The position numbers were made by a program, and so were the translations under genes. Below the pieces are notes generated by a model. The model worked only from the letters and a program-made list of their open reading frames with translations, was not told the origin of the DNA and did no database searches. From Patescibacteria group bacterium (GTDB lineage Bacteria; Patescibacteriota; Microgenomatia; UBA8517), in contig JBBTZT010000003.1 of the NCBI GenBank assembly GCA_038061225.1, positions 60,977-111,091 of the forward strand: a DNA stretch of 50,115 nucleotides, in the 5' to 3' direction. How positions within the stretch are numbered: the stretch's first letter is position 1; each line of letters begins with the position of its first letter. Shown here piece after piece: positions 1 through 50,115 of the stretch.

Positions 1-2
1 TT

Positions 3-167
3 TTTAATTATGAAGGAAAAGTAATTGCCCAAGGCAGAGAGGGATCAAAAATGTATTTTAAGGAAAATCCAAAATTTGCAGATGAAATAGAAAAGAAGAT
101 AAGAGAAATTTCCACTTCAGGTAAAAAACTTCCAACTGAAATTGGTGAAGATAAGGAAGACGAATAA
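3..167 (+). CDS. recA: RecA, C-terminal fragment (gene starts before the window)
   Basis: Frame 3 reads [35 protein letters not shown]..., the RecA C-terminal motif, with TAA at 165-167. Followed by recX and rny, a known synteny. Confidence 0.9.
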   Translation, partial: [54 protein letters not shown]

Positions 168-191
168 TTTCTAATTACTCTAATTGACCTA

Positions 192-797
192 ATGCCCAAA
201 ATAACTTCAATCACTGCACAAAAGAACCAAAAGCGGGTCAATATAAATCTTGATGGTGTTTTTGGTTTTGGATTGGATCTTGAAAATTTTATAAAGTTGC
301 AACTAAAAGTATACCAAGAATTAAGTCAGGAAGAAGTAGATGAAATAATTAAAAAGGGAGAATTTCAAAAATGTTTAGATAAAGTTATTAATTTTGCAAT
401 GGTAAGACCAAGAAGTGAGCGAGAAATTAAGGATTATTACAGACGTAAAAAAACAGCAGAAAGTATACAAGAAGAATTAACTAATAAATTAAAAAAACTT
501 GAACTATTGGACGACATTAAATTTGCTCAGTGGTGGGTAGAACAGAGATTACAGTTTAAGAATAAGTCTAAGAAAGATATAACATTTGAATTAAGACAAA
601 AAGGAATAGATAGTAATACAATTAAAAACATATTAGATGATAGCGAAATTGATGAAGTAAAAATTGCAAAAGAATTAATATTTAAAAAACTATATAAATG
701 GAAAAAATATGATGAGAAAGAAAAAAAACAAAAAATATCTCAATATTTAGCAGGAAAAGGATTTGGTTGGAATGTAGTGAATGATGTGTTAAAATAA
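192..797 (+). CDS. recX: Regulatory protein RecX
   Basis: N-terminal ITSITAQK..RVNINLDG, RPRSEREI, LDDIKFAQWWV, C-terminal YLAGKGF; lies directly after recA. Confidence 0.92.
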   Translation: MPKITSITAQKNQKRVNINLDGVFGFGLDLENFIKLQLKVYQELSQEEVDEIIKKGEFQKCLDKVINFAMVRPRSEREIKDYYRRKKTAESIQEELTNKLKKLELLDDIKFAQWWVEQRLQFKNKSKKDITFELRQKGIDSNTIKNILDDSEIDEVKIAKELIFKKLYKWKKYDEKEKKQKISQYLAGKGFGWNVVNDVLK

Positions 798-839
798 CAA
801 AAGAAAAATAAAGAATATGAATATATTCTCCAGAAGTTT

Positions 840-2003
840 ATGACAACGAATAATGATTATATAAAAAAATTAGAATCTGTATCTAAAATGACTGCAGATG
901 AAGCAAAAAAGGCTTTACTTGATGAAGTACAACGTGATTTATCTTCTGAAATTGCAAAAAAAATAAGACAGGCTGAAGAAAGAATAAAACTTGAAGCCTC
1001 TGAAAAATCTCGCGAGATTTTAGCCGATGCTTTAAAGCATGGGGTAACTGCATTTGTGGCAGAATATACAGTATCTTCAATCATAGTTCCAAATGAAGAA
1101 GTAAAAGGAAGAATTATTGGAGCAGAGGGAAGAAATATCAGAAGTTTTGAAAAAGAAGCAGGTGTTGAAGTATTAATTGATGATACTAACGAAATTAGAA
1201 TTTCTTCTTTTGACTCAGTTAGAAGAGAAGTTGCAAAAAGAGCTTTGGAAATTTTGATAAAAGATTCAAGAATTCAACCTACTAGGATTGAAGAAGTAAT
1301 GAAATTAACAAGGGCTAATATGGAAGATGTTTTACTAGAAGAAGGTAAAAAGATTTCTGAAGAATGTGGAGTTTATAATTTATCTGTTGATTTACTAAAG
1401 CTTATTGGAAAATTTAAATTTAGAACTTCATATGGACAAAACTTGGGTCATCACACAATTGAAGAAACAAAGATAGGTATAGCAATTGCAGAAGAACTTG
1501 GTGCAAAAGTAGATGTAGTCAGACTCGGATGTTTACTCCATGATATTGGTAAGGTTGTAACAGATGAAGAGGGAAATCATATAGATGTAGGAGTAACTAC
1601 CGCTAAAAAATTTGGTATTCCTAAGGAAGTTGTTGCTGTAATTGCAGAACACCATGAAGATAAACCATTCTCTTCAATTGAAAGTTATATAGTCTGGATT
1701 GCAGATGCTGCGTCTGGCTCAAGACCTGGAGCTAGATATGAACCACATGAAGGTTATGTTAAAAGAATGGATAAAATTGAAGAAATTGTCAAAAACTTTA
1801 GTGGAGTTGAAACTGCTTATGCTTTCCAAGCTGGTCGAGATGTTAGAGTTTTTGTAGATCCAAATGAAGTGGATGATGACAAACTTACTATTTTAGTACA
1901 TGATATAGCAAGGAAACTTGAAAAAGAAGCAGAATATGCAGGTCAAATCAAAGTTACTGCAGTTCGTGAAGTTCGTGCAGTTGACACAACTAAAGCTAAA
2001 TAG
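840..2003 (+). CDS. rny: Ribonuclease Y (KH + HD domains), N-terminally short
   Basis: KH motif KGRIIGAEGRNIR, FRTSYGQN, HD motif LLHDIGK, ADAASGSRPGAR, AFQAGRDVRV. Confidence 0.95.
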   Translation: MTTNNDYIKKLESVSKMTADEAKKALLDEVQRDLSSEIAKKIRQAEERIKLEASEKSREILADALKHGVTAFVAEYTVSSIIVPNEEVKGRIIGAEGRNIRSFEKEAGVEVLIDDTNEIRISSFDSVRREVAKRALEILIKDSRIQPTRIEEVMKLTRANMEDVLLEEGKKISEECGVYNLSVDLLKLIGKFKFRTSYGQNLGHHTIEETKIGIAIAEELGAKVDVVRLGCLLHDIGKVVTDEEGNHIDVGVTTAKKFGIPKEVVAVIAEHHEDKPFSSIESYIVWIADAASGSRPGARYEPHEGYVKRMDKIEEIVKNFSGVETAYAFQAGRDVRVFVDPNEVDDDKLTILVHDIARKLEKEAEYAGQIKVTAVREVRAVDTTKAK

Positions 2004-2020
2004 TATATTAGCCATATAAC

Positions 2021-2296
2021 ATGACAAAAAGAGAAATAATTGAATTAGTTTCAAGGAAAGCTCATTTAACCAAAAAAGGTGCTGAGGAAGCAGTTGATGT
2101 ATTTTTGTCTGAAGTAGGTAGGGTTCTCTCCAAAGGTGAAAAAGTGGTTCTTTCGGGTTTTGGTACATTTAGAGTAATTTCAATGAAAGGTAAAACTGTT
2201 AAAATCCCAAAGACTGATAAGTTAGTCACAATCAAGACTCACAGAGCTCCAAAATTTACTCCAGGCAAAACTTTAAAAAGACAGGTAGCTAAATAA
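2021..2296 (+). CDS. hup: HU family DNA-binding protein
   Basis: MTKREII, GEKVVLSGFGTF, PKFTPGKTLK; 91 aa. Confidence 0.93.
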   Translation: MTKREIIELVSRKAHLTKKGAEEAVDVFLSEVGRVLSKGEKVVLSGFGTFRVISMKGKTVKIPKTDKLVTIKTHRAPKFTPGKTLKRQVAK

Positions 2297-2325
2297 AAAG
2301 TGCTATAAGTAAAAAGTGTTATAAT
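2294..2325 (+). promoter_or_regulatory. Tandemly duplicated extended -10 promoter (16-bp unit x2)
   Basis: taaaaagtgctataag followed by taaaaagtgttataat; the second copy is TGtTATAAT ending 6 nt before ATG 2332. Confidence 0.6.
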
Positions 2326-2331
2326 CTGTCC

Positions 2332-3195
2332 ATGGACAAGGCTATAATTGTTGATCGATTGTCATCAAAAGTTTTAAAAAAAATATCTTTTACTATACAG
2401 ACTGGAGAAATAGTTGGAATTATAGGTCCTAACGAGGCAGATAAAACTGCTTTAATGAAAATATTAGCAGGTCTTTCACCATCAACTTCAGGGTTTGTTT
2501 CTGTTTTAGACTTTGATCCTTATCAAAGAAATCAAAATTTTTTAAAGCAAATATCATTAGTTTTGAATCAAAAAAATGAATTATGGTGGAACTTACCTGC
2601 AATTTGTTTATTTGAATTAAATAAAGCTTTATATCAAATACCAGAAAGAGAATATAAAAAAAATCTAGATCAATTAATATCTTTATTTAACGTATCAAAA
2701 ATATTGAAGACTCCTGTTAATAAATTATCACTAATTCAAAGAACAAAAATGGAAATGATTGCAAGTTTAATACATAAACCTAAAGTTTTACTTTTAGATG
2801 AACCATTATTAAAAGATTTTGTTTTTGATTATAATCGAGAAAATGGAACAACTATTCTTTTATCATCTTCCTATATAGGTGATTTTACTGATTTATTAAG
2901 AAGAATAATAATAATTAGTGAAGGATCAGTTCTTTTCGACGGAGCAATGGAGGAGATAACAACCAAATTTGCAACAGAGAAAATAATAAAAGCTACTTTT
3001 TCTGAAGAGATAGATATTAAATCAATTGCTAATATTGGCACGATAAAAAAATATTCATTCCCCCGAATTTATATTTCAGTACCAAGAACAACAGTAACTT
3101 TTGCTGCAGCAGAATTATTACAAAATCATCCAGTTAATAATTTAGCGATTGAAGAATTTCCTATAGAAGAAATTATTAAAAATATTATTAAGTAA
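2332..3195 (+). CDS. ABC transporter ATP-binding protein with degenerate motifs
   Basis: ABC layout GEIVGIIGPN, LS-x-x-QR, LLLDEP; Walker A reads GPNEADKT and the H-loop His is absent. Confidence 0.85.
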   Translation: MDKAIIVDRLSSKVLKKISFTIQTGEIVGIIGPNEADKTALMKILAGLSPSTSGFVSVLDFDPYQRNQNFLKQISLVLNQKNELWWNLPAICLFELNKALYQIPEREYKKNLDQLISLFNVSKILKTPVNKLSLIQRTKMEMIASLIHKPKVLLLDEPLLKDFVFDYNRENGTTILLSSSYIGDFTDLLRRIIIISEGSVLFDGAMEEITTKFATEKIIKATFSEEIDIKSIANIGTIKKYSFPRIYISVPRTTVTFAAAELLQNHPVNNLAIEEFPIEEIIKNIIK

Positions 3196-3196
3196 T

Positions 3197-3805
3197 ATGA
3201 TTTATCATTATATTAAAATTTGGCTATCAGACTCAAAAAAAAATATCTCTTATCTTTCTGTGGTTGGAAAAATAATTGAATATTTAATATATTTTGTTAT
3301 TTTAAATTTAATTCTAAATAAAATTTATTTATCTCTAGTATTATTATATTTAATAATCTTTATTAAATATGTGTATAAAAATATATATATATTAAAACAA
3401 TTAACAAATTCTAATGATTTCATTTATCTTTTACTAAAACCAGCTAACCCAATCTATAGGATATTAATTTACGGATCAAATCCAATTGATTTAGTATTGT
3501 CAGCATTAATCATCATTATATTTTGTGCGAGTTTTCCAAGTAAGTTATTACTTGCATTTGGGTTATTAACTATTTTGTTTGCGCTTCATTTTCTTGTTTT
3601 GTCACTAACATTATTTATGAATTACAAATTGCCAATTGAAAAGATTTTACCATTAATTATTATTGTTTTTTTGCCTGTTGTTTTAAATAATTCTCTCATT
3701 GGCTTAACCAGTTTGATGGGTGTATTATCCACACTTTTATTTTCTATATCGCTTTTATTTTTATCGTTTAAATTATGGAACTATGCACTAAAAAACTTCT
3801 TGTAA
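3197..3805 (+). CDS. Membrane protein, probable divergent ABC-2 type permease
   Basis: Several hydrophobic segments, F-x-x-LLLKP-x-NP motif, C-terminal KLWNYALKNF; adjacent to the ABC ATPase. Confidence 0.65.
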   Translation: MIYHYIKIWLSDSKKNISYLSVVGKIIEYLIYFVILNLILNKIYLSLVLLYLIIFIKYVYKNIYILKQLTNSNDFIYLLLKPANPIYRILIYGSNPIDLVLSALIIIIFCASFPSKLLLAFGLLTILFALHFLVLSLTLFMNYKLPIEKILPLIIIVFLPVVLNNSLIGLTSLMGVLSTLLFSISLLFLSFKLWNYALKNFL

Positions 3806-4746
3806 TTTGTGGGCCAACTGCGACAGGTAAAACTTCACTTGGATTTTCATTGGCTAAAAAGTTTAACGGCGAAATTGTCTCAGCTGACTCTAGACAGGTT
3901 TATAAACACATGGATATAGGAACGGGTAAAGAATGGGATCCGCTTGTTGGCGAAGCTGGCGTAAAAATCTGGGGATATGATTTAGCAGAGCCAAGCGAAA
4001 ATTATAGTGTTTTCCAGTATTTTAAATCAATGAAATTTGTCATATCAGATATTTGGCAGAGAAATAAATTACCAATTATTGTTGGAGGGACTGGCTTTTA
4101 TATTAAAAGTTTAATTGATGGTATAGCAACAGTTGATGTCCCCAAAAATGAAAATTTAAGAACTAGTTTAGAAAAAATGAGTATAGATGAACTGTTTAAT
4201 AAACTTGCAGATCTTGATGGATCTAAAGCAGCTTCTTTAAATTCATCTGATAAAAAAAATTCAAGAAGATTAATTAGAGCCATTGAAATAGCTGTTTGGA
4301 ATACCCAACATGGAACTCAAAAGCAAATCGTAGAAAAAAGAAAGAAAGTTTTAGATAAAAATGTAGATTTATTAATAATTGGATTGTCAGCATCTCCTTT
4401 AAAAATATTAAATAATATAAAAAATAGAGTAGATAAAAGAATAAACGAAGGATTTATTTTAGAGGTTGAGAATTTACTAAGAATGGGCGTTTCGTGGCAA
4501 CACCAGTCAATGAAATCGCTAGGTTATAAAGAATCAGAGGCGTTTTTCAAAAAAGGATTAACGTATGAAGAATTTGTTAACCAATGGGTAAACAATGAAA
4601 TTAAATATACAAAACGACAAATGACTTGGTTTAAGAAAGACAAAAGAATTAATTGGTTTGACATAGATGGTATAAATTTTCATCAAAAAATAGCAAATCT
4701 GGTTAATAAATGGTATTCTTTAGATAAACATGATAAGAAAGGTTGA
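3775..4746 (+). CDS. miaA: tRNA dimethylallyltransferase
   Basis: GPTATGKT, SADSRQVYKHMDIGTGK, VGGTGFY, RRLIRAIEI, YTKRQMTWF. Confidence 0.97.
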   Translation: MELCTKKLLVICGPTATGKTSLGFSLAKKFNGEIVSADSRQVYKHMDIGTGKEWDPLVGEAGVKIWGYDLAEPSENYSVFQYFKSMKFVISDIWQRNKLPIIVGGTGFYIKSLIDGIATVDVPKNENLRTSLEKMSIDELFNKLADLDGSKAASLNSSDKKNSRRLIRAIEIAVWNTQHGTQKQIVEKRKKVLDKNVDLLIIGLSASPLKILNNIKNRVDKRINEGFILEVENLLRMGVSWQHQSMKSLGYKESEAFFKKGLTYEEFVNQWVNNEIKYTKRQMTWFKKDKRINWFDIDGINFHQKIANLVNKWYSLDKHDKKG

Positions 4747-5704
4747 AATTTCATATAAGACAATAATATTTACAGTAGTTTTTTTAGGATCTATATGGTT
4801 TCTTTATTTTATTCGAGATATTGCTTTGCAACTTTTTATAGCTTTACTTTTAGTTGCAATTTTGAATCCTTTTGTAAATAAACTATCTAAATTTAAGATT
4901 CCAAAGGGTATATCAGTACTTCTTTCCTATGTTTTAATTTTTGGATCATTAGGACTAACTGTTGCTTCTATCCTTCCACCTTTAATAATGCAAACTACAA
5001 ATTTTGCCAATAATTTTCCTATTTATTTTCATAATTTAGGGCTTCAGAATTATGCAAGTGAAGAAGTTTTTAAACAATTGGTCTCACAATTGGGTTCTGT
5101 ACCAAGTCAGATTATAAAAGCTGGATTTTCTTTATTTGGAAATATATTAAGTATCTTAACTGTGGCAATCTTTGCCTTTTATTTATTATTAATTAGAGAT
5201 AAATTTGATATAAATATAGAGTTTCTTTTTGGTAAAGAAAAAACAAAAGAGATTAATAATTTAATTAATATTTTAGAGAAAAGATTGGGTGGGTGGGCAA
5301 GAGGGCAATTCCTACTAATGCTAACTATTGGACTATTTAGTTATATTGGGTTTATATTGTTAGGTATTCCATACGCCTTACCTTTAGCATTATTAGCTGG
5401 AATATTTGAGATAATTCCATATATCGGACCGATTATAGCTGCAATACCTGCAATTATATTAGGTTTTAGTATATCTCCTTTTTTGGGTTTTATGTCGATC
5501 GGTCTTGCAATTTTAATTCAACAACTCGAAAATTATATATTAGTTCCAAAAATTATGGAAAAATCAACAGGTGTTTCACCAATTATCACATTGTTATCAC
5601 TAGCCGTAGGATTCAGACTTGCAGGAATTGTAGGAATGATTATCTCAATTCCAATAGTAATAATTATTCAAACTCTATTTCAGTATAAATATATAAAAGA
5701 CTAA
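4730..5704 (+). CDS. AI-2E (PerM/UPF0118) family transporter
   Basis: Multi-TM protein with WARGQ, IPYIGP, IQQLENYILVPKIM motifs. Confidence 0.9.
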   Translation: MIRKVEISYKTIIFTVVFLGSIWFLYFIRDIALQLFIALLLVAILNPFVNKLSKFKIPKGISVLLSYVLIFGSLGLTVASILPPLIMQTTNFANNFPIYFHNLGLQNYASEEVFKQLVSQLGSVPSQIIKAGFSLFGNILSILTVAIFAFYLLLIRDKFDINIEFLFGKEKTKEINNLINILEKRLGGWARGQFLLMLTIGLFSYIGFILLGIPYALPLALLAGIFEIIPYIGPIIAAIPAIILGFSISPFLGFMSIGLAILIQQLENYILVPKIMEKSTGVSPIITLLSLAVGFRLAGIVGMIISIPIVIIIQTLFQYKYIKD

Positions 5705-5736
5705 GAGTCTCAAACCTTTCGGCTTCTAGAGAAAAA

Positions 5737-6058
5737 TTCTAGAGAGTAATAAGCCAGATTCTGTATCTCGATAATCATCTATCTAATGCCCTCATACTTT
5801 AGGTCAGGAACACCTTGCGGTGTCGGGGAAGACATCCCTTTGACCAATTCGGAGGTTGCAGCGGGGAGGATTGCCTCCGCCAAAAGCGGATCAGCCTCGG
5901 GCTGACGTTTCATGTTTCTCGTCTCTGTTGCTCTAACTGGCTACATTTATCACTAAATGCATCTCTAGCTTACGCTAGACACCCTGTCTTCTGCTGTCTG
6001 GACTTTCCTCCCCACATAGCTCAAAGAGCGACGTGGGGCGATTATCTTCTCTCTAGAA
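5737..6058 (-). ncRNA. rnpB: RNase P RNA
   Basis: Minus strand has GAGGAAAGUCC (CR-I), ACAGAGA and UGAAACG (CR-II/III), ACAGAAUCUGGCUUAU (CR-V), and terminal helix UUCUAGAGAG/CUCUCUAGAA. TATAAT lies at 6069-6064; the region is a GC-rich island. Confidence 0.96.
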
Positions 6059-6091
6059 GCTGGATTATACCACTTTTGATATAATCATTAT

Positions 6092-6541
6092 ATGAAGGTT
6101 GTAGTTCAAAGAGTTAAAAGGTGTAAAATTGTTAGAAAAAAAGATAATCAAGTAATTGGAAGGGTTGGTTGTGGTCTTTTATTACTTTTGGGAATAAAAA
6201 AAGGTGATACAAAAAAGCAAGCTGATAGTTTATTAGATAAAATAATAAAACTTCGAATAATGGCTGATAATGATGGCAAAATGAATTTGTCAATTCAAGA
6301 TACTAATCTTGAAATTTTAGTTGTTTCTCAGTTTACTCTTTTAGCAAATACTAAAGATGGTAATAGACCTTCATTTATTGATGCAGAAGAACCAATAAAA
6401 GCAAAAGAATTATATGAATATTTTGTGACAAAATTGAAAGAAAAAAATGTTAAAGTAGAAACAGGAAGTTTTGGTGATTACATGAAGATTGAGGCAGAGC
6501 TAGATGGCCCAGTTACTATTATCTATGAAACAAAAAGTTAA
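6092..6541 (+). CDS. dtd: D-aminoacyl-tRNA deacylase
   Basis: MKVVVQRV, SQFTL, GNRPSF, DGPVT. Confidence 0.97.
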   Translation: MKVVVQRVKRCKIVRKKDNQVIGRVGCGLLLLLGIKKGDTKKQADSLLDKIIKLRIMADNDGKMNLSIQDTNLEILVVSQFTLLANTKDGNRPSFIDAEEPIKAKELYEYFVTKLKEKNVKVETGSFGDYMKIEAELDGPVTIIYETKS

Positions 6542-7133
6542 TATTATTTTAAGTGTTTTTTGGATAAGCATAATTTTTTCTAGTCTAATTATTGCTTTTT
6601 TAATGGTCTTTTCTGGTGGTTATAAAATTGGATACAATGATTCGCAAAACAAGATATCTGATTTATTAGATATACAAAAAAATTCTGCGGCGACAATTGA
6701 AAAAGGTGAAACAATAGTAGTCTATATAACCCCAAAACCGGCGCCTATTGCAAAAACATATCCAAAATGGGGAGGACCAGAACTTTGGGAAGTTGTTAAT
6801 AAAAAAAGAGTTGAATTTGGAGTTAACCCAATGTCAATTCGAGAAGAATTATGTACAATAGCCTCAATTAGGATAAATCAACTTTTAGAGCTTGGAAAAC
6901 TTGATGGGCATGAAGGGTTTGGAAAATTACCAGAAGAGAGAGCTGACATAAAATGGATTTTTGAAAAATACACCCTAAGTGAGTTTTTGGTTTCTGGGGC
7001 AAAGAGTCCAGCAGATGCTGTTTCTTTATGGGAAAATACATTGGGACATAAAAAACTTTTGTCGGGTGGAGAATATTCATGGGGTTGTATCTATGCCCAA
7101 AACAGTTTTGCAGTTGCAATAGCGGCCTATTAA
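6525..7133 (+). CDS. Membrane-anchored CAP/SCP domain protein
   Basis: N-terminal TM; VN-x-x-R, H-x-GF, W-x-x-x-x-GHKK-L pattern of CAP domains. ATG 6525 is preferred over 6504. Confidence 0.7.
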   Translation: MKQKVNIILSVFWISIIFSSLIIAFLMVFSGGYKIGYNDSQNKISDLLDIQKNSAATIEKGETIVVYITPKPAPIAKTYPKWGGPELWEVVNKKRVEFGVNPMSIREELCTIASIRINQLLELGKLDGHEGFGKLPEERADIKWIFEKYTLSEFLVSGAKSPADAVSLWENTLGHKKLLSGGEYSWGCIYAQNSFAVAIAAY

Positions 7134-7744
7134 ATTAATTTTTCTTTTTTTAAAAATTCAATTAGTTTTTTGGTTGTAGTATATTGACGGCCGATGGAGA
7201 CGAATAAACGATTTGTTTCTAGCCAATATTTAATTGGCATTATTTTAACAAGTTCTTTCTCTGTTTGCTCTGGAGTTTTTGTGTGAACCCAACCCAAAAC
7301 ATTGCAAATTCTATGGACATGAGTATCTACAGCTATAGCCGGTATTTTAAATGCACGATTTAAAACTAGATTTGCAGTTTTTCTGCCAACTCCAGGTAAT
7401 TTCATTAATTCCGCTTGTGTTAAGGTCGGACCTTTATACAGGATTTTTCTTACAAGGTCCGACCTTGAAAGTGTATAAAGATATTTTGCTTTGGTTTTAT
7501 AAAATCCTACCGGATAAATTGCTTTCTCTATTAACTTTATATCTTTATTACTTAATATTTTTAAGTTTGGAGCGATAGCGAACAAACGTCTTGATGCTTC
7601 AAGGGTTACTTCATCTTTAGTTCTTGAGGATAAAATTGTGGAGATTAATGTTTTGTAAGGGTTGCGACCAAACACTTCAAGAGGTACTAAATGATAGTTC
7701 CTCCTGAAGGTTTTGAACACTTTGCCAAAATTAGTTTCCGCCAA
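7130..7744 (-). CDS. nth: Endonuclease III (HhH-GPD glycosylase) lacking the Fe-S cysteine motif
   Basis: LISTILSSRTKD, GFYKTKA, HhH LPGVGRKTAN, AVDTHVHR. Probable start is TTG 7744 because the longer ORF-track extension overlaps the small gene at 7731-7868. Confidence 0.9.
   Translation of the reverse strand: MAETNFGKVFKTFRRNYHLVPLEVFGRNPYKTLISTILSSRTKDEVTLEASRRLFAIAPNLKILSNKDIKLIEKAIYPVGFYKTKAKYLYTLSRSDLVRKILYKGPTLTQAELMKLPGVGRKTANLVLNRAFKIPAIAVDTHVHRICNVLGWVHTKTPEQTEKELVKIMPIKYWLETNRLFVSIGRQYTTTKKLIEFLKKEKLI
7422..7466. repeat. REP-like double palindrome, copy 1 (inside nth)
   Basis: aaggtcggacctt (7422-7434), 19-nt spacer, aaggtccgacctt (7454-7466). Confidence 0.85.
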
Positions 7745-7868
7745 TTCTGAACATTGTTGTTCCACAAACTTCACAAACTGCTTTTGTTGCCTTTTTACCA
7801 TTCTTCATTGTTACAGCTTGTGCGTCTTTACCTTCTCTTTTTGTTCTACACTTTACGCAGTACATCAT
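7731..7868 (-). CDS. 45-aa zinc-ribbon protein (DUF5679-like), missing from the ORF track
   Basis: MMYCVKCRTKREGKDAQAVTMKNGKKATKAVCEVCGTTMFRIGGN; two CxxC pairs; strong SD GGGGGGTGA upstream. Confidence 0.9.
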   Translation of the reverse strand: MMYCVKCRTKREGKDAQAVTMKNGKKATKAVCEVCGTTMFRIGGN

Positions 7869-7889
7869 ATTAAATCACCCCCCTTGCTT

Positions 7890-8114
7890 TCACGAAAACC
7901 AGTATACCACTACAAGGCTAATTAGGATTAAAATAGCTACAGTAAGACTTTTAATGAGGTTGTTTTTGATTGAGCCTAAGTTGCTAGATTCAGCCGAGAT
8001 TTTGGTGTTATTTTTTTTATCAGCTTGATTATAAGTCTTGTTAAAATTGTATATAAATTGGGTATTGACATGCCTAAGTTTGGCAGCCATCTTTTGTTTT
8101 TTTGTTCTTTTCAT
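7890..8114 (-). CDS. Small basic protein with C-terminal TM helix (74 aa)
   Basis: MKRTKKQK...LIKSLTVAILILISLVVVYWFS; start 8114 avoids overlap with the divergent gene. Confidence 0.65.
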   Translation of the reverse strand: MKRTKKQKMAAKLRHVNTQFIYNFNKTYNQADKKNNTKISAESSNLGSIKNNLIKSLTVAILILISLVVVYWFS

Positions 8115-8142
8115 ATTCTTTAATTTAATATATTCTAGATTA

Positions 8143-8559
8143 GTGGATATTAATTTAATAGTAGAGATAATTACAATTACATGGCTTACCTTGCTTACAA
8201 TTTTTCTTGTTTGGATTTTAATTGTTTTTAAAGATTTAATTAAAATTTCTAAAAATAAAGAATTTAGCAATAATACAAAAGATATTAAAGAAATAAAAAC
8301 AGAACTTAAATCATTCATTAATTCTTCAGCTTCTCATATTCAAAAAGTTGGACTTGTTAAATTTAACCCATTTAAGGAAGCTGGTGGAAATAACAGTTTT
8401 TCTTTGGTTCTTTTAGATGGTAATAAAAATGGTATTATTATTACTAGCCTTCATACTCGTGAGAGAACAAGGTTGTATTTAAAAGATGTTATAAAAGGAA
8501 AGAGCAAAATAGAGCTTTCAAATGAAGAACAAAATGCGTTACAATTGTCTATGAAATAA
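8143..8559 (+). CDS. DUF4446-family protein
   Basis: N-terminal TM, then QKVGLVKFNPF-x-x-x-GG-x-x-SFSL-x-LLD, H-x-RE-x-x-R-x-Y-x-K, LSNEE. GTG start at 8143 inferred. Confidence 0.8.
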   Translation: MDINLIVEIITITWLTLLTIFLVWILIVFKDLIKISKNKEFSNNTKDIKEIKTELKSFINSSASHIQKVGLVKFNPFKEAGGNNSFSLVLLDGNKNGIIITSLHTRERTRLYLKDVIKGKSKIELSNEEQNALQLSMK

Positions 8560-8563
8560 AACA

Positions 8564-9799
8564 ATGATTGAAAAAATAACAAAAAATACATCGATACTAT
8601 CGTCAAAATATTTTATGTTAGTTCTAGGTTTTCTAGGTTTATTTTTAGTATCGACTGGTGTTTCCCTAGCTGGTTTTACCTTTTTAGTTAAAGATACAGG
8701 TACAAAAATAAATAATATTAATCCGTCCGGTAAAGTCTCAAGAGTCGATTTATCAAAACCAAAAACTGAAAGTTGCCCAATCAATGGAGAAATGTTTACC
8801 AAAGAACAAAAAAATCTTTGGTTAACTAAAAGACCTATTGTTGCAGTAATTGAAAATCATTTAGAATCACGCCCACAATCAGGTCTATCAAAGGCGGATC
8901 TTGTCTACGAAATAGTAGCAGAGGGTGGTATCACAAGATTTTTAGCAGTTTTTTATTGTGCTATTGCTGATAACAACTATATTATTGGTCAAATTAGAAG
9001 TGCCAGAGTTTACTTCATTAACTATGCTTTGGAATATGGAGATAATCCATTGTTTGTGCATTGGGGAGGAGCAAACAATATAAATAACAATATGCCAAGT
9101 GGTATCAAAACATATGGAGATATTGATCCAAGAGTAGATGCTTACAAACTTCTTGAAAAAGTTGGTTGGGTTAATGGAAGATATGGTAGCGATATGAACG
9201 GTGCAACAAATACAGGTTACCCAGCATTATTTACTGATGATAGAAGAATGGATCTTGCAACGGAGCATCAAAAAGTTGGTTCTACAGATAAGATTTATGA
9301 AGAAGCAACAAAGAGAGGTTATGATTACAAAGATTCTGATGGAAATAGTTGGGATGAAAAATTTGTTTCTTGGAAATTTATGGATGACAAACCACAGACT
9401 GCAACTGCAACAAATATTAACTTTTCATTCTGGGAAAGTATGCTTGATTATGATGTAAATTGGAAATATGATTCAGCTAATAATAAATATCTAAGATCAA
9501 ATGGAGGAAATGAACATAAGGATTTAGAAAATGGAGAGCAGTTAACTGCTAAAAATGTGGTTATTGTTTTTGTCAAAGAAGAAGGTCCAGTTGATAAAGA
9601 ACATCATATGTTATATACAGTAACAGGTAAAGGAGAAGCTGTTGTTTTTCAAAACGGTGGTGTGATAAATGCCACTTGGAAAAAAACAACTGCCACAGAT
9701 CGTTTGATACTCATCGATGAAAATAAGGATGAAATAAAATTTGTTAGGGGACAAACTTGGATAGAAGTGTTACCATTGGGTAATAAAGTGAGTTATTAA
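8564..9799 (+). CDS. DUF3048 (YerB-like) membrane-anchored protein
   Basis: RPIVAVIEN, RPQSGLSKADLVYE, EGGITRF, IRSAR, H-x-GG, GQTWIEV. Confidence 0.9.
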   Translation: MIEKITKNTSILSSKYFMLVLGFLGLFLVSTGVSLAGFTFLVKDTGTKINNINPSGKVSRVDLSKPKTESCPINGEMFTKEQKNLWLTKRPIVAVIENHLESRPQSGLSKADLVYEIVAEGGITRFLAVFYCAIADNNYIIGQIRSARVYFINYALEYGDNPLFVHWGGANNINNNMPSGIKTYGDIDPRVDAYKLLEKVGWVNGRYGSDMNGATNTGYPALFTDDRRMDLATEHQKVGSTDKIYEEATKRGYDYKDSDGNSWDEKFVSWKFMDDKPQTATATNINFSFWESMLDYDVNWKYDSANNKYLRSNGGNEHKDLENGEQLTAKNVVIVFVKEEGPVDKEHHMLYTVTGKGEAVVFQNGGVINATWKKTTATDRLILIDENKDEIKFVRGQTWIEVLPLGNKVSY

Positions 9800-9817
9800 C
9801 TGCCTCAATATAATAAT

Positions 9818-10402
9818 ATGACCAATTTAGAAGACATTATTACTTCGAAAGTAAGAGTTAAGGTATTAGAATTATTCTTTTCTAATTTAACTGAAATGTA
9901 TCATGTCAGGGGAATTGTTCGTGAAATTAAAGAAGAAATTAATGCTGTAAGAAGGGAACTGGAAAGACTTGAGAAAGCCGGAATATTAAAGAAAGAACCA
10001 AGAGGAAATAGAATATATTATTTTGTTCGTACTGATTATAACGGTTTTAGTGATCTTCTCTCAATTGTTGCAAAATCTACAGGTCTTGGAAAAGAAATTT
10101 GTGATTCACGGTCAAAGCTTGGGAAAGTATCTATAGTTATGTTTTCAGGTTCATTTGTACGAATGAAGCCAAGGAAAAAAGATGATAATGTAGATATTTT
10201 AATTGTTGGGGAGGTTGTCCTTCCTGAATTGGCCATGATTATTCGTACTTATGAATCAAAACTGGCAAGAGAAATAAATTATACTGTAATGACAAAAGAA
10301 GAATTAGATTATAGAAAGAAAAGAAGAGATCCATTTTTACAGAGTATATTTTTAGGAAGTCGAGTTATGATTATTGGAGATGAAGAAGAACTTACTAATT
10401 AA
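9818..10402 (+). CDS. Winged-helix protein with C-terminal minimal nucleotidyltransferase-like domain
   Basis: HTH region HVRGIVREIKEEINAVRRELERLEKAG; GSF...VDILIVG...REINYTVM. Confidence 0.7.
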   Translation: MTNLEDIITSKVRVKVLELFFSNLTEMYHVRGIVREIKEEINAVRRELERLEKAGILKKEPRGNRIYYFVRTDYNGFSDLLSIVAKSTGLGKEICDSRSKLGKVSIVMFSGSFVRMKPRKKDDNVDILIVGEVVLPELAMIIRTYESKLAREINYTVMTKEELDYRKKRRDPFLQSIFLGSRVMIIGDEEELTN

Positions 10403-11639
10403 AGTTATATTAATACTTCTGGTTACCGTAGCTTGTAGTTTTATAAGTTTTGGTTATCCTTTGTTTGGCAAGACTTTTAATTTGTCATTAGGCCTTGATC
10501 TTTCTGGAGGAAGTCATTTGGTCTTTGAGGCCGACGCAGGAGGCCTTCCTAGCAGTAAAAAAGATCAGGCAATTAAATCACTAAGAAATGTAATAGAGAA
10601 AAGGGTTAATCTTTTTGGATTATCTGAATCAAATGTACAAACTTCAAATTTTGAAGGTAAAGATAGAATCATAGTTGAACTTCCTGGAATAAATGATCCT
10701 AAAGAAGCATCAAGTCTTATTGGCCAAACAGCTCAACTTTTATTTGTAGAAGTTGTTGAGACACCAGCTGAAAATGGAGCAACACCATCTTCACAACTAT
10801 CCCCTACAGATTTAACAGGGGCAGATTTAAAATCAGCAACTACAGTTTTTGATCAAAACACAGGTAAACCCTCAGTTTCTATTGAATTTACTGAAGAAGG
10901 TTCAAAAAAGTTTGAAGAAATAACTGGCAGAAATGTTGGTAAGCCTGTCGTAATTATTTTAGACAATGACATCGTATCATCCCCTCAAGTAAATGAAAAA
11001 ATTATTGGAGGCAAAGCACAAATTTCAGGAAATTTTACTGTAGAAGAAGCAAACAAACTTGAAGTTCAGTTAAATGCAGGTGCTCTTCCTGTACCTGTCA
11101 AATTAGTTGAAGAAAAAACAGTTGGAGCAACGCTTGGAGCTGACTCTGTTAATAAAAGTATTAAGGCGGGTGTTATTGGTATTATTATGGTTTCACTTTT
11201 TATGATTTTAATTTATGGCAAATATGGATTAATTGCTGATGTCGCACTTGTAATTTTTGGATTAATGACACTTGCTATATATAAATTAGTTCCAATAACA
11301 TTGACACTTCCCGGAATTGCAGGATTTTTATTGTCTGTTGGCATGGCAGTTGATAGCAATATATTAATTTTTGAAAGATTAAAAGAAGAAATAAAAAGTA
11401 AGCCAATGAAAACAGCACTGGAAGTTTCCTTTGGTAGAGCATGGGATTCTATAAGAGATGCTAATGTAGCAACACTTGTAACAGCCTTTATTCTTGCCAA
11501 TCCACTCGATTGGAGTTTTTTACACGTATCAGGACCAGTTAGAGGTTTTGCAATTACACTTGCTTTGGGTATTGTTATATCATTATTTACTGGTATTGTT
11601 GTAACAAGAAATTTGATGAGACTTTTTGTAAAAGAATAA
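10380..11639 (+). CDS. secD: Protein translocase subunit SecD
   Basis: LGLDLSGG, IIVELPG, LNAGALP, VGATLG, GMAVDSNILIFER, VRGFA. Confidence 0.97.
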   Translation: MKKNLLIKVILILLVTVACSFISFGYPLFGKTFNLSLGLDLSGGSHLVFEADAGGLPSSKKDQAIKSLRNVIEKRVNLFGLSESNVQTSNFEGKDRIIVELPGINDPKEASSLIGQTAQLLFVEVVETPAENGATPSSQLSPTDLTGADLKSATTVFDQNTGKPSVSIEFTEEGSKKFEEITGRNVGKPVVIILDNDIVSSPQVNEKIIGGKAQISGNFTVEEANKLEVQLNAGALPVPVKLVEEKTVGATLGADSVNKSIKAGVIGIIMVSLFMILIYGKYGLIADVALVIFGLMTLAIYKLVPITLTLPGIAGFLLSVGMAVDSNILIFERLKEEIKSKPMKTALEVSFGRAWDSIRDANVATLVTAFILANPLDWSFLHVSGPVRGFAITLALGIVISLFTGIVVTRNLMRLFVKE

Positions 11640-11663
11640 ATATGATTTTAGAATAACCAAAAT

Positions 11664-12467
11664 ATGATTTTGTGGATGAAATATAGATTCATTTATTTTG
11701 CGGTTTCCGCAATATTTTTGAGTGCTGGAATTTTCAGTTTATTCAAATGGGGACTTAATCTTGGAATTGATTTTACTGGTGGAGTTGTTACAGAATATAA
11801 ACTTCCTAGTGGTCAAATTAAAAATGAAAAATACGGAATTAAATCAAATGAAGAGATTGATAAAATAAGAGAAGATATAAAGCAAAAAGATGCACAGGAA
11901 TTAAGATTTGAAACAGTTGGCCCTTCAATTGGTCCAGAACTTGTTAAAAAGACTTTCTTTGCTCTGGCTACGTCTACTCTTCTCATTCTTTTTTGGATAG
12001 CGATTCAATTTAAGAGTGTTAAGTTTGGAGTTTCTGCAATTTTAGCTATGATTCATGACTCACTAATATTAGTTGGAGGGTTTTCATTGCTAGGTCATTT
12101 TGCTGATGTTGAAATTGATTTTCTTTTTGTTACTGCAGTATTAACAATTCTTTCTTTTTCAGTTCATGACACAATTGTTGTATATGACAGAATACGAGAA
12201 AAACAAAAAAAATATGATCCAACTTTAGGAGACGATATTAATAAAATTGCCAATAGCGCCCTAACTGAAACAATGGTCAGAAGTCTTAATAATTCTTTTA
12301 CTATAATATTTATGCTTTTATCTTTAGTTCTTCTAGGAGGGGATACCGTTAAATGGTTTGCTATTGCCTTATTAATAGGTACGATTTCAGGAACTTATTC
12401 ATCACCATTTGTTGCCGTTCCAATTTTAGTTACTTGGGAAGATGTCGCGAAGAGATTTAAAAAATAA
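11664..12467 (+). CDS. secF: Protein translocase subunit SecF (short periplasmic domain)
   Basis: GIDFTGG, VGPSIG, HD, SVHDTIVVYDRIRE, RSLN, GTYSS. Confidence 0.97.
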   Translation: MILWMKYRFIYFAVSAIFLSAGIFSLFKWGLNLGIDFTGGVVTEYKLPSGQIKNEKYGIKSNEEIDKIREDIKQKDAQELRFETVGPSIGPELVKKTFFALATSTLLILFWIAIQFKSVKFGVSAILAMIHDSLILVGGFSLLGHFADVEIDFLFVTAVLTILSFSVHDTIVVYDRIREKQKKYDPTLGDDINKIANSALTETMVRSLNNSFTIIFMLLSLVLLGGDTVKWFAIALLIGTISGTYSSPFVAVPILVTWEDVAKRFKK

Positions 12468-12475
12468 TCTATCAA

Positions 12476-12766
12476 TTAAAGAGGTTCGAGTTTTAATGTA
12501 AGCTTTGAATTTAGAGCTTCAGCAATTCTTTTTAGGAAAGATAGCGATGGGTTTCCAGACATTGTCTCAATTCGTGAAACTGCTGCTTGTGAAGTCTTAA
12601 GTTTTTTTGCAAGGATCCTTTGCGATACTTTCTTTTCAATTCTGGCTTTGATTAAACTATCAGCTAGTAAATATTCAGGTTCAGATTTTCTCCATAACTT
12701 TTTAAATACTGGGTCATTAAGACTTTCTTTTAAGTGATCATCGTATGTGTAAAATATTTTTCTCAT
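12476..12766 (-). CDS. XRE-family HTH antitoxin (HigA-like)
   Basis: SQRILAKKLKTSQAAVSRIE, NPSLSFLKRIAEAL; downstream of a RelE-like gene. Confidence 0.88.
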   Translation of the reverse strand: MRKIFYTYDDHLKESLNDPVFKKLWRKSEPEYLLADSLIKARIEKKVSQRILAKKLKTSQAAVSRIETMSGNPSLSFLKRIAEALNSKLTLKLEPL

Positions 12767-12771
12767 ACTTT

Positions 12772-12800
12772 AATGATATCATATATGATATCATTGTCAA
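12772..12800 (-). promoter_or_regulatory. Antitoxin promoter with 24-bp perfect palindromic operator
   Basis: TTGACA (12800-12795), 16 nt, TATCAT (12778-12773), ATG 6 nt later; palindrome aatgatatcatatatgatatcatt at 12772-12795. Confidence 0.8.
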
Positions 12801-13144
12801 TAAGTATTTCTGTTTTTCCAATCTTCTAATCTTGCGAGAGCTGTATTTATGTATTTTTTAGGAGTTTTTTGGCTTTTCTTTATAAATCCTAAAATTATTA
12901 ACACATCTCCTTTGAATACAACTGCGTAGATTACTCTAACGCTGTTTTTACCAACTAACTTTATTTCCCATAATTTTGTTCCTGTTAACTTCTTAGTATG
13001 AGGTACTGCAGATATTACGCCATATTTTTTAAAGTGCTCGAAAGTATGAAAAAGCTTTTCTTTTTCAGTTTTTTCTAGTGAATCAATAAATTTGCTAACC
13101 GCATCGTGTTTTGAAGCAGATACATAATAATAAATTTTACTCAT
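12797..13144 (-). CDS. RelE/ParE-family toxin (Gp49/HigB-like)
   Basis: PHTKKLTGTKLWEIK, RVIY, GFIKKSQKTP...ALAR; toxin-first order with the HTH gene. Confidence 0.9.
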   Translation of the reverse strand: MSKIYYYVSASKHDAVSKFIDSLEKTEKEKLFHTFEHFKKYGVISAVPHTKKLTGTKLWEIKLVGKNSVRVIYAVVFKGDVLIILGFIKKSQKTPKKYINTALARLEDWKNRNTY

Positions 13145-14468
13145 TTTTTAATTTATTAAGCAGTGTTTCTCTTTCATTTGGAACACCATTTTCTGTGACT
13201 TCTAGAAATATCTTTTCTAAAATTTCACCAACTTTTGGTCCAGCTGGAATATTTAATTCTTCCATTACATCACGACCGCTAATTTTTAGATCTTTAATAC
13301 TAAAAGGTTGTTTTTGAACTTCAACAAGTCTCTTTTTAAATTCTTCAAGACGCCAGCTTGTCTCTCTTGCACCTCCACCCAGTCTATCTGCAACACGAAG
13401 ATCAAGCATATCTTGAACATACTCAAGTCCTACATTTGTAATAAATCTTTTGACACTAGAATCTGTTTGATTTTCATCAACAGTAAACTGATGGAATCTG
13501 ACAAGTTTTATAAATTTATCCTTTTCTTTAGTTGAAAATTTAAGTCTATTTGCTAAATTTTCTGCAATCTTAGTCGAAACCATCTCGTGATTATAAAAAG
13601 TAATCACACCCGTAGGAAGTTTTCTAAAAGTTTGTGGTTTTCCAATATCATGTATCAAAGTTGCAAATCTTGTGATTGGATCTGTTGATTTACATTCTTT
13701 TAAACTTACTAATAAATGAGTCCCAACGTCATAAATATGATGTCTACTTGGGGATTTTTGTTCCACTCCAAAGCATTTAGTAAGTTCAGGTAATATTTCT
13801 TGCATTAAACCTGTTTCTTTAAGGTGAAGAATTCCAGCATAAGGATTATCACTTTTTAATATTTTAAATAATTCATCTTTGATTCTTTCTTTGGCAATTT
13901 TATTAATTAGCGCTGAATTTGTCTGAATTGCTTCAAAAGTTTTTTCTTCAATTTTGAAATTTAATTCCCCCGCAATTCTAACTGCTCTCATCATTCTAAG
14001 AGCATCTTCATTAAAGCGTTCGTTTGCATCCCCAACAGCTCTTACTATTTTATTATCTAAATCTTTTTGTCCTTCGTACAAATCAATAATTTTTTCGTCA
14101 TCTATTGCCAGTGCATTGAATGTAAAATCTCGCCTTTTTAGGTCTTCTTCAAGTGTTTTACCCCACGATACAGTGTCTGGTCGTCTGCTGTCAGAATAAC
14201 CATGTTCAGTCCTAAATGTTGTTATTTCAAAAGGTTTATCATACCCTTCAACAGTTAAACCTACTGTTCCATAGACATTGTCGTAAAAACCATCAGGGTA
14301 TATTTTTAATATTTCTTCTGGATTTGCATTAGTTGTAAAATCCCAGTCACTAACTATTTTACCCATTAAAATATCTCTAACTGCTCCACCAACTACATAT
14401 ATTTCAAAATTTAGTTTGCTAAATTTCGCCATAATTTCCTTTACTTTATCTGGAAGTTTAAAAATCAT
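13137..14468 (-). CDS. cca: CCA-adding tRNA nucleotidyltransferase with HD domain
   Basis: VGGAVRD, DWD, EITTFR, DLKRRDFTFNA, RFNEDALRMMRAVR, HDIGKP. Confidence 0.92.
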   Translation of the reverse strand: MIFKLPDKVKEIMAKFSKLNFEIYVVGGAVRDILMGKIVSDWDFTTNANPEEILKIYPDGFYDNVYGTVGLTVEGYDKPFEITTFRTEHGYSDSRRPDTVSWGKTLEEDLKRRDFTFNALAIDDEKIIDLYEGQKDLDNKIVRAVGDANERFNEDALRMMRAVRIAGELNFKIEEKTFEAIQTNSALINKIAKERIKDELFKILKSDNPYAGILHLKETGLMQEILPELTKCFGVEQKSPSRHHIYDVGTHLLVSLKECKSTDPITRFATLIHDIGKPQTFRKLPTGVITFYNHEMVSTKIAENLANRLKFSTKEKDKFIKLVRFHQFTVDENQTDSSVKRFITNVGLEYVQDMLDLRVADRLGGGARETSWRLEEFKKRLVEVQKQPFSIKDLKISGRDVMEELNIPAGPKVGEILEKIFLEVTENGVPNERETLLNKLKNE

Positions 14469-14486
14469 ATGTTAATATTATACAGC

Positions 14487-16136
14487 ATGAAATGGAATAT
14501 ATTAGATAATTCACTAGTCACTAGTCACAAATCACTAATCACTGTTTTATTAAAAAATAGAAAACTTAATACAAAAAAAGAAATAGATGATTTTTTAGAC
14601 CCCAAAAACCCTAGTGAGATAGAACTAAGAGAATTAAAAATTACGAAATCATCAGTTCAAAGAATTGTAAAAAGACTTAAAATTGCAAAAGAAAAAAAAG
14701 AAAAGATAGTAGTTTTTGGTGATTACGATTGTGACGGAATATGTGCTACTGCTATTCTTTGGGAAACTCTTTATAAATTAGGTTTTGACGCTATGCCTTA
14801 TATTCCTGATAGATTTGAAGAGGGATATGGAATCAAGACTTCTAGCTTTGTAAATACGAAACTCAAAAGTCTTAATCCGAAATTAATTATAACCGTTGAT
14901 AATGGTATTGTTGCTTACGATGCAATTAAAGAAGCTAAAAAAAGAAAGATTGATTTAATAGTTGTCGATCATCACACAAAAGGCGATAAACAGCTTAAAG
15001 CTTATGGCATATTGCATAGTACTATGGTTTGTGGATCAGCACTTGCTTGGTTTTTAGCTAACAAGGTCAGACCTTTAAATATTGCATCAAAAAGGTCTGA
15101 CCTTAATAGTGGTTTAGACCTTGTTACTATTGGAACCATCGCTGATCAAATGCCACTTTTGGGGATTAATAGATCACTTGTTAGATATGGCTTACCAGAA
15201 CTTGCAAAAACAAAAAGAGTAGGGCTTCAATTAATGTTTAAGGATTTAAAATTAGATAGCGTTGGTACGTATGAAGTTGGATATTTAATTGCACCAAGAA
15301 TTAATGCAATGGGACGATTAGATAGTGCCACTGACTCTTTAAGATTTTTATGTACCAAAGATTCCAAAAAAGCAAAAGATTTAAATAAACTTTTAAACGA
15401 CACAAATAGCAAAAGACAAAAAATTGTTGATGAAGTTTTAATTAAAGCCATAGAAAAAGTTAATGAAGATAGTGTCAATACTGATAAAATAATAGTAATT
15501 TCTGGAAATTATCATGAAGGAGTTATTGGGCTTGCGTCAGGTAAAATAACTGAAAAATTTAATAGACCATCAATAGTTTTATCTGAAAATAAAGAAATAT
15601 CAAAAGCTTCTGCCAGATCTATTATTGGTTTTAACATAATAGAAGCAATTAAAAAGACGGGGTTAATAATTGAAGGTGGAGGACATCCAATGGCAGCAGG
15701 TTTTTCAATTGAAACTACAAAAATATCCGAATTCAGGGCAAAAATTAATAAAATTGGGGATAAAAACTTAAGTGAAGAAATTTTGACTAAAAAACTTTTA
15801 ATTGATTTAAAAATAAATTTTAATCTAATTAATCAAGAACTTGTAGATGAAATAAAAAAATTTGACCCAACAGGGCAAGGAAATTATTCACCAGTTTTTG
15901 TGAGTAAAAACGTGGAAGTTAAAGAAGCCAAAATAATTGGACAAGAAGGAAAACATTTAAAATTAAAACTCTCACAAAATGAAATTGTCTTCGACGCAAT
16001 TGCGTTTGGTTTTGCTAATGACCAAAAGTTAAATGCTAATGGTGTTGTTAGCGTTGCCTATACAATTGAAGAAAATGTTTGGAACAATAAATCCTCGATA
16101 CAATTAAAAATAAAAGATATTCACTTGTTCGACTAA
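14487..16136 (+). CDS. recJ: ssDNA exonuclease RecJ
   Basis: GDYDCDG, PDRFEEGYG, TVDNG, DHH, GTIAD, PRINAMGR, SARS, GGHPMAAG. Confidence 0.97.
   Translation: MKWNILDNSLVTSHKSLITVLLKNRKLNTKKEIDDFLDPKNPSEIELRELKITKSSVQRIVKRLKIAKEKKEKIVVFGDYDCDGICATAILWETLYKLGFDAMPYIPDRFEEGYGIKTSSFVNTKLKSLNPKLIITVDNGIVAYDAIKEAKKRKIDLIVVDHHTKGDKQLKAYGILHSTMVCGSALAWFLANKVRPLNIASKRSDLNSGLDLVTIGTIADQMPLLGINRSLVRYGLPELAKTKRVGLQLMFKDLKLDSVGTYEVGYLIAPRINAMGRLDSATDSLRFLCTKDSKKAKDLNKLLNDTNSKRQKIVDEVLIKAIEKVNEDSVNTDKIIVISGNYHEGVIGLASGKITEKFNRPSIVLSENKEISKASARSIIGFNIIEAIKKTGLIIEGGGHPMAAGFSIETTKISEFRAKINKIGDKNLSEEILTKKLLIDLKINFNLINQELVDEIKKFDPTGQGNYSPVFVSKNVEVKEAKIIGQEGKHLKLKLSQNEIVFDAIAFGFANDQKLNANGVVSVAYTIEENVWNNKSSIQLKIKDIHLFD
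14511..14545. repeat. Heptamer tandem repeat (TCACTAG-like x5) in the recJ 5' end
   Basis: tcactag tcactag tcacaaa tcactaa tcactgt. Confidence 0.8.
15063..15104. repeat. REP-like double palindrome, copy 2 (inside recJ)
   Basis: aaggtcagacctt (15063-15075), 16-nt spacer, aaggtctgacctt (15092-15104). Confidence 0.88.
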
Positions 16137-16184
16137 TTCCAATTATATTGGTTTGATTAGCCGAACAAGCTTAAAGATGTTTAA

Positions 16185-16382
16185 TTATTTTCCACCCTTT
16201 TTTAATAAGATGTCTATTTGGTTGATTGTTGGAGTAGCAATAATAATATATTTTTTATTATTTTTTCTTTCATGCTTATTGCAACAATCAATGCATCTAG
16301 CGGATGTAACATATTTTGGTACTGAAAATTTATTTTTACACCCACCCTTACATTCTGTGCAGTCGCATTTGATGATATGCAT
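16185..16382 (-). CDS. 65-aa Cys-rich hypothetical protein
   Basis: MHIIKCDCTECKGGC...RCIDCCNKH; AAGGAG SD a few nt upstream of ATG 16382. Confidence 0.65.
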   Translation of the reverse strand: MHIIKCDCTECKGGCKNKFSVPKYVTSARCIDCCNKHERKNNKKYIIIATPTINQIDILLKKGGK

Positions 16383-16492
16383 GACATTCTCCTTTTTGAA
16401 AAATTTTTTAAATACAAAAAACGCATTTGTTTTTGTATTCACATTTTTTTTCAAAAATTATGTCAAAGTACACATGTCCCGTCCAGAGGGCG

Positions 16493-16521
16493 AAAAAAAA
16501 CCTCTTTGCTTAAAGAGGTTT
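16493..16521 (-). terminator. Intrinsic terminator of a leader/attenuator
   Basis: Minus strand AAACCUCUUU-AAGC-AAAGAGGUUU continuing into a U8 tract. Confidence 0.8.
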
Positions 16522-16550
16522 GTCAAAAATAAGTCAACAAGACAAACCTC

Positions 16551-16598
16551 TTAGCTAAAGAGATTAATAATTGTCTTGACTGAACTATAAAATTTCAT
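16551..16598 (-). CDS. Putative leader peptide MKFYSSVKTIINLFS
   Basis: 15-codon ORF between a sigma70 promoter and terminator/antiterminator stems. Confidence 0.55.
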   Translation of the reverse strand: MKFYSSVKTIINLFS

Positions 16599-16609
16599 AT
16601 ATAGTAAGA

Positions 16610-16638
16610 AGTTTAGAAAAAGTTATACATATTGTCAA
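16610..16638 (-). promoter_or_regulatory. Sigma70 promoter for the leader and Cys-rich gene
   Basis: TTGACA (16638-16633), 17 nt, TAAACT (16615-16610). Confidence 0.7.
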
Positions 16639-16666
16639 TACTTAATATTGAAGTTAGAATACATAT

Positions 16667-18052
16667 ATGCAAAGAACTTTGGTTAGTGAAACGACATCAA
16701 AAATTGGAGAAATATTAAACCTTCAAGGATGGGTAAATACAATTCGCGATCATGGAAAAATAACTTTTATAGATCTTCGTGATAGAACCGGATTTATACA
16801 ATGTGTGGGCAAAGATTTAGAAAAAGTCACAGTTGAAAGTGTAGTTGAAATAAAAGGTAAGGTTGTTGAAAGACCTGAAAAATTAATAAACCCTAACATT
16901 GAAACAGGAAAGGTAGAACTTCAAATTGAAGAATTAAAAATAATTTCATTAGCATCAGAACTTCCAATGCCAATTGATACAGATGGTTATGATATTGATG
17001 AAAATGTAAGAAACAAGTTTCGATACCTTGATTTAAGAAGACCTAGAATGAATAAAAATATTAGGATTAGATCTAAAGTTACACAATTTTTAAGAAACTA
17101 TTTACACAAACTCGAATTCGTGGAAATTGAAACTCCAATATTGACCAAAACCACTCCAGAGGGAGCAAGAGACTTTTTGGTTCCATCAAGATTACAACAA
17201 GGAAAATTCTATGCTCTTCCACAATCTCCTCAGCAATATAAACAGCTATTAATGGTTGCAGGAATGGAAAGATACTTTCAGTTTGCTAAGTGTTTTAGAG
17301 ATGAAGATCCAAGAAGTGACAGAGCCTATGGTGAATTTACACAGCTTGATATGGAAATGTCTTTCGTAGAACAAAATGATATTTTAGATTTAACTGAAAA
17401 GATGTTTACAAAATTAGTCACTGAAATTTTTCCAGAAAAACGAATTCAAAACTCTCCATGGCCGAAAATTTCACATAAAGATGCTATAGCGCAATATGGA
17501 AATGACAAACCAGATTTAAGGAGGAATAAAAATGATCCAAATGAATTAGCTTTCTGTTGGATTGTTGATTTTCCACTTTTTACTGAACAATCAAAGGATG
17601 ATTTTTTTTATGGATCAGGTAGTGCAAAATGGGCACCATCTCATCACATGTTTACTTCTCCTCACCCTGACGACTTAAAACTTCTGGAAACTGATCCAGG
17701 CAAAGTACGTGGTCTGCAACATGATATGGTTTTAAATGGTCTTGAAGTTGGTGGTGGAAGTATTAGGATAAGCGATCCAAAAGTACAAGAAAAAATATTT
17801 AAACTAATTGGCTTTTCAGAAAAACAAAGAAATCAATTTGATCATATATTAACTGCCTTTTCCTACGGCGTTCCACCACATGGAGGAATTGCACCAGGTT
17901 TAGACAGATTTATGATGGCAATTTTAGCTGAGCCTTCAGTTCGTGAAGTAATGGCTTATCCAACCTCATCATCTGGTCAGACATCAGCTTTAGAGGCTCC
18001 AAGCGTTGCTTCAGACGATCAGTTAAAAGAACTTGGAATTAAAGTAAAATGA
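16667..18052 (+). CDS. aspS: Aspartate-tRNA ligase, bacterial type, short (GAD insertion absent)
   Basis: RDHG..FIDLRD, RYLDLRR, TPEGARDFLVPSR, ALPQSPQQYKQLLM, CFRDED, PPHGGIAPGLDR. Confidence 0.96.
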   Translation: MQRTLVSETTSKIGEILNLQGWVNTIRDHGKITFIDLRDRTGFIQCVGKDLEKVTVESVVEIKGKVVERPEKLINPNIETGKVELQIEELKIISLASELPMPIDTDGYDIDENVRNKFRYLDLRRPRMNKNIRIRSKVTQFLRNYLHKLEFVEIETPILTKTTPEGARDFLVPSRLQQGKFYALPQSPQQYKQLLMVAGMERYFQFAKCFRDEDPRSDRAYGEFTQLDMEMSFVEQNDILDLTEKMFTKLVTEIFPEKRIQNSPWPKISHKDAIAQYGNDKPDLRRNKNDPNELAFCWIVDFPLFTEQSKDDFFYGSGSAKWAPSHHMFTSPHPDDLKLLETDPGKVRGLQHDMVLNGLEVGGGSIRISDPKVQEKIFKLIGFSEKQRNQFDHILTAFSYGVPPHGGIAPGLDRFMMAILAEPSVREVMAYPTSSSGQTSALEAPSVASDDQLKELGIKVK

Positions 18053-18993
18053 GATTAAAGGTAAAAAAAACTGATCTTTTGTATTTATCTCTTTTGTCTT
18101 TTGTTTTAGTTTCTACGACAGCAATCTCATTAAATAGTGGATTTGATAATATTGTTACTTATATATACCCCTTAAAAAGTAAGGCATATTCTGATCTACC
18201 AGTTTTAAAAGATACAGCTAAATATCCTATTCTTTCTGCCCAATCTGTAATGGCTGTTGATTTAGTATCAGGTGTAACATTATATGAAAAAGATCCAAAC
18301 AAAGCACTTCTTCCTGCCTCAACAACAAAAATAGTTACAGCACTTGTAGCTCTTGATACTTATGAATCAGAACAAGTCTTAAAAGTAGGCAGAATAAGCG
18401 TAGAGGGTCAAAAAATGGGCTTAGTGACAGGAGAAGAAATCAAATTTATTGATTTACTAAATGGTTTATTAATTTACTCTGCAAATGATGCTGCAGAAGT
18501 TTTAGCTTCTAATCATCCTGGAGGGAGAGAATTATTTATAGCTTTAATGAATAAAAAAGTAAAAGGTTTAGGACTAACTAATACTCATTTTAGTAATCCA
18601 ACTGGTCTTGATAATGGAGCACAATACTCCACAACCCGTGATTTAATGGTAGTTGCTAAATATTCAATAGAAAATCCCCTTTTTGCAGAAATTGTAGGAA
18701 CTAAAGAAAAAATTGTTAAAAGTGTAGATGGCAAAATTACACATAAACTTACCAATATAAACAAATTATTGGGAAGTGTTGACGGAGTTAAAGGTGTTAA
18801 AACAGGTTGGACTGAAAATGCAAGAGAAAATCTAGTAGTTTATATAGAAAGAAATAATAGAAAAGTAATAACTGTTGTTTTAGGTAGTTCTGATAGGTTT
18901 GGAGAAACTAAAGAGTTGATAGAATGGATATTTGAAAATTATGAGTGGCAAAGTGTTATTCTTCCAAGAACAAGCTCCGCTTACTCCCCGTAA
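18049..18993 (+). CDS. D-alanyl-D-alanine carboxypeptidase (peptidase S11)
   Basis: PASTTK (SxxK), SAN (SxN), NPTGL, KTG; N-terminal TM or signal peptide. Confidence 0.93.
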   Translation: MRLKVKKTDLLYLSLLSFVLVSTTAISLNSGFDNIVTYIYPLKSKAYSDLPVLKDTAKYPILSAQSVMAVDLVSGVTLYEKDPNKALLPASTTKIVTALVALDTYESEQVLKVGRISVEGQKMGLVTGEEIKFIDLLNGLLIYSANDAAEVLASNHPGGRELFIALMNKKVKGLGLTNTHFSNPTGLDNGAQYSTTRDLMVVAKYSIENPLFAEIVGTKEKIVKSVDGKITHKLTNINKLLGSVDGVKGVKTGWTENARENLVVYIERNNRKVITVVLGSSDRFGETKELIEWIFENYEWQSVILPRTSSAYSP

Positions 18994-20030
18994 TAATCAG
19001 TAACGACTGCAGGGATATAACCTACAAAATTTTTGTCTCCTTCAAAAACATAGACAGGTTGGAAAAATTCAGTATATATACCTGCATCGTAATAGGCCAA
19101 ATAAACTTTTCTAATTTTAATATTCTCACCCTCAAGAGTTGTTCCTAAAGATGCTGGGTAATAATTAGCTGATGAAAATTCTTGCCAAGCCATATCCGCT
19201 GTTTTTATTGGATATGTTGCAACTTGTGTTTCATCAATTGGAAAGTAATGATATTCTCCCGCAATAACTTCCTTACCTCTTTCTTTGATTCCACTTACCA
19301 TAAACCAAACATTTCCTTCATTTGCTGTTTGTGTAACAGTTGCTAGATTATCGTAATTTTTTCTAAACAAATCAATACGAATTATGTTTGCATCTGATAA
19401 TGAATTTGCTACTATAAATCCTCCTGATTCTGTTTTTAAATAATTATGTTCAAATCTTCCACCTTCAAAGTCGTCAGGATACAAATCTGCACCAGAAAGA
19501 AGCGACTTTATGCTATTTCTAGCAATTTCTGGCAGAGGTGGCTTAACTGAAATTGGAGATGGATCAACATTTAAATCATAACTAAGTGAAAAAGATCCTG
19601 TAATAATATTTGATTCCATTGTTGAAGGAGAAGTCTTATGATAAAACTTATACGAAGATTCTGTTAATTGTTGAGCTTCAATATTAAAACCTAGTCTGTT
19701 TGCCCTATCTTGTGCAAAATCAAGAGAAAGTAGGTTTGAAGATTGTTTTGGCATGAAATAGACTTTTAATTGGTCAGGGAATTGTGGTAATCCACCCTCT
19801 GCAGTTTCTAAAGAAAAGTTTAATACTGGTTTTTGTTTTTCTGGAAATGACAATTTGCTTAATTTACCAAATGAAACAGTTGGAGGTGTTGGTGGTGGTG
19901 GGAATATTTTTTTGTATACCGAAATTCCAGTTAGAATAATGCCTCTGGCAATTATTATAAATATGACGGAATAGATAATATATCTAATTCCTTTTCTTGA
20001 TGCGATAGAAGCTTGTGTAAGTGTAACCAT
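18981..20030 (-). CDS. Hypothetical membrane-anchored protein
   Basis: 349-aa ORF, N-terminal TM, Pro-rich linker, C-terminal VYLAYYD...QPVYVFEG. Confidence 0.8.
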   Translation of the reverse strand: MVTLTQASIASRKGIRYIIYSVIFIIIARGIILTGISVYKKIFPPPPTPPTVSFGKLSKLSFPEKQKPVLNFSLETAEGGLPQFPDQLKVYFMPKQSSNLLSLDFAQDRANRLGFNIEAQQLTESSYKFYHKTSPSTMESNIITGSFSLSYDLNVDPSPISVKPPLPEIARNSIKSLLSGADLYPDDFEGGRFEHNYLKTESGGFIVANSLSDANIIRIDLFRKNYDNLATVTQTANEGNVWFMVSGIKERGKEVIAGEYHYFPIDETQVATYPIKTADMAWQEFSSANYYPASLGTTLEGENIKIRKVYLAYYDAGIYTEFFQPVYVFEGDKNFVGYIPAVVTDYYGE

Positions 20031-20048
20031 GATATAATTAATTCTAGC

Positions 20049-21335
20049 ATGAGAACCAGATTTGCTCCAAGTCCAACAGGATTTTTACATATAGGTAGCC
20101 TTAGAACTGCTCTTTATGCATATTTACTAGCCAAAAATAAAAAAGGTGATTTTATATTGCGTATTGAAGATACAGACCAAAAAAGAGAAGTTGTTGGATC
20201 AACTGATGCGATTTGTGATACTCTAAAAAAATTTGGACTTGTCTGGGATGAATTTTTTATGCAATCAGAACGACATAAAAGCGGAATATATAAAAAGACG
20301 GCAGAGAAGTTAGTTTCTGATGGTCATGCATTTTATTGCCAATGTAAGCCTAAAAATGCAAAAATAGAAGGTTTTTCAAATATTTTACGTGACCCTTGCA
20401 GAGATCTTGAACTTGCATCAGGTGCAATCAAACTTAAAGTACCAGATGGGCAAATAGTCAAATACAAAGATTTTGTACACAAGAAAGAAATTTCGTGGAA
20501 TACAGATACCATCTATGATGCAACTTTACTTAAATCAGATGGTTTCCCTACATATCATTTAGCAGCCATGACTGACGACGTTGAAATGAGAATAACCCAT
20601 ATTTTAAGAGGTCATGATTGGCTTCCATCTACACCAGTTCACCTTTTAGTTTTTGAATATCTTGGGGGCACAAGGCCTGAAATTGGGCATCTAACTGATA
20701 TATTATCAACTGAAACAGGTAAAAAATTATCTAAAAGAAGAGATTCAGTTTTTGTAGAAAATTTTATTAAAGAAGGATATTTACCACAGGCTTTACTTAA
20801 TTTTATCTTACTTTTAGGCTGGGCTCCAAAAGATAATAGAGAATTATATTCTTTAGAGGAAATGGTTAAATATTTTAATGTTAATGGTTTTCAAGATGCA
20901 AACCCAAGATTTTTTAGAGAAAAATTAGATTGGTTTAATGGTCAGTATATTCGTAAATTATCAATCGATTCTTTACTAGAAAAGTTAAAACTAGACAAGA
21001 CTATAAAAAATAAAGCTATTGTTAGTTTACTGCAAGACCGAATAGAAAAACTTTCAGATTTTGATTCACTTGCTAAATTTTTCTTTGATAGACCAAAAGT
21101 TGATATAAAACTTTTTGGGGAAAATTATAAAGAACATTTGGAAAGTGCAGTTGATGGTATTAAAAATGATAGAGATTTGATGGAAGTAGTTAAGGAAAAT
21201 AATTTTAAAACAGGAGACTTTTTCATGAGTTTAAGAATTGCAATAACTGGTATGAAATTTACTCCACCAATTAATGAATCAATTACAATATTAGGGAAAG
21301 AAGAAACAATAACTAGACTAAAAAGTTTAATATAA
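20049..21335 (+). CDS. gltX: Glutamate-tRNA ligase
   Basis: RTRFAPSPTGFLHIG, LRIEDTD, KSDGFPTYH, KKLSKR. Confidence 0.97.
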   Translation: MRTRFAPSPTGFLHIGSLRTALYAYLLAKNKKGDFILRIEDTDQKREVVGSTDAICDTLKKFGLVWDEFFMQSERHKSGIYKKTAEKLVSDGHAFYCQCKPKNAKIEGFSNILRDPCRDLELASGAIKLKVPDGQIVKYKDFVHKKEISWNTDTIYDATLLKSDGFPTYHLAAMTDDVEMRITHILRGHDWLPSTPVHLLVFEYLGGTRPEIGHLTDILSTETGKKLSKRRDSVFVENFIKEGYLPQALLNFILLLGWAPKDNRELYSLEEMVKYFNVNGFQDANPRFFREKLDWFNGQYIRKLSIDSLLEKLKLDKTIKNKAIVSLLQDRIEKLSDFDSLAKFFFDRPKVDIKLFGENYKEHLESAVDGIKNDRDLMEVVKENNFKTGDFFMSLRIAITGMKFTPPINESITILGKEETITRLKSLI

Positions 21336-22267
21336 TGCAAAAGACCACTCAAACAAATTTTAGAGATTTATTAAAATTAAAAAGCCTTGAAGCTAAACTT
21401 AGCTTTGAAAAAAAATATCCAGAAGCTCACAAATATTTTTTAGAAAAAGGATTAGAATTAGGAAAAATAAGACAGCATAGTGCTAAATTAATTTCTGCTG
21501 GTGCTTTAACTGGGACACTTCTACTTTCTCCACCAACAGGGATTGGACAATTACCCACACCATCTGAAATAGTTAGAGATATCAGTGAACTAGGAACTAA
21601 GGAAAACCAAAAAATACCACAACAAGAATTAATCGAAAGTTTAAAAATTATGTTACCAAGTGAGGTTAGGCCTCTAGCACGTGATGAAGAAAAGAGATTA
21701 GAACAGATGATAAAAGACATAACCAATATACCTGCAAAAGCGGCACTTGAAGGGGAACATTTAAATACTAGTTATGGTTATATTGGAGCAGAACAACATT
21801 TGAAAAGATATCCAGGAGATATTTTAGAAAATCATGGACCTTATTACAAAGAAGGTATGGCTCCAGGTCTTGGTGCATGGGGATATTTTAGTAAATCAAA
21901 AGCAGATTTAACTCCTGAATTAGTTGAAAATGAAAAATGGTATGCAGTTGTTCAAACTTTATATCTGTCTGATTGGTCAGAACGTCAACCTTATCTTAAG
22001 AATTGGTATAAATATAGAAAAGTAATGGTTGTTAATACTAAAAATGGCAATGCAGTAGTAGCAGATATAGCAGATGCAGGACCAGCAGCTTTTACTGGAA
22101 AACATTTTGGTGGTAGTCCTGAAGTAATGGAATATCTTGGTGGTGCTAGGTATAAGAAGGGAGCTGTACTCCTCTTCTTAGTTGACGATCCAGAAAATAC
22201 TATCAAACTTGGTCCTGTAAAGTATAATGAATTAAACATACCTGAAGGGAGTTTAATACAAATATAA
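21335..22267 (+). CDS. Hypothetical protein, possible double-psi beta-barrel C-terminal domain
   Basis: 310-aa ORF coupled to gltX; KVMVVNTKNGNAVVADIADAGP resembles the RlpA-type V-x-V-x-N-x-x-NG...D-x-GP pattern. Confidence 0.7.
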   Translation: MQKTTQTNFRDLLKLKSLEAKLSFEKKYPEAHKYFLEKGLELGKIRQHSAKLISAGALTGTLLLSPPTGIGQLPTPSEIVRDISELGTKENQKIPQQELIESLKIMLPSEVRPLARDEEKRLEQMIKDITNIPAKAALEGEHLNTSYGYIGAEQHLKRYPGDILENHGPYYKEGMAPGLGAWGYFSKSKADLTPELVENEKWYAVVQTLYLSDWSERQPYLKNWYKYRKVMVVNTKNGNAVVADIADAGPAAFTGKHFGGSPEVMEYLGGARYKKGAVLLFLVDDPENTIKLGPVKYNELNIPEGSLIQI

Positions 22268-22268
22268 T

Positions 22269-22574
22269 ATGTCAATAATTTTTTATGATCATCTAGTTGT
22301 TATCAAAGATCTTGATAAAAAGATTAAAAAACATACTTCTTCAAATGAAGAGATGCAAGAACTTTGGTTTTATGTTGAGGAATTAATACACCATAGAGTT
22401 TTAGATTGTTGTCTTGGCAATTTACCCCAAAAACACCATCACGAATTTTTAGAAATGTTTCATGATCATCCACATGACAAGGGTTTACTTCAATATTTAA
22501 ACGAAAAAATAGGGAAAGATGTTGAAAAACTTATAAAGGCAGAAATGAAAAAATTATCAAATGAACTTAAATAA
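22269..22574 (+). CDS. Hypothetical His-rich helical protein
   Basis: 101-aa ORF in operon; IHHRVLD, KHHHEFL, HDHPHD. Confidence 0.75.
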   Translation: MSIIFYDHLVVIKDLDKKIKKHTSSNEEMQELWFYVEELIHHRVLDCCLGNLPQKHHHEFLEMFHDHPHDKGLLQYLNEKIGKDVEKLIKAEMKKLSNELK

Positions 22575-22905
22575 TTATGGAGGTCTAATTTGGACAAATC
22601 ATGCCCTGCAAAGACTTTCTGAAAGGGGAATTAAACAAGGTGATGCTTGGGCTACTTGGAATCGGCCTGAACAAAGTAGGTACTCCAAAACTCAAGGAGC
22701 TTGGATTTATTACAAAACTTGGCCTGCCTCGACTGGCAAGGCGGGGGAGTATACAAGAATAGAAGTAGTAGCAAAACAGAATATTAACAAAAAATGGATT
22801 ATTTTATCGGTTTGGAGTAAAAAAGTTTTTTCTTTTGTGAAAAATATTAAATCTAACAAAAACAGCTTGTTGACAATGATACTTAATTTGTTTAAGGTTA
22901 AATAG
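22561..22905 (+). CDS. DUF4258-like small protein
   Basis: IWTNHALQRLSERGI at the N-terminus and IILSVW near the end. Confidence 0.7.
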   Translation: MNLNNYGGLIWTNHALQRLSERGIKQGDAWATWNRPEQSRYSKTQGAWIYYKTWPASTGKAGEYTRIEVVAKQNINKKWIILSVWSKKVFSFVKNIKSNKNSLLTMILNLFKVK

Positions 22906-22907
22906 AT

Positions 22908-23612
22908 ATGATAGATATGGTATATAAAAACAAAAATCTACTTCCTCTTCTTGCTATAACTGGAATTTTACTAAGTGTTAGTCTTGTAAATTTTAATAAT
23001 GTTTCAGATTCAAAAATTTTAAGCACACAAAGTGTGTTAAGTGAATCAGATGATAATAAAGATGAAGAAAAGAAAGATGAACAGAAAAAGGAAGATAAGA
23101 ATCAAGAAGATAAAAAAGATGAAGAAGTATCTTCAAAAACCATAGAAACAAAGTCTAAAGAAAGAATAAAAAATAATGAGGACGAAGATGAGGATGATAA
23201 AGATGTGGATAAAAAAGAGCTAAAGATCGAATCAGAGTTTGAACAAGAAACAGAGAGTGTTTTAAGTGATGGTACAGTTAACAAGTTTAAATTAAAATTC
23301 AAACAAAAAACGGTTAATGGTAAAACAATAGTTGAAACAGATTCAGGTGAAGTTGAGGTTGAGAATAGCCCAGATGATGCAGTAAATAGTTTAGTAGAAG
23401 ATGGTATATTAGACACACCAGTTTCATTTGAAGTAAAAACAAATAATAATAACAAGGTTGAGTTCGAATTCCAAGGAGTGGATGCAAAAAAACTACTGGG
23501 ATTATTTGAACTTAATTTACCAAAAACTGTAACAGTTGATTCTGAAACAGGTGAAGTTGTTGATATTAAACAAACTGTTTGGACTAAATTCTTAAGTTTA
23601 CTTTCGGTTTAA
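22908..23612 (+). CDS. Exported protein with acidic/lysine low-complexity region and PepSY-like C-terminus
   Basis: N-terminal hydrophobic segment, D/E/K-rich stretch, KLLGLF...VDSETGEV. Confidence 0.7.
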   Translation: MIDMVYKNKNLLPLLAITGILLSVSLVNFNNVSDSKILSTQSVLSESDDNKDEEKKDEQKKEDKNQEDKKDEEVSSKTIETKSKERIKNNEDEDEDDKDVDKKELKIESEFEQETESVLSDGTVNKFKLKFKQKTVNGKTIVETDSGEVEVENSPDDAVNSLVEDGILDTPVSFEVKTNNNNKVEFEFQGVDAKKLLGLFELNLPKTVTVDSETGEVVDIKQTVWTKFLSLLSV

Positions 23613-24829
23613 ATGAAAGTTATAGCTGTACCCGTTTTATCAGCTCTTCCTGTTCTTCCAATTCTATGAATATAAGTTTCATAGTTTTCTGGTGCTTCAT
23701 AGTTTATGACATGACTAACATTTGGTATATCAAGTCCACGAGAGGCAACATCTGTTGCAATTAAAATGTTTATGTTTGTTCTTTTGAACTTATCAAGAGT
23801 TCTAAGTCTTTGGCTTTGCCTTTTGTTACCATGAATAGCATCAGCTCTAAAACCTCTCATTACAAGTTCATCAGAAAGTTTTTGTACACCATGTTTGGTT
23901 CTGGCAAAGATTAAAACTTTATCAAATTCTTCTCTTTTTAAAAGATTATGAAGCTGTTCAATTTTTTTGTGAGGACTATCAACTCTTACTACTTCTTGTT
24001 TAACATTAACTGCAGTATCTCTAGTCTTAACAGAAATTGTTACTGGGTTATTAACAAAAGCATTTAAAACATTTCTAACTTTTCCATCAATTGTGGCTGA
24101 GAAAAATAAAGATTGTCTGACGGTTGGAAGTAGAGAAATCATATATTCTATATCTTTAAGAAATCCAATATCAACCATATGATCTGCTTCATCAAGAACA
24201 ACTGATTTACAATCACCCAAGTATAAAGTTCTTGAATCTACATGATCAAGAAGTCTTCCAGGTGTTCCAATTATAAAACTGGGATTTCTTCTTAATTCTT
24301 GTTTTTGTCTATTAATGTTTTCTCCACCTATACAAAGTGCCGAGTAGATGTTTAAACCTCTTGAAAACAAATAAAATTCATCTCTAATTTGACTTGCAAG
24401 TTCACGAGTAGGGGCAACTATTAACACCTTTTCATTTCTGTTTTTAATTACTTTATCTAAAAGTGGGATTAAAAAGGCTGCAGTTTTTCCTGTACCAGTG
24501 TTTGCTATACCAATCAAATCACGTCCGTTTAAAATTTCTGGAATTGATTGATCTTGAATCGGTGTTGGTACACCATAATTTCTATCTAATATATTTTGTT
24601 TTAATTTAGCGTCGACATTAAAATCAGAAAAAGTATGTTTTGGAATATAATTTTCAGATACCACCACATCTGCATTATTTTGGGCATTTATTACACTTGT
24701 TGGATCGAAGGACCTAACAACTCTTCCACTTCTTTGACCAAATCTATTTCCCAAAGCACGAAAATTGGTGCCCGAGCGAGAACCGCCACGACCACCACCA
24801 CGAAAACCCCTGTTAAACTTTTTATACAT
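23609..24829 (-). CDS. DEAD-box RNA helicase
   Basis: Q motif PTPIQ, ANTGTGKT, PTRELA, TPGRL, DEAD, SAT, HRIGRTGR; RGG-rich N-terminus. Confidence 0.96.
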   Translation of the reverse strand: MYKKFNRGFRGGGRGGSRSGTNFRALGNRFGQRSGRVVRSFDPTSVINAQNNADVVVSENYIPKHTFSDFNVDAKLKQNILDRNYGVPTPIQDQSIPEILNGRDLIGIANTGTGKTAAFLIPLLDKVIKNRNEKVLIVAPTRELASQIRDEFYLFSRGLNIYSALCIGGENINRQKQELRRNPSFIIGTPGRLLDHVDSRTLYLGDCKSVVLDEADHMVDIGFLKDIEYMISLLPTVRQSLFFSATIDGKVRNVLNAFVNNPVTISVKTRDTAVNVKQEVVRVDSPHKKIEQLHNLLKREEFDKVLIFARTKHGVQKLSDELVMRGFRADAIHGNKRQSQRLRTLDKFKRTNINILIATDVASRGLDIPNVSHVINYEAPENYETYIHRIGRTGRADKTGTAITFI

Positions 24830-24916
24830 TTTAAATTTATAAAATAAATTTTTGGGGAAAAACCGAAGAAGTAATTATTAAATAGTTACAATCAGTCTTT
24901 CACAAATCAATAAAGA

Positions 24917-24945
24917 ATCATAACACTAATATATTTATATGTCAA
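24917..24945 (-). promoter_or_regulatory. Sigma70 promoter of the DEAD-box helicase
   Basis: TTGACA (24945-24940), 17 nt, TATGAT (24922-24917) with extended TG. Confidence 0.75.
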
Positions 24946-25193
24946 TCCCATAGTTTAATTAAACCCTCTTTTTGTTTTTTTGTCAAATTTTTAATTTCAG
25001 CCTCTCTTTTTAACGCCTCACTTCTTGTTTGGTGTTCTTCACTATAAACTAGTTTAAAACTATCAAAAGCTTTCATATACTTAGCAGACTTCTTTCCCTT
25101 CTCCCGATGTTCTTTTAATCTTTTTTCTAAATTATTACTAATTCCTGTATATAAAGTATTTTTGGAAGTTTTTAAAATATAAACTGTATACAT
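24942..25193 (-). CDS. GIY-YIG nuclease family protein (UPF0213-like)
   Basis: VYIL...LYTGIS...RLKEH...AKY...ALKREAEIK. Confidence 0.92.
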   Translation of the reverse strand: MYTVYILKTSKNTLYTGISNNLEKRLKEHREKGKKSAKYMKAFDSFKLVYSEEHQTRSEALKREAEIKNLTKKQKEGLIKLWD

Positions 25194-26122
25194 TATTTAA
25201 GTAATTTTAAAGCTTCTTCTGTAGATTTTGTTTGCATCAGTTTTGCTCTTAATTTACTTGCTCCGTCAAAATTACAAATGTACATCTTAAAAAATTTTTT
25301 TACTTCATCAAAACATTTTTCTTCATCTAACAATTTTAAATGGTCTATAAGTATATTTTTGTATTCATCTGAAGTATGCTTTTTAGGTTCTTTTTCAAAA
25401 ACCCAAGGGTTTGAAAATATTCCTCTACCTATCATTATTCCATCAACCTGAGACATCTTAGCCCTTTTTAAAGCCTCTTTGTAGCTTTTAATGTCTCCAT
25501 TACCTATGATAATTGTACTGGGGGAGATATTGTTTTTAATTTCTACAGCTTTTTTAATTTCATTCCAGTCTGCTGGCAGATCAGACATTTGTTTTGATGT
25601 TCTGCCATGAACAGTTAATGCATCTATTTTTTGTTCGAGTAAAAAAGTAATCCATCCCTCTATTGCTACTTCTTTGAACCCGATCCTCGTCTTCACACTT
25701 ATGGGTAATTTTTTTGATCCTTTTCTTGTGGCTTCAATTATTTCTTTTGCTAGTGGTTGATTGTTAATTAAAGCAGAACAGGCTCCAATTTTAACAACAG
25801 CACGATCAGGACAGCCCATATTAATATCTATTCCATCAAAACCGAGTCTTTCAATTAGTTTAGCTGTTTTAAAATAGTTTTCAGGTTTTAATCCCCAAAT
25901 TTGAGCCACTATTGGTTTTTGATTTTTACTGAATTTAAATCTGGGTATAGTTTTTTCAAAACCCAATGAATTTAAAGCTTCTACATTTGTAAATTCAGTA
26001 AATAAAACATCAGGTTTTGGAAGTTTTGTAGCTACTATCTCACGAAAAGCAAAATCAGTAACATTTTCCATTGGAGCAAGAACAGTAAAAGGCTTTGGTA
26101 GTTTTTTCCAAAAATTTGTCAT
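25193..26122 (-). CDS. dus: tRNA-dihydrouridine synthase
   Basis: LAPME, DINMGCP, SVKTRIG, TVHGRT, GNGDI, MIGRG. Confidence 0.95.
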   Translation of the reverse strand: MTNFWKKLPKPFTVLAPMENVTDFAFREIVATKLPKPDVLFTEFTNVEALNSLGFEKTIPRFKFSKNQKPIVAQIWGLKPENYFKTAKLIERLGFDGIDINMGCPDRAVVKIGACSALINNQPLAKEIIEATRKGSKKLPISVKTRIGFKEVAIEGWITFLLEQKIDALTVHGRTSKQMSDLPADWNEIKKAVEIKNNISPSTIIIGNGDIKSYKEALKRAKMSQVDGIMIGRGIFSNPWVFEKEPKKHTSDEYKNILIDHLKLLDEEKCFDEVKKFFKMYICNFDGASKLRAKLMQTKSTEEALKLLK

Positions 26123-26126
26123 ATTG

Positions 26127-26197
26127 CTGGGGGACAGAGATTTGCACTCCGATAGGCAGATCCAGAATCTGCAGTCCTGCTGTTAGACGATCCCCCA
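26127..26197 (-). tRNA. tRNA-Gln (CTG), CCA not encoded
   Basis: Acceptor TGGGGGA/TCCCCCA, anticodon arm GCAGA-TTCTGGA-TCTGC, U1-A72 typical of tRNA-Gln. Confidence 0.93.
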
Positions 26198-26235
26198 TTA
26201 TTCTTTATATCCTAAAGATTATCACCATGCGTATT

Positions 26236-26574
26236 TTACACTAATTTGGGTAAGAAGAGAAAAAAGGCAACAACAATTGAAGCTATGGCACTAAAAAGAA
26301 CTACCCCTGCTGAAATATCTTTAATTTGTCTTACTTCTTCTGAAATTTCTTTTGAATGCATATCCACTAATTTTTCAACAATTGTATTTATAAGTTCTGA
26401 AATAATTACAAAGAAAATTGTTAAAACTAGAATTGATAATTCTACTTTTGTAAATTTTAAATAAATTGCTAAAAATATGACAATTATTGAAGCTAAAAAG
26501 TGAAATCTTAAATTTGGCTCAGATTTTAAAGCATCGTGAATTCCATTAAAAGCAAACTCAAAACTTTTTTGCAT
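26236..26574 (-). CDS. dgkA: Diacylglycerol/undecaprenol kinase
   Basis: SFEFAFNG, EPNLRFH, ELINTIVE-x-x-VD, KDISAGVV. Confidence 0.92.
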   Translation of the reverse strand: MQKSFEFAFNGIHDALKSEPNLRFHFLASIIVIFLAIYLKFTKVELSILVLTIFFVIISELINTIVEKLVDMHSKEISEEVRQIKDISAGVVLFSAIASIVVAFFLFLPKLV

Positions 26575-26601
26575 AGCTTAATTAGTATATCATTAAATTA
26601 T

Positions 26602-27054
26602 ATGATTACATTTCTGGCAAGTATTTTAATATGGTTAATGTTTTTTGGTTTAATTGTTCTTTGGGTGGTGGATGGAAAAATTAAAAAAGAAACAGTAATA
26701 CACGCTCTTTTTTCTTGTTTTTTAGCTTGGATAGTAACAGAATCGATTAAAGCTTTTTTCCCTACTTTAAGACCTTTTCAAGTTCAGGATTTAGCGCCAT
26801 TGACATTAACAATTCCTAGTGATGGGACATTTCCTTCGACCCACTCTGCAATTGCCTTTGCATTATCGATAACAATATTAAAACATGACAAAAAAGTTGG
26901 CCTTTTATATCTTGTAATGGCAGGATTTGTGGGTATTGCCAGAATTATGGCTTATGTTCATTATCCTATTGATATTATGGCTGGTGCAGTGATTGGAGTT
27001 GTTATTTCAGGCTTGACATCTAGCAAACACTTTGTTAGACTGCTAAATCGATGA
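26602..27054 (+). CDS. PAP2 family phosphatase (probable undecaprenyl-diphosphatase)
   Basis: K-x6-RP, FPSTH, ARI-x-x-x-VHYPID. Confidence 0.9.
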   Translation: MITFLASILIWLMFFGLIVLWVVDGKIKKETVIHALFSCFLAWIVTESIKAFFPTLRPFQVQDLAPLTLTIPSDGTFPSTHSAIAFALSITILKHDKKVGLLYLVMAGFVGIARIMAYVHYPIDIMAGAVIGVVISGLTSSKHFVRLLNR

Positions 27055-29405
27055 GAAGTGTACCGATAATACCAATTAGGGGCTCAGTAGTTTTCCCACA
27101 TACGGATACGTTATTGTCATTTGCGCGTTCAAAATCTGTCACCGCAGCAGATGAAGCTTTTGCCAAAGATAGATTAGTTGCAATATTTACTCAAAAAGAT
27201 TCAAGAATTGGTGATCCTGAAAAAGAAGATTTATTTGAAATTGGAACAATTGCAACAATTACCCAAATGATGTCTGTTGAAGATGGTGTCCACGCCTTAG
27301 TTAGGGGTCAAGCAAGAGTCAGACTTTCAGAAATAGTTTCAAGAGTTCCTTTTTTGGTAGGTACTGTTGAAGAACTGCCAGATATTATTGATGATTCCTC
27401 AGAAGTTATTGCACTCTCAAGAAACTTAGCAGAATCTTTTAAAAAAGCGCTTACATTAGGTAAAACTGTTGAAATAATGTCTGTTGTTAAATTAATTTCT
27501 GAAACTTCAAATCCTTCAGAATTAACAGATCAAATAGCCACCATTTTGGATATTAAATCTGTAGAAAAACAAGAAATACTTTCGACTTTTCCATTAATTT
27601 TAAGAATGAAAAAAGTTCACGAACTTCTTTCAAAAGAAATAACTATTTTAGAAATTGAAAAAACCATATCTTCAAAAACACAAGAGCAATTTGATGAAAT
27701 TATGAAGAAAAATATTCTTCGTGAGAGGAAAAAAGCAATTAACAAAGAATTAGGAGAAGCTGAGGAAAAAGAAGGAGAAATTGGGTCCGAAGAAGTAAAA
27801 GAATATAAGAAAAAAATAGCTGATGCCAAAATGCCTAAAGAGGTAGAAGAAAAGGCACAAAAAGAATTAAATAAACTATCTAAAATGAGTTCTTTTAATC
27901 CTGAATCAGGATTTTTAAGAAATTATTTAGATTGGCTTTGTGAAGTTCCTTGGAGTGTTGTTAGTCCTAATAATGTGTCTATTAAAAAAGCAGATAAAGT
28001 AATGGAAAAGAGACATTATGGATTAGATAAAACAAAGACGAGAATACTGGAATATCTTTCAGTTATGAAACTTTTAGAAGAAAGAAGAAAGAAAGGTAAA
28101 GATAGTAATTTTCAGCCAACAATATTATGTTTCATTGGGCCTCCTGGAGTTGGAAAAACTTCAATTGGAAGAGCAATAGCTGAAGCAATGGGAAGAAAAT
28201 TTGCAAGAATATCCTTAGGTGGTATTCGAGACGAGGCAGAAATAAGAGGACATAGAAGAACCTATGTAGGGGCACTTCCTGGAAGAATTATTCAAGGAAT
28301 AAAAACTGCAGGAACTAGAAATCCTATATTTATGTTAGATGAAATAGATAAAGTTGGATCAGATTTTAGGGGTGATCCAAGTTCTGCTCTTCTTGAAGCT
28401 CTTGATCCTGAACAAAATAAAGAATTTTCAGACCATTACCTAGAAGTAAATTTTGATTTATCTGATGTTTTCTTTATAGCAACAGGTAATGTCCTAGACA
28501 CTATTCCATCTGCACTTAAGGATAGAATGGAAGTAATTCAATTTGCAGGTTATACAGAAGAAGAAAAATTTGAGATAGCTAATAGATTTATTTGGCCAAA
28601 ACAACTTAAAAATCATGGACTTGAAGATTATAAGATTAAAATTACCGATAAAGCTTTAAAATTAATTATCTCTCGTTATACAAGGGAGTCAGGAGTTAGA
28701 AATTTAGAAAGAAACTTGGCAACAGTCTTAAGAAAAATTGCAAGACTGGTTGCAGAAAAAAAGAAATATCCAAAGACAATTAAAGAAACACAGATAAGGC
28801 AATATTTAGGATCACATAAATATTCATCTTTAATTGCTGAAAAGAAAAATGAAATTGGAATGTCTACAGGACTTGCTGTTACTTCAGTAGGTGGAGAAAT
28901 TTTATTTATAGAAGTTTCTTTAATGCCAGGACGAGGAAGATTAACTTTAACAGGACAGCTGGGGGATGTTATGAAAGAATCTGCACAAGCTGCATTTACT
29001 TGGACAAGATCAAATTATAAATTATTAGGATTAAAAGCAGATTTTTCTGCAAAATTAGATGTTCACATCCATGTTCCTGAAGGAGCAGTACCTAAAGATG
29101 GACCATCAGCAGGAACTGCAATAACAACAGCACTTGTATCAGCACTCACAAAAATAGCTGTTAAAAGAGAGGTTGGTATGACTGGGGAAATTACACTTCG
29201 TGGCAATGTCATGGAAATCGGAGGAGTCAAAGAAAAAACAATTGCAGGGCATAGAGCAGGACTTAAAACAATAATTATTCCAAAAGAAAATCAAAAAGAT
29301 ATGGAAGAAGTACCAGAAAAAGTCAAAAAAGATATTAAATTTGTTTTTGCTGAAAAAATTGAAGATGTTTTAAAAGTTGCTCTTACCAAATGGCCAATTG
29401 TGTAA
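27051..29405 (+). CDS. lon: Lon protease
   Basis: GPPGVGKT, IRGHRRTYVGALPG, LDEIDK, PKDGPSAG, GGVKEK. Confidence 0.98.
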   Translation: MRSVPIIPIRGSVVFPHTDTLLSFARSKSVTAADEAFAKDRLVAIFTQKDSRIGDPEKEDLFEIGTIATITQMMSVEDGVHALVRGQARVRLSEIVSRVPFLVGTVEELPDIIDDSSEVIALSRNLAESFKKALTLGKTVEIMSVVKLISETSNPSELTDQIATILDIKSVEKQEILSTFPLILRMKKVHELLSKEITILEIEKTISSKTQEQFDEIMKKNILRERKKAINKELGEAEEKEGEIGSEEVKEYKKKIADAKMPKEVEEKAQKELNKLSKMSSFNPESGFLRNYLDWLCEVPWSVVSPNNVSIKKADKVMEKRHYGLDKTKTRILEYLSVMKLLEERRKKGKDSNFQPTILCFIGPPGVGKTSIGRAIAEAMGRKFARISLGGIRDEAEIRGHRRTYVGALPGRIIQGIKTAGTRNPIFMLDEIDKVGSDFRGDPSSALLEALDPEQNKEFSDHYLEVNFDLSDVFFIATGNVLDTIPSALKDRMEVIQFAGYTEEEKFEIANRFIWPKQLKNHGLEDYKIKITDKALKLIISRYTRESGVRNLERNLATVLRKIARLVAEKKKYPKTIKETQIRQYLGSHKYSSLIAEKKNEIGMSTGLAVTSVGGEILFIEVSLMPGRGRLTLTGQLGDVMKESAQAAFTWTRSNYKLLGLKADFSAKLDVHIHVPEGAVPKDGPSAGTAITTALVSALTKIAVKREVGMTGEITLRGNVMEIGGVKEKTIAGHRAGLKTIIIPKENQKDMEEVPEKVKKDIKFVFAEKIEDVLKVALTKWPIV

Positions 29406-29410
29406 ACATT

Positions 29411-29827
29411 TTATTGCACTATTATTGTTCCACCCTCACCTGCATTAAGATGATCATGGTAATCAAAAGTTCCGGTTTTCAATATGACAACAGTCTTTTG
29501 ATCACCAGGCATTAAATCTAAAGTAAAATCTCCTCCAGAAATTTCTCGATTACCTGTATGAATCGGGTGTGGATTAACCCCAATTTTGATCTCTCTATTA
29601 CCTTTATTTATCCAAGTAATCTTGCCACCGTTTTTTAGAGTAACTTCCGAAGGCGAGAAACCTGTTGCAGTATACATAATGCTTACTCCTTCTGTAATCT
29701 CTGTGTTCGGTATGTTTGTTCCTATAAGTACTTGGTAGCTACTCTGGTTGTAATTTTTAAATAATACAAACCCGCCAACCAAAACAAAAATACCGAGTGC
29801 GAGTCCGATAAAAAAATTTTTGTTCAT
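29411..29827 (-). CDS. Cupredoxin-like membrane-anchored protein
   Basis: GFSPSEVTLKNG-x-x-ITWIN, PHPIH, GTFDYHDHL; N-terminal TM. Confidence 0.8.
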   Translation of the reverse strand: MNKNFFIGLALGIFVLVGGFVLFKNYNQSSYQVLIGTNIPNTEITEGVSIMYTATGFSPSEVTLKNGGKITWINKGNREIKIGVNPHPIHTGNREISGGDFTLDLMPGDQKTVVILKTGTFDYHDHLNAGEGGTIIVQ

Positions 29828-30573
29828 ATGTTCATTCTACTCTTAACTTTAATTGTAATAAATATTAAATTGCCTAATAGTAAAACTGGGGTAAAAACAT
29901 CAGGAAGTGGAAAGCGTATTATAAAAGAAAGTACTGCAATCGAAATTCCAAATAAAAATTGATCAGTACGTTTAGAAGGAGTGGTCATAGGTTCAGGAAG
30001 CATCACAAAGGCAAAAAATATTGCAGTCGGATCAAATATCGTTTGATTGAGTAATGCATAAGTTATATAAAATGCCAATATATTGACAAAACGCCTCATT
30101 CTGACTATTGATACCAATCCGGGCAAAAGCAAAATTAAAATATAAATTATTGCTGATAGATTTTGAACATTAAGTTGTTGCCAGGAGACTGCCCACCAGG
30201 AAATAGTATTACTAAATATAAGGTGGGAAAAAAAGAGGCCAAAAGCAGCTGGATTAAAAATATGCCGATTCTTAAACAGTAAGTAATTTTTGGAAAACAT
30301 TGCTAGGCCAGCAGTAATAATTAACTGATACCATGAAAGATATGGTGAAGCTATCAAGCCGATTATTACGCCGGTTATTATCGCGGAATATGGAAAAAAT
30401 AATGCAACTTTTCGTAACCTTAAAAAAGCTAGATCAAACATTATGGTTGAAACCAAAGCAACTAAAAATGCTTGAAGGTATGAGATAAAGCTGTAATGAA
30501 TAATTGCGCTTATAGAAAGTAGGAGAAGAAAAATTATCATCTGAAGTTTTGGGGTGCGGAAGATTTTATTCAT
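29824..30573 (-). CDS. RnfD/NqrB-family membrane protein (stand-alone)
   Basis: SAIITG, SK...HIFNPAAFG, FVMLPEPMTTP. Start moved to 30573 because the ORF-track start lies inside tRNA-Glu. Confidence 0.8.
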   Translation of the reverse strand: MNKIFRTPKLQMIIFLLLLSISAIIHYSFISYLQAFLVALVSTIMFDLAFLRLRKVALFFPYSAIITGVIIGLIASPYLSWYQLIITAGLAMFSKNYLLFKNRHIFNPAAFGLFFSHLIFSNTISWWAVSWQQLNVQNLSAIIYILILLLPGLVSIVRMRRFVNILAFYITYALLNQTIFDPTAIFFAFVMLPEPMTTPSKRTDQFLFGISIAVLSFIIRFPLPDVFTPVLLLGNLIFITIKVKSRMNI

Positions 30574-30581
30574 TTTTTCAG

Positions 30582-30653
30582 TGACGCTTACGGGAATCGA
30601 ACCCATATTTCTTGGATGAGAACCAAGTGTCCTAGCCGTTAGACGAAAGCGCC
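30582..30653 (-). tRNA. tRNA-Glu (CTC), CCA not encoded
   Basis: Acceptor GGCGCTT/AAGCGTC, anticodon arm CTTGG-TTCTCAT-CCAAG, T arm GGGTTCGATTCCC; TATAAT at 30670-30665. Confidence 0.95.
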
Positions 30654-30679
30654 GTAAGGTTACAATTATAGCAATTCTA

Positions 30680-30708
30680 TTGACAAGATGTAATATTGGA
30701 GTTATGAT
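30680..30708 (+). promoter_or_regulatory. Sigma70 promoter of the greA leader
   Basis: TTGACA (30680-30685), 17 nt, TATGAT (30703-30708). Confidence 0.8.
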
Positions 30709-30720
30709 GGATACCTAATT

Positions 30721-30774
30721 ATGAATATTTTTTCCAACAAATATATTAAAGTCAGCCTTATTAAGGCTATTTGA
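30721..30774 (+). CDS. Putative leader peptide MNIFSNKYIKVSLIKAI
   Basis: 17-codon ORF between the promoter and terminator upstream of greA. Confidence 0.55.
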   Translation: MNIFSNKYIKVSLIKAI

Positions 30775-30797
30775 TTTGTTGGAAGAATTATTTATTA

Positions 30798-30832
30798 AAT
30801 CTCTTCCAAAATAAAGGAGAGATTATTTTTTT
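30798..30832 (+). terminator. Intrinsic terminator in the greA leader
   Basis: aatctcttcc / ggagagatt stem (one bulge, 8-nt loop) followed by A and T7. Confidence 0.65.
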
Positions 30833-30839
30833 GTTAAAT

Positions 30840-31301
30840 ATGAATAAAACAATACAACTTACAAACAAAGGTTTAGAGGCTCTGAAAAAAGAGCTTGAGC
30901 TTTTGGTGAATAAAAAAAGACCAGCTTTGGTTGATAGGCTATCTAATGCTCGTTCTCAGGGAGATTTATCTGAAAATTCAGATTATCAAAACGCAAAAGA
31001 AGAATTGGAATTTTTGGAAGGAAGAATAGAAGAACTCCAGTTAGTAATTAAAAATGCAAAAGTAGTTAAAGATACTGATAATGGAAATAACGTTGGTGTT
31101 GGTACAAAAGTTACCGTTCGTGTTAATGGAGTTAAAAACACTTTTGAAATAGTTGGTGAGTGGGAAGCAGATATGACAAATAAAAAAATTAGTCATGCTT
31201 CACCATTAGGATCAGCTTTGGTTGGTAAAAAAGTTGGTGAAAAATTTGAAGTAGAAGCTCCTGTAGGCAAGATATTATATGAAGTGGTTGCTATAGACTA
31301 A
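30840..31301 (+). CDS. greA: Transcription elongation factor GreA
   Basis: LT-x-x-G-x-x-x-LKKEL, GDLSENSDY-x-x-AKEE, IS-x-x-SPLGSALVGK. Confidence 0.97.
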   Translation: MNKTIQLTNKGLEALKKELELLVNKKRPALVDRLSNARSQGDLSENSDYQNAKEELEFLEGRIEELQLVIKNAKVVKDTDNGNNVGVGTKVTVRVNGVKNTFEIVGEWEADMTNKKISHASPLGSALVGKKVGEKFEVEAPVGKILYEVVAID

Positions 31302-31324
31302 CACTCGCCATATAATTACTTCAA

Positions 31325-32794
31325 ATGGAAGAAACAATAACCAGCTCCGCTGTAAAAAACGTTCGTGAAGAAAGGCTTGAAAAACTTAAAAAGATAAAAG
31401 ATCTAGGTATTGATCCTTATCCTTCCAAAATAACACTCAAAGGTAAACATATTTCAGTTTCAGTTGCTCGTGACCTGATGGATAAAAAAGTCTTGGTTGC
31501 TGGTAGAATTTGGTCAATTAGGGTTCATGGAGGTGTAACGTTTACAGATTTAAAAGATGGATCAGGTTTGATTCAATTATTTTTTCAAAAGAAAGAACTT
31601 AATGATAGATATGATATCTTAAAACTTATAGATACTGGAGATTTTTTAGCAGTTTCAGGAACAGTAATTAAAACCCAAGCAGGTGAAATATCAATACTTG
31701 TAGATAATTTTCAAATTTTATCTAAATCAATTAGACAACTTCCTAGTATTTGGTATGGATTAAAAGATACTGAAGAAAGGTATAGACAGCGATATGTTGA
31801 TTTATTATTAAATGATGAACTAAAAGAATTATTCAAGAAAAAATCTTTTTTTTGGAACAGTATGAGACAATTTTTGATTGAGAAGGGATTTTTAGAAGTA
31901 GAAACTCCAGTTTTAGAAAATACCGTAGGAGGAGCAGACGCTAATCCGTTTACTACTCATCATGATGCATTAAACATTGATTTATATCTAAGAATCTCAA
32001 TGGGTGAACTTTGGCAAAAAAGATTAATGGTTGCTGGTTTTGATAAAACTTTTGAGATTGGAAGACAATTTAGAAATGAAGGATTAAGTCGTGAACATCT
32101 TCAAGATTATACTCAAATGGAATTTTATTGGGGTTATGCTAATTATGAAGATTCAATGGCATTAGTTGAGGAAATGTATAAATTTGTAGCAAAAGAAACA
32201 TTTGGAAAACTAAAATTTAAAATAGCAGGACAGAAAGTCGATTTAGGAGAAAAATGGAAAAAAATTGATTATATAGAAACTATCAAAGAAAAAACGGGAG
32301 TGGATATAATTAACGCAGCGGAAGATGAGTTAAAAAATAAGTTAAAATCACTAAAAATAAAATATGATAATGATTTGGCAAAAGTAAGACTTATTGACAT
32401 GCTCTGGAAACATGTCAGAAAAGAAATTGTTGGCCCAGTATTTTTAGTTGGTCATCCAGTTGAAGTTTCTCCACTTGCCAAAAGAATGATTGATAAACCA
32501 ACAAACGTTGAAAGATATCAAGTAATAATAGCAGGTAGCGAGATGGGCAATGGTTATTCAGAACTTAATGATCCAATTGATCAAGCAGAAAGATTTTTGG
32601 AACAACAAAAACTTCGTGATGAAGGAGATCCTGAAGCACAAATGAATGATTGGGATTTTGTTAGAGCTTTAGAATATGGGATGCCGCCGGTTTCTGGATT
32701 TGGAGTTTCTGAAAGACTTTTTTCTTTCCTTGTTGACAAACCTATCAAAGAAACTGTATTATTTCCATTGTTAAGACCTGAAAAATATGAATAA
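31325..32794 (+). CDS. lysS: Lysine-tRNA ligase (class II)
   Basis: RYRQRYVDL, GGADANPF, FRNEG, NGYSELNDP, EYGMPP. Confidence 0.97.
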   Translation: MEETITSSAVKNVREERLEKLKKIKDLGIDPYPSKITLKGKHISVSVARDLMDKKVLVAGRIWSIRVHGGVTFTDLKDGSGLIQLFFQKKELNDRYDILKLIDTGDFLAVSGTVIKTQAGEISILVDNFQILSKSIRQLPSIWYGLKDTEERYRQRYVDLLLNDELKELFKKKSFFWNSMRQFLIEKGFLEVETPVLENTVGGADANPFTTHHDALNIDLYLRISMGELWQKRLMVAGFDKTFEIGRQFRNEGLSREHLQDYTQMEFYWGYANYEDSMALVEEMYKFVAKETFGKLKFKIAGQKVDLGEKWKKIDYIETIKEKTGVDIINAAEDELKNKLKSLKIKYDNDLAKVRLIDMLWKHVRKEIVGPVFLVGHPVEVSPLAKRMIDKPTNVERYQVIIAGSEMGNGYSELNDPIDQAERFLEQQKLRDEGDPEAQMNDWDFVRALEYGMPPVSGFGVSERLFSFLVDKPIKETVLFPLLRPEKYE

Positions 32795-33128
32795 AATAAT
32801 CAAGAATATTACGAAATTAGCTAAATCAGTAAAAATAGTTGAAAAATTAAATGCTGAACAAAGTAAAGCTAAGATTTTAGAACTTCGAATGGGAATGATG
32901 TTTGCTGCAACCCAATCAGTTGCTATTTCAATACTAGCTCTACTTTTATTCATTGGAGCACCATCAGTCTTTCCAGAAATAATCAATCCATATCTTCCAT
33001 CTTCTTTAAAAATCATGCAAGCAATTATTGCTGTTCCTACAGTATTTTGGTTATTAACAATTCTTGGATGTTTATTTAATTATTTTAGAATTTCAAAACT
33101 TCAAAAATCACTCTCATCTAAAAAATGA
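32787..33128 (+). CDS. Hypothetical membrane protein (2 TM)
   Basis: 113-aa ORF overlapping both neighbours, two hydrophobic segments. Confidence 0.7.
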   Translation: MNKIIKNITKLAKSVKIVEKLNAEQSKAKILELRMGMMFAATQSVAISILALLLFIGAPSVFPEIINPYLPSSLKIMQAIIAVPTVFWLLTILGCLFNYFRISKLQKSLSSKK

Positions 33129-33682
33129 TTTCAAGGGAAGATGCATTTAATCTAGTTACTTCTTGGACTGAAAACAAAAATTTAGTTAAACATATGCTTG
33201 CTGTTGAAGCTGCAATGGGAGGACTAGCTAAACATTTTAGTGATGACGAAAATTTGTGGAAAATAATTGGACTAATCCATGATGCTGATTATGATAAATA
33301 TCCCGATAATCACCCCAAAGTATTAATTGAAGAGTTGGAAAAAAGACAAGAAGATCCAATAATAATTAATGCAATCAAATCTCACGCATGGAATTACAAT
33401 GGTATGGATCAGATACCTGCGACAAAATTAGAATGGAGTTTGTATTGTTGTGACGAATTAACTGGTTTAATAGTGGCTGTAGCACTTGTTCGTCCTGAAC
33501 GAAAACTATCTGCTGTGACTGTTGATAATATTCTTTCAAAATGGAAAAAGTTAGATTTTGCAAAAGGAGTGAATAGGGACCAAATCGGACTTTGTGAAGA
33601 AAAATTGAGAATTAAACTTCCTGATTTTATAGATTTGACATTAAAATCAATGCAAAAAATCGCAAACGATTTAGATTTGTAA
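33125..33682 (+). CDS. HD-domain hydrolase
   Basis: KHMLAVEAAM, GLIHDADY, AIKSH, DELTGLIVAVALVRP, FAKGVNR. Confidence 0.88.
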   Translation: MISREDAFNLVTSWTENKNLVKHMLAVEAAMGGLAKHFSDDENLWKIIGLIHDADYDKYPDNHPKVLIEELEKRQEDPIIINAIKSHAWNYNGMDQIPATKLEWSLYCCDELTGLIVAVALVRPERKLSAVTVDNILSKWKKLDFAKGVNRDQIGLCEEKLRIKLPDFIDLTLKSMQKIANDLDL

Positions 33683-33694
33683 TATAATTACTTC

Positions 33695-34927
33695 ATGTTA
33701 GATATTAAATTTATTAGGGAAAATACAGATTTTGTAAAAACTTGTGTTAAAAACAAGCAACTTGATCCTTCTGTTGTAGATATTTGTCTAGATTTAGATG
33801 AAAAGAAAAGAAAATTAATTGGAGAAGTTGAAAATTTAAGAAGTTTAAAAAATAAATATGCTCAAGAAAAAAATATTGAAAAAGGAAAAGAAACAAAAGT
33901 AAAACTTCAAGAACTTGAACCAAAACGAACTGAAATCGAAAAAGAATTTCAAGCTGCGGCTTGGAAAATTCCAAACATAGTGTCTTCTGATACTGTTGTT
34001 GGGAAAAATGAGAGTGAAAATAGTATTATAAGAACATGGGGTAAACCAACAAAATTTGAATTTAATCCTAAAGATCATATGGAGTTAGGAACAAAACTTG
34101 GAATAATAGATACAGAATTAGGAAGTAGAGTTGCAGGGGCAAGATTTAACTATTTATTTGGAGATGCGGTTCTTTTGCAAAATACTTTGCATCAATTTGC
34201 AATTGAAGTACTCCTGAAAAAAGGCTTCATACCAGTTATTCCTCCACTTATGGTAAAAAGTGAGGTTATGAAAAAAATGTCCAGACATGATCCGCTTGAA
34301 GACAGATATTATTTAAAAGAAGATGACTCCATGCTTGTTGGGAGTGCAGAACATACGCTAGGACCAATGCATATGAATGAAACACTAAACGAGAAAGATT
34401 TACCACTTCGTTATTTTGCCTATACATCTGCATTTAGAAGAGAAGCAGGTTCATATGGAAAAGACACAAGGGGGATCTTAAGACAACATCAATTTGATAA
34501 AATAGAAATGGAATCATTTACAACACCAGAAGACGGTTTAAAAGAACAGGATTTTATTATAGAAATTCAAGAAAATTTAATGCAATCTTTAGAAATTCCA
34601 TATCAAGTGGTTTCGATTTGTACAGGTGATATGGGAGGTCCTGATTTTAGACAAATTGATATTGAAAGTTGGATGCCTGGACAAAATAAATATAGAGAAA
34701 CTCATACATCTGATTATATGACTGACTATCAATCAAGAAGACTAAATACAAGAGTAAAAGTTGGTCAGAATACAGAATTTGTGCATATGAATGATGCAAC
34801 TGCTTTTGCGATGGGTAGAACAATAATTGCAATTTTGGAAAATTTCCAAAATGAAGATGGTTCTGTAAACGTCCCCAAAGTTCTTCGAAAGTGGATGGGG
34901 AAAGAAAAAATTAAAGTTAACCCTTAA
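33695..34927 (+). CDS. serS: Serine-tRNA ligase
   Basis: MLDIKFIREN, FRREAGSYGKDTRGILRQHQFDKIE, DIESWMP, ENFQNEDG. Confidence 0.97.
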   Translation: MLDIKFIRENTDFVKTCVKNKQLDPSVVDICLDLDEKKRKLIGEVENLRSLKNKYAQEKNIEKGKETKVKLQELEPKRTEIEKEFQAAAWKIPNIVSSDTVVGKNESENSIIRTWGKPTKFEFNPKDHMELGTKLGIIDTELGSRVAGARFNYLFGDAVLLQNTLHQFAIEVLLKKGFIPVIPPLMVKSEVMKKMSRHDPLEDRYYLKEDDSMLVGSAEHTLGPMHMNETLNEKDLPLRYFAYTSAFRREAGSYGKDTRGILRQHQFDKIEMESFTTPEDGLKEQDFIIEIQENLMQSLEIPYQVVSICTGDMGGPDFRQIDIESWMPGQNKYRETHTSDYMTDYQSRRLNTRVKVGQNTEFVHMNDATAFAMGRTIIAILENFQNEDGSVNVPKVLRKWMGKEKIKVNP

Positions 34928-36053
34928 AGTATTTTTTATTCTTCAGTTTTTCAGGTAGCAAGCTTTTATTGTTATACATATCATAATCTTTACCATAACC
35001 TACATTTTTCATTAATTTTGTAACAGGATTTTTAATATTTAGTGGAATTGGAAGATTTCCAAATTTTTCTACATCGGAAAGAGCCGACATAAATCCATCA
35101 TATGCGCGTCTATCCTTTTTTGCAGTTGATAAAAATACAACTCCTGCAGCTAAATTTTCTTGACATTCTGGGTATCCAACAGTTTCACAAGCTCTAAAAA
35201 CTGCATTTGCAACAACTAAAGCAGTGGGTGAAGCCACATCTTCAGATGCAAAGACAACCATTCTTCTGGCAATATATAAAGGATCTTGTCCTGCTACAAC
35301 CATTCTTGCAAGATAATAAAGTGCGGCGTCAGTGTCTGATGCTCTCATTGACTTAATAAATGCAGAAATTGTGTCATAGAAATTGTCACCATTTTTGTCA
35401 AAAGATAGAGCACGCTTTTGCAAAGCTTGCTCTAAGTGAATTGTTGATAGTGAGCTATCAGATGTAAGTTGCGATGCAATTTCTAATGTGTTAATTAAAA
35501 TTCTTGCATCACTATTACTTGCTTCAATTAAAAATTCTAGTGCATCCTTTTTTATTTTTATCTTTAAATATTTAAGTGCTTTATTAGTTATTTTTTTTAA
35601 GTCCTCTTCTGATAACTGATTTAAGATTAAAACTCTTGATCTAGATAAAAGAGGAGAAATTACTTCAAACGAAGGATTCTCAGTTGTTGCACCAATTAAA
35701 ATAATATCTCCCTTTTCTACATGGGGAAGAAGTTTATCTTGCTGGGCTTTATTAAATCTATGAATTTCATCAAGAAAAATTATTGGTTTTTCCAAGATAA
35801 CTGCTTCAATATCTTTTACTTTTGTGTTAACTGCAGAAAATTCATAAAAAGGACGATTAAGTTCTTTGGCAATAATTCTGGCAAGTGTAGTTTTTCCAAC
35901 TCCAGATGGCCCCCAAAGAATTAAAGATGGTAGGTTAGTAACCTCGTTATTTAGTAATTTAGTTATTATTCCATCATTACCCACTAGATGTTCTTGACCA
36001 ATAAAATCAGCAAATTTAGTAGGTCTTAATATTTCAGCAAGCGGTTGTGTCAT
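34917..36053 (-). CDS. rarA: Replication-associated recombination protein A (MgsA/RarA)
   Basis: PLAEILRP, WGPSGVGKTT, DEIHRFNKAQQD, GATTENPSF, ISAFIKSMR, ASED. Confidence 0.96.
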   Translation of the reverse strand: MTQPLAEILRPTKFADFIGQEHLVGNDGIITKLLNNEVTNLPSLILWGPSGVGKTTLARIIAKELNRPFYEFSAVNTKVKDIEAVILEKPIIFLDEIHRFNKAQQDKLLPHVEKGDIILIGATTENPSFEVISPLLSRSRVLILNQLSEEDLKKITNKALKYLKIKIKKDALEFLIEASNSDARILINTLEIASQLTSDSSLSTIHLEQALQKRALSFDKNGDNFYDTISAFIKSMRASDTDAALYYLARMVVAGQDPLYIARRMVVFASEDVASPTALVVANAVFRACETVGYPECQENLAAGVVFLSTAKKDRRAYDGFMSALSDVEKFGNLPIPLNIKNPVTKLMKNVGYGKDYDMYNNKSLLPEKLKNKKYFKG

Positions 36054-36065
36054 AATTAGTATAAT

Positions 36066-36689
36066 ATGCTTGGAATTAAAATTTTGGAAGAGAGAGAATC
36101 AAAATATAATGGGCATTTAAGAGTTGTTAAGACCTTGGGAATGGGAATATATATTCAAGCAGATGGACTTACACAGTCGGGTGGAATAGTAGAAAGAATC
36201 TGGAAACAAACACTCAATCAAATTACTATTCACAAATCACCAGTCACTAACTGTTTAGTTTTAGGTCTTGGTGGTGGAACACTCGCAAAACTTCTTCGTA
36301 AAAAATATCCAAATGCGAAAATAACTGGGGTTGAAATTGACTCAATAATGATTGAACTTGGTAAAAAATATTTGAATTTAGATAAATATAATATAGATAT
36401 TAAAATTCAGGATGCAATTGATTTTTTGAAAAAAAACAAAAAAAGATACGATTTGTTAATAGTAGATACTTATTTAGGAGATAAAGTTGTAGAAATCACA
36501 GGGTTGCACCCTGCTATTGCCGAAATTACGGTATTTAATAGATTATATTTTGGTGACAAAAGACCAGATACAGTTAGATTTGGAGATAAATTAGAAAAAA
36601 TTTATAAGCAAAGCTTGCCACTTCGTGGTAAAAAAGTAACTTGGTTTTATCCAGAAGCAAACCTTATGTTTATTTGCTACAATAGTTAG
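36066..36689 (+). CDS. Spermidine-synthase-like class I SAM-dependent methyltransferase fold protein
   Basis: LVLGLGGG, GVEID, DAIDF, YDLLIVD. Confidence 0.85.
   Translation: MLGIKILEERESKYNGHLRVVKTLGMGIYIQADGLTQSGGIVERIWKQTLNQITIHKSPVTNCLVLGLGGGTLAKLLRKKYPNAKITGVEIDSIMIELGKKYLNLDKYNIDIKIQDAIDFLKKNKKRYDLLIVDTYLGDKVVEITGLHPAIAEITVFNRLYFGDKRPDTVRFGDKLEKIYKQSLPLRGKKVTWFYPEANLMFICYNS
36223..36250. repeat. Heptamer tandem repeat (TCACTAG-like x4) in the methyltransferase gene
   Basis: ttactat tcacaaa tcaccag tcactaa. Confidence 0.65.
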
Positions 36690-36696
36690 GCTTAAC

Positions 36697-39336
36697 ATGT
36701 TTAAAAACTTATTCAAATTTTTAGATTTAAACCAAAGAGAAATAGATAAATTAGGAAAAACTGTTGCTTTAATTAATGCTTCTGAATCAAAGTTCAAAAA
36801 CATAAAAGATACTGATTTTAAAAAAGAAACTGAGAAGTTAAAAAAACTAGTTTCTAGTGACCAGTCGCTAGTGTCTATTCTGCCACAGGCCTTTGCCCTT
36901 ACTAGAGAAGCTTCGTCACGAGTTTTAGGTCAACGTCATTATGACGTTCAATTAATGGCAGCAGTGGCTCTTTTTGAAGGTAAAATAGTTGAACAAAAAA
37001 CAGGTGAGGGTAAAACATTATCTGCTGTTCCTGCACTCTATTTACGAGCATTGACTGGGAAAGGCGTACATCTTGTTACAGTCAACGATTTTTTAGCAAG
37101 ACTTGGTGCTGGTTGGAATGCTCCCATTTTTGAAAAGCTAGGACTGACTGTTGGTGTTATCATACAAGAAAATAAATCTTTTATATACGATTCTGGTTTT
37201 ACTGATAATACTCATGGTGATGAAAGACTTGCTCATTTAAAACCATGCTCAAGAAAAGAGGCATATGACTGTGATGTTACATACGGAACAAATAATGAAT
37301 TTGGTTTTGATTATTTGAGAGATAATATGGTTCAGAGTCTTTCTGAAATGGTTCAGAGGGAACATTACTTTGCAATAGTTGATGAAGTTGATTCCATTTT
37401 AATTGATGAAGCTAGAACACCACTTATAATTTCAGCACCAGATACTGAACCAACTCAAAAATATTATCAGTTTGCAGCTATTGTAGATAAATTACAACTT
37501 GATACAGATTTTAAAATTGATGAAAAAGCAAAAAGTGCTTCATTAACTGAAACTGGAATTAGTAAGGTAGAAAAAATACTTGGTGTTGATAATTTATATG
37601 AAAAAGATTTTGAAAGTATTCATCATATTGAAAATGCTCTGCGGGCAAGAAGCCTTTATCTTAAAGATAGAGATTATGTAGTAAATGATAGTGGGGTAAC
37701 AATAGTTGATGAATTTACAGGAAGGCTAATGGTTGGTAGAAGATGGAGTGATGGATTACACCAAGCAGTTGAGGCAAAAGAAGGAGTTGTCATCCAGCAA
37801 GAGAGTAAAACATTGGCAACTATTTCGTTTCAAAATTACTTCAGAATGTATGAGCATTTATCAGGTATGACAGGAACCGCAGTTACTGAAGCTGAAGAAT
37901 TTAAAAAAATATATAAACTTGATGTTGTAGCAATTCCAACAAATAGAGAAAATGTCAGAATTGATGAAGGAGATTTAATTTACAAAACCCTTTCAGGAAA
38001 ATACAGTGCAATAGTTAATGATGTAGAAGAAAAATATAAATATGGTCAACCAGTTTTGATTGGTACCACTTCAATAGATAAAAACGTAATAATTTCTGAT
38101 CTCTTAAAAAGAAAAAAAATTCCACACAATGTCTTAAATGCTAAAAATCATGAAAGGGAAGCTGAAATTATAGCTAATGCAGGAAAACTTAAAGCCATAA
38201 CAGTTGCAACTAATATGGCTGGTCGTGGAGTTGATATTATTTTAGGTGGAGCAGTACCTGAATCAAAAAAAGACATTCAAAAATGGGAGAGAGCACATCA
38301 TGATGTTGTAAATGTTGGAGGACTTCATGTTGTTGGAACTGAAAGACACGAATCAAGAAGAATTGACAATCAATTAAGAGGACGTGCAGGAAGACAAGGA
38401 GACCCTGGTTCATCAAAGTTTTATCTCTCCTTAGAGGATGATCTAATGAGAATTTTTGGAGGAGAACAAATAAAATCCTTGATGGATAAATTAAATATTC
38501 CAGATGATCAGCCGATTGAAAATTCACTAGTAAGTCGTGCTATAGAACAATCACAAGTTAAGGTTGAAGGATTTCATTTTGATACCAGAAAAAGATTGGT
38601 GGAATTTGACGATGTTGCCAACCAACAAAGAGAGATCGTCTACGCCGTAAGAAAAAAGGTTTTAGCAAGTGATAATTTAAAAGATGAGATAATTGAAAAA
38701 TTAGGTATTCATGCAGGAAGAATAACGCAAGGCGAGGTAGAAGAAATAGATTATGATTCTCTCGTTGCAGGATTTTTAGAAGTTATTCCTTTTGATTCTG
38801 TTTCAACAAAGAAATTTAAAATAGAGCTTCAGAAAAGAAAATCTGCACAAGCAGTAGAAGAATTTGTAGAAAAAGTTTTTACTGATATGTATAAATCAAG
38901 AGAAGAACAAGTAGGACCTGAAACTATGCGACAAATTGAGAAATACGCATATTTAGGATCGATTGATCATCATTGGATTGAACATATTGACACAATTGAT
39001 GATTTAAGAGGTGCAATTGGGTTACGTGCCTATGGCCAACGCGATCCATTGGTTGAATTTAAGGGTGAAGCATATGAAATGTTTGAAAATTTAAACAAAA
39101 GAATTGATGAAGAGGTTGTAAGACGTATATTTAGAATTGGTGTAAATACTAATCAATCAGAAATTCCAACAAATTTGATGAGAGAAAATATTGATACAAA
39201 AGACGGTACTGGTTTGGCAAGTAACACGTCACCCGTAACCCGTAACTCAAAAACTGGTAAATTAGGTAGAAACGATCCTTGCTGGTGTGGTAGTGGAAAA
39301 AAATGGAAAAAATGCCACTATCCAAAAGTTGGATAA
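36697..39336 (+). CDS. secA: Preprotein translocase subunit SecA
   Basis: KTGEGKT, GFDYLRDNM, DEVDSILIDEARTPLIIS, TNMAGRG, QLRGRAGRQGDPG, SEC-C motif GRNDPCWCGSGKKWKKCH. Confidence 0.98.
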   Translation: MFKNLFKFLDLNQREIDKLGKTVALINASESKFKNIKDTDFKKETEKLKKLVSSDQSLVSILPQAFALTREASSRVLGQRHYDVQLMAAVALFEGKIVEQKTGEGKTLSAVPALYLRALTGKGVHLVTVNDFLARLGAGWNAPIFEKLGLTVGVIIQENKSFIYDSGFTDNTHGDERLAHLKPCSRKEAYDCDVTYGTNNEFGFDYLRDNMVQSLSEMVQREHYFAIVDEVDSILIDEARTPLIISAPDTEPTQKYYQFAAIVDKLQLDTDFKIDEKAKSASLTETGISKVEKILGVDNLYEKDFESIHHIENALRARSLYLKDRDYVVNDSGVTIVDEFTGRLMVGRRWSDGLHQAVEAKEGVVIQQESKTLATISFQNYFRMYEHLSGMTGTAVTEAEEFKKIYKLDVVAIPTNRENVRIDEGDLIYKTLSGKYSAIVNDVEEKYKYGQPVLIGTTSIDKNVIISDLLKRKKIPHNVLNAKNHEREAEIIANAGKLKAITVATNMAGRGVDIILGGAVPESKKDIQKWERAHHDVVNVGGLHVVGTERHESRRIDNQLRGRAGRQGDPGSSKFYLSLEDDLMRIFGGEQIKSLMDKLNIPDDQPIENSLVSRAIEQSQVKVEGFHFDTRKRLVEFDDVANQQREIVYAVRKKVLASDNLKDEIIEKLGIHAGRITQGEVEEIDYDSLVAGFLEVIPFDSVSTKKFKIELQKRKSAQAVEEFVEKVFTDMYKSREEQVGPETMRQIEKYAYLGSIDHHWIEHIDTIDDLRGAIGLRAYGQRDPLVEFKGEAYEMFENLNKRIDEEVVRRIFRIGVNTNQSEIPTNLMRENIDTKDGTGLASNTSPVTRNSKTGKLGRNDPCWCGSGKKWKKCHYPKVG

Positions 39337-39386
39337 TAATAATGACAAAGACAATTTGTTAATGTATAGTGTAATATTACAGAATT

Positions 39387-39938
39387 ATGCAAGAAGAAGA
39401 CAAACAAGTTGAGGACAATTCTACCAATAAATTTAATATATTTTCTTTTTTGGGATATTTTGTAGTTGTTGGTGTTGTTACCTATGGCCTTATTTATTTT
39501 TTAAAAAGTAAAGTAGTTGAAATAGCTCCACAAAATGTTTCTGCTATTGCAGAAAGTAGCCCAATAGTGGAAAATATTGCTACAGAAAGTAGTAAACCCA
39601 TGGAACAAAACGTAACAGAACTTAAAATTGAAGATTCTGTAGTAGGAACAGGTGAGGAAGCTATTAGTGGTAAAACTATTTCTGTTCATTACACAGGCAC
39701 TCTTACAAATGGTACTAAATTTGATAGTAGTAAAGATAGAGGCGAACCATTTGAATTTACTTTAGGTGCAGGCCAAGTAATTAAAGGTTGGGATCAAGGA
39801 TTTGTTGGTATGAAAGTTGGAGGAAAAAGAAAATTAATAATTCCATCAAGTTTGGGATATGGTGAACAAGGTGCAGGGGGAGTAATTCCTCCAAATGCAA
39901 CTTTAATTTTTGAAGTTGAATTACTTGGAGTCAAATAA
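39387..39938 (+). CDS. FKBP-type peptidyl-prolyl isomerase with N-terminal TM
   Basis: [33 protein letters not shown]. Confidence 0.95.
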
Positions 39939-39966
39939 TTTAGTTAAATTGTGATATTATTGATAT

Positions 39967-40578
39967 ATGCCAAAAGATAAATCTGCTAAAAGTGAAAGTA
40001 AAAAAGTAGTAGTAGTCGAAGAAGTTGAAGCCACTGTTGAAACTCCAATTGTTGAATCCAAGCCAGAACCTGAGGTTAAGATTGAAACTGAAGTAGTTGA
40101 AGAAGAAGAAAAATCAAGTTATCTATGGATTATAATTCCAACAGCTCTTTTAGTTGGTGCGTTAGTTGGTGGATTAATCACATACTTTTCTGGAATTTCT
40201 CGTCTTTCTAAAGAGGATCAAACGTTAGCTCCATCTGCAACAGTTGAACCTGCTATAGAACCAACACCAACGGCCTCTCCATCATCATCTTTAAAAAGAG
40301 AACAAATAAAATTGCAGGTATTAAATGGTAGTGGAATCTCAGGTTTTGCAGGAAAAGCAAAAACTTATTTAGAAGGATTAGGTTATAAAGATGTTATGAC
40401 AGGAAATGCAAAAACTTCAGATTTTACTAATACTGTTATTTCTGTTAAAGATAGTAAAAAAGAATTATTAGAGACAATTAAAACTGATTTATCTAAAAAT
40501 TATCAAGTAACAGAAAAAACAGAAACGCTTCCTGCTTCAAGTAAATATGATTTTGTAATAACTCTTGGTAGTAAATGA
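39967..40578 (+). CDS. LytR C-terminal domain membrane protein
   Basis: TM, P/T linker, QVLNGSGISGFAG, GNA, DFVITLG. Confidence 0.85.
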   Translation: MPKDKSAKSESKKVVVVEEVEATVETPIVESKPEPEVKIETEVVEEEEKSSYLWIIIPTALLVGALVGGLITYFSGISRLSKEDQTLAPSATVEPAIEPTPTASPSSSLKREQIKLQVLNGSGISGFAGKAKTYLEGLGYKDVMTGNAKTSDFTNTVISVKDSKKELLETIKTDLSKNYQVTEKTETLPASSKYDFVITLGSK

Positions 40579-40652
40579 AAATCCCACCTAATGGAAAAAT
40601 TAAAGGGGTCTTGACAAAGCACTATGATTATAGGTATACTCGGCCGACAGAT

Positions 40653-41291
40653 ATGGAAGAACAATCAACACAAAGTGAAGTAGCACAACAAGGCCCACCT
40701 CAGGCTTCAAGTTTTCAGACACCTGCGAAGGCTAAAAGTTCGAGTTCAAAATGGGTAATTATTTTTATAGGTCTTTTAATTCTTGGAGGTGCAGGAATAT
40801 TTTTCTTTACTAAATCAAGTGGTGAAGCTATCCCATCACCTACACCTTCGTTTGGAGTAGTTCCAATAGAAGAAAAAACAAATGAATCAACGCCTATTCC
40901 AACAAAATCTCCAGAACCAATTAATAGAGAAACTGTTTCAATTGAAGTTTTAAACGGTACAGGAATATCAGGTGAAGCAAAATTATTAACAGATAAATTA
41001 AAAACATTAGGATATTCCGATATAACAGCAGGAAATGCAGAAACTTCGGATAATACTGAAGCTACAGTTACTTTTTCAAAGACCTTGTCTCAATCAGTTC
41101 AAGACGAAATTAAAAAAGAATTGGATGGTTTTTATAAAACAGTAAATATAAAAACATCTTCAACACAAAAATCAGATATAGTAATAGTTACAGGTTTAAG
41201 AGGAAATCAAACCGCAAAACCTGCAAGTACACCTACACCAACAGCCTCTCCATCTGCTACACCTACACCAACAGCCTCTTCTGCAACCTAA
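40653..41291 (+). CDS. LytR C-terminal domain membrane protein (paralog)
   Basis: TM, EVLNGTGISGEA, GNA, DIVIVTG, PT-rich tail. TTGACA-18-TATACT at 40611-40640 supports start 40653. Confidence 0.85.
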   Translation: MEEQSTQSEVAQQGPPQASSFQTPAKAKSSSSKWVIIFIGLLILGGAGIFFFTKSSGEAIPSPTPSFGVVPIEEKTNESTPIPTKSPEPINRETVSIEVLNGTGISGEAKLLTDKLKTLGYSDITAGNAETSDNTEATVTFSKTLSQSVQDEIKKELDGFYKTVNIKTSSTQKSDIVIVTGLRGNQTAKPASTPTPTASPSATPTPTASSAT

Positions 41292-41322
41292 ACTAATTAA
41301 CAGATAGTATATAATTAGTTAT

Positions 41323-41781
41323 ATGCAAATTATTGGAACTTTATTTCAAAATGTTGTGTCTTTTTTTTCAAATTTTTCTGTTGCTCCTACATATATAAAA
41401 GCTGGGGCAATAATTGTTTTAATATTTTTATTAATAATTGTTTTAGCTCAGTTTAGACACCACTTTGTTAAATGGTCCTTAAAGGGAGGTTTAATGGGTT
41501 TATTTTTTGGATTTTTACTTGCTTTATTTTTAGAAGGGTTTTTGTTAATTGCTGGTAGGACCGCAGTAACTGAATTATTAGGTTGGAAAAATGCTCCAAA
41601 ACCAATTAAAACAGCGCTTGACATAGGCCATCAGAAACTTATCAATGTATTAGGTACAAGTGAACAAATTAATAAAACGTATGCATCAACAAATCCAACA
41701 ATAGAAGATGCTCTAAATACTCTTCAAGATCTAGACCCTGTCGAAATAATTAAAATTAAGGCTATAATATGTCAACCTTGA
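41323..41781 (+). CDS. Hypothetical membrane protein
   Basis: 152-aa ORF, two TM segments, TATAAT 7 nt upstream. Confidence 0.75.
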   Translation: MQIIGTLFQNVVSFFSNFSVAPTYIKAGAIIVLIFLLIIVLAQFRHHFVKWSLKGGLMGLFFGFLLALFLEGFLLIAGRTAVTELLGWKNAPKPIKTALDIGHQKLINVLGTSEQINKTYASTNPTIEDALNTLQDLDPVEIIKIKAIICQP

Positions 41782-41815
41782 CAATATTTGTATTGAAGTG
41801 ATACAATAATTGTAT
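41778..41815 (+). promoter_or_regulatory. TA promoter with three alternating TTGTAT/ATACAA boxes
   Basis: TTGACA (41778-41783), 18 nt, TACAAT (41802-41807); boxes at 41788-41793, 41801-41806, 41810-41815. Confidence 0.7.
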
Positions 41816-42128
41816 GAGCACAGCAACTATAAATATATCTTTACCAACATCTATGTTAAATGATGCTAAATCAGTAACAAAGTTTGAAGGTTTCACCTCA
41901 ATTAGTGAATTAATACGCCATGCTTTAAGACAAGTTTTGTATCCATCAGGTTTAACAGTTAATGGTTTTACGCCAGAATTTGAAGATGCAGTTTTAGAAG
42001 CTGCTAAAGAGCCTGTTTCTAAAGATATGGTTTTTGAAACAGAAAAAGAGATTCATGACTACTTTATTAATTTGAAGATACCCTCTAAAATTAAAAAGAC
42101 AAATGTTAAAAATTCGGTTAGACGGTAA
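41814..42128 (+). CDS. Ribbon-helix-helix antitoxin
   Basis: TINISLP...GFTSISELIRHALR; directly upstream of the toxin. Confidence 0.82.
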   Translation: MSTATINISLPTSMLNDAKSVTKFEGFTSISELIRHALRQVLYPSGLTVNGFTPEFEDAVLEAAKEPVSKDMVFETEKEIHDYFINLKIPSKIKKTNVKNSVRR

Positions 42129-42384
42129 TTTCCATTCAGATTACAAGCAGTTTATTGACAGCTATCCATCGTTAGTTAAAGACGTTGATCAAAGAGTTGG
42201 ATGGTTTGTTAAAAATCCAGATGATTCAAGACTTGAAAATCATGCTTTAAGGAAACGTATGAAAGGAAAATTTGCCTTTAGCATAACTGGAGACATGAGA
42301 ATTGTTTATGAATGGTTAGGCAAAAAAACAGTAAGATTTTTAGCAATAGGTGGACACAATAAAGTGTATACTCAATCAAGATGA
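42103..42384 (+). CDS. YafQ/RelE-family mRNA interferase toxin
   Basis: LENHAL, FSITGDMRIVY, FLAIGGH-x-x-VY. Confidence 0.88.
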   Translation: MLKIRLDGNFHSDYKQFIDSYPSLVKDVDQRVGWFVKNPDDSRLENHALRKRMKGKFAFSITGDMRIVYEWLGKKTVRFLAIGGHNKVYTQSR

Positions 42385-43460
42385 TAAATTCAGATGTAAA
42401 CATAGAAGAGTTAAATGAAAAGTTAAAAAATTTGAAAGTTGTTTTAGATATTCCTAAAAAAGAATTGGAATTAAAAAAACTGGAAAGTTTGTCTACTGAT
42501 CCCAAACTTTGGGATGATCAAGATAATGCTAGAATGGTTTTGCAAAATTTATCTAATTTAAAAGATGAGCTTAATGAAATTAAAGAAGTTTCAGATACTC
42601 TTGAAATTTTAAATGAAATTGAAGACTCCAAAGAACTAAATAAATTGGTAAAACAGATTTCAAAACTTGAACTTAAATCATATTTATCTGGTTCATATGA
42701 TAATAAAAGCGCAATTATTACAATTCATGCAGGACAAGGCGGAACTGAGGCAATGGATTGGGTATCTATGCTTTTTCGTATGTATCTAAGATATTGTGAA
42801 AAAAAAGGATTTACCACAGAAACAATTGATTCAACTTCTGGAGAAGAAGCAGGTTTAAAAAGTGTCACCTTTGAGGTAACAGGAAGATATGCATATGGTT
42901 ATTTAAAGAAAGAAGCAGGAACGCACAGGCTTGTTCGTCAATCTCCCTTTAATGCCAATGATTTAAGACAAACTTCATTTGCCTTAGTTGAAGTTTTACC
43001 TGATATAGAAGCTTCAGATTTACCAGAAGTTCAAATAAAAGATGAAGAACTTGATTGGCAATTTACTAGAGCGGGTGGACATGGAGGACAGAATGTTAAT
43101 AAAGTGAGTACTGCAGTAAGACTTACTCACCTTCCAACTGGGATAGTAATAACGGCAAGAACTGAAAGATTTCAGGAACAAAACAGAAAAATAGCACTAG
43201 GCCTTCTTCGCGCCAAACTTTGGATTAGGCAACAAGAAATTGAAAAAAATAACTTAAAGGATATTAAAGGAGAATATAAACCGGCAAGCTGGGGCAACCA
43301 AATCCGTTCTTACGTATTGCATCCATACAAGATGGTTAAGGATTTAAGAACTGAAGTAGAATCAAGTAATCCTGACTCAGTTTTAGATGGCGAACTTGAC
43401 GAATTTATCGAAGCAGAGTTGAAATTGCAGGACACTTGCAAGGTCAGACCTTTAAAGTAA
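42381..43460 (+). CDS. prfB: Peptide chain release factor 2 (no programmed frameshift)
   Basis: GQGGTEAMDW, HRLVRQSPF (SPF), GGQNVNK, WGNQIRSYV; one continuous ORF. Confidence 0.97.
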   Translation: MINSDVNIEELNEKLKNLKVVLDIPKKELELKKLESLSTDPKLWDDQDNARMVLQNLSNLKDELNEIKEVSDTLEILNEIEDSKELNKLVKQISKLELKSYLSGSYDNKSAIITIHAGQGGTEAMDWVSMLFRMYLRYCEKKGFTTETIDSTSGEEAGLKSVTFEVTGRYAYGYLKKEAGTHRLVRQSPFNANDLRQTSFALVEVLPDIEASDLPEVQIKDEELDWQFTRAGGHGGQNVNKVSTAVRLTHLPTGIVITARTERFQEQNRKIALGLLRAKLWIRQQEIEKNNLKDIKGEYKPASWGNQIRSYVLHPYKMVKDLRTEVESSNPDSVLDGELDEFIEAELKLQDTCKVRPLK

Positions 43461-43483
43461 AATCAGTAAAAAGGTCTGACCTT
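43440..43483. repeat. REP-like double palindrome, copy 3 (spans the prfB stop codon)
   Basis: aaggtcagacctt (43440-43452), 18-nt spacer, aaggtctgacctt (43471-43483). Confidence 0.88.
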
Positions 43484-43516
43484 AACAGAAGTTAAAAAAT
43501 GTGTTATGATTTTTAT

Positions 43517-43951
43517 ATGGAAAGTACACTTAATCCAATTAGTAGCCCATCTCATCTTAAGAAGAATTTAGTCTTAGGTGCAATTTCAGTTGTAGTTGTT
43601 CTTCTTGGGATTGGCACAGGCTATTTATTTTCAGGTGTTGGTAAGAAAACTCCTGCAATAGGTACAACTGGTGAAATTAAAGTTACTAAAAATGAAGCAG
43701 GGATTGCTGATGAATCAAAATTTTCAACTACAACAGATGGTGTTTTGGAAGAAGGTGGAATTAGTGGAGAAGGAACTTATCATTTAGTTCGTGGCAATGG
43801 TCCTTCCCAGTATGCCTATCTAACATCAAGCGTCATTGATCTTAGTGCTTTTACAGGTAAAAAAGTTCAAATTTGGGGAGAAACGGTTTCTGGCAAAAAA
43901 GCTGGCTGGCTAATTGATGTCGGCAAAATTAAAGTGGTGGAGGGAGAATGA
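43517..43951 (+). CDS. Hypothetical membrane-anchored protein, first gene of the ftsEX operon
   Basis: TM plus small beta-rich domain (EGTYHL, LTSSVIDL, GWLIDVG); TGtTATGAT 6 nt before ATG 43517. Confidence 0.75.
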   Translation: MESTLNPISSPSHLKKNLVLGAISVVVVLLGIGTGYLFSGVGKKTPAIGTTGEIKVTKNEAGIADESKFSTTTDGVLEEGGISGEGTYHLVRGNGPSQYAYLTSSVIDLSAFTGKKVQIWGETVSGKKAGWLIDVGKIKVVEGE

Positions 43952-44601
43952 TCACTTTTGACAATGTAACAAAATCCTTCGGATCAATAAAAGCACTAGA
44001 AGGTATTTCACTAGAGGTTAAAAATGGTGAGTTTGTGTTTTTAACAGGTCCATCAGGGGCTGGTAAAAGTACTGTTTTAAAAATGATATTACGAGAAGTT
44101 TTGCCGGATTCAGGCAAAGTTTTGTTTGAGGGCAAAAATGTAGCAGAAATAACAACTAAAGAAGTTCCATTTTTAAGACAACAAATGGGAATTGTTTTCC
44201 AAGATTTTAAAGTTTTATTTGAAAGAACAGTGGCTGAAAATGTTGAAGTTGCTCTAGCAGTTTCTGATGTAGCTCAAGATGAATGGGAAAAAAGAGTAAA
44301 ACATGTATTAAAACTTGTAGGGCTTTCAAATAGAGCAAAACTATTTCCTTCTCAACTCTCAGGTGGAGAACTACAAAGAGTTTCATTGGCACGAGCCTTA
44401 GTTATTAATCCTAAATTAATTTTAGCTGATGAGCCTACAGGAAATTTAGATTGGAAAACAGCTGAAGGAATTATGGATCTTTTGGAAAAAATTAACAAAG
44501 AAGGAAAAACTGTAATAATGGCAACACATCATGAGGGAATAATTAAGAATAGTAAACATAGAGTGATAGAATTAAAAGATGGCCGAATAATTGAAAATTG
44601 A
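43948..44601 (+). CDS. ftsE: Cell division ATP-binding protein FtsE
   Basis: GPSGAGKST, VFQDFK, LSGGELQRV, ADEPTGNLD, ATH; followed by ftsX. Confidence 0.95.
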   Translation: MITFDNVTKSFGSIKALEGISLEVKNGEFVFLTGPSGAGKSTVLKMILREVLPDSGKVLFEGKNVAEITTKEVPFLRQQMGIVFQDFKVLFERTVAENVEVALAVSDVAQDEWEKRVKHVLKLVGLSNRAKLFPSQLSGGELQRVSLARALVINPKLILADEPTGNLDWKTAEGIMDLLEKINKEGKTVIMATHHEGIIKNSKHRVIELKDGRIIEN

Positions 44602-44627
44602 AAATTGTAAATTGTAAATTAAAAATT
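44589..44627. repeat. Heptamer tandem repeat (AATTGWA) across the ftsE stop and intergenic gap
   Basis: aattgaa aattgaa aattgta aattgta aattaaa aatt. Confidence 0.8.
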
Positions 44628-44632
44628 ATTAT

Positions 44633-45550
44633 ATGAGTATACATACAAAAACCGCGATCGAAGCTATAAAAAGATCTCCCTTTCAAGCTGTTTCTGCCAT
44701 TTTTGTTTTAGCCTTAACTTTTTTTGTAGCTACAACTGTTTCAATCTTGGTCTACTCTTCAAGTAAAGCACTATCATATTTTGAGACAAGACCACAAATA
44801 ATTTCCTTTTTAAAAAATGAAACGGGTAGTGATGCAATTACTGCTCTTCAAAACAAACTCGCACTCGATGTTCGTGTAAAAGATGTTAAGTATGTTCCTA
44901 AAGAAGAGGCTTTGGAAATTTATAAAAAAGCAACAGAGGATAATCCACTTCTGGCAGAACTTGTTAGTCCTTCAATTTTTCCTGCATCACTAGAGTTTTC
45001 AGTTACAGATTTAAAATTAGCAGAAGAAGTAATTAATGAAGTTAAAAATGAAGCAATTGTTGAACAAGTTGGTTTTACTGCAAATATTGGAGGAGAAAAA
45101 TCATTGGGGGATGTTGTAGGTAGACTTAAAACTATTAGTTATTATTTAAGAGTTGGAGGAATAGTTTTTGTGGGAGCACTGGCTATCACATCATTTTTAG
45201 TACTACTTGTAATTATTAGTATGAGAATGACTTCAAGAAAAGGAGAGATTGAAATATTAAGTTTAATAGGAGCAACACCGGCTTTTATTAGAAGCCCTAT
45301 TGTTTTAGAAGGTGTCTTTTATTCTTTGATTGGGGTTATTTCAGGTTGGACATTGTCATTTATCTTTTGGCTTTATGTTTCACCAAGTTTACTTTCTTAT
45401 TTTGGCTCAATCCCTGTTCTTCCAAAAGAACCGCTATCTTTTTTCCTTCTTTTTGCTGCAATTTTGGGAACAGAGATTGTTATTGGCTTTGCAATAGCGA
45501 TTACAGGAAGCTTGATTGCTGTTAAGAGATCTCTCAAAAAAGCAAGATGA
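44633..45550 (+). CDS. ftsX: Cell division protein FtsX
   Basis: 4-TM layout with large loop, YVPKEEALE, RKGEIEILSLIGAT-x-x-FIRSP-x-x-LEG. Confidence 0.93.
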   Translation: MSIHTKTAIEAIKRSPFQAVSAIFVLALTFFVATTVSILVYSSSKALSYFETRPQIISFLKNETGSDAITALQNKLALDVRVKDVKYVPKEEALEIYKKATEDNPLLAELVSPSIFPASLEFSVTDLKLAEEVINEVKNEAIVEQVGFTANIGGEKSLGDVVGRLKTISYYLRVGGIVFVGALAITSFLVLLVIISMRMTSRKGEIEILSLIGATPAFIRSPIVLEGVFYSLIGVISGWTLSFIFWLYVSPSLLSYFGSIPVLPKEPLSFFLLFAAILGTEIVIGFAIAITGSLIAVKRSLKKAR

Positions 45551-45556
45551 AATGCT

Positions 45557-46675
45557 ATGAAATATGGAAAAATACTTTTTAGTTTTATCTTCTCAATAAC
45601 ATTTTTTTTAAGTGTTGCTAGATTTGCAAATTCTCAAACATGCAGTAATGAATCGGATTGTAATAAGTTAATTGATGAATACACTAATCAAGTATTAAAA
45701 CTTCAAGGTCAGGGAAATACACTTAAAAGTCAAATCTTACAATTTGATGCTCAAATAAAATTAACAAGTTTAAAAATTGCCCAAACTGAAGAACAAATTA
45801 GTTTACTTTCGGGAAGAATAGATCAAATAGAGGGATCTCTTGGGTCATTAACATCAGCATTTTCTGAAAGAGCTGTTGAAACATATAAAATGGCAAGAAT
45901 TAAGGACCCTCTTCTTCTTTTAATATCGTCAGATAATTTAAGTGAAGCATTTAACAGGTTTTCATACTTAAAAAAAATACAAGAAGGAGATAGAGATTTA
46001 CTTAATAGATTACAAACTGCTAAAGATACATACAATGAACAAAAGTTAGATCAAGAAGATTTACAAAAACAATTAGAAACACAACAAAAACAACTTAATA
46101 CTCAAAAACTAGCCAAGAAAACACTTCTTGATCAAACAAAAAGTGACGAGAAAAAATATCAAGCACTTTTAGCAGAAGCTTTAGCTGAAAAGTCTGCAAT
46201 TGAAAGAGCACTTGTTTCAGGAACAAAAGTAGGTCCTGTTAAAGCAGGCGACCCAATAGCTTTAGTTGGAAATTCTGGTTATCCTGGTTGTTCAACTGGA
46301 AAACATCTTCATTTTGAAATTAGAAAAAATAATATTTGGGTTGATCCTTCTTCTTATTTACAAAATAAATCTGTAAACGATGAAGAAAAAGGAGGAACTG
46401 CAAACATTGGTTCAGGATCTTGGCAATGGCCACTTTCTGACACAATTAGATTGACACAACATTATGGTCATACACCTTGGTCATGGAAATATTCATATTC
46501 AGGTGGAATTCATACAGGTCTTGATATGGTATCAACATCATCTGATGTAATTAGAGCTCCAGCAGATGGAAACTTATTTAAATCATCTCAAAGTTGTGGT
46601 GGAAGTAGTACTATTAACATAGTTTATATCGAGCATAATGATGGAGTTATAAGTCTTTACTTACATGTCCAGTAA
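45557..46675 (+). CDS. Coiled-coil murein hydrolase with circularly permuted M23 peptidase domain
   Basis: Signal peptide, PcsB/EnvC-type coiled coil, then STGKHLHFE placed before HTGLD and YLH. Confidence 0.85.
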   Translation: MKYGKILFSFIFSITFFLSVARFANSQTCSNESDCNKLIDEYTNQVLKLQGQGNTLKSQILQFDAQIKLTSLKIAQTEEQISLLSGRIDQIEGSLGSLTSAFSERAVETYKMARIKDPLLLLISSDNLSEAFNRFSYLKKIQEGDRDLLNRLQTAKDTYNEQKLDQEDLQKQLETQQKQLNTQKLAKKTLLDQTKSDEKKYQALLAEALAEKSAIERALVSGTKVGPVKAGDPIALVGNSGYPGCSTGKHLHFEIRKNNIWVDPSSYLQNKSVNDEEKGGTANIGSGSWQWPLSDTIRLTQHYGHTPWSWKYSYSGGIHTGLDMVSTSSDVIRAPADGNLFKSSQSCGGSSTINIVYIEHNDGVISLYLHVQ

Positions 46676-47465
46676 AATAAAACATACTTTATACTTAACC
46701 CCATTTTTATTTTTTTTAATTTTTCCTAATATCTCTTTTGCCCAAGTTTATATAAATGAATTCCTGCCTGATTCAACCACAGAATGGATAGAATTATATA
46801 ATGCAAGTTCTTCTGCTGATTACTTGAAAGATTATTATATCGATGACGATCTTGATTTCTCAAGTGATTCTGGTTCTAGCGCGAAAAAAATATTAACAAA
46901 CTTAAACACATCAAATCCAAATTTTCCATATTTTGAAACCACTTCGTTTTTAAATAATTCTGGCGACTATGTTGTTTTATTTGATTCAACTGGCGGAATT
47001 ATTGATCAATATCAATATAATTCAAATCCTGGTCAGAATATGACAATTGGTAGATATCCAGACGGAACTGCCTCCTTTTATTTTCTCTCATATTCAACTA
47101 AAGCTGATTCTAATCCAGCCCCTCCAACACCATCTCCGACTCCAACAAATGCTCCAACTGCAAGTCTAACACTAACAAGTACGCCATCTCCAACATCAAC
47201 CCTAAAACCAACTCCTACAAAATCAGCAACTTCAAAACCTTCTCCAAGTCCTAGTCCAATAGAGAAGCCAATAAATTTAATTAGTGATATAAAGATTACT
47301 GAAGAAACACCTACTGGAATAGTAGCAGGTGCATCTGTTGAGAAAAAATTTCCAACAATTGCTTTAATCCTCATAATTTTTGGAATTGCCTTTCTAGGCT
47401 ATGGTGGGTTTTTACTATATAATACAAAACATGATGCCCAAAATAGTTCTAACCAAATTAGTTAA
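46665..47465 (+). CDS. Lamin-tail-domain surface protein with P/T/S linker and C-terminal TM
   Basis: VYINEFLP, EWIELYN, LNNSGD-x-V-x-L, IGRYPDG. Confidence 0.85.
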   Translation: MSSKIKHTLYLTPFLFFLIFPNISFAQVYINEFLPDSTTEWIELYNASSSADYLKDYYIDDDLDFSSDSGSSAKKILTNLNTSNPNFPYFETTSFLNNSGDYVVLFDSTGGIIDQYQYNSNPGQNMTIGRYPDGTASFYFLSYSTKADSNPAPPTPSPTPTNAPTASLTLTSTPSPTSTLKPTPTKSATSKPSPSPSPIEKPINLISDIKITEETPTGIVAGASVEKKFPTIALILIIFGIAFLGYGGFLLYNTKHDAQNSSNQIS

Positions 47466-47859
47466 ATTTTGGATTCCTCCAATACTTTGGGCATTAATAA
47501 TATTTTCTTTTTCATCTTTTACTGTTGGTTATGCAACTGAAATTTACTGGAAAGATTTCTTGGTTAAAAAAATAGCTCATATTTTTGAATACGGAATTTT
47601 TGCCACACTTTTGTACAGAGCCATGATTAATTCTGGAATTAAAAATAAAAAAGCAATGTGGTATGCAGTGATTATTGCTGGTTTGTATGGTATTACTGAT
47701 GAGTTTCATCAATCATTTACCCCAGGACGTGAATCTACTTTAAGAGATGTTCTAATAGATACTTTAGGTGCATCAATTTTTATCTTTGCTATAATAGGAA
47801 ATATCAAAAAAATGCCCAAAATTTTGCGAAATATATATATTAAATATCAAATAATATGA
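47431..47859 (+). CDS. VanZ family membrane protein
   Basis: K-x-AH-x-x-EY, YGITDEFHQSFTPGR, DVLID-x-x-G; TATAAT at 47418-47423. Confidence 0.9.
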   Translation: MMPKIVLTKLVKFWIPPILWALIIFSFSSFTVGYATEIYWKDFLVKKIAHIFEYGIFATLLYRAMINSGIKNKKAMWYAVIIAGLYGITDEFHQSFTPGRESTLRDVLIDTLGASIFIFAIIGNIKKMPKILRNIYIKYQII

Positions 47860-48845
47860 AAATATTAGTTACAGGTGGGGCAGGGTATATTGGTTCTTTC
47901 ATGATCCGAAAGCTGAAAGCTGAGGGTCATATGATAGTTGTCGTAGACAACTTGTCATATGGTCACATAGAAGCAGTAAAAGGATTTGATTTACGAAAAA
48001 TTGATTTAGTAACTGAAAAAGAAAAAGTATTTACTCTTTTTCAAAATGAAAAATTTGACGCTATTGTTCATATGGCTAGTTTTATTCAAATGGGCGAATC
48101 ATTTACAAATCCTTCTAAATACTATCGTAACAATGTTCTTGGTTTTTTAAATTTGATTGATGCCATGGTTAAAAATAATTGTATGAAGATAATTCTTTCT
48201 TCTTCGGCTGGTGTATACGGTAATCCAATAAAACTTCCAATTGAAGAAGATGATCCTAAAAATCCACTTAATCCATACGGTGAAACTAAATATATAATGG
48301 AAAGAATATTAGAAGATTACGATAGTGCTTATGGACTTAAATTTATATCATTAAGATATTTTAATGCAGCAGGGGGAGCAATAGATGGTTCAATTGGAGA
48401 AGATCATCCTGAAGAAAGTCATTTGATTCCAAATATTATCGCTAAAGCACTTAAAAATGAGGAAGTTCAAATATTTGGTGAGGATTATGATACAGCTGAT
48501 GGGACTTGTATCAGAGATTATGTTCATGTTTTAGATTTAGTTGACGCACATGCACTTGCCTTAAATTTTTTAGAAAAAGAAAATAAAAGTGAGGTGTTTA
48601 ACGTAGGTATTGGAAAAGGGTATTCAAATAAAGAAGTGGTAGAAGAAGTAGAAAAGGTTAGTAATTTAAAAATAAATGTTAAATATGAACCAAGAAGGAA
48701 AGGCGATGCAGATTCATTGTATGCATCAAACACCAAAATTAAGGATAGATTAAAATGGAATCCTATATATCAACTTACTGATATAGTAAATTCAGCTCTT
48801 CTTTGGCACAAGAATCATCCCAACGGGTATGATAATATTGATTAA
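47856..48845 (+). CDS. galE: UDP-glucose 4-epimerase
   Basis: GGAGYIGS, YGETK (YxxxK), LRYFNAAG, DGTCIRDYVHV. Confidence 0.96.
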   Translation: MKILVTGGAGYIGSFMIRKLKAEGHMIVVVDNLSYGHIEAVKGFDLRKIDLVTEKEKVFTLFQNEKFDAIVHMASFIQMGESFTNPSKYYRNNVLGFLNLIDAMVKNNCMKIILSSSAGVYGNPIKLPIEEDDPKNPLNPYGETKYIMERILEDYDSAYGLKFISLRYFNAAGGAIDGSIGEDHPEESHLIPNIIAKALKNEEVQIFGEDYDTADGTCIRDYVHVLDLVDAHALALNFLEKENKSEVFNVGIGKGYSNKEVVEEVEKVSNLKINVKYEPRRKGDADSLYASNTKIKDRLKWNPIYQLTDIVNSALLWHKNHPNGYDNID

Positions 48846-49738
48846 TGGAGAAATTAATTCACTTTTTATTACCTAGAGAGAGTAATAATCACAAAGCCAA
48901 GATTTTACATTCATCAAGTTTACTTGTATTAGCTTCTTTTTTAGTGTTATCCCAAATTGTCTTAAATCTTTTGCCAAAATTAAACCCATCTATCTTAGGA
49001 TATGCTTCAAATATCTCACCAAGTGAAGTTGTAAGACTTACAAATGAAAAAAGAGCTGCTGCAGGGTTATCTGCTTTATCACTCAATCAAGAACTATCTG
49101 CTGCAGCTTACACCAAAGGCCAAGATATGATTGCTAAAGATTATTGGGCACATATTGCTCCTGATGGTACAGAACCTTGGAAATTTTTTAAAGACTTTGG
49201 CTATAAATATAGATATGCAGGAGAAAATTTAGCCCGAGATTTTAGTAATGCAAACGATGCAGTAAATGCTTGGATGAATTCACCAGCACACAGAGAAAAT
49301 ATGTTAAATCCAAAATATAAAGAAATTGGAATTGGTGTAGTTGAAGGTGATCTTGCGGGAGTGGATACCACCATAGTAGTTCAATTCTTTGGAGCAATGT
49401 ATACTGACAAAATAGTACAACCAATTGCGCAAGCTGCAAAAACAGAAAAAACTGTTGTACTGACAGTTGCCCCAACAATAATACCAACAGCTATTCCAAT
49501 ATCAATACAAACCATTGAACCACAAGTTCGGTCGCAAATACTTATATCGCCATTCACTACAACACGCACACTATCTCTAATCGTGGTAGCCATACTCCTT
49601 TTGGTCTTTATAGTAGATGCAGTTTTAGTATCTAAAAGAAGAATTACTAGAGTCGCAGGTAGAACATTTGCCCATGTTGTTTTTTTGGGAATGATATTAT
49701 CGATTATTTTAATATTAAAGGTGGGTAACATTTTATAA
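48845..49738 (+). CDS. CAP/SCP domain membrane protein
   Basis: LTNEKR, DM-x-x-x-DYWAH, AGENLA, WMNSPAHRENML, EIGIG; TMs at both ends. Confidence 0.9.
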   Translation: MEKLIHFLLPRESNNHKAKILHSSSLLVLASFLVLSQIVLNLLPKLNPSILGYASNISPSEVVRLTNEKRAAAGLSALSLNQELSAAAYTKGQDMIAKDYWAHIAPDGTEPWKFFKDFGYKYRYAGENLARDFSNANDAVNAWMNSPAHRENMLNPKYKEIGIGVVEGDLAGVDTTIVVQFFGAMYTDKIVQPIAQAAKTEKTVVLTVAPTIIPTAIPISIQTIEPQVRSQILISPFTTTRTLSLIVVAILLLVFIVDAVLVSKRRITRVAGRTFAHVVFLGMILSIILILKVGNIL

Positions 49739-49739
49739 T

Positions 49740-50000
49740 ATGCAAAATTTTATTAAACATATGCCTCATTATATAAGTTTGATATTTATATTTATTGCTG
49801 GAATTATTGGATTTTATGTATTTTCCTATGATACAAACTTTCAAATTGGAGTTGTTTTTGCTTTAGCTTCAGCCTATGTTTCTTGGGGAATTATCCATCA
49901 CACAATTCATAAAGATATTTGTTTATCTGTTGTGATAGAATATGTTACTGTTGCTATCTTAGGTATAGTAATAACTTTAAGTCTAATATATAGAATATGA
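49740..50000 (+). CDS. Small membrane protein (3 TM)
   Basis: 86 aa, Y-x-x-WGIIHH-x-x-H-x-D...EY motif. Confidence 0.75.
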
Positions 50001-50115
50001 TTAAAAAGATAACTAAAGCAGTAATTCCGGCCGCGGGCTTTGGAACAAGATTTCTTCCACAAACTAAAGCAATGCCTAAAGAAATGCTCCCAATTGTTGA
50101 TAAACCTATTATTCA
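49997..50115 (+). CDS. galU: UTP-glucose-1-phosphate uridylyltransferase, 5' fragment
   Basis: [39 protein letters not shown]; runs off the window end. Confidence 0.93.

Follow-up and report, generated by a model that had tools for sequence, protein, structure and literature searches.

Attenuation of transcription by a leader peptide is a textbook mechanism. In the trpL, hisL, thrL, pheL, leuL and ilv leaders, a promoter-proximal uORF of 15-17 codons overlaps a helix designated 1:2, an alternative 2:3 pairing serves as antiterminator, a 3:4 hairpin followed by a U-tract serves as terminator, and the position of the ribosome decides which of them is formed. A comparable alternation is known from ermC, in which segments 1:2 and 3:4 alternate with 2:3 and the gene under control has its ribosome-binding site in the 3′ arm of the final hairpin. 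A stalled uORF ribosome is also reported to relieve premature termination at bmrB-bmrCD of B. subtilis, mef/mel and toiL-topAI, where the uORF is without amino-acid specificity and the regulated genes encode drug efflux or toxin-antitoxin functions of cultured bacteria and respond to known inducers (PMC4191407, PMC4335068, PMC12121999). Naville and Gautheret count greA among the genes most often attenuated, describe the leader peptides known at that time as coming from Proteobacteria and Actinobacteria, and present those of Firmicutes as their own finding; their passages on greA describe antiterminator structures and mention no leader peptide (PMC2965389).

The element analyzed in this study lies on the minus strand of a 50,115-nt stretch of DNA from a Patescibacteria group bacterium, referred to here as the window. 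We consider positions 16638-16493 to be, in all likelihood, the promoter and 5′ leader of a unit of small ORFs, most likely acting as a ribosome-dependent (leader-peptide) transcription attenuator. Its parts and neighbours are as follows.

14469 to 16136, plus strand: recJ, the convergent neighbour of the leader
16185 to 16382, minus strand: downstream ORF of 65 aa, Cys-rich, presumed to be regulated, with AAGGAG 7 nt before its ATG
16493 to 16521, minus strand: intrinsic terminator AAACCUCUUU-AAGC-AAAGAGGUUU, with a hairpin of 10 pairs at 16521-16498 and U8 ending at 16493
16513 to 16524, minus strand: candidate antiterminator 3′ arm GACAAACCUCUU, which is segment 3 and overlaps the 5′ arm of the terminator
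16538 to 16545, minus strand: segment 2, UUGUCUUG, the 3′ strand of P1, its first five bases shared with the antiterminator
16541 to 16552, minus strand: candidate antiterminator 5′ arm AAGAGGUUUGUC, with perfect 12-bp pairing to 16524-16513
16546 to 16564, minus strand: cap hairpin AUCUCUU-UAGCU-AAGAGGU of 7 bp, with arms 16564-16558 and 16552-16546
16551 to 16598, minus strand: uORF MKFYSSVKTIINLFS, 15 codons and the stop codon TAA at 16553-16551
16571 to 16578, minus strand: segment 1, CAAGACAA, the 5′ strand of P1 in the growing-transcript fold, uORF codons 7-10
16610 to 16615, minus strand: -10 hexamer TAAACT, separated by a 17-nt spacer from TTGACA
16633 to 16638, minus strand: -35 hexamer TTGACA of the leader promoter
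16667 to 18052, plus strand: aspS, the divergent neighbour of the leader
30840 to 31298: greA, preceded by a promoter, the 17-codon uORF MNIFSNKYIKVSLIKAI, P1 with cap, and a terminator

The leader promoter, TTGACA-17-TAAACT, agrees with the consensus at 10 of 12 positions. The uORF ATG at 16598 follows 11 nt past the -10 hexamer, and the transcript would start near 16604, about 5 nt 5′ of the uORF. The uORF stop codon sits in the loop and 3′ arm of the cap hairpin, and the intrinsic terminator is located between the uORF and the downstream gene; in 2 kb, four terminator-like sites were counted where 0.7 are expected. In the growing-transcript fold helix 1:2, here called P1, is a continuous 8-bp pairing of CAAGACAA with UUGUCUUG plus a short lower stem. 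It overlaps the uORF and is exclusive with the antiterminator, for which the support is moderate, and the antiterminator is in turn exclusive with the terminator. The first-pass annotation of this DNA had assigned the promoter, the uORF, the cap, the 12-bp antiterminator and the terminator with its U8 to these same positions, and each of them was found there. The helix 1:2 that it proposed was found to pair as well, except that the UUG bulge drawn within it is superfluous, the continuous P1 needing none. The -35 hexamer of the leader also overlaps that of the divergent aspS promoter (TTGTCA, 16632-16637, plus strand).

The locus thus has the 15-17-codon uORF, the overlapping helices and the ribosome-position logic in common with the classical amino-acid leaders, and among the sister elements described below there are some with runs of five Thr or five Phe codons. 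In contrast to the classical leaders, however, the aspS-linked leader has no regulatory codon run, its cargo consists of small ORFs rather than biosynthetic genes, no Rfam leader family matches it, and the host is of the Patescibacteria type. The alternation of 1:2 and 3:4 with 2:3 is shared with ermC. The difference is that in the window U8 follows the 3:4 hairpin, which makes this hairpin a terminator, and that the AAGGAG of the ORF lies about 105 nt further on. In three relatives (L144, L150 and L159) the next ATG follows the U-run by at most about 10 nt, so near that the 3′ arm of the terminator (AAGAGG or AGGAGG) would serve as the ribosome-binding site. With bmrB-bmrCD, mef/mel and toiL-topAI the aspS-linked leader shares a uORF without amino-acid specificity, and it differs from them in cargo and host, as it does from the greA leaders and GraL in not being beside greA. 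In a limited full-text collection, a literature search found no link of CPR bacteria, Patescibacteria or Microgenomates to leader peptides or attenuation.

The 122-nt RNA folds with -31.5 kcal/mol (z = -4.9), and none of 200 shuffled sequences was as stable. When the folding of the growing transcript was followed, P1 and the cap formed at 73-96 nt (-18.0 kcal/mol). Because they fold first, the 5′ arm of the antiterminator is already taken when segment 3 emerges. In the full-length RNA the terminated fold has -28.5 kcal/mol versus -29.9 kcal/mol for the antiterminated fold. Equilibrium thus slightly favours the antiterminated fold, so that termination relies on the order of folding, and since the two folds are close in energy, folding order and ribosome position can decide between them. 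When the stretch from -12 to +14 nt relative to the P site was masked as a ribosome footprint, the best fold was the antiterminator with the P site at any of codons 2-12 and the terminator with it at codons 13-15. From these models we infer that the leader switches and that the switching depends on the position of the ribosome.

The mechanism that these folds suggest would run as follows. The RNA would begin about 5 nt ahead of the 15-codon uORF, segment 1 within the uORF would pair with segment 2, and the cap would form, so that AAGAGGUUUGUC is locked up; the terminator could then fold, and transcription would stop within the U-tract (16500-16493). Once a ribosome has arrived at the stop codon, it would cover the same stretch as P1 and the cap, again with termination as the predicted outcome. 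A ribosome delayed at about codons 2-12, on the other hand, would open P1 and the cap and leave AAGAGGUUUGUC unpaired, free to pair with GACAAACCUCUU; no terminator would form and the polymerase would continue into the downstream ORF or ORFs. The expected behaviour would be of the trp type, with termination when there is no ribosome or when the ribosome is at the stop codon, and read-through when it is stalled inside the uORF. What the leader would respond to is a matter of guesswork; our guess is a generally slowed elongation, caused either by the supply of charged tRNA at the conserved Lys, Ile and Asn codons 8-12 or by any translation stress. The only transcript seen in a metatranscriptome run was a single 216-nt contig located inside aspS (16962-17177).

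Comparison with related genomes supports the attenuator reading. The host genome is of 0.62 Mb and the element is single-copy there; a search for a repeat family in that genome gave only the leader element itself as a match over the full length. When 551 nt were compared by BLAST with 40 relatives, seven genomes had a match to the element at 73-86% identity, and the sequence flanking it and downstream of it was mostly unmatched by that search, the flanks having diverged. In the resulting alignment of eight copies the promoter hexamers, the ATG, the helices and the terminator are in register. A covariance model built on P1, the cap and the terminator (R1) was positive in 26 of 125 genomes of the family, representing 16 of its 81 genera, with one copy in 25 of the 26. 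The alignment of 27 copies (A3) retains the promoter, the uORF frame, helix 1:2, the cap, the antiterminator and the terminator, and at 24 of these 27 loci the element is flanked upstream by a divergent class II AspRS gene and downstream by recJ in convergent orientation. A second model (R2), built from the 27 copies, found five further copies with the same aspS/recJ synteny, so that the element is present between divergent aspS and convergent recJ in at least 29 related genomes, all of one family. R1 and R2 had no match in two genomes of the same genus (G004 and G006). TTGACA was present in 18 of 26 relatives scanned, and in 22 of the 26 a promoter that agrees with the consensus at nine or more of 12 positions lies 6-27 nt before the ATG. 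Most copies of the uORF are without a Shine-Dalgarno sequence, and the 5′ UTR deduced from the promoters would be about 0-20 nt.

An Rfam search had been proposed in the first-pass annotation as a way to exclude known leaders. At the gathering scores of Rfam 15 the window matched a single tRNA only. A permissive scan of 16100-16750 (E up to 10) returned 16 weak matches, all far below their thresholds, among them Phe_leader, which scored 17.8 bits on the leader versus a gathering score of 55. No Rfam family explains the stems.

In the relatives the uORF has the properties expected of a coding sequence. Its ATG occupies the same columns in 25 of the 27 rows of A3. Between the ATG and the cap, frame 0 is free of stop codons in 26 of 27 rows versus four of 27 in each of the other two frames, and in a row-shuffled control a mean of 10.9 of the 27 rows were open, with a maximum of 19. 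The two odd rows are alignment slips, L169 having its ATG 5 nt upstream and L162 an in-frame GTG/TTG instead. The uORF has 15-17 codons in 25 of 27 copies, and in 25 of 27 the distance from the ATG to the arm of the cap is 41, 44 or 47 nt, which means that insertions at several different sites all come in threes. The stop codon (TAA in 18 copies, TAG in seven and TGA in one) is always in or at the loop of the cap. We take the preservation of this frame as evidence that the uORF is translated. The leader peptides end in ..K-x-[IV]-x-[IVF]-N-L-[FL]-x, but since the I-N-L-F/L end is encoded by the 5′ arm of the cap, conservation of the peptide is confounded with that of the RNA structure. In sister leaders, different reading frames run through this CCUC(C/U)U arm and give peptides that end in ..FTS or ..LLF. 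We do not take the N-L-F end as a sign of selection at the level of the peptide.

Covariation was assessed on A3. For P1, the cap and the terminator taken together, pairing extends to 90.9% of cells, and both-sided changes are seen in 15 of 25 pairs; none of 500 shuffles reached any of the five measures and slid controls gave at most 66%, although A3 was fitted to just this structure, which flatters all the figures for these three helices, including the both-sided changes in seven of eight P1 pairs and seven of ten terminator pairs, and the proportions of paired cells in the cap (95.1%) and the terminator (92.9%). The antiterminator was left out of the fitting. Its cells are paired at 88.2% versus 83.9% in shuffled alignments, a value reached by none of 500 shuffles, with slid controls at 62.8% or less, and 11 of its cells change on both sides, which two of 500 shuffles matched. 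Two of its five measures, both-sided pairs (reached in 78 of 500 shuffles) and pair types (46 of 500), are within the range of the shuffles. Contiguous antiterminator pairs average 7.3 with a copy's own partner versus 5.65 when partners are swapped between genomes.

It had been noted in the first-pass annotation that the arms form an imperfect direct repeat, so that duplication of a hairpin could have produced the pattern. This caveat is answered by segment 2, which tracks both of its partners. The antiterminator reaches past the repeated arms, and there it changes on both sides in other genomes: the pairing is UUUGUC/GACAAA here, UUUUACUU/AAGUAAAA in L158, UUGAAC/GUUCAA in L161 and L162, and UUAGCGC/GCGUUAA in L168. 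The tracking of segments 1 and 3 by segment 2 is, within these alignments, the signature of a switch. RNAalifold run on the first eight copies chose the extended antiterminator fold and reported no compensatory pairs, because the eight copies are too similar.

What follows the terminator is far more variable. The window's 65-aa ORF starts 110 nt from it, and this spacer contains a weak promoter-like site, TGGACG-17-CATAAT, with nine of 12 matches, so that a promoter of its own is possible for this ORF. The spacer also contains a stretch conserved with the related genome G002. The 65-aa ORF has no Pfam family at the cutoff, and a protein database search with a word index of limited reach matched only the ORF itself; the ORF in the corresponding position of G002 shares 34% identity with it (pairwise E 1e-5). 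At 21 of the 27 loci the U-run of the terminator is followed within 30 nt by the start of an ORF of 35 codons or more, which leaves no room for another promoter, so that such ORFs would be transcribed by read-through only; at three of these loci (L144, L150 and L159) the gap is no more than a nucleotide or two. With an ORF so near at 21 of 27 loci, the element is a 5′ leader rather than an sRNA gene standing by itself. The downstream ORFs differ among genomes, with one to three per locus and lengths of 47-118 aa. Of 38 such ORFs, 35 are without a Pfam family and one has a sub-threshold match; the other two, at loci not adjoining aspS, are a PRA-PH/sulfotransferase and GreA. Several short motifs recur among the downstream ORFs.

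The variability of the downstream ORFs, which differ and mostly lack a Pfam family, could also be explained if the element were a free-standing small gene, with a promoter, an RNA of about 110 nt (an sRNA and/or a 15-residue micropeptide) and its own terminator. The ORFs would then be cargo with no relation to it, and the alternative pairing would simply result from the likeness of two hairpins. In keeping with this, conservation is much stronger in the element than in the sequence behind it, this genome has many CCUCC/GGAGG terminators, and trans action of terminated leaders has been reported elsewhere, for the greA leader (PMC2965389) and for rnTrpL/peTrpL. We nevertheless regard a free-standing gene as unlikely: the ORFs that closely follow the terminator at 21 of 27 loci need read-through, and the proposal gives no reason for segment 2 to change with segments 1 and 3. 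A role in trans for the terminated RNA could coexist with attenuation. The two similar hairpins, cap and terminator, are also what would be expected of a chance arrangement or of a functionless relic of hairpin duplication, to which we assign a negligible probability; a z score of -4.9, the retention of the element in at least 16 genera while its flanks change, and the covariation all speak against it, and on the comparative sequence evidence this explanation is already refuted.

The remaining alternatives keep the attenuator and differ as to what drives it. One is that it specifically senses the supply of Asn-tRNA(Asn) (or of Ile- or Lys-tRNA) through the near-invariant Asn codon at position -4 from the stop, with a functional tie to the neighbouring AspRS, which is non-discriminating in several relatives and thus feeds Asn-tRNA synthesis. 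Most aspS-linked peptides keep Ile/Val/Phe-Asn at -5 and -4; a P site at codon 11, which places an empty A site at Asn, is the last in the masking model that still gives the full 12-bp antiterminator; linkage to aspS holds at 24 of 27 loci and at five more; the neighbour in G005 scores as an aspartate--tRNA(Asn) ligase; and sister leaders use runs of cognate codons, for example Thr5 before a ThrRS-like gene. This specificity is nonetheless improbable in our view. There is a single Asn codon and not a run, the AAC/AAU also begins the 5′ arm of the cap and is explicable by RNA structure, there are no conserved Asp codons, and the element is transcribed away from aspS, which it cannot attenuate. 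No single-codon run was seen in the aspS-linked leader peptides of the aligned copies and further loci inspected, so that sensing of one amino acid is not expected; a codon run marks an amino-acid-specific subclass of attenuators and not the mechanism itself. Another alternative is that a protein, a tRNA or a small molecule stabilises P1 and the cap, or the antiterminator, with the uORF being incidental or only tuning the response. It would account for the conservation of the P1-cap internal loop UUAUUAAU, which is unpaired, and for the absence of a Shine-Dalgarno sequence before most copies of the uORF. It does not explain why the ATG is conserved, why the frame stays open, why indels come in threes or why the stop codon keeps its place in the loop of the cap, and with no T-box, riboswitch or other Rfam match we consider a factor of this kind very improbable. 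A leader whose outcome depends on the ribosome remains our preferred reading.

The aspS-linked leader appears to have relatives. The first-pass annotation had described a leader of the same layout before the window's greA and had called the two sequences unrelated, which is only partly right: among the R1 matches in the window, the leader of greA takes third place (19.4 bits, E 0.12), and R1 also matches a greA leader in another genome, at locus L167, with E 5e-4. R2 (E up to 0.01) matched 53 of 124 other genomes of the family, often two to four times per genome, and none in two sister families (0 of 11 and 0 of 3 genomes). When 24 weaker R2 loci were inspected, 25 of 27 matches had a uORF; one had none and one was an opposite-strand echo. 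Outside the family, in a sample of the class, weak matches were found in five of 143 genomes, and three of the four such loci examined had a uORF and a terminator. Among the sister leaders, MHKIFVTTTTTFLFCEE contains five consecutive Thr codons and precedes a ThrRS-like gene (tRNA_SAD and a class II synthetase core), while others with five Phe codons or F-Y-F-Y-F precede proteins without a Pfam family. The genes behind the Phe-rich leaders had been considered as DAHP synthases, an assignment that was dropped since Pfam gives no families for them. Further sister leaders are rich in Ile, Val and Leu or belong to greA, and one each precedes an Asp/Glu racemase gene and an oxidoreductase gene.

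From the two elements in the window the first-pass annotation had suggested a genome-wide class of attenuators. Across the lineage such a class is borne out by R2 and the sister leaders, but in this genome only two members are recognised, the present element and the greA leader. The genome scan that the annotation had recommended for listing further members, with a promoter, a uORF and a terminator as the pattern, did recover the element, as the only candidate with a 12-bp antiterminator; the scan is noisy, missed greA, and does not yield a reliable count of the class. A variant of it lost the element, which was masked by a spurious 133-aa ORF on the plus strand. A loose pattern scan of contigs, giving 119 stretches, was set aside, models supporting six of the 80 loci that were searched.

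The mechanism of attenuation is old; what is new is the family of attenuators, the host group and the cargo. To our knowledge, gene regulation in bacteria of the candidate phyla radiation is almost unknown, because few of them can be grown. The attenuator family is a ready RNA family for annotation, it would provide evidence for coupled transcription and translation as a means of control in minimal cells, and it offers a handle on the variable cassette of small proteins beside aspS. Sister leaders such as the one with a Thr run before a ThrRS-like gene suggest that the part played by T-boxes in Firmicutes may here fall to leader peptides. More tentatively, and as a possibility that we rate below even, the Patescibacteria of the Microgenomates type, a lineage with reduced genomes, may possess a family of attenuators built on a single anti-SD-like/SD-like hairpin scaffold and placed before aminoacyl-tRNA synthetase genes, greA and other genes, of which the aspS-linked member would monitor the speed of translation in general (or detect some ligand through its nascent peptide) and control a rapidly changing cassette of small proteins. 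If this is true, the small proteins of the cassette might act in starvation or in the interaction of these episymbionts with their hosts.

The leader and aspS are transcribed divergently, and their promoters overlap, because the -35 elements of both make use of a single palindromic TTGACAA. In the window sequence the aspS ATG follows the -10 TAGAAT by 6 nt on the + strand, so placed that aspS looks leaderless. The leader is also covered on the opposite strand by a spurious ORF that could mislead gene callers, and which did hide the leader in our genome scan when an intergenic mask was applied.

Window 16632-16669, + strand: aspS promoter, with -35 TTGTCA at 16632-16637, a 17-nt spacer and -10 TAGAAT at 16655-16660.
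Window 16153-16554, + strand: spurious TTG-start ORF of 133 codons, running across the entire leader as well as the small ORF.

On the other side of the leader, 3′ of its terminator, the segment TTTGACATAATTTTTGAAAAAAAATG (window 16442-16468, - strand) is kept in only one of the compared genomes, G002. It contains a TTGACA, for which no convincing -10 was found. Across the 27 aligned copies of the element (L143-L169), the 0-700 nt downstream of it hold a cassette of 1-3 small ORFs of 47-118 aa, situated between the leader and recJ. This cassette varies from genome to genome, and its ORFs, which belong to no Pfam family, share recurring short motifs that are combined differently among loci; examples of these motifs follow.

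Cassette motif: ..PPAGLP.sFW..LGIGK
Cassette motif: ..KHQTPPQVR.GNW
Cassette motif: ..EKEKPDGE..
Cys-rich cassette motif: C..CGF...CPRY type
Cys-rich cassette motif: CxxC...CPKK type

The AspRS of the window (16667-18052, + strand; 461 aa) is of the bacterial type, NF001750, and seems to lack the insertion domain, since the NF001750 match is split into two stretches. The AspRS of G005, a genome of the same genus (L010:193-1524, - strand), is non-discriminating and of the archaeal type, NF003483; over their N-terminal ~50 residues the two are very similar. Of the 24 syntenic loci, 13 have a neighbouring protein with only 29-37% identity to the window AspRS.

Terminators in the source genome, G000, often have a CCUCC-type, anti-SD-like 5′ arm and a GGAGG-type, SD-like 3′ arm (for example, contig C5:2180-2205, contig C4:1815-1844 and window 16493-16521), and in relatives an ATG often stands immediately 3′ of the terminator U-run. 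Such terminators may have a dual use as terminator and ribosome-binding site. A further promoter-terminator unit, at the extreme end of its contig and with no uORF noticed in it, may be a small RNA gene.

G000 C4:1700-1844, outside the window, + strand: TTGACA-17-TATAGT, followed by ~85 nt that contain both a hairpin and a strong, GC-rich terminator.

The greA leader of the window folds at -34.3 kcal/mol (z = -6.65), with a 10-bp P1, UUCCAACAAA:UUUGUUGGAA, and uORF-bearing greA leaders are also present in G100, G087 and G088.

Window 30681-30835, + strand: greA leader, with TTGACA-17-TATGAT, uORF MNIFSNKYIKVSLIKAI, P1, cap hairpin and terminator.

Among the sister leaders, weaker covariance-model matches in relatives, several are rich in particular codons. 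The leaders at L180, L186 and L191 are Ile/Val/Leu-rich, and Phe/Tyr-rich ones precede proteins without a Pfam family. The Thr leader of L176 has the same hairpin scaffold as the aspS-linked element.

L187:208-331, L190:1471-1593, L189:1392-1522, L188 and L194:915-1038: Phe/Tyr-rich leaders, ending in ..FFFFFTS, ..FYFYFTS or similar.
L176:1122-2599 (G053), + strand: Thr leader with five consecutive Thr codons, peptide MHKIFVTTTTTFLFCEE, and ThrRS-like gene.

Directly 3′ of this Thr5 leader lies the ThrRS-like gene (tRNA_SAD plus class II core). In this arrangement an aminoacyl-tRNA synthetase would be controlled through a leader peptide, a task that falls to T-boxes in Firmicutes.

Follow-up and report, generated by a model that had tools for sequence, protein, structure and literature searches.

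What decides whether an RNA polymerase that has started ahead of greA also reads the gene? To our knowledge, how cells set their level of GreA is poorly understood even in E. coli, with its unexplained leader terminator GraL. We address the question here for a member of Candidatus Woesebacteria, a lineage of the CPR. The window, i.e. the whole stretch of DNA that was analysed, comprises 50,115 nucleotides, and all coordinates refer to it. An earlier reading of the same DNA, hereafter the original prediction, had proposed a leader-peptide attenuator directly upstream of greA.

The anatomy of this leader, its conservation, the compensatory changes in its stems, the kept frame and stop position of its short upstream ORF (uORF) and its thermodynamic behaviour were all observed. 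They argue for a ribosome-dependent (leader-peptide) transcription attenuator with the geometry of trp and pheST, acting on greA and probably on the lysS-orf-HD-serS genes behind it; we put the probability of this reading at roughly 0.7. From the sequence we infer a translated uORF, a hairpin that terminates transcription and the kind of signal that may be sensed.

Anatomy and predicted fold of the greA leader

The leader begins with a sigma-70-type promoter on the + strand (30680..30708), made of TTGACA (30680-30685), a 17-nt spacer and TATGAT (30703-30708). With a score of 11/12 it ranks first among the 15 promoter-like sites found in a scan of 29500-32500, and the predicted transcription start is at ~30715-30716. 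The uORF (30721..30774, + strand) starts ~5 nt from there and 12 nt past the -10 box. It has 17 sense codons, MNIFSNKYIKVSLIKAI, and ends with TGA (30772-30774). No Shine-Dalgarno sequence precedes it, either in the window or in related leaders. The full leader element is small, about 115 nt. Its upstream neighbour, tRNA-Glu(CUC) at 30581-30653, lies on the opposite strand and is transcribed away from it.

In the minimum free energy (MFE) structure of the + strand, the uORF is itself a large part of the fold. The 5′ strand of a long helix, P1 (30721..30750), lies entirely within uORF codons 1-10 and holds arm 1 (30732-30742), which covers codons 4-8 and is the exact reverse complement of arm 2 (30774-30784). 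The 3′ strand of P1 (30770..30795) holds arm 2, from 30774 to ~30784-30787, whose first base is the last base of the uORF stop codon. Between the two strands, codons 12-16 form an apical hairpin, or cap, AGCCTT-ATT-AAGGCT (30754..30768).

The proposed antiterminator, helix 2:3 (30779..30809, + strand), joins TTGGAAGA (30779-30786) to TCTTCCAA (30802-30809) in a perfect 8-bp duplex, and is mutually exclusive with both 1:2 and 3:4. Its duplex energy in the window is -10.2 kcal/mol; none of 100 shuffles is as good. Helix 3:4 is the predicted terminator hairpin, AATCTCTTCC / GGAGAGATT (30798..30824, + strand), with one bulge and an 8-nt loop. It is followed by the U tract (A-T7) of the predicted intrinsic terminator (30825..30832, + strand), which ends 7 nt 5′ of the greA ATG. 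The gene itself (30840..31301, + strand) encodes GreA_GreB_N and GreA_GreB C-terminal domains (Pfam E 3e-24 and 2e-22). Promoter, uORF, the three helices and the U tract all lie exactly where the original prediction had placed them.

The region 30715-30842 folds on the + strand with an MFE of -35.3 kcal/mol. Dinucleotide shuffles of the same strand have a mean of -16.8 and a standard deviation of 2.7 (z = -6.74), and not one of 200 is as stable. The - strand of the region is less stable (MFE -26.5, z -4.4), as expected of an RNA transcribed in the same sense as greA. Taken alone, hairpin 30798-30824 is a modest stem of -8.4 kcal/mol with its one-base bulge, and a simple terminator scan of 29500-32500 did not flag it; the matching terminator stem of the closest relative is perfect, with 9 bp and -10.8 kcal/mol.

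Other roles for these hairpins were rejected. They are not the terminator of a neighbouring gene: the sole neighbour, tRNA-Glu, is divergent, and the promoter lies 5′ of the hairpins. Arm 4 (GGAGAG) is not the Shine-Dalgarno sequence of greA, being at least 18-20 nt from the ATG in the window and in relatives. An Rfam E-value scan of 30000-31500 returned only the neighbouring tRNA above threshold, and the weak matches (miRNA, snoRNA, SraB) are chance ones. A look-up of sequencing runs for 30560-31560 listed no RNA run that contains the sequence.

As an attenuator, the leader would work as follows. The strong promoter would start an RNA whose first feature is the 17-codon uORF. With no ribosome on the leader, arm 1 and arm 2 would pair, leaving arms 3 and 4 free to pair in turn, and hairpin 3:4 with its U tract would stop RNA polymerase 7 nt before greA. 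A ribosome already at the uORF stop would cover arm 2, and termination would again result. A ribosome still on codons ~3-10 as arm 3 emerges would instead mask arm 1; helix 2:3 would then form, the terminator would be blocked and greA would be transcribed.

Distribution and conservation in Candidatus Woesebacteria

greA is present in 120 of the 125 genomes of the family (Candidatus Woesebacteria, CPR). Its upstream regions were compared in 116 species representatives of the family and in 14 genomes of neighbouring families. A covariance model, R1, was made from ten close leaders (A1) and rebuilt as R2 from 33 matches (A4). R2 matches 48 of the 116 family loci, each time directly 5′ of greA (E ≤ 0.002), and at the greA loci of the other families it finds 0 matches in 14, even at E ≤ 0.5. 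The matched leaders span many genera, and greA is the sole gene common to all 48. The conservation on which the original prediction was staked is thus present, in 48 leaders from many genera. A repeat or mobile element is ruled out, as the genome of the window has one strong R2 copy (95.6 bits); its second-best match, at 31 bits, is a different leader.

What the related greA leaders keep is the trp/his-type geometry that had been proposed for the window: a uORF, helix 1:2 with its cap, the terminator and a stop codon beside arm 2. A promoter scoring at least 9/12, with its -10 box 7-39 nt 5′ of the uORF start, is found in 47 of the 48, and in several leaders the predicted RNA start is at, or adjoins, the uORF ATG. 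In the arms, a pyrimidine motif (UCYCUCC) and a purine motif (GGAGRGA) are conserved. Within the same genus, six genomes keep a 17-codon uORF (e.g. MNIFSNKYIKISLIKAI, MNIFSNMPYSFSLIIKA, MSIFSNKFIRLSLIKAN); they also retain TTGGAGAGA in arm 2 and TCTCTCCAA in arm 3, as well as GGGGAGAT, which leads into a run of T. Three same-genus leaders have gained 3 nt in the cap loop and lost 3 nt ahead of the stop, which leaves the number of codons at 17. At one position the closest relative differs from the window in arms 2, 3 and 4 jointly (G,C,G there, A,T,A in the window), a difference that preserves the pairing of both 2:3 and 3:4.

The modelled structure was assessed across the alignment of all 48 leaders (A5). 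Paired cells make up 85.6% of it, where column shuffles give 67.9%, counts that lean towards structure since the alignment was fitted to R2; none of 500 shuffles reaches the observed value, though here as in the permutations below such counts overstate significance, the 48 leaders being related and not independent. When the partners are slid by 1-3 columns, at most 58.8% are paired, a large gap to the observed figure. Compensatory change, on both sides of the pair, occurs in 26 of the 27 modelled pairs. By helix, the model's helices 1-3 (P1) are 72-87% paired with double changes in all 15 pairs, helix 4 (the apical hairpin) is 92.9% paired with compensatory changes in 4/4, and helices 5-6 (the terminator) are 87-97% paired with double changes in 7/8.

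An ATG-started uORF of 15-21 codons is present in 46 of the 48 leaders (one of the remaining two has GTG, the other TTG), a selection that is slightly circular as R2 includes the ATG columns. In 32 of these 46, the ATG is placed 7 nt upstream of the first paired column; in 42, the last base of the stop codon is 1-4 nt short of the arm-2 strand. Shifting the frame at this ATG by +1 or +2 brings the first stop into the 1-4 nt interval in 0/46 and 1/46 leaders, respectively (1/92). The place of the stop is kept across the 46 uORFs with varying identity (TAA 25, TAG 16, TGA 5), and the TGA of the window is TAA in its closest relative. An unused frame would not stay open across a variable, indel-bearing middle and end at a fixed place.

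These figures bear on a simpler reading, in which the leader is only a partial stop of the GraL kind, possibly tuned by GreA; the long hairpin would be an RNA accessory (for pausing, stability or protein binding) and the uORF would be unused. There is a precedent for it, one that the original prediction does not mention. Two thirds of E. coli greA transcripts are reported to end at the leader terminator, giving the GraL RNAs (PMC2836576), and GreA represses its own gene in cis through the leader, by a mechanism described as still unknown (PMC6829880); as set out in these reports, no uORF takes part. The lack of a Shine-Dalgarno sequence before the Woesebacteria uORF would suit a mere terminator as well.

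So would the short leaders of the family. The 116 loci divide into 48 that match the full model, 35 that have only a strong proximal terminator (a hairpin of -7 kcal/mol or below within 75 nt of greA) and 33 that have neither by these thresholds, the class counts being lower bounds since the hairpin thresholds miss weak or long-loop terminators. Altogether, a proximal hairpin that resembles a terminator and reaches at least the strength of -7 kcal/mol is found at 75 of the 116. In several of the 33 loci with neither, a uORF and a weaker hairpin are visible by eye. Many of the 35 short forms consist of a promoter, ~20-30 nt, TCCCTCC...GGAGGGA and T7-8. This is the layout of GraL, where a U-rich intrinsic terminator is described between strong promoter(s) and greA (PMC2836576, PMC6829880); the likeness proposed here is one of layout. 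In the published description only 19 nt precede the GraL terminator, with neither uORF nor antiterminator (PMC6829880), whereas ~80 nt including the uORF precede that of the window, the long form of Woesebacteria adding a uORF and two further helices.

A terminator and nothing else leaves the coding features of the long form unaccounted for. The ATG, the open frame of 15-21 codons and the stop 1-4 nt before arm 2 are kept (46/48 leaders, against 1/92 for shifted frames), the stop stays in place even as its identity varies, and leaders before pheS, described below, carry an unmistakable coding signature on the same scaffold. We consider the terminator-only reading very unlikely for the leader of the window, and the leader-peptide attenuator is the reading pursued below.

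Proposed antiterminator pairing and ribosome position

Helix 2:3 behaves differently from the other two in the alignment. In fixed columns of the 48 leaders it has no covariation: 64.3% is paired, and shuffles give 64.7%. Most of the arm sequence is conserved, in a register that differs from genus to genus. A register-free test was made by comparing each leader's own arms with arms swapped between leaders, over 5000 permutations. Own arms of 2:3 pair at -12.7 kcal/mol and swapped arms at -10.9; the own arms are better in 41 of 48 leaders, a result that 0/5000 permutations equal, and still in 33 of 39 when nine close relatives are left out. Own arms also pair better for 1:2 (38/48 leaders) and for 3:4 (42/48), again with 0/5000 permutations as good in either case. 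Stem covariation thus holds for 1:2 and 3:4; for 2:3 it fails in fixed columns and appears in the register-free comparison (41/48).

The effect of a ribosome was approached by folding with a 27-nt stretch blocked and computing equilibrium probabilities of the terminator pairs. In the window, the terminator has a probability of 0.91 both on the ribosome-free leader and when a ribosome sits at the stop. With the P site on codons 3-9 this value drops to 0.37-0.49, and that of helix 2:3 rises to 0.43-0.56. Medians for the terminator over 42 leaders are 0.94 with no ribosome, 0.42 with a stalled one and 0.90 with one at the stop; a ribosome placed on codon 5 takes more than 0.1 off the equilibrium probability in only 23 of the 42. 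The footprint-constrained folding thus behaves as the original prediction would have it, with the terminator less probable on stalling within the uORF and probable with the ribosome at its stop. These figures describe equilibrium; on a growing transcript, arm 3 encounters arm 2 while arm 4 is still to be made.

Leader peptides, candidate signal and known systems

Searched against whole genomes, R2 finds matches in 65 of the 125 family genomes, some of them far from greA. We retrieved 20 such distant matches for inspection. Ten of them, in relatives, precede pheS (Pfam tRNA-synt_2d + Phe_tRNA-synt_N). Their leader peptides, e.g. MKFFFSTNFFFKI and MRLFFFTSFYFRIS, have 4-6 Phe per 13-15 residues (45/129 = 35% Phe), and arm 2, GGTGGAGA, follows within a few nt of the stop. 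Judged by these features, the pheS leaders read as classical pheST-type attenuators built on the same scaffold and serve as an internal control: being rich in Phe, they indicate that the lineage uses leader-peptide attenuation. PheS was not found in the genome of the window with the query used, which at 91.7% completeness does not imply its absence. Other copies of the R2 scaffold precede small ORFs without assigned function or a GCS2-like protein, and one of the non-greA, non-pheS classes is represented in the window (16488-16640, - strand).

No such signature marks the greA peptides. Across the 46, no residue exceeds 13% in round figures (Ile is the top one, with 13.3%) and no regulatory-codon cluster is found; that the peptide lacks a run of one amino acid, as first remarked for the window, holds throughout. 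Relative to background, Phe is at 9.7% (2.1x), Ser at 10.9% (1.6x), Ile at 13.3% (1.55x) and Lys at 9.7% (1.07x), with Cys at 3.0% of residues (7x, on a tiny base). Residues I, F, S, L, N and C are abundant, and Asp, Glu and Gly scarce. Ser stands at codon 5 (15/46) or codon 6 (21/46), and Ile-Lys stands three codons before the stop, Ile in 34/46 and Lys, at the third-last codon, in 26/46. These conserved positions (Ser; Ile-Lys) coincide with paired RNA segments, and so by themselves say nothing on translation.

The composition given above, nearly devoid of D, E and G, could also be that of a small hydrophobic peptide that acts in trans, the hairpins merely ending its short transcript. Leader peptides acting in trans are on record, as reported for peTrpL (PMC7298713). 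The greA peptides are, however, poorly conserved in sequence beyond the codons that overlap paired RNA, and such a function gives no part to the competition among three arms or to the position of the stop beside arm 2. We find a trans-acting product scarcely credible as the explanation of this leader; it would in any case be compatible with an attenuator.

Under the attenuator reading, the question becomes what the ribosome would report. Directly behind greA, lysS (class II), a 113-aa ORF, a gene for an HD-domain protein and serS (31325..34927, + strand) are tightly packed and co-directional with it. The gaps in the order greA-lysS-orf113-HD-serS are 23, -8, -4 and 12 nt; a + strand scan found no terminator-like sites between the genes of this cluster, and a convergent gene follows serS. 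From this arrangement, lysS, the ORF, the HD gene and serS probably share the greA transcript. In many relatives serS is found ~1-6 kb 3′ of greA on the same strand (from coordinates compared by eye, without a tally). Of the 22 family loci with enough flank, only 11 have lysS behind greA, and a class II lysS is present in 82 of 125 family genomes.

With two synthetase genes so close, the same architecture could respond to a charged tRNA (Ser, or Ser and Lys), as a synthetase attenuator for lysS and serS with greA riding along. The tight co-directional cluster in the window and the recurrence of serS 3′ of greA on the same strand in many relatives (by eye, not tallied) speak for it. So does the Ser at codon 5 or 6 within arm 1, an ideal regulatory position (15 + 21 of 46 peptides, Ser being 1.6x enriched), as do the Lys at the third-last codon in 26 of 46 and the occurrence of amino-acid-specific leaders in the family, as before pheS. 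Yet Ser and Lys reach only 10.9% and 9.7%, against 35% Phe in the pheS leaders, and Lys is not enriched (1.07x). The pheS leaders, moreover, share the same Ser codon in the same place, so that it is a feature of the RNA arm, where UCY pairs with GGA, and no Ser signal. The sole gene common to the 48 leaders is greA, and lysS is behind it in only 11/22 loci. No class II lysS was found in two same-genus genomes, G001 and G004, although both retain the long leader, Lys codons included. A charged-tRNA signal is in our judgement unlikely, and its Lys/lysS version, offered as an alternative in the original prediction, has lost ground.

If the leader is an attenuator, the signal may rather be a general one, such as ribosome lag, slowing of elongation or uncoupling, than any one amino acid. 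The lack of a run of one amino acid in the peptides favours this, as does greA being the only gene common to all 48 leaders; we rate the general signal a little short of an even chance. A trailing ribosome suppresses backtracking of RNA polymerase, and GreA rescues backtracked complexes. A ribosome-lag signal would fit both, though this is a fit that we infer. In its most specific form, the greA leader would be a sensor of transcription-translation uncoupling, with read-through rising when the leading ribosome lags behind RNA polymerase; we hold this as possible, but doubtful.

The architecture itself has well-known counterparts. Like the trp, his and especially the pheST attenuators of enterobacteria, and like mycobacterial ilvB1 as outlined in PMC13236596, the greA leader has a promoter-proximal short ORF with arm 1 inside it, predicted exclusive helices 1:2, 2:3 and 3:4, a predicted intrinsic terminator with a U tract, and a stop so placed that a terminating ribosome would cover arm 2. 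Unlike the classical attenuators, it is without a codon run, would control an elongation factor instead of a biosynthetic or charging enzyme, is built on the UCYCUCC/GGAGRGA arm set and belongs to a CPR host. By its predicted structure it would work like a leader-peptide attenuator, one from which the regulatory-codon cluster is absent.

A further parallel, in working principle only, is with uORFs that sense translation stress in general. In the outline given by PMC13236596, whiB7/wblC have a short uORF without an obvious cognate run, and stalling of any cause switches on transcription. The latter is also reported for the E. coli topAI-yjhQ uORF (PMC12121999). As presented in these sources, both systems control antibiotic-response or toxin-antitoxin genes, whereas the greA leader is without a link to antibiotics, and topAI-yjhQ is described with other termination machinery (PMC12121999).

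The original prediction knew of no described attenuator of this kind in CPR bacteria. Our literature search for attenuators or leader peptides in Patescibacteria/CPR, the group to which the host lineage Candidatus Woesebacteria belongs, agrees in finding none, within a coverage that most subscription journals fall outside. A search for greA with attenuation gave nothing beyond the two GraL papers (PMC2836576, PMC6829880).

A conserved uORF in a trp-type switch without an amino-acid signature would offer a testable route from ribosome progress to GreA production. CPR bacteria, in the form of Woesebacteria, would then be using leader-peptide attenuation on several operons: greA, pheS and at least one further class. 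If the more doubtful uncoupling sensor is also true, the cell would set the level of its anti-backtracking factor by a direct measure of ribosome lag, and such lag sensing would sit in a reduced CPR genome with few protein regulators. In that case, E. coli GraL and the short forms that lack a uORF would be simpler relatives of the same control point.

Promoter region and uORF start

The greA promoter of the window stands back to back with another one. A tRNA-Glu(CUC) gene (30581-30653, minus strand) diverges from greA. The promoter-like site of this gene (30665-30694, minus strand) reads ATTACA-18-TATAAT, preceded by a TG, and shares sequence with the -35 region of greA.

Immediately behind the -10 box of many greA promoters, ahead of the uORF, stands a block of conserved, C-rich sequence; ATCCCTCGTTGG and CACCCTCATT are two examples. 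It lies at 30709-30719 in the window, reads AAACACCT in the window's genus and is exemplified elsewhere by the leader loci L085, L074, L011, L047 and L037. Long and short leader forms possess it alike, and it repeats a motif of the terminator's 5' arm. The block could be a discriminator tuning initiation, or else an additional pairing partner.

No Shine-Dalgarno sequence was found before any of the greA-leader uORFs inspected. At L021, L007, L086, L103, L117 and others, the -10 box ends just 7-10 nt before the start codon, so that the RNA on which the uORF is translated may have little or no leader of its own (leaderless initiation).

Short and variant greA leaders

Short-form greA leaders consist of a promoter, about 20-30 nt, a terminator hairpin and a T run; they contain no uORF. 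Examples are L013, L017, L031-L033, L036, L041, L050, L053, L060, L061, L071, L072, L075, L079, L082 and L089. Their layout matches that of GraL, the leader terminator of E. coli greA.

L003, from a genome of the same genus as the window (G006), has the terminator hairpin almost immediately after the -10 box; the uORF and helix 1:2 are absent. The contig breaks off inside the promoter, with 55 nt left before greA. Sequence may have been lost here by natural deletion, or the assembly may have broken at a site that varies.

Three variant leaders (L014, L023 and L110) lack a separate arm 2: the uORF stop is placed just 5' of the terminator's 5' arm, or the uORF overlaps that arm. Judging from this arrangement, translation of the uORF would directly block termination.

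A second leader in the window

The window holds a second attenuator-like leader at 16488-16640 on the minus strand, matched at 31 bits by R2, the covariance model of the long-form greA leader, and with a fold z of -4.25. It comprises a TTGACA promoter-like site, a uORF (MKFYSSVKTIINLFS), the alternative pairings GACAA/TTGTC and a predicted terminator, AACCTCTTT...AAAGAGGTT, followed by T8. Downstream lies a small Cys-rich ORF (about 16185-16382, minus strand). Related leaders in five other genomes (L211, L214, L215, L220 and L222) share the peptide core K-T-I-(I/T/N)-N-L-F, and small unknown ORFs come behind them.

Leaders and aminoacyl-tRNA synthetases

A class II LysRS resembling that of the window was found in only 82 of the 125 family genomes (E <= 1e-30); three of the seven other genomes of its genus gave no match. 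This partial presence points to another kind of lysyl-tRNA synthetase in the family genomes without a match.

With the query used, the genome that the window comes from (91.7% complete) gave no PheS. In ten genomes of the family (L212, L216-L219, L221, L223, L224, L229 and L230), pheS is preceded by Phe-rich leader peptides, with 4-6 Phe per 13-15 residues, on the same helix scaffold as the greA leader. By its predicted peptides and helices, this pheS leader is a classical pheST-type attenuator in CPR bacteria.
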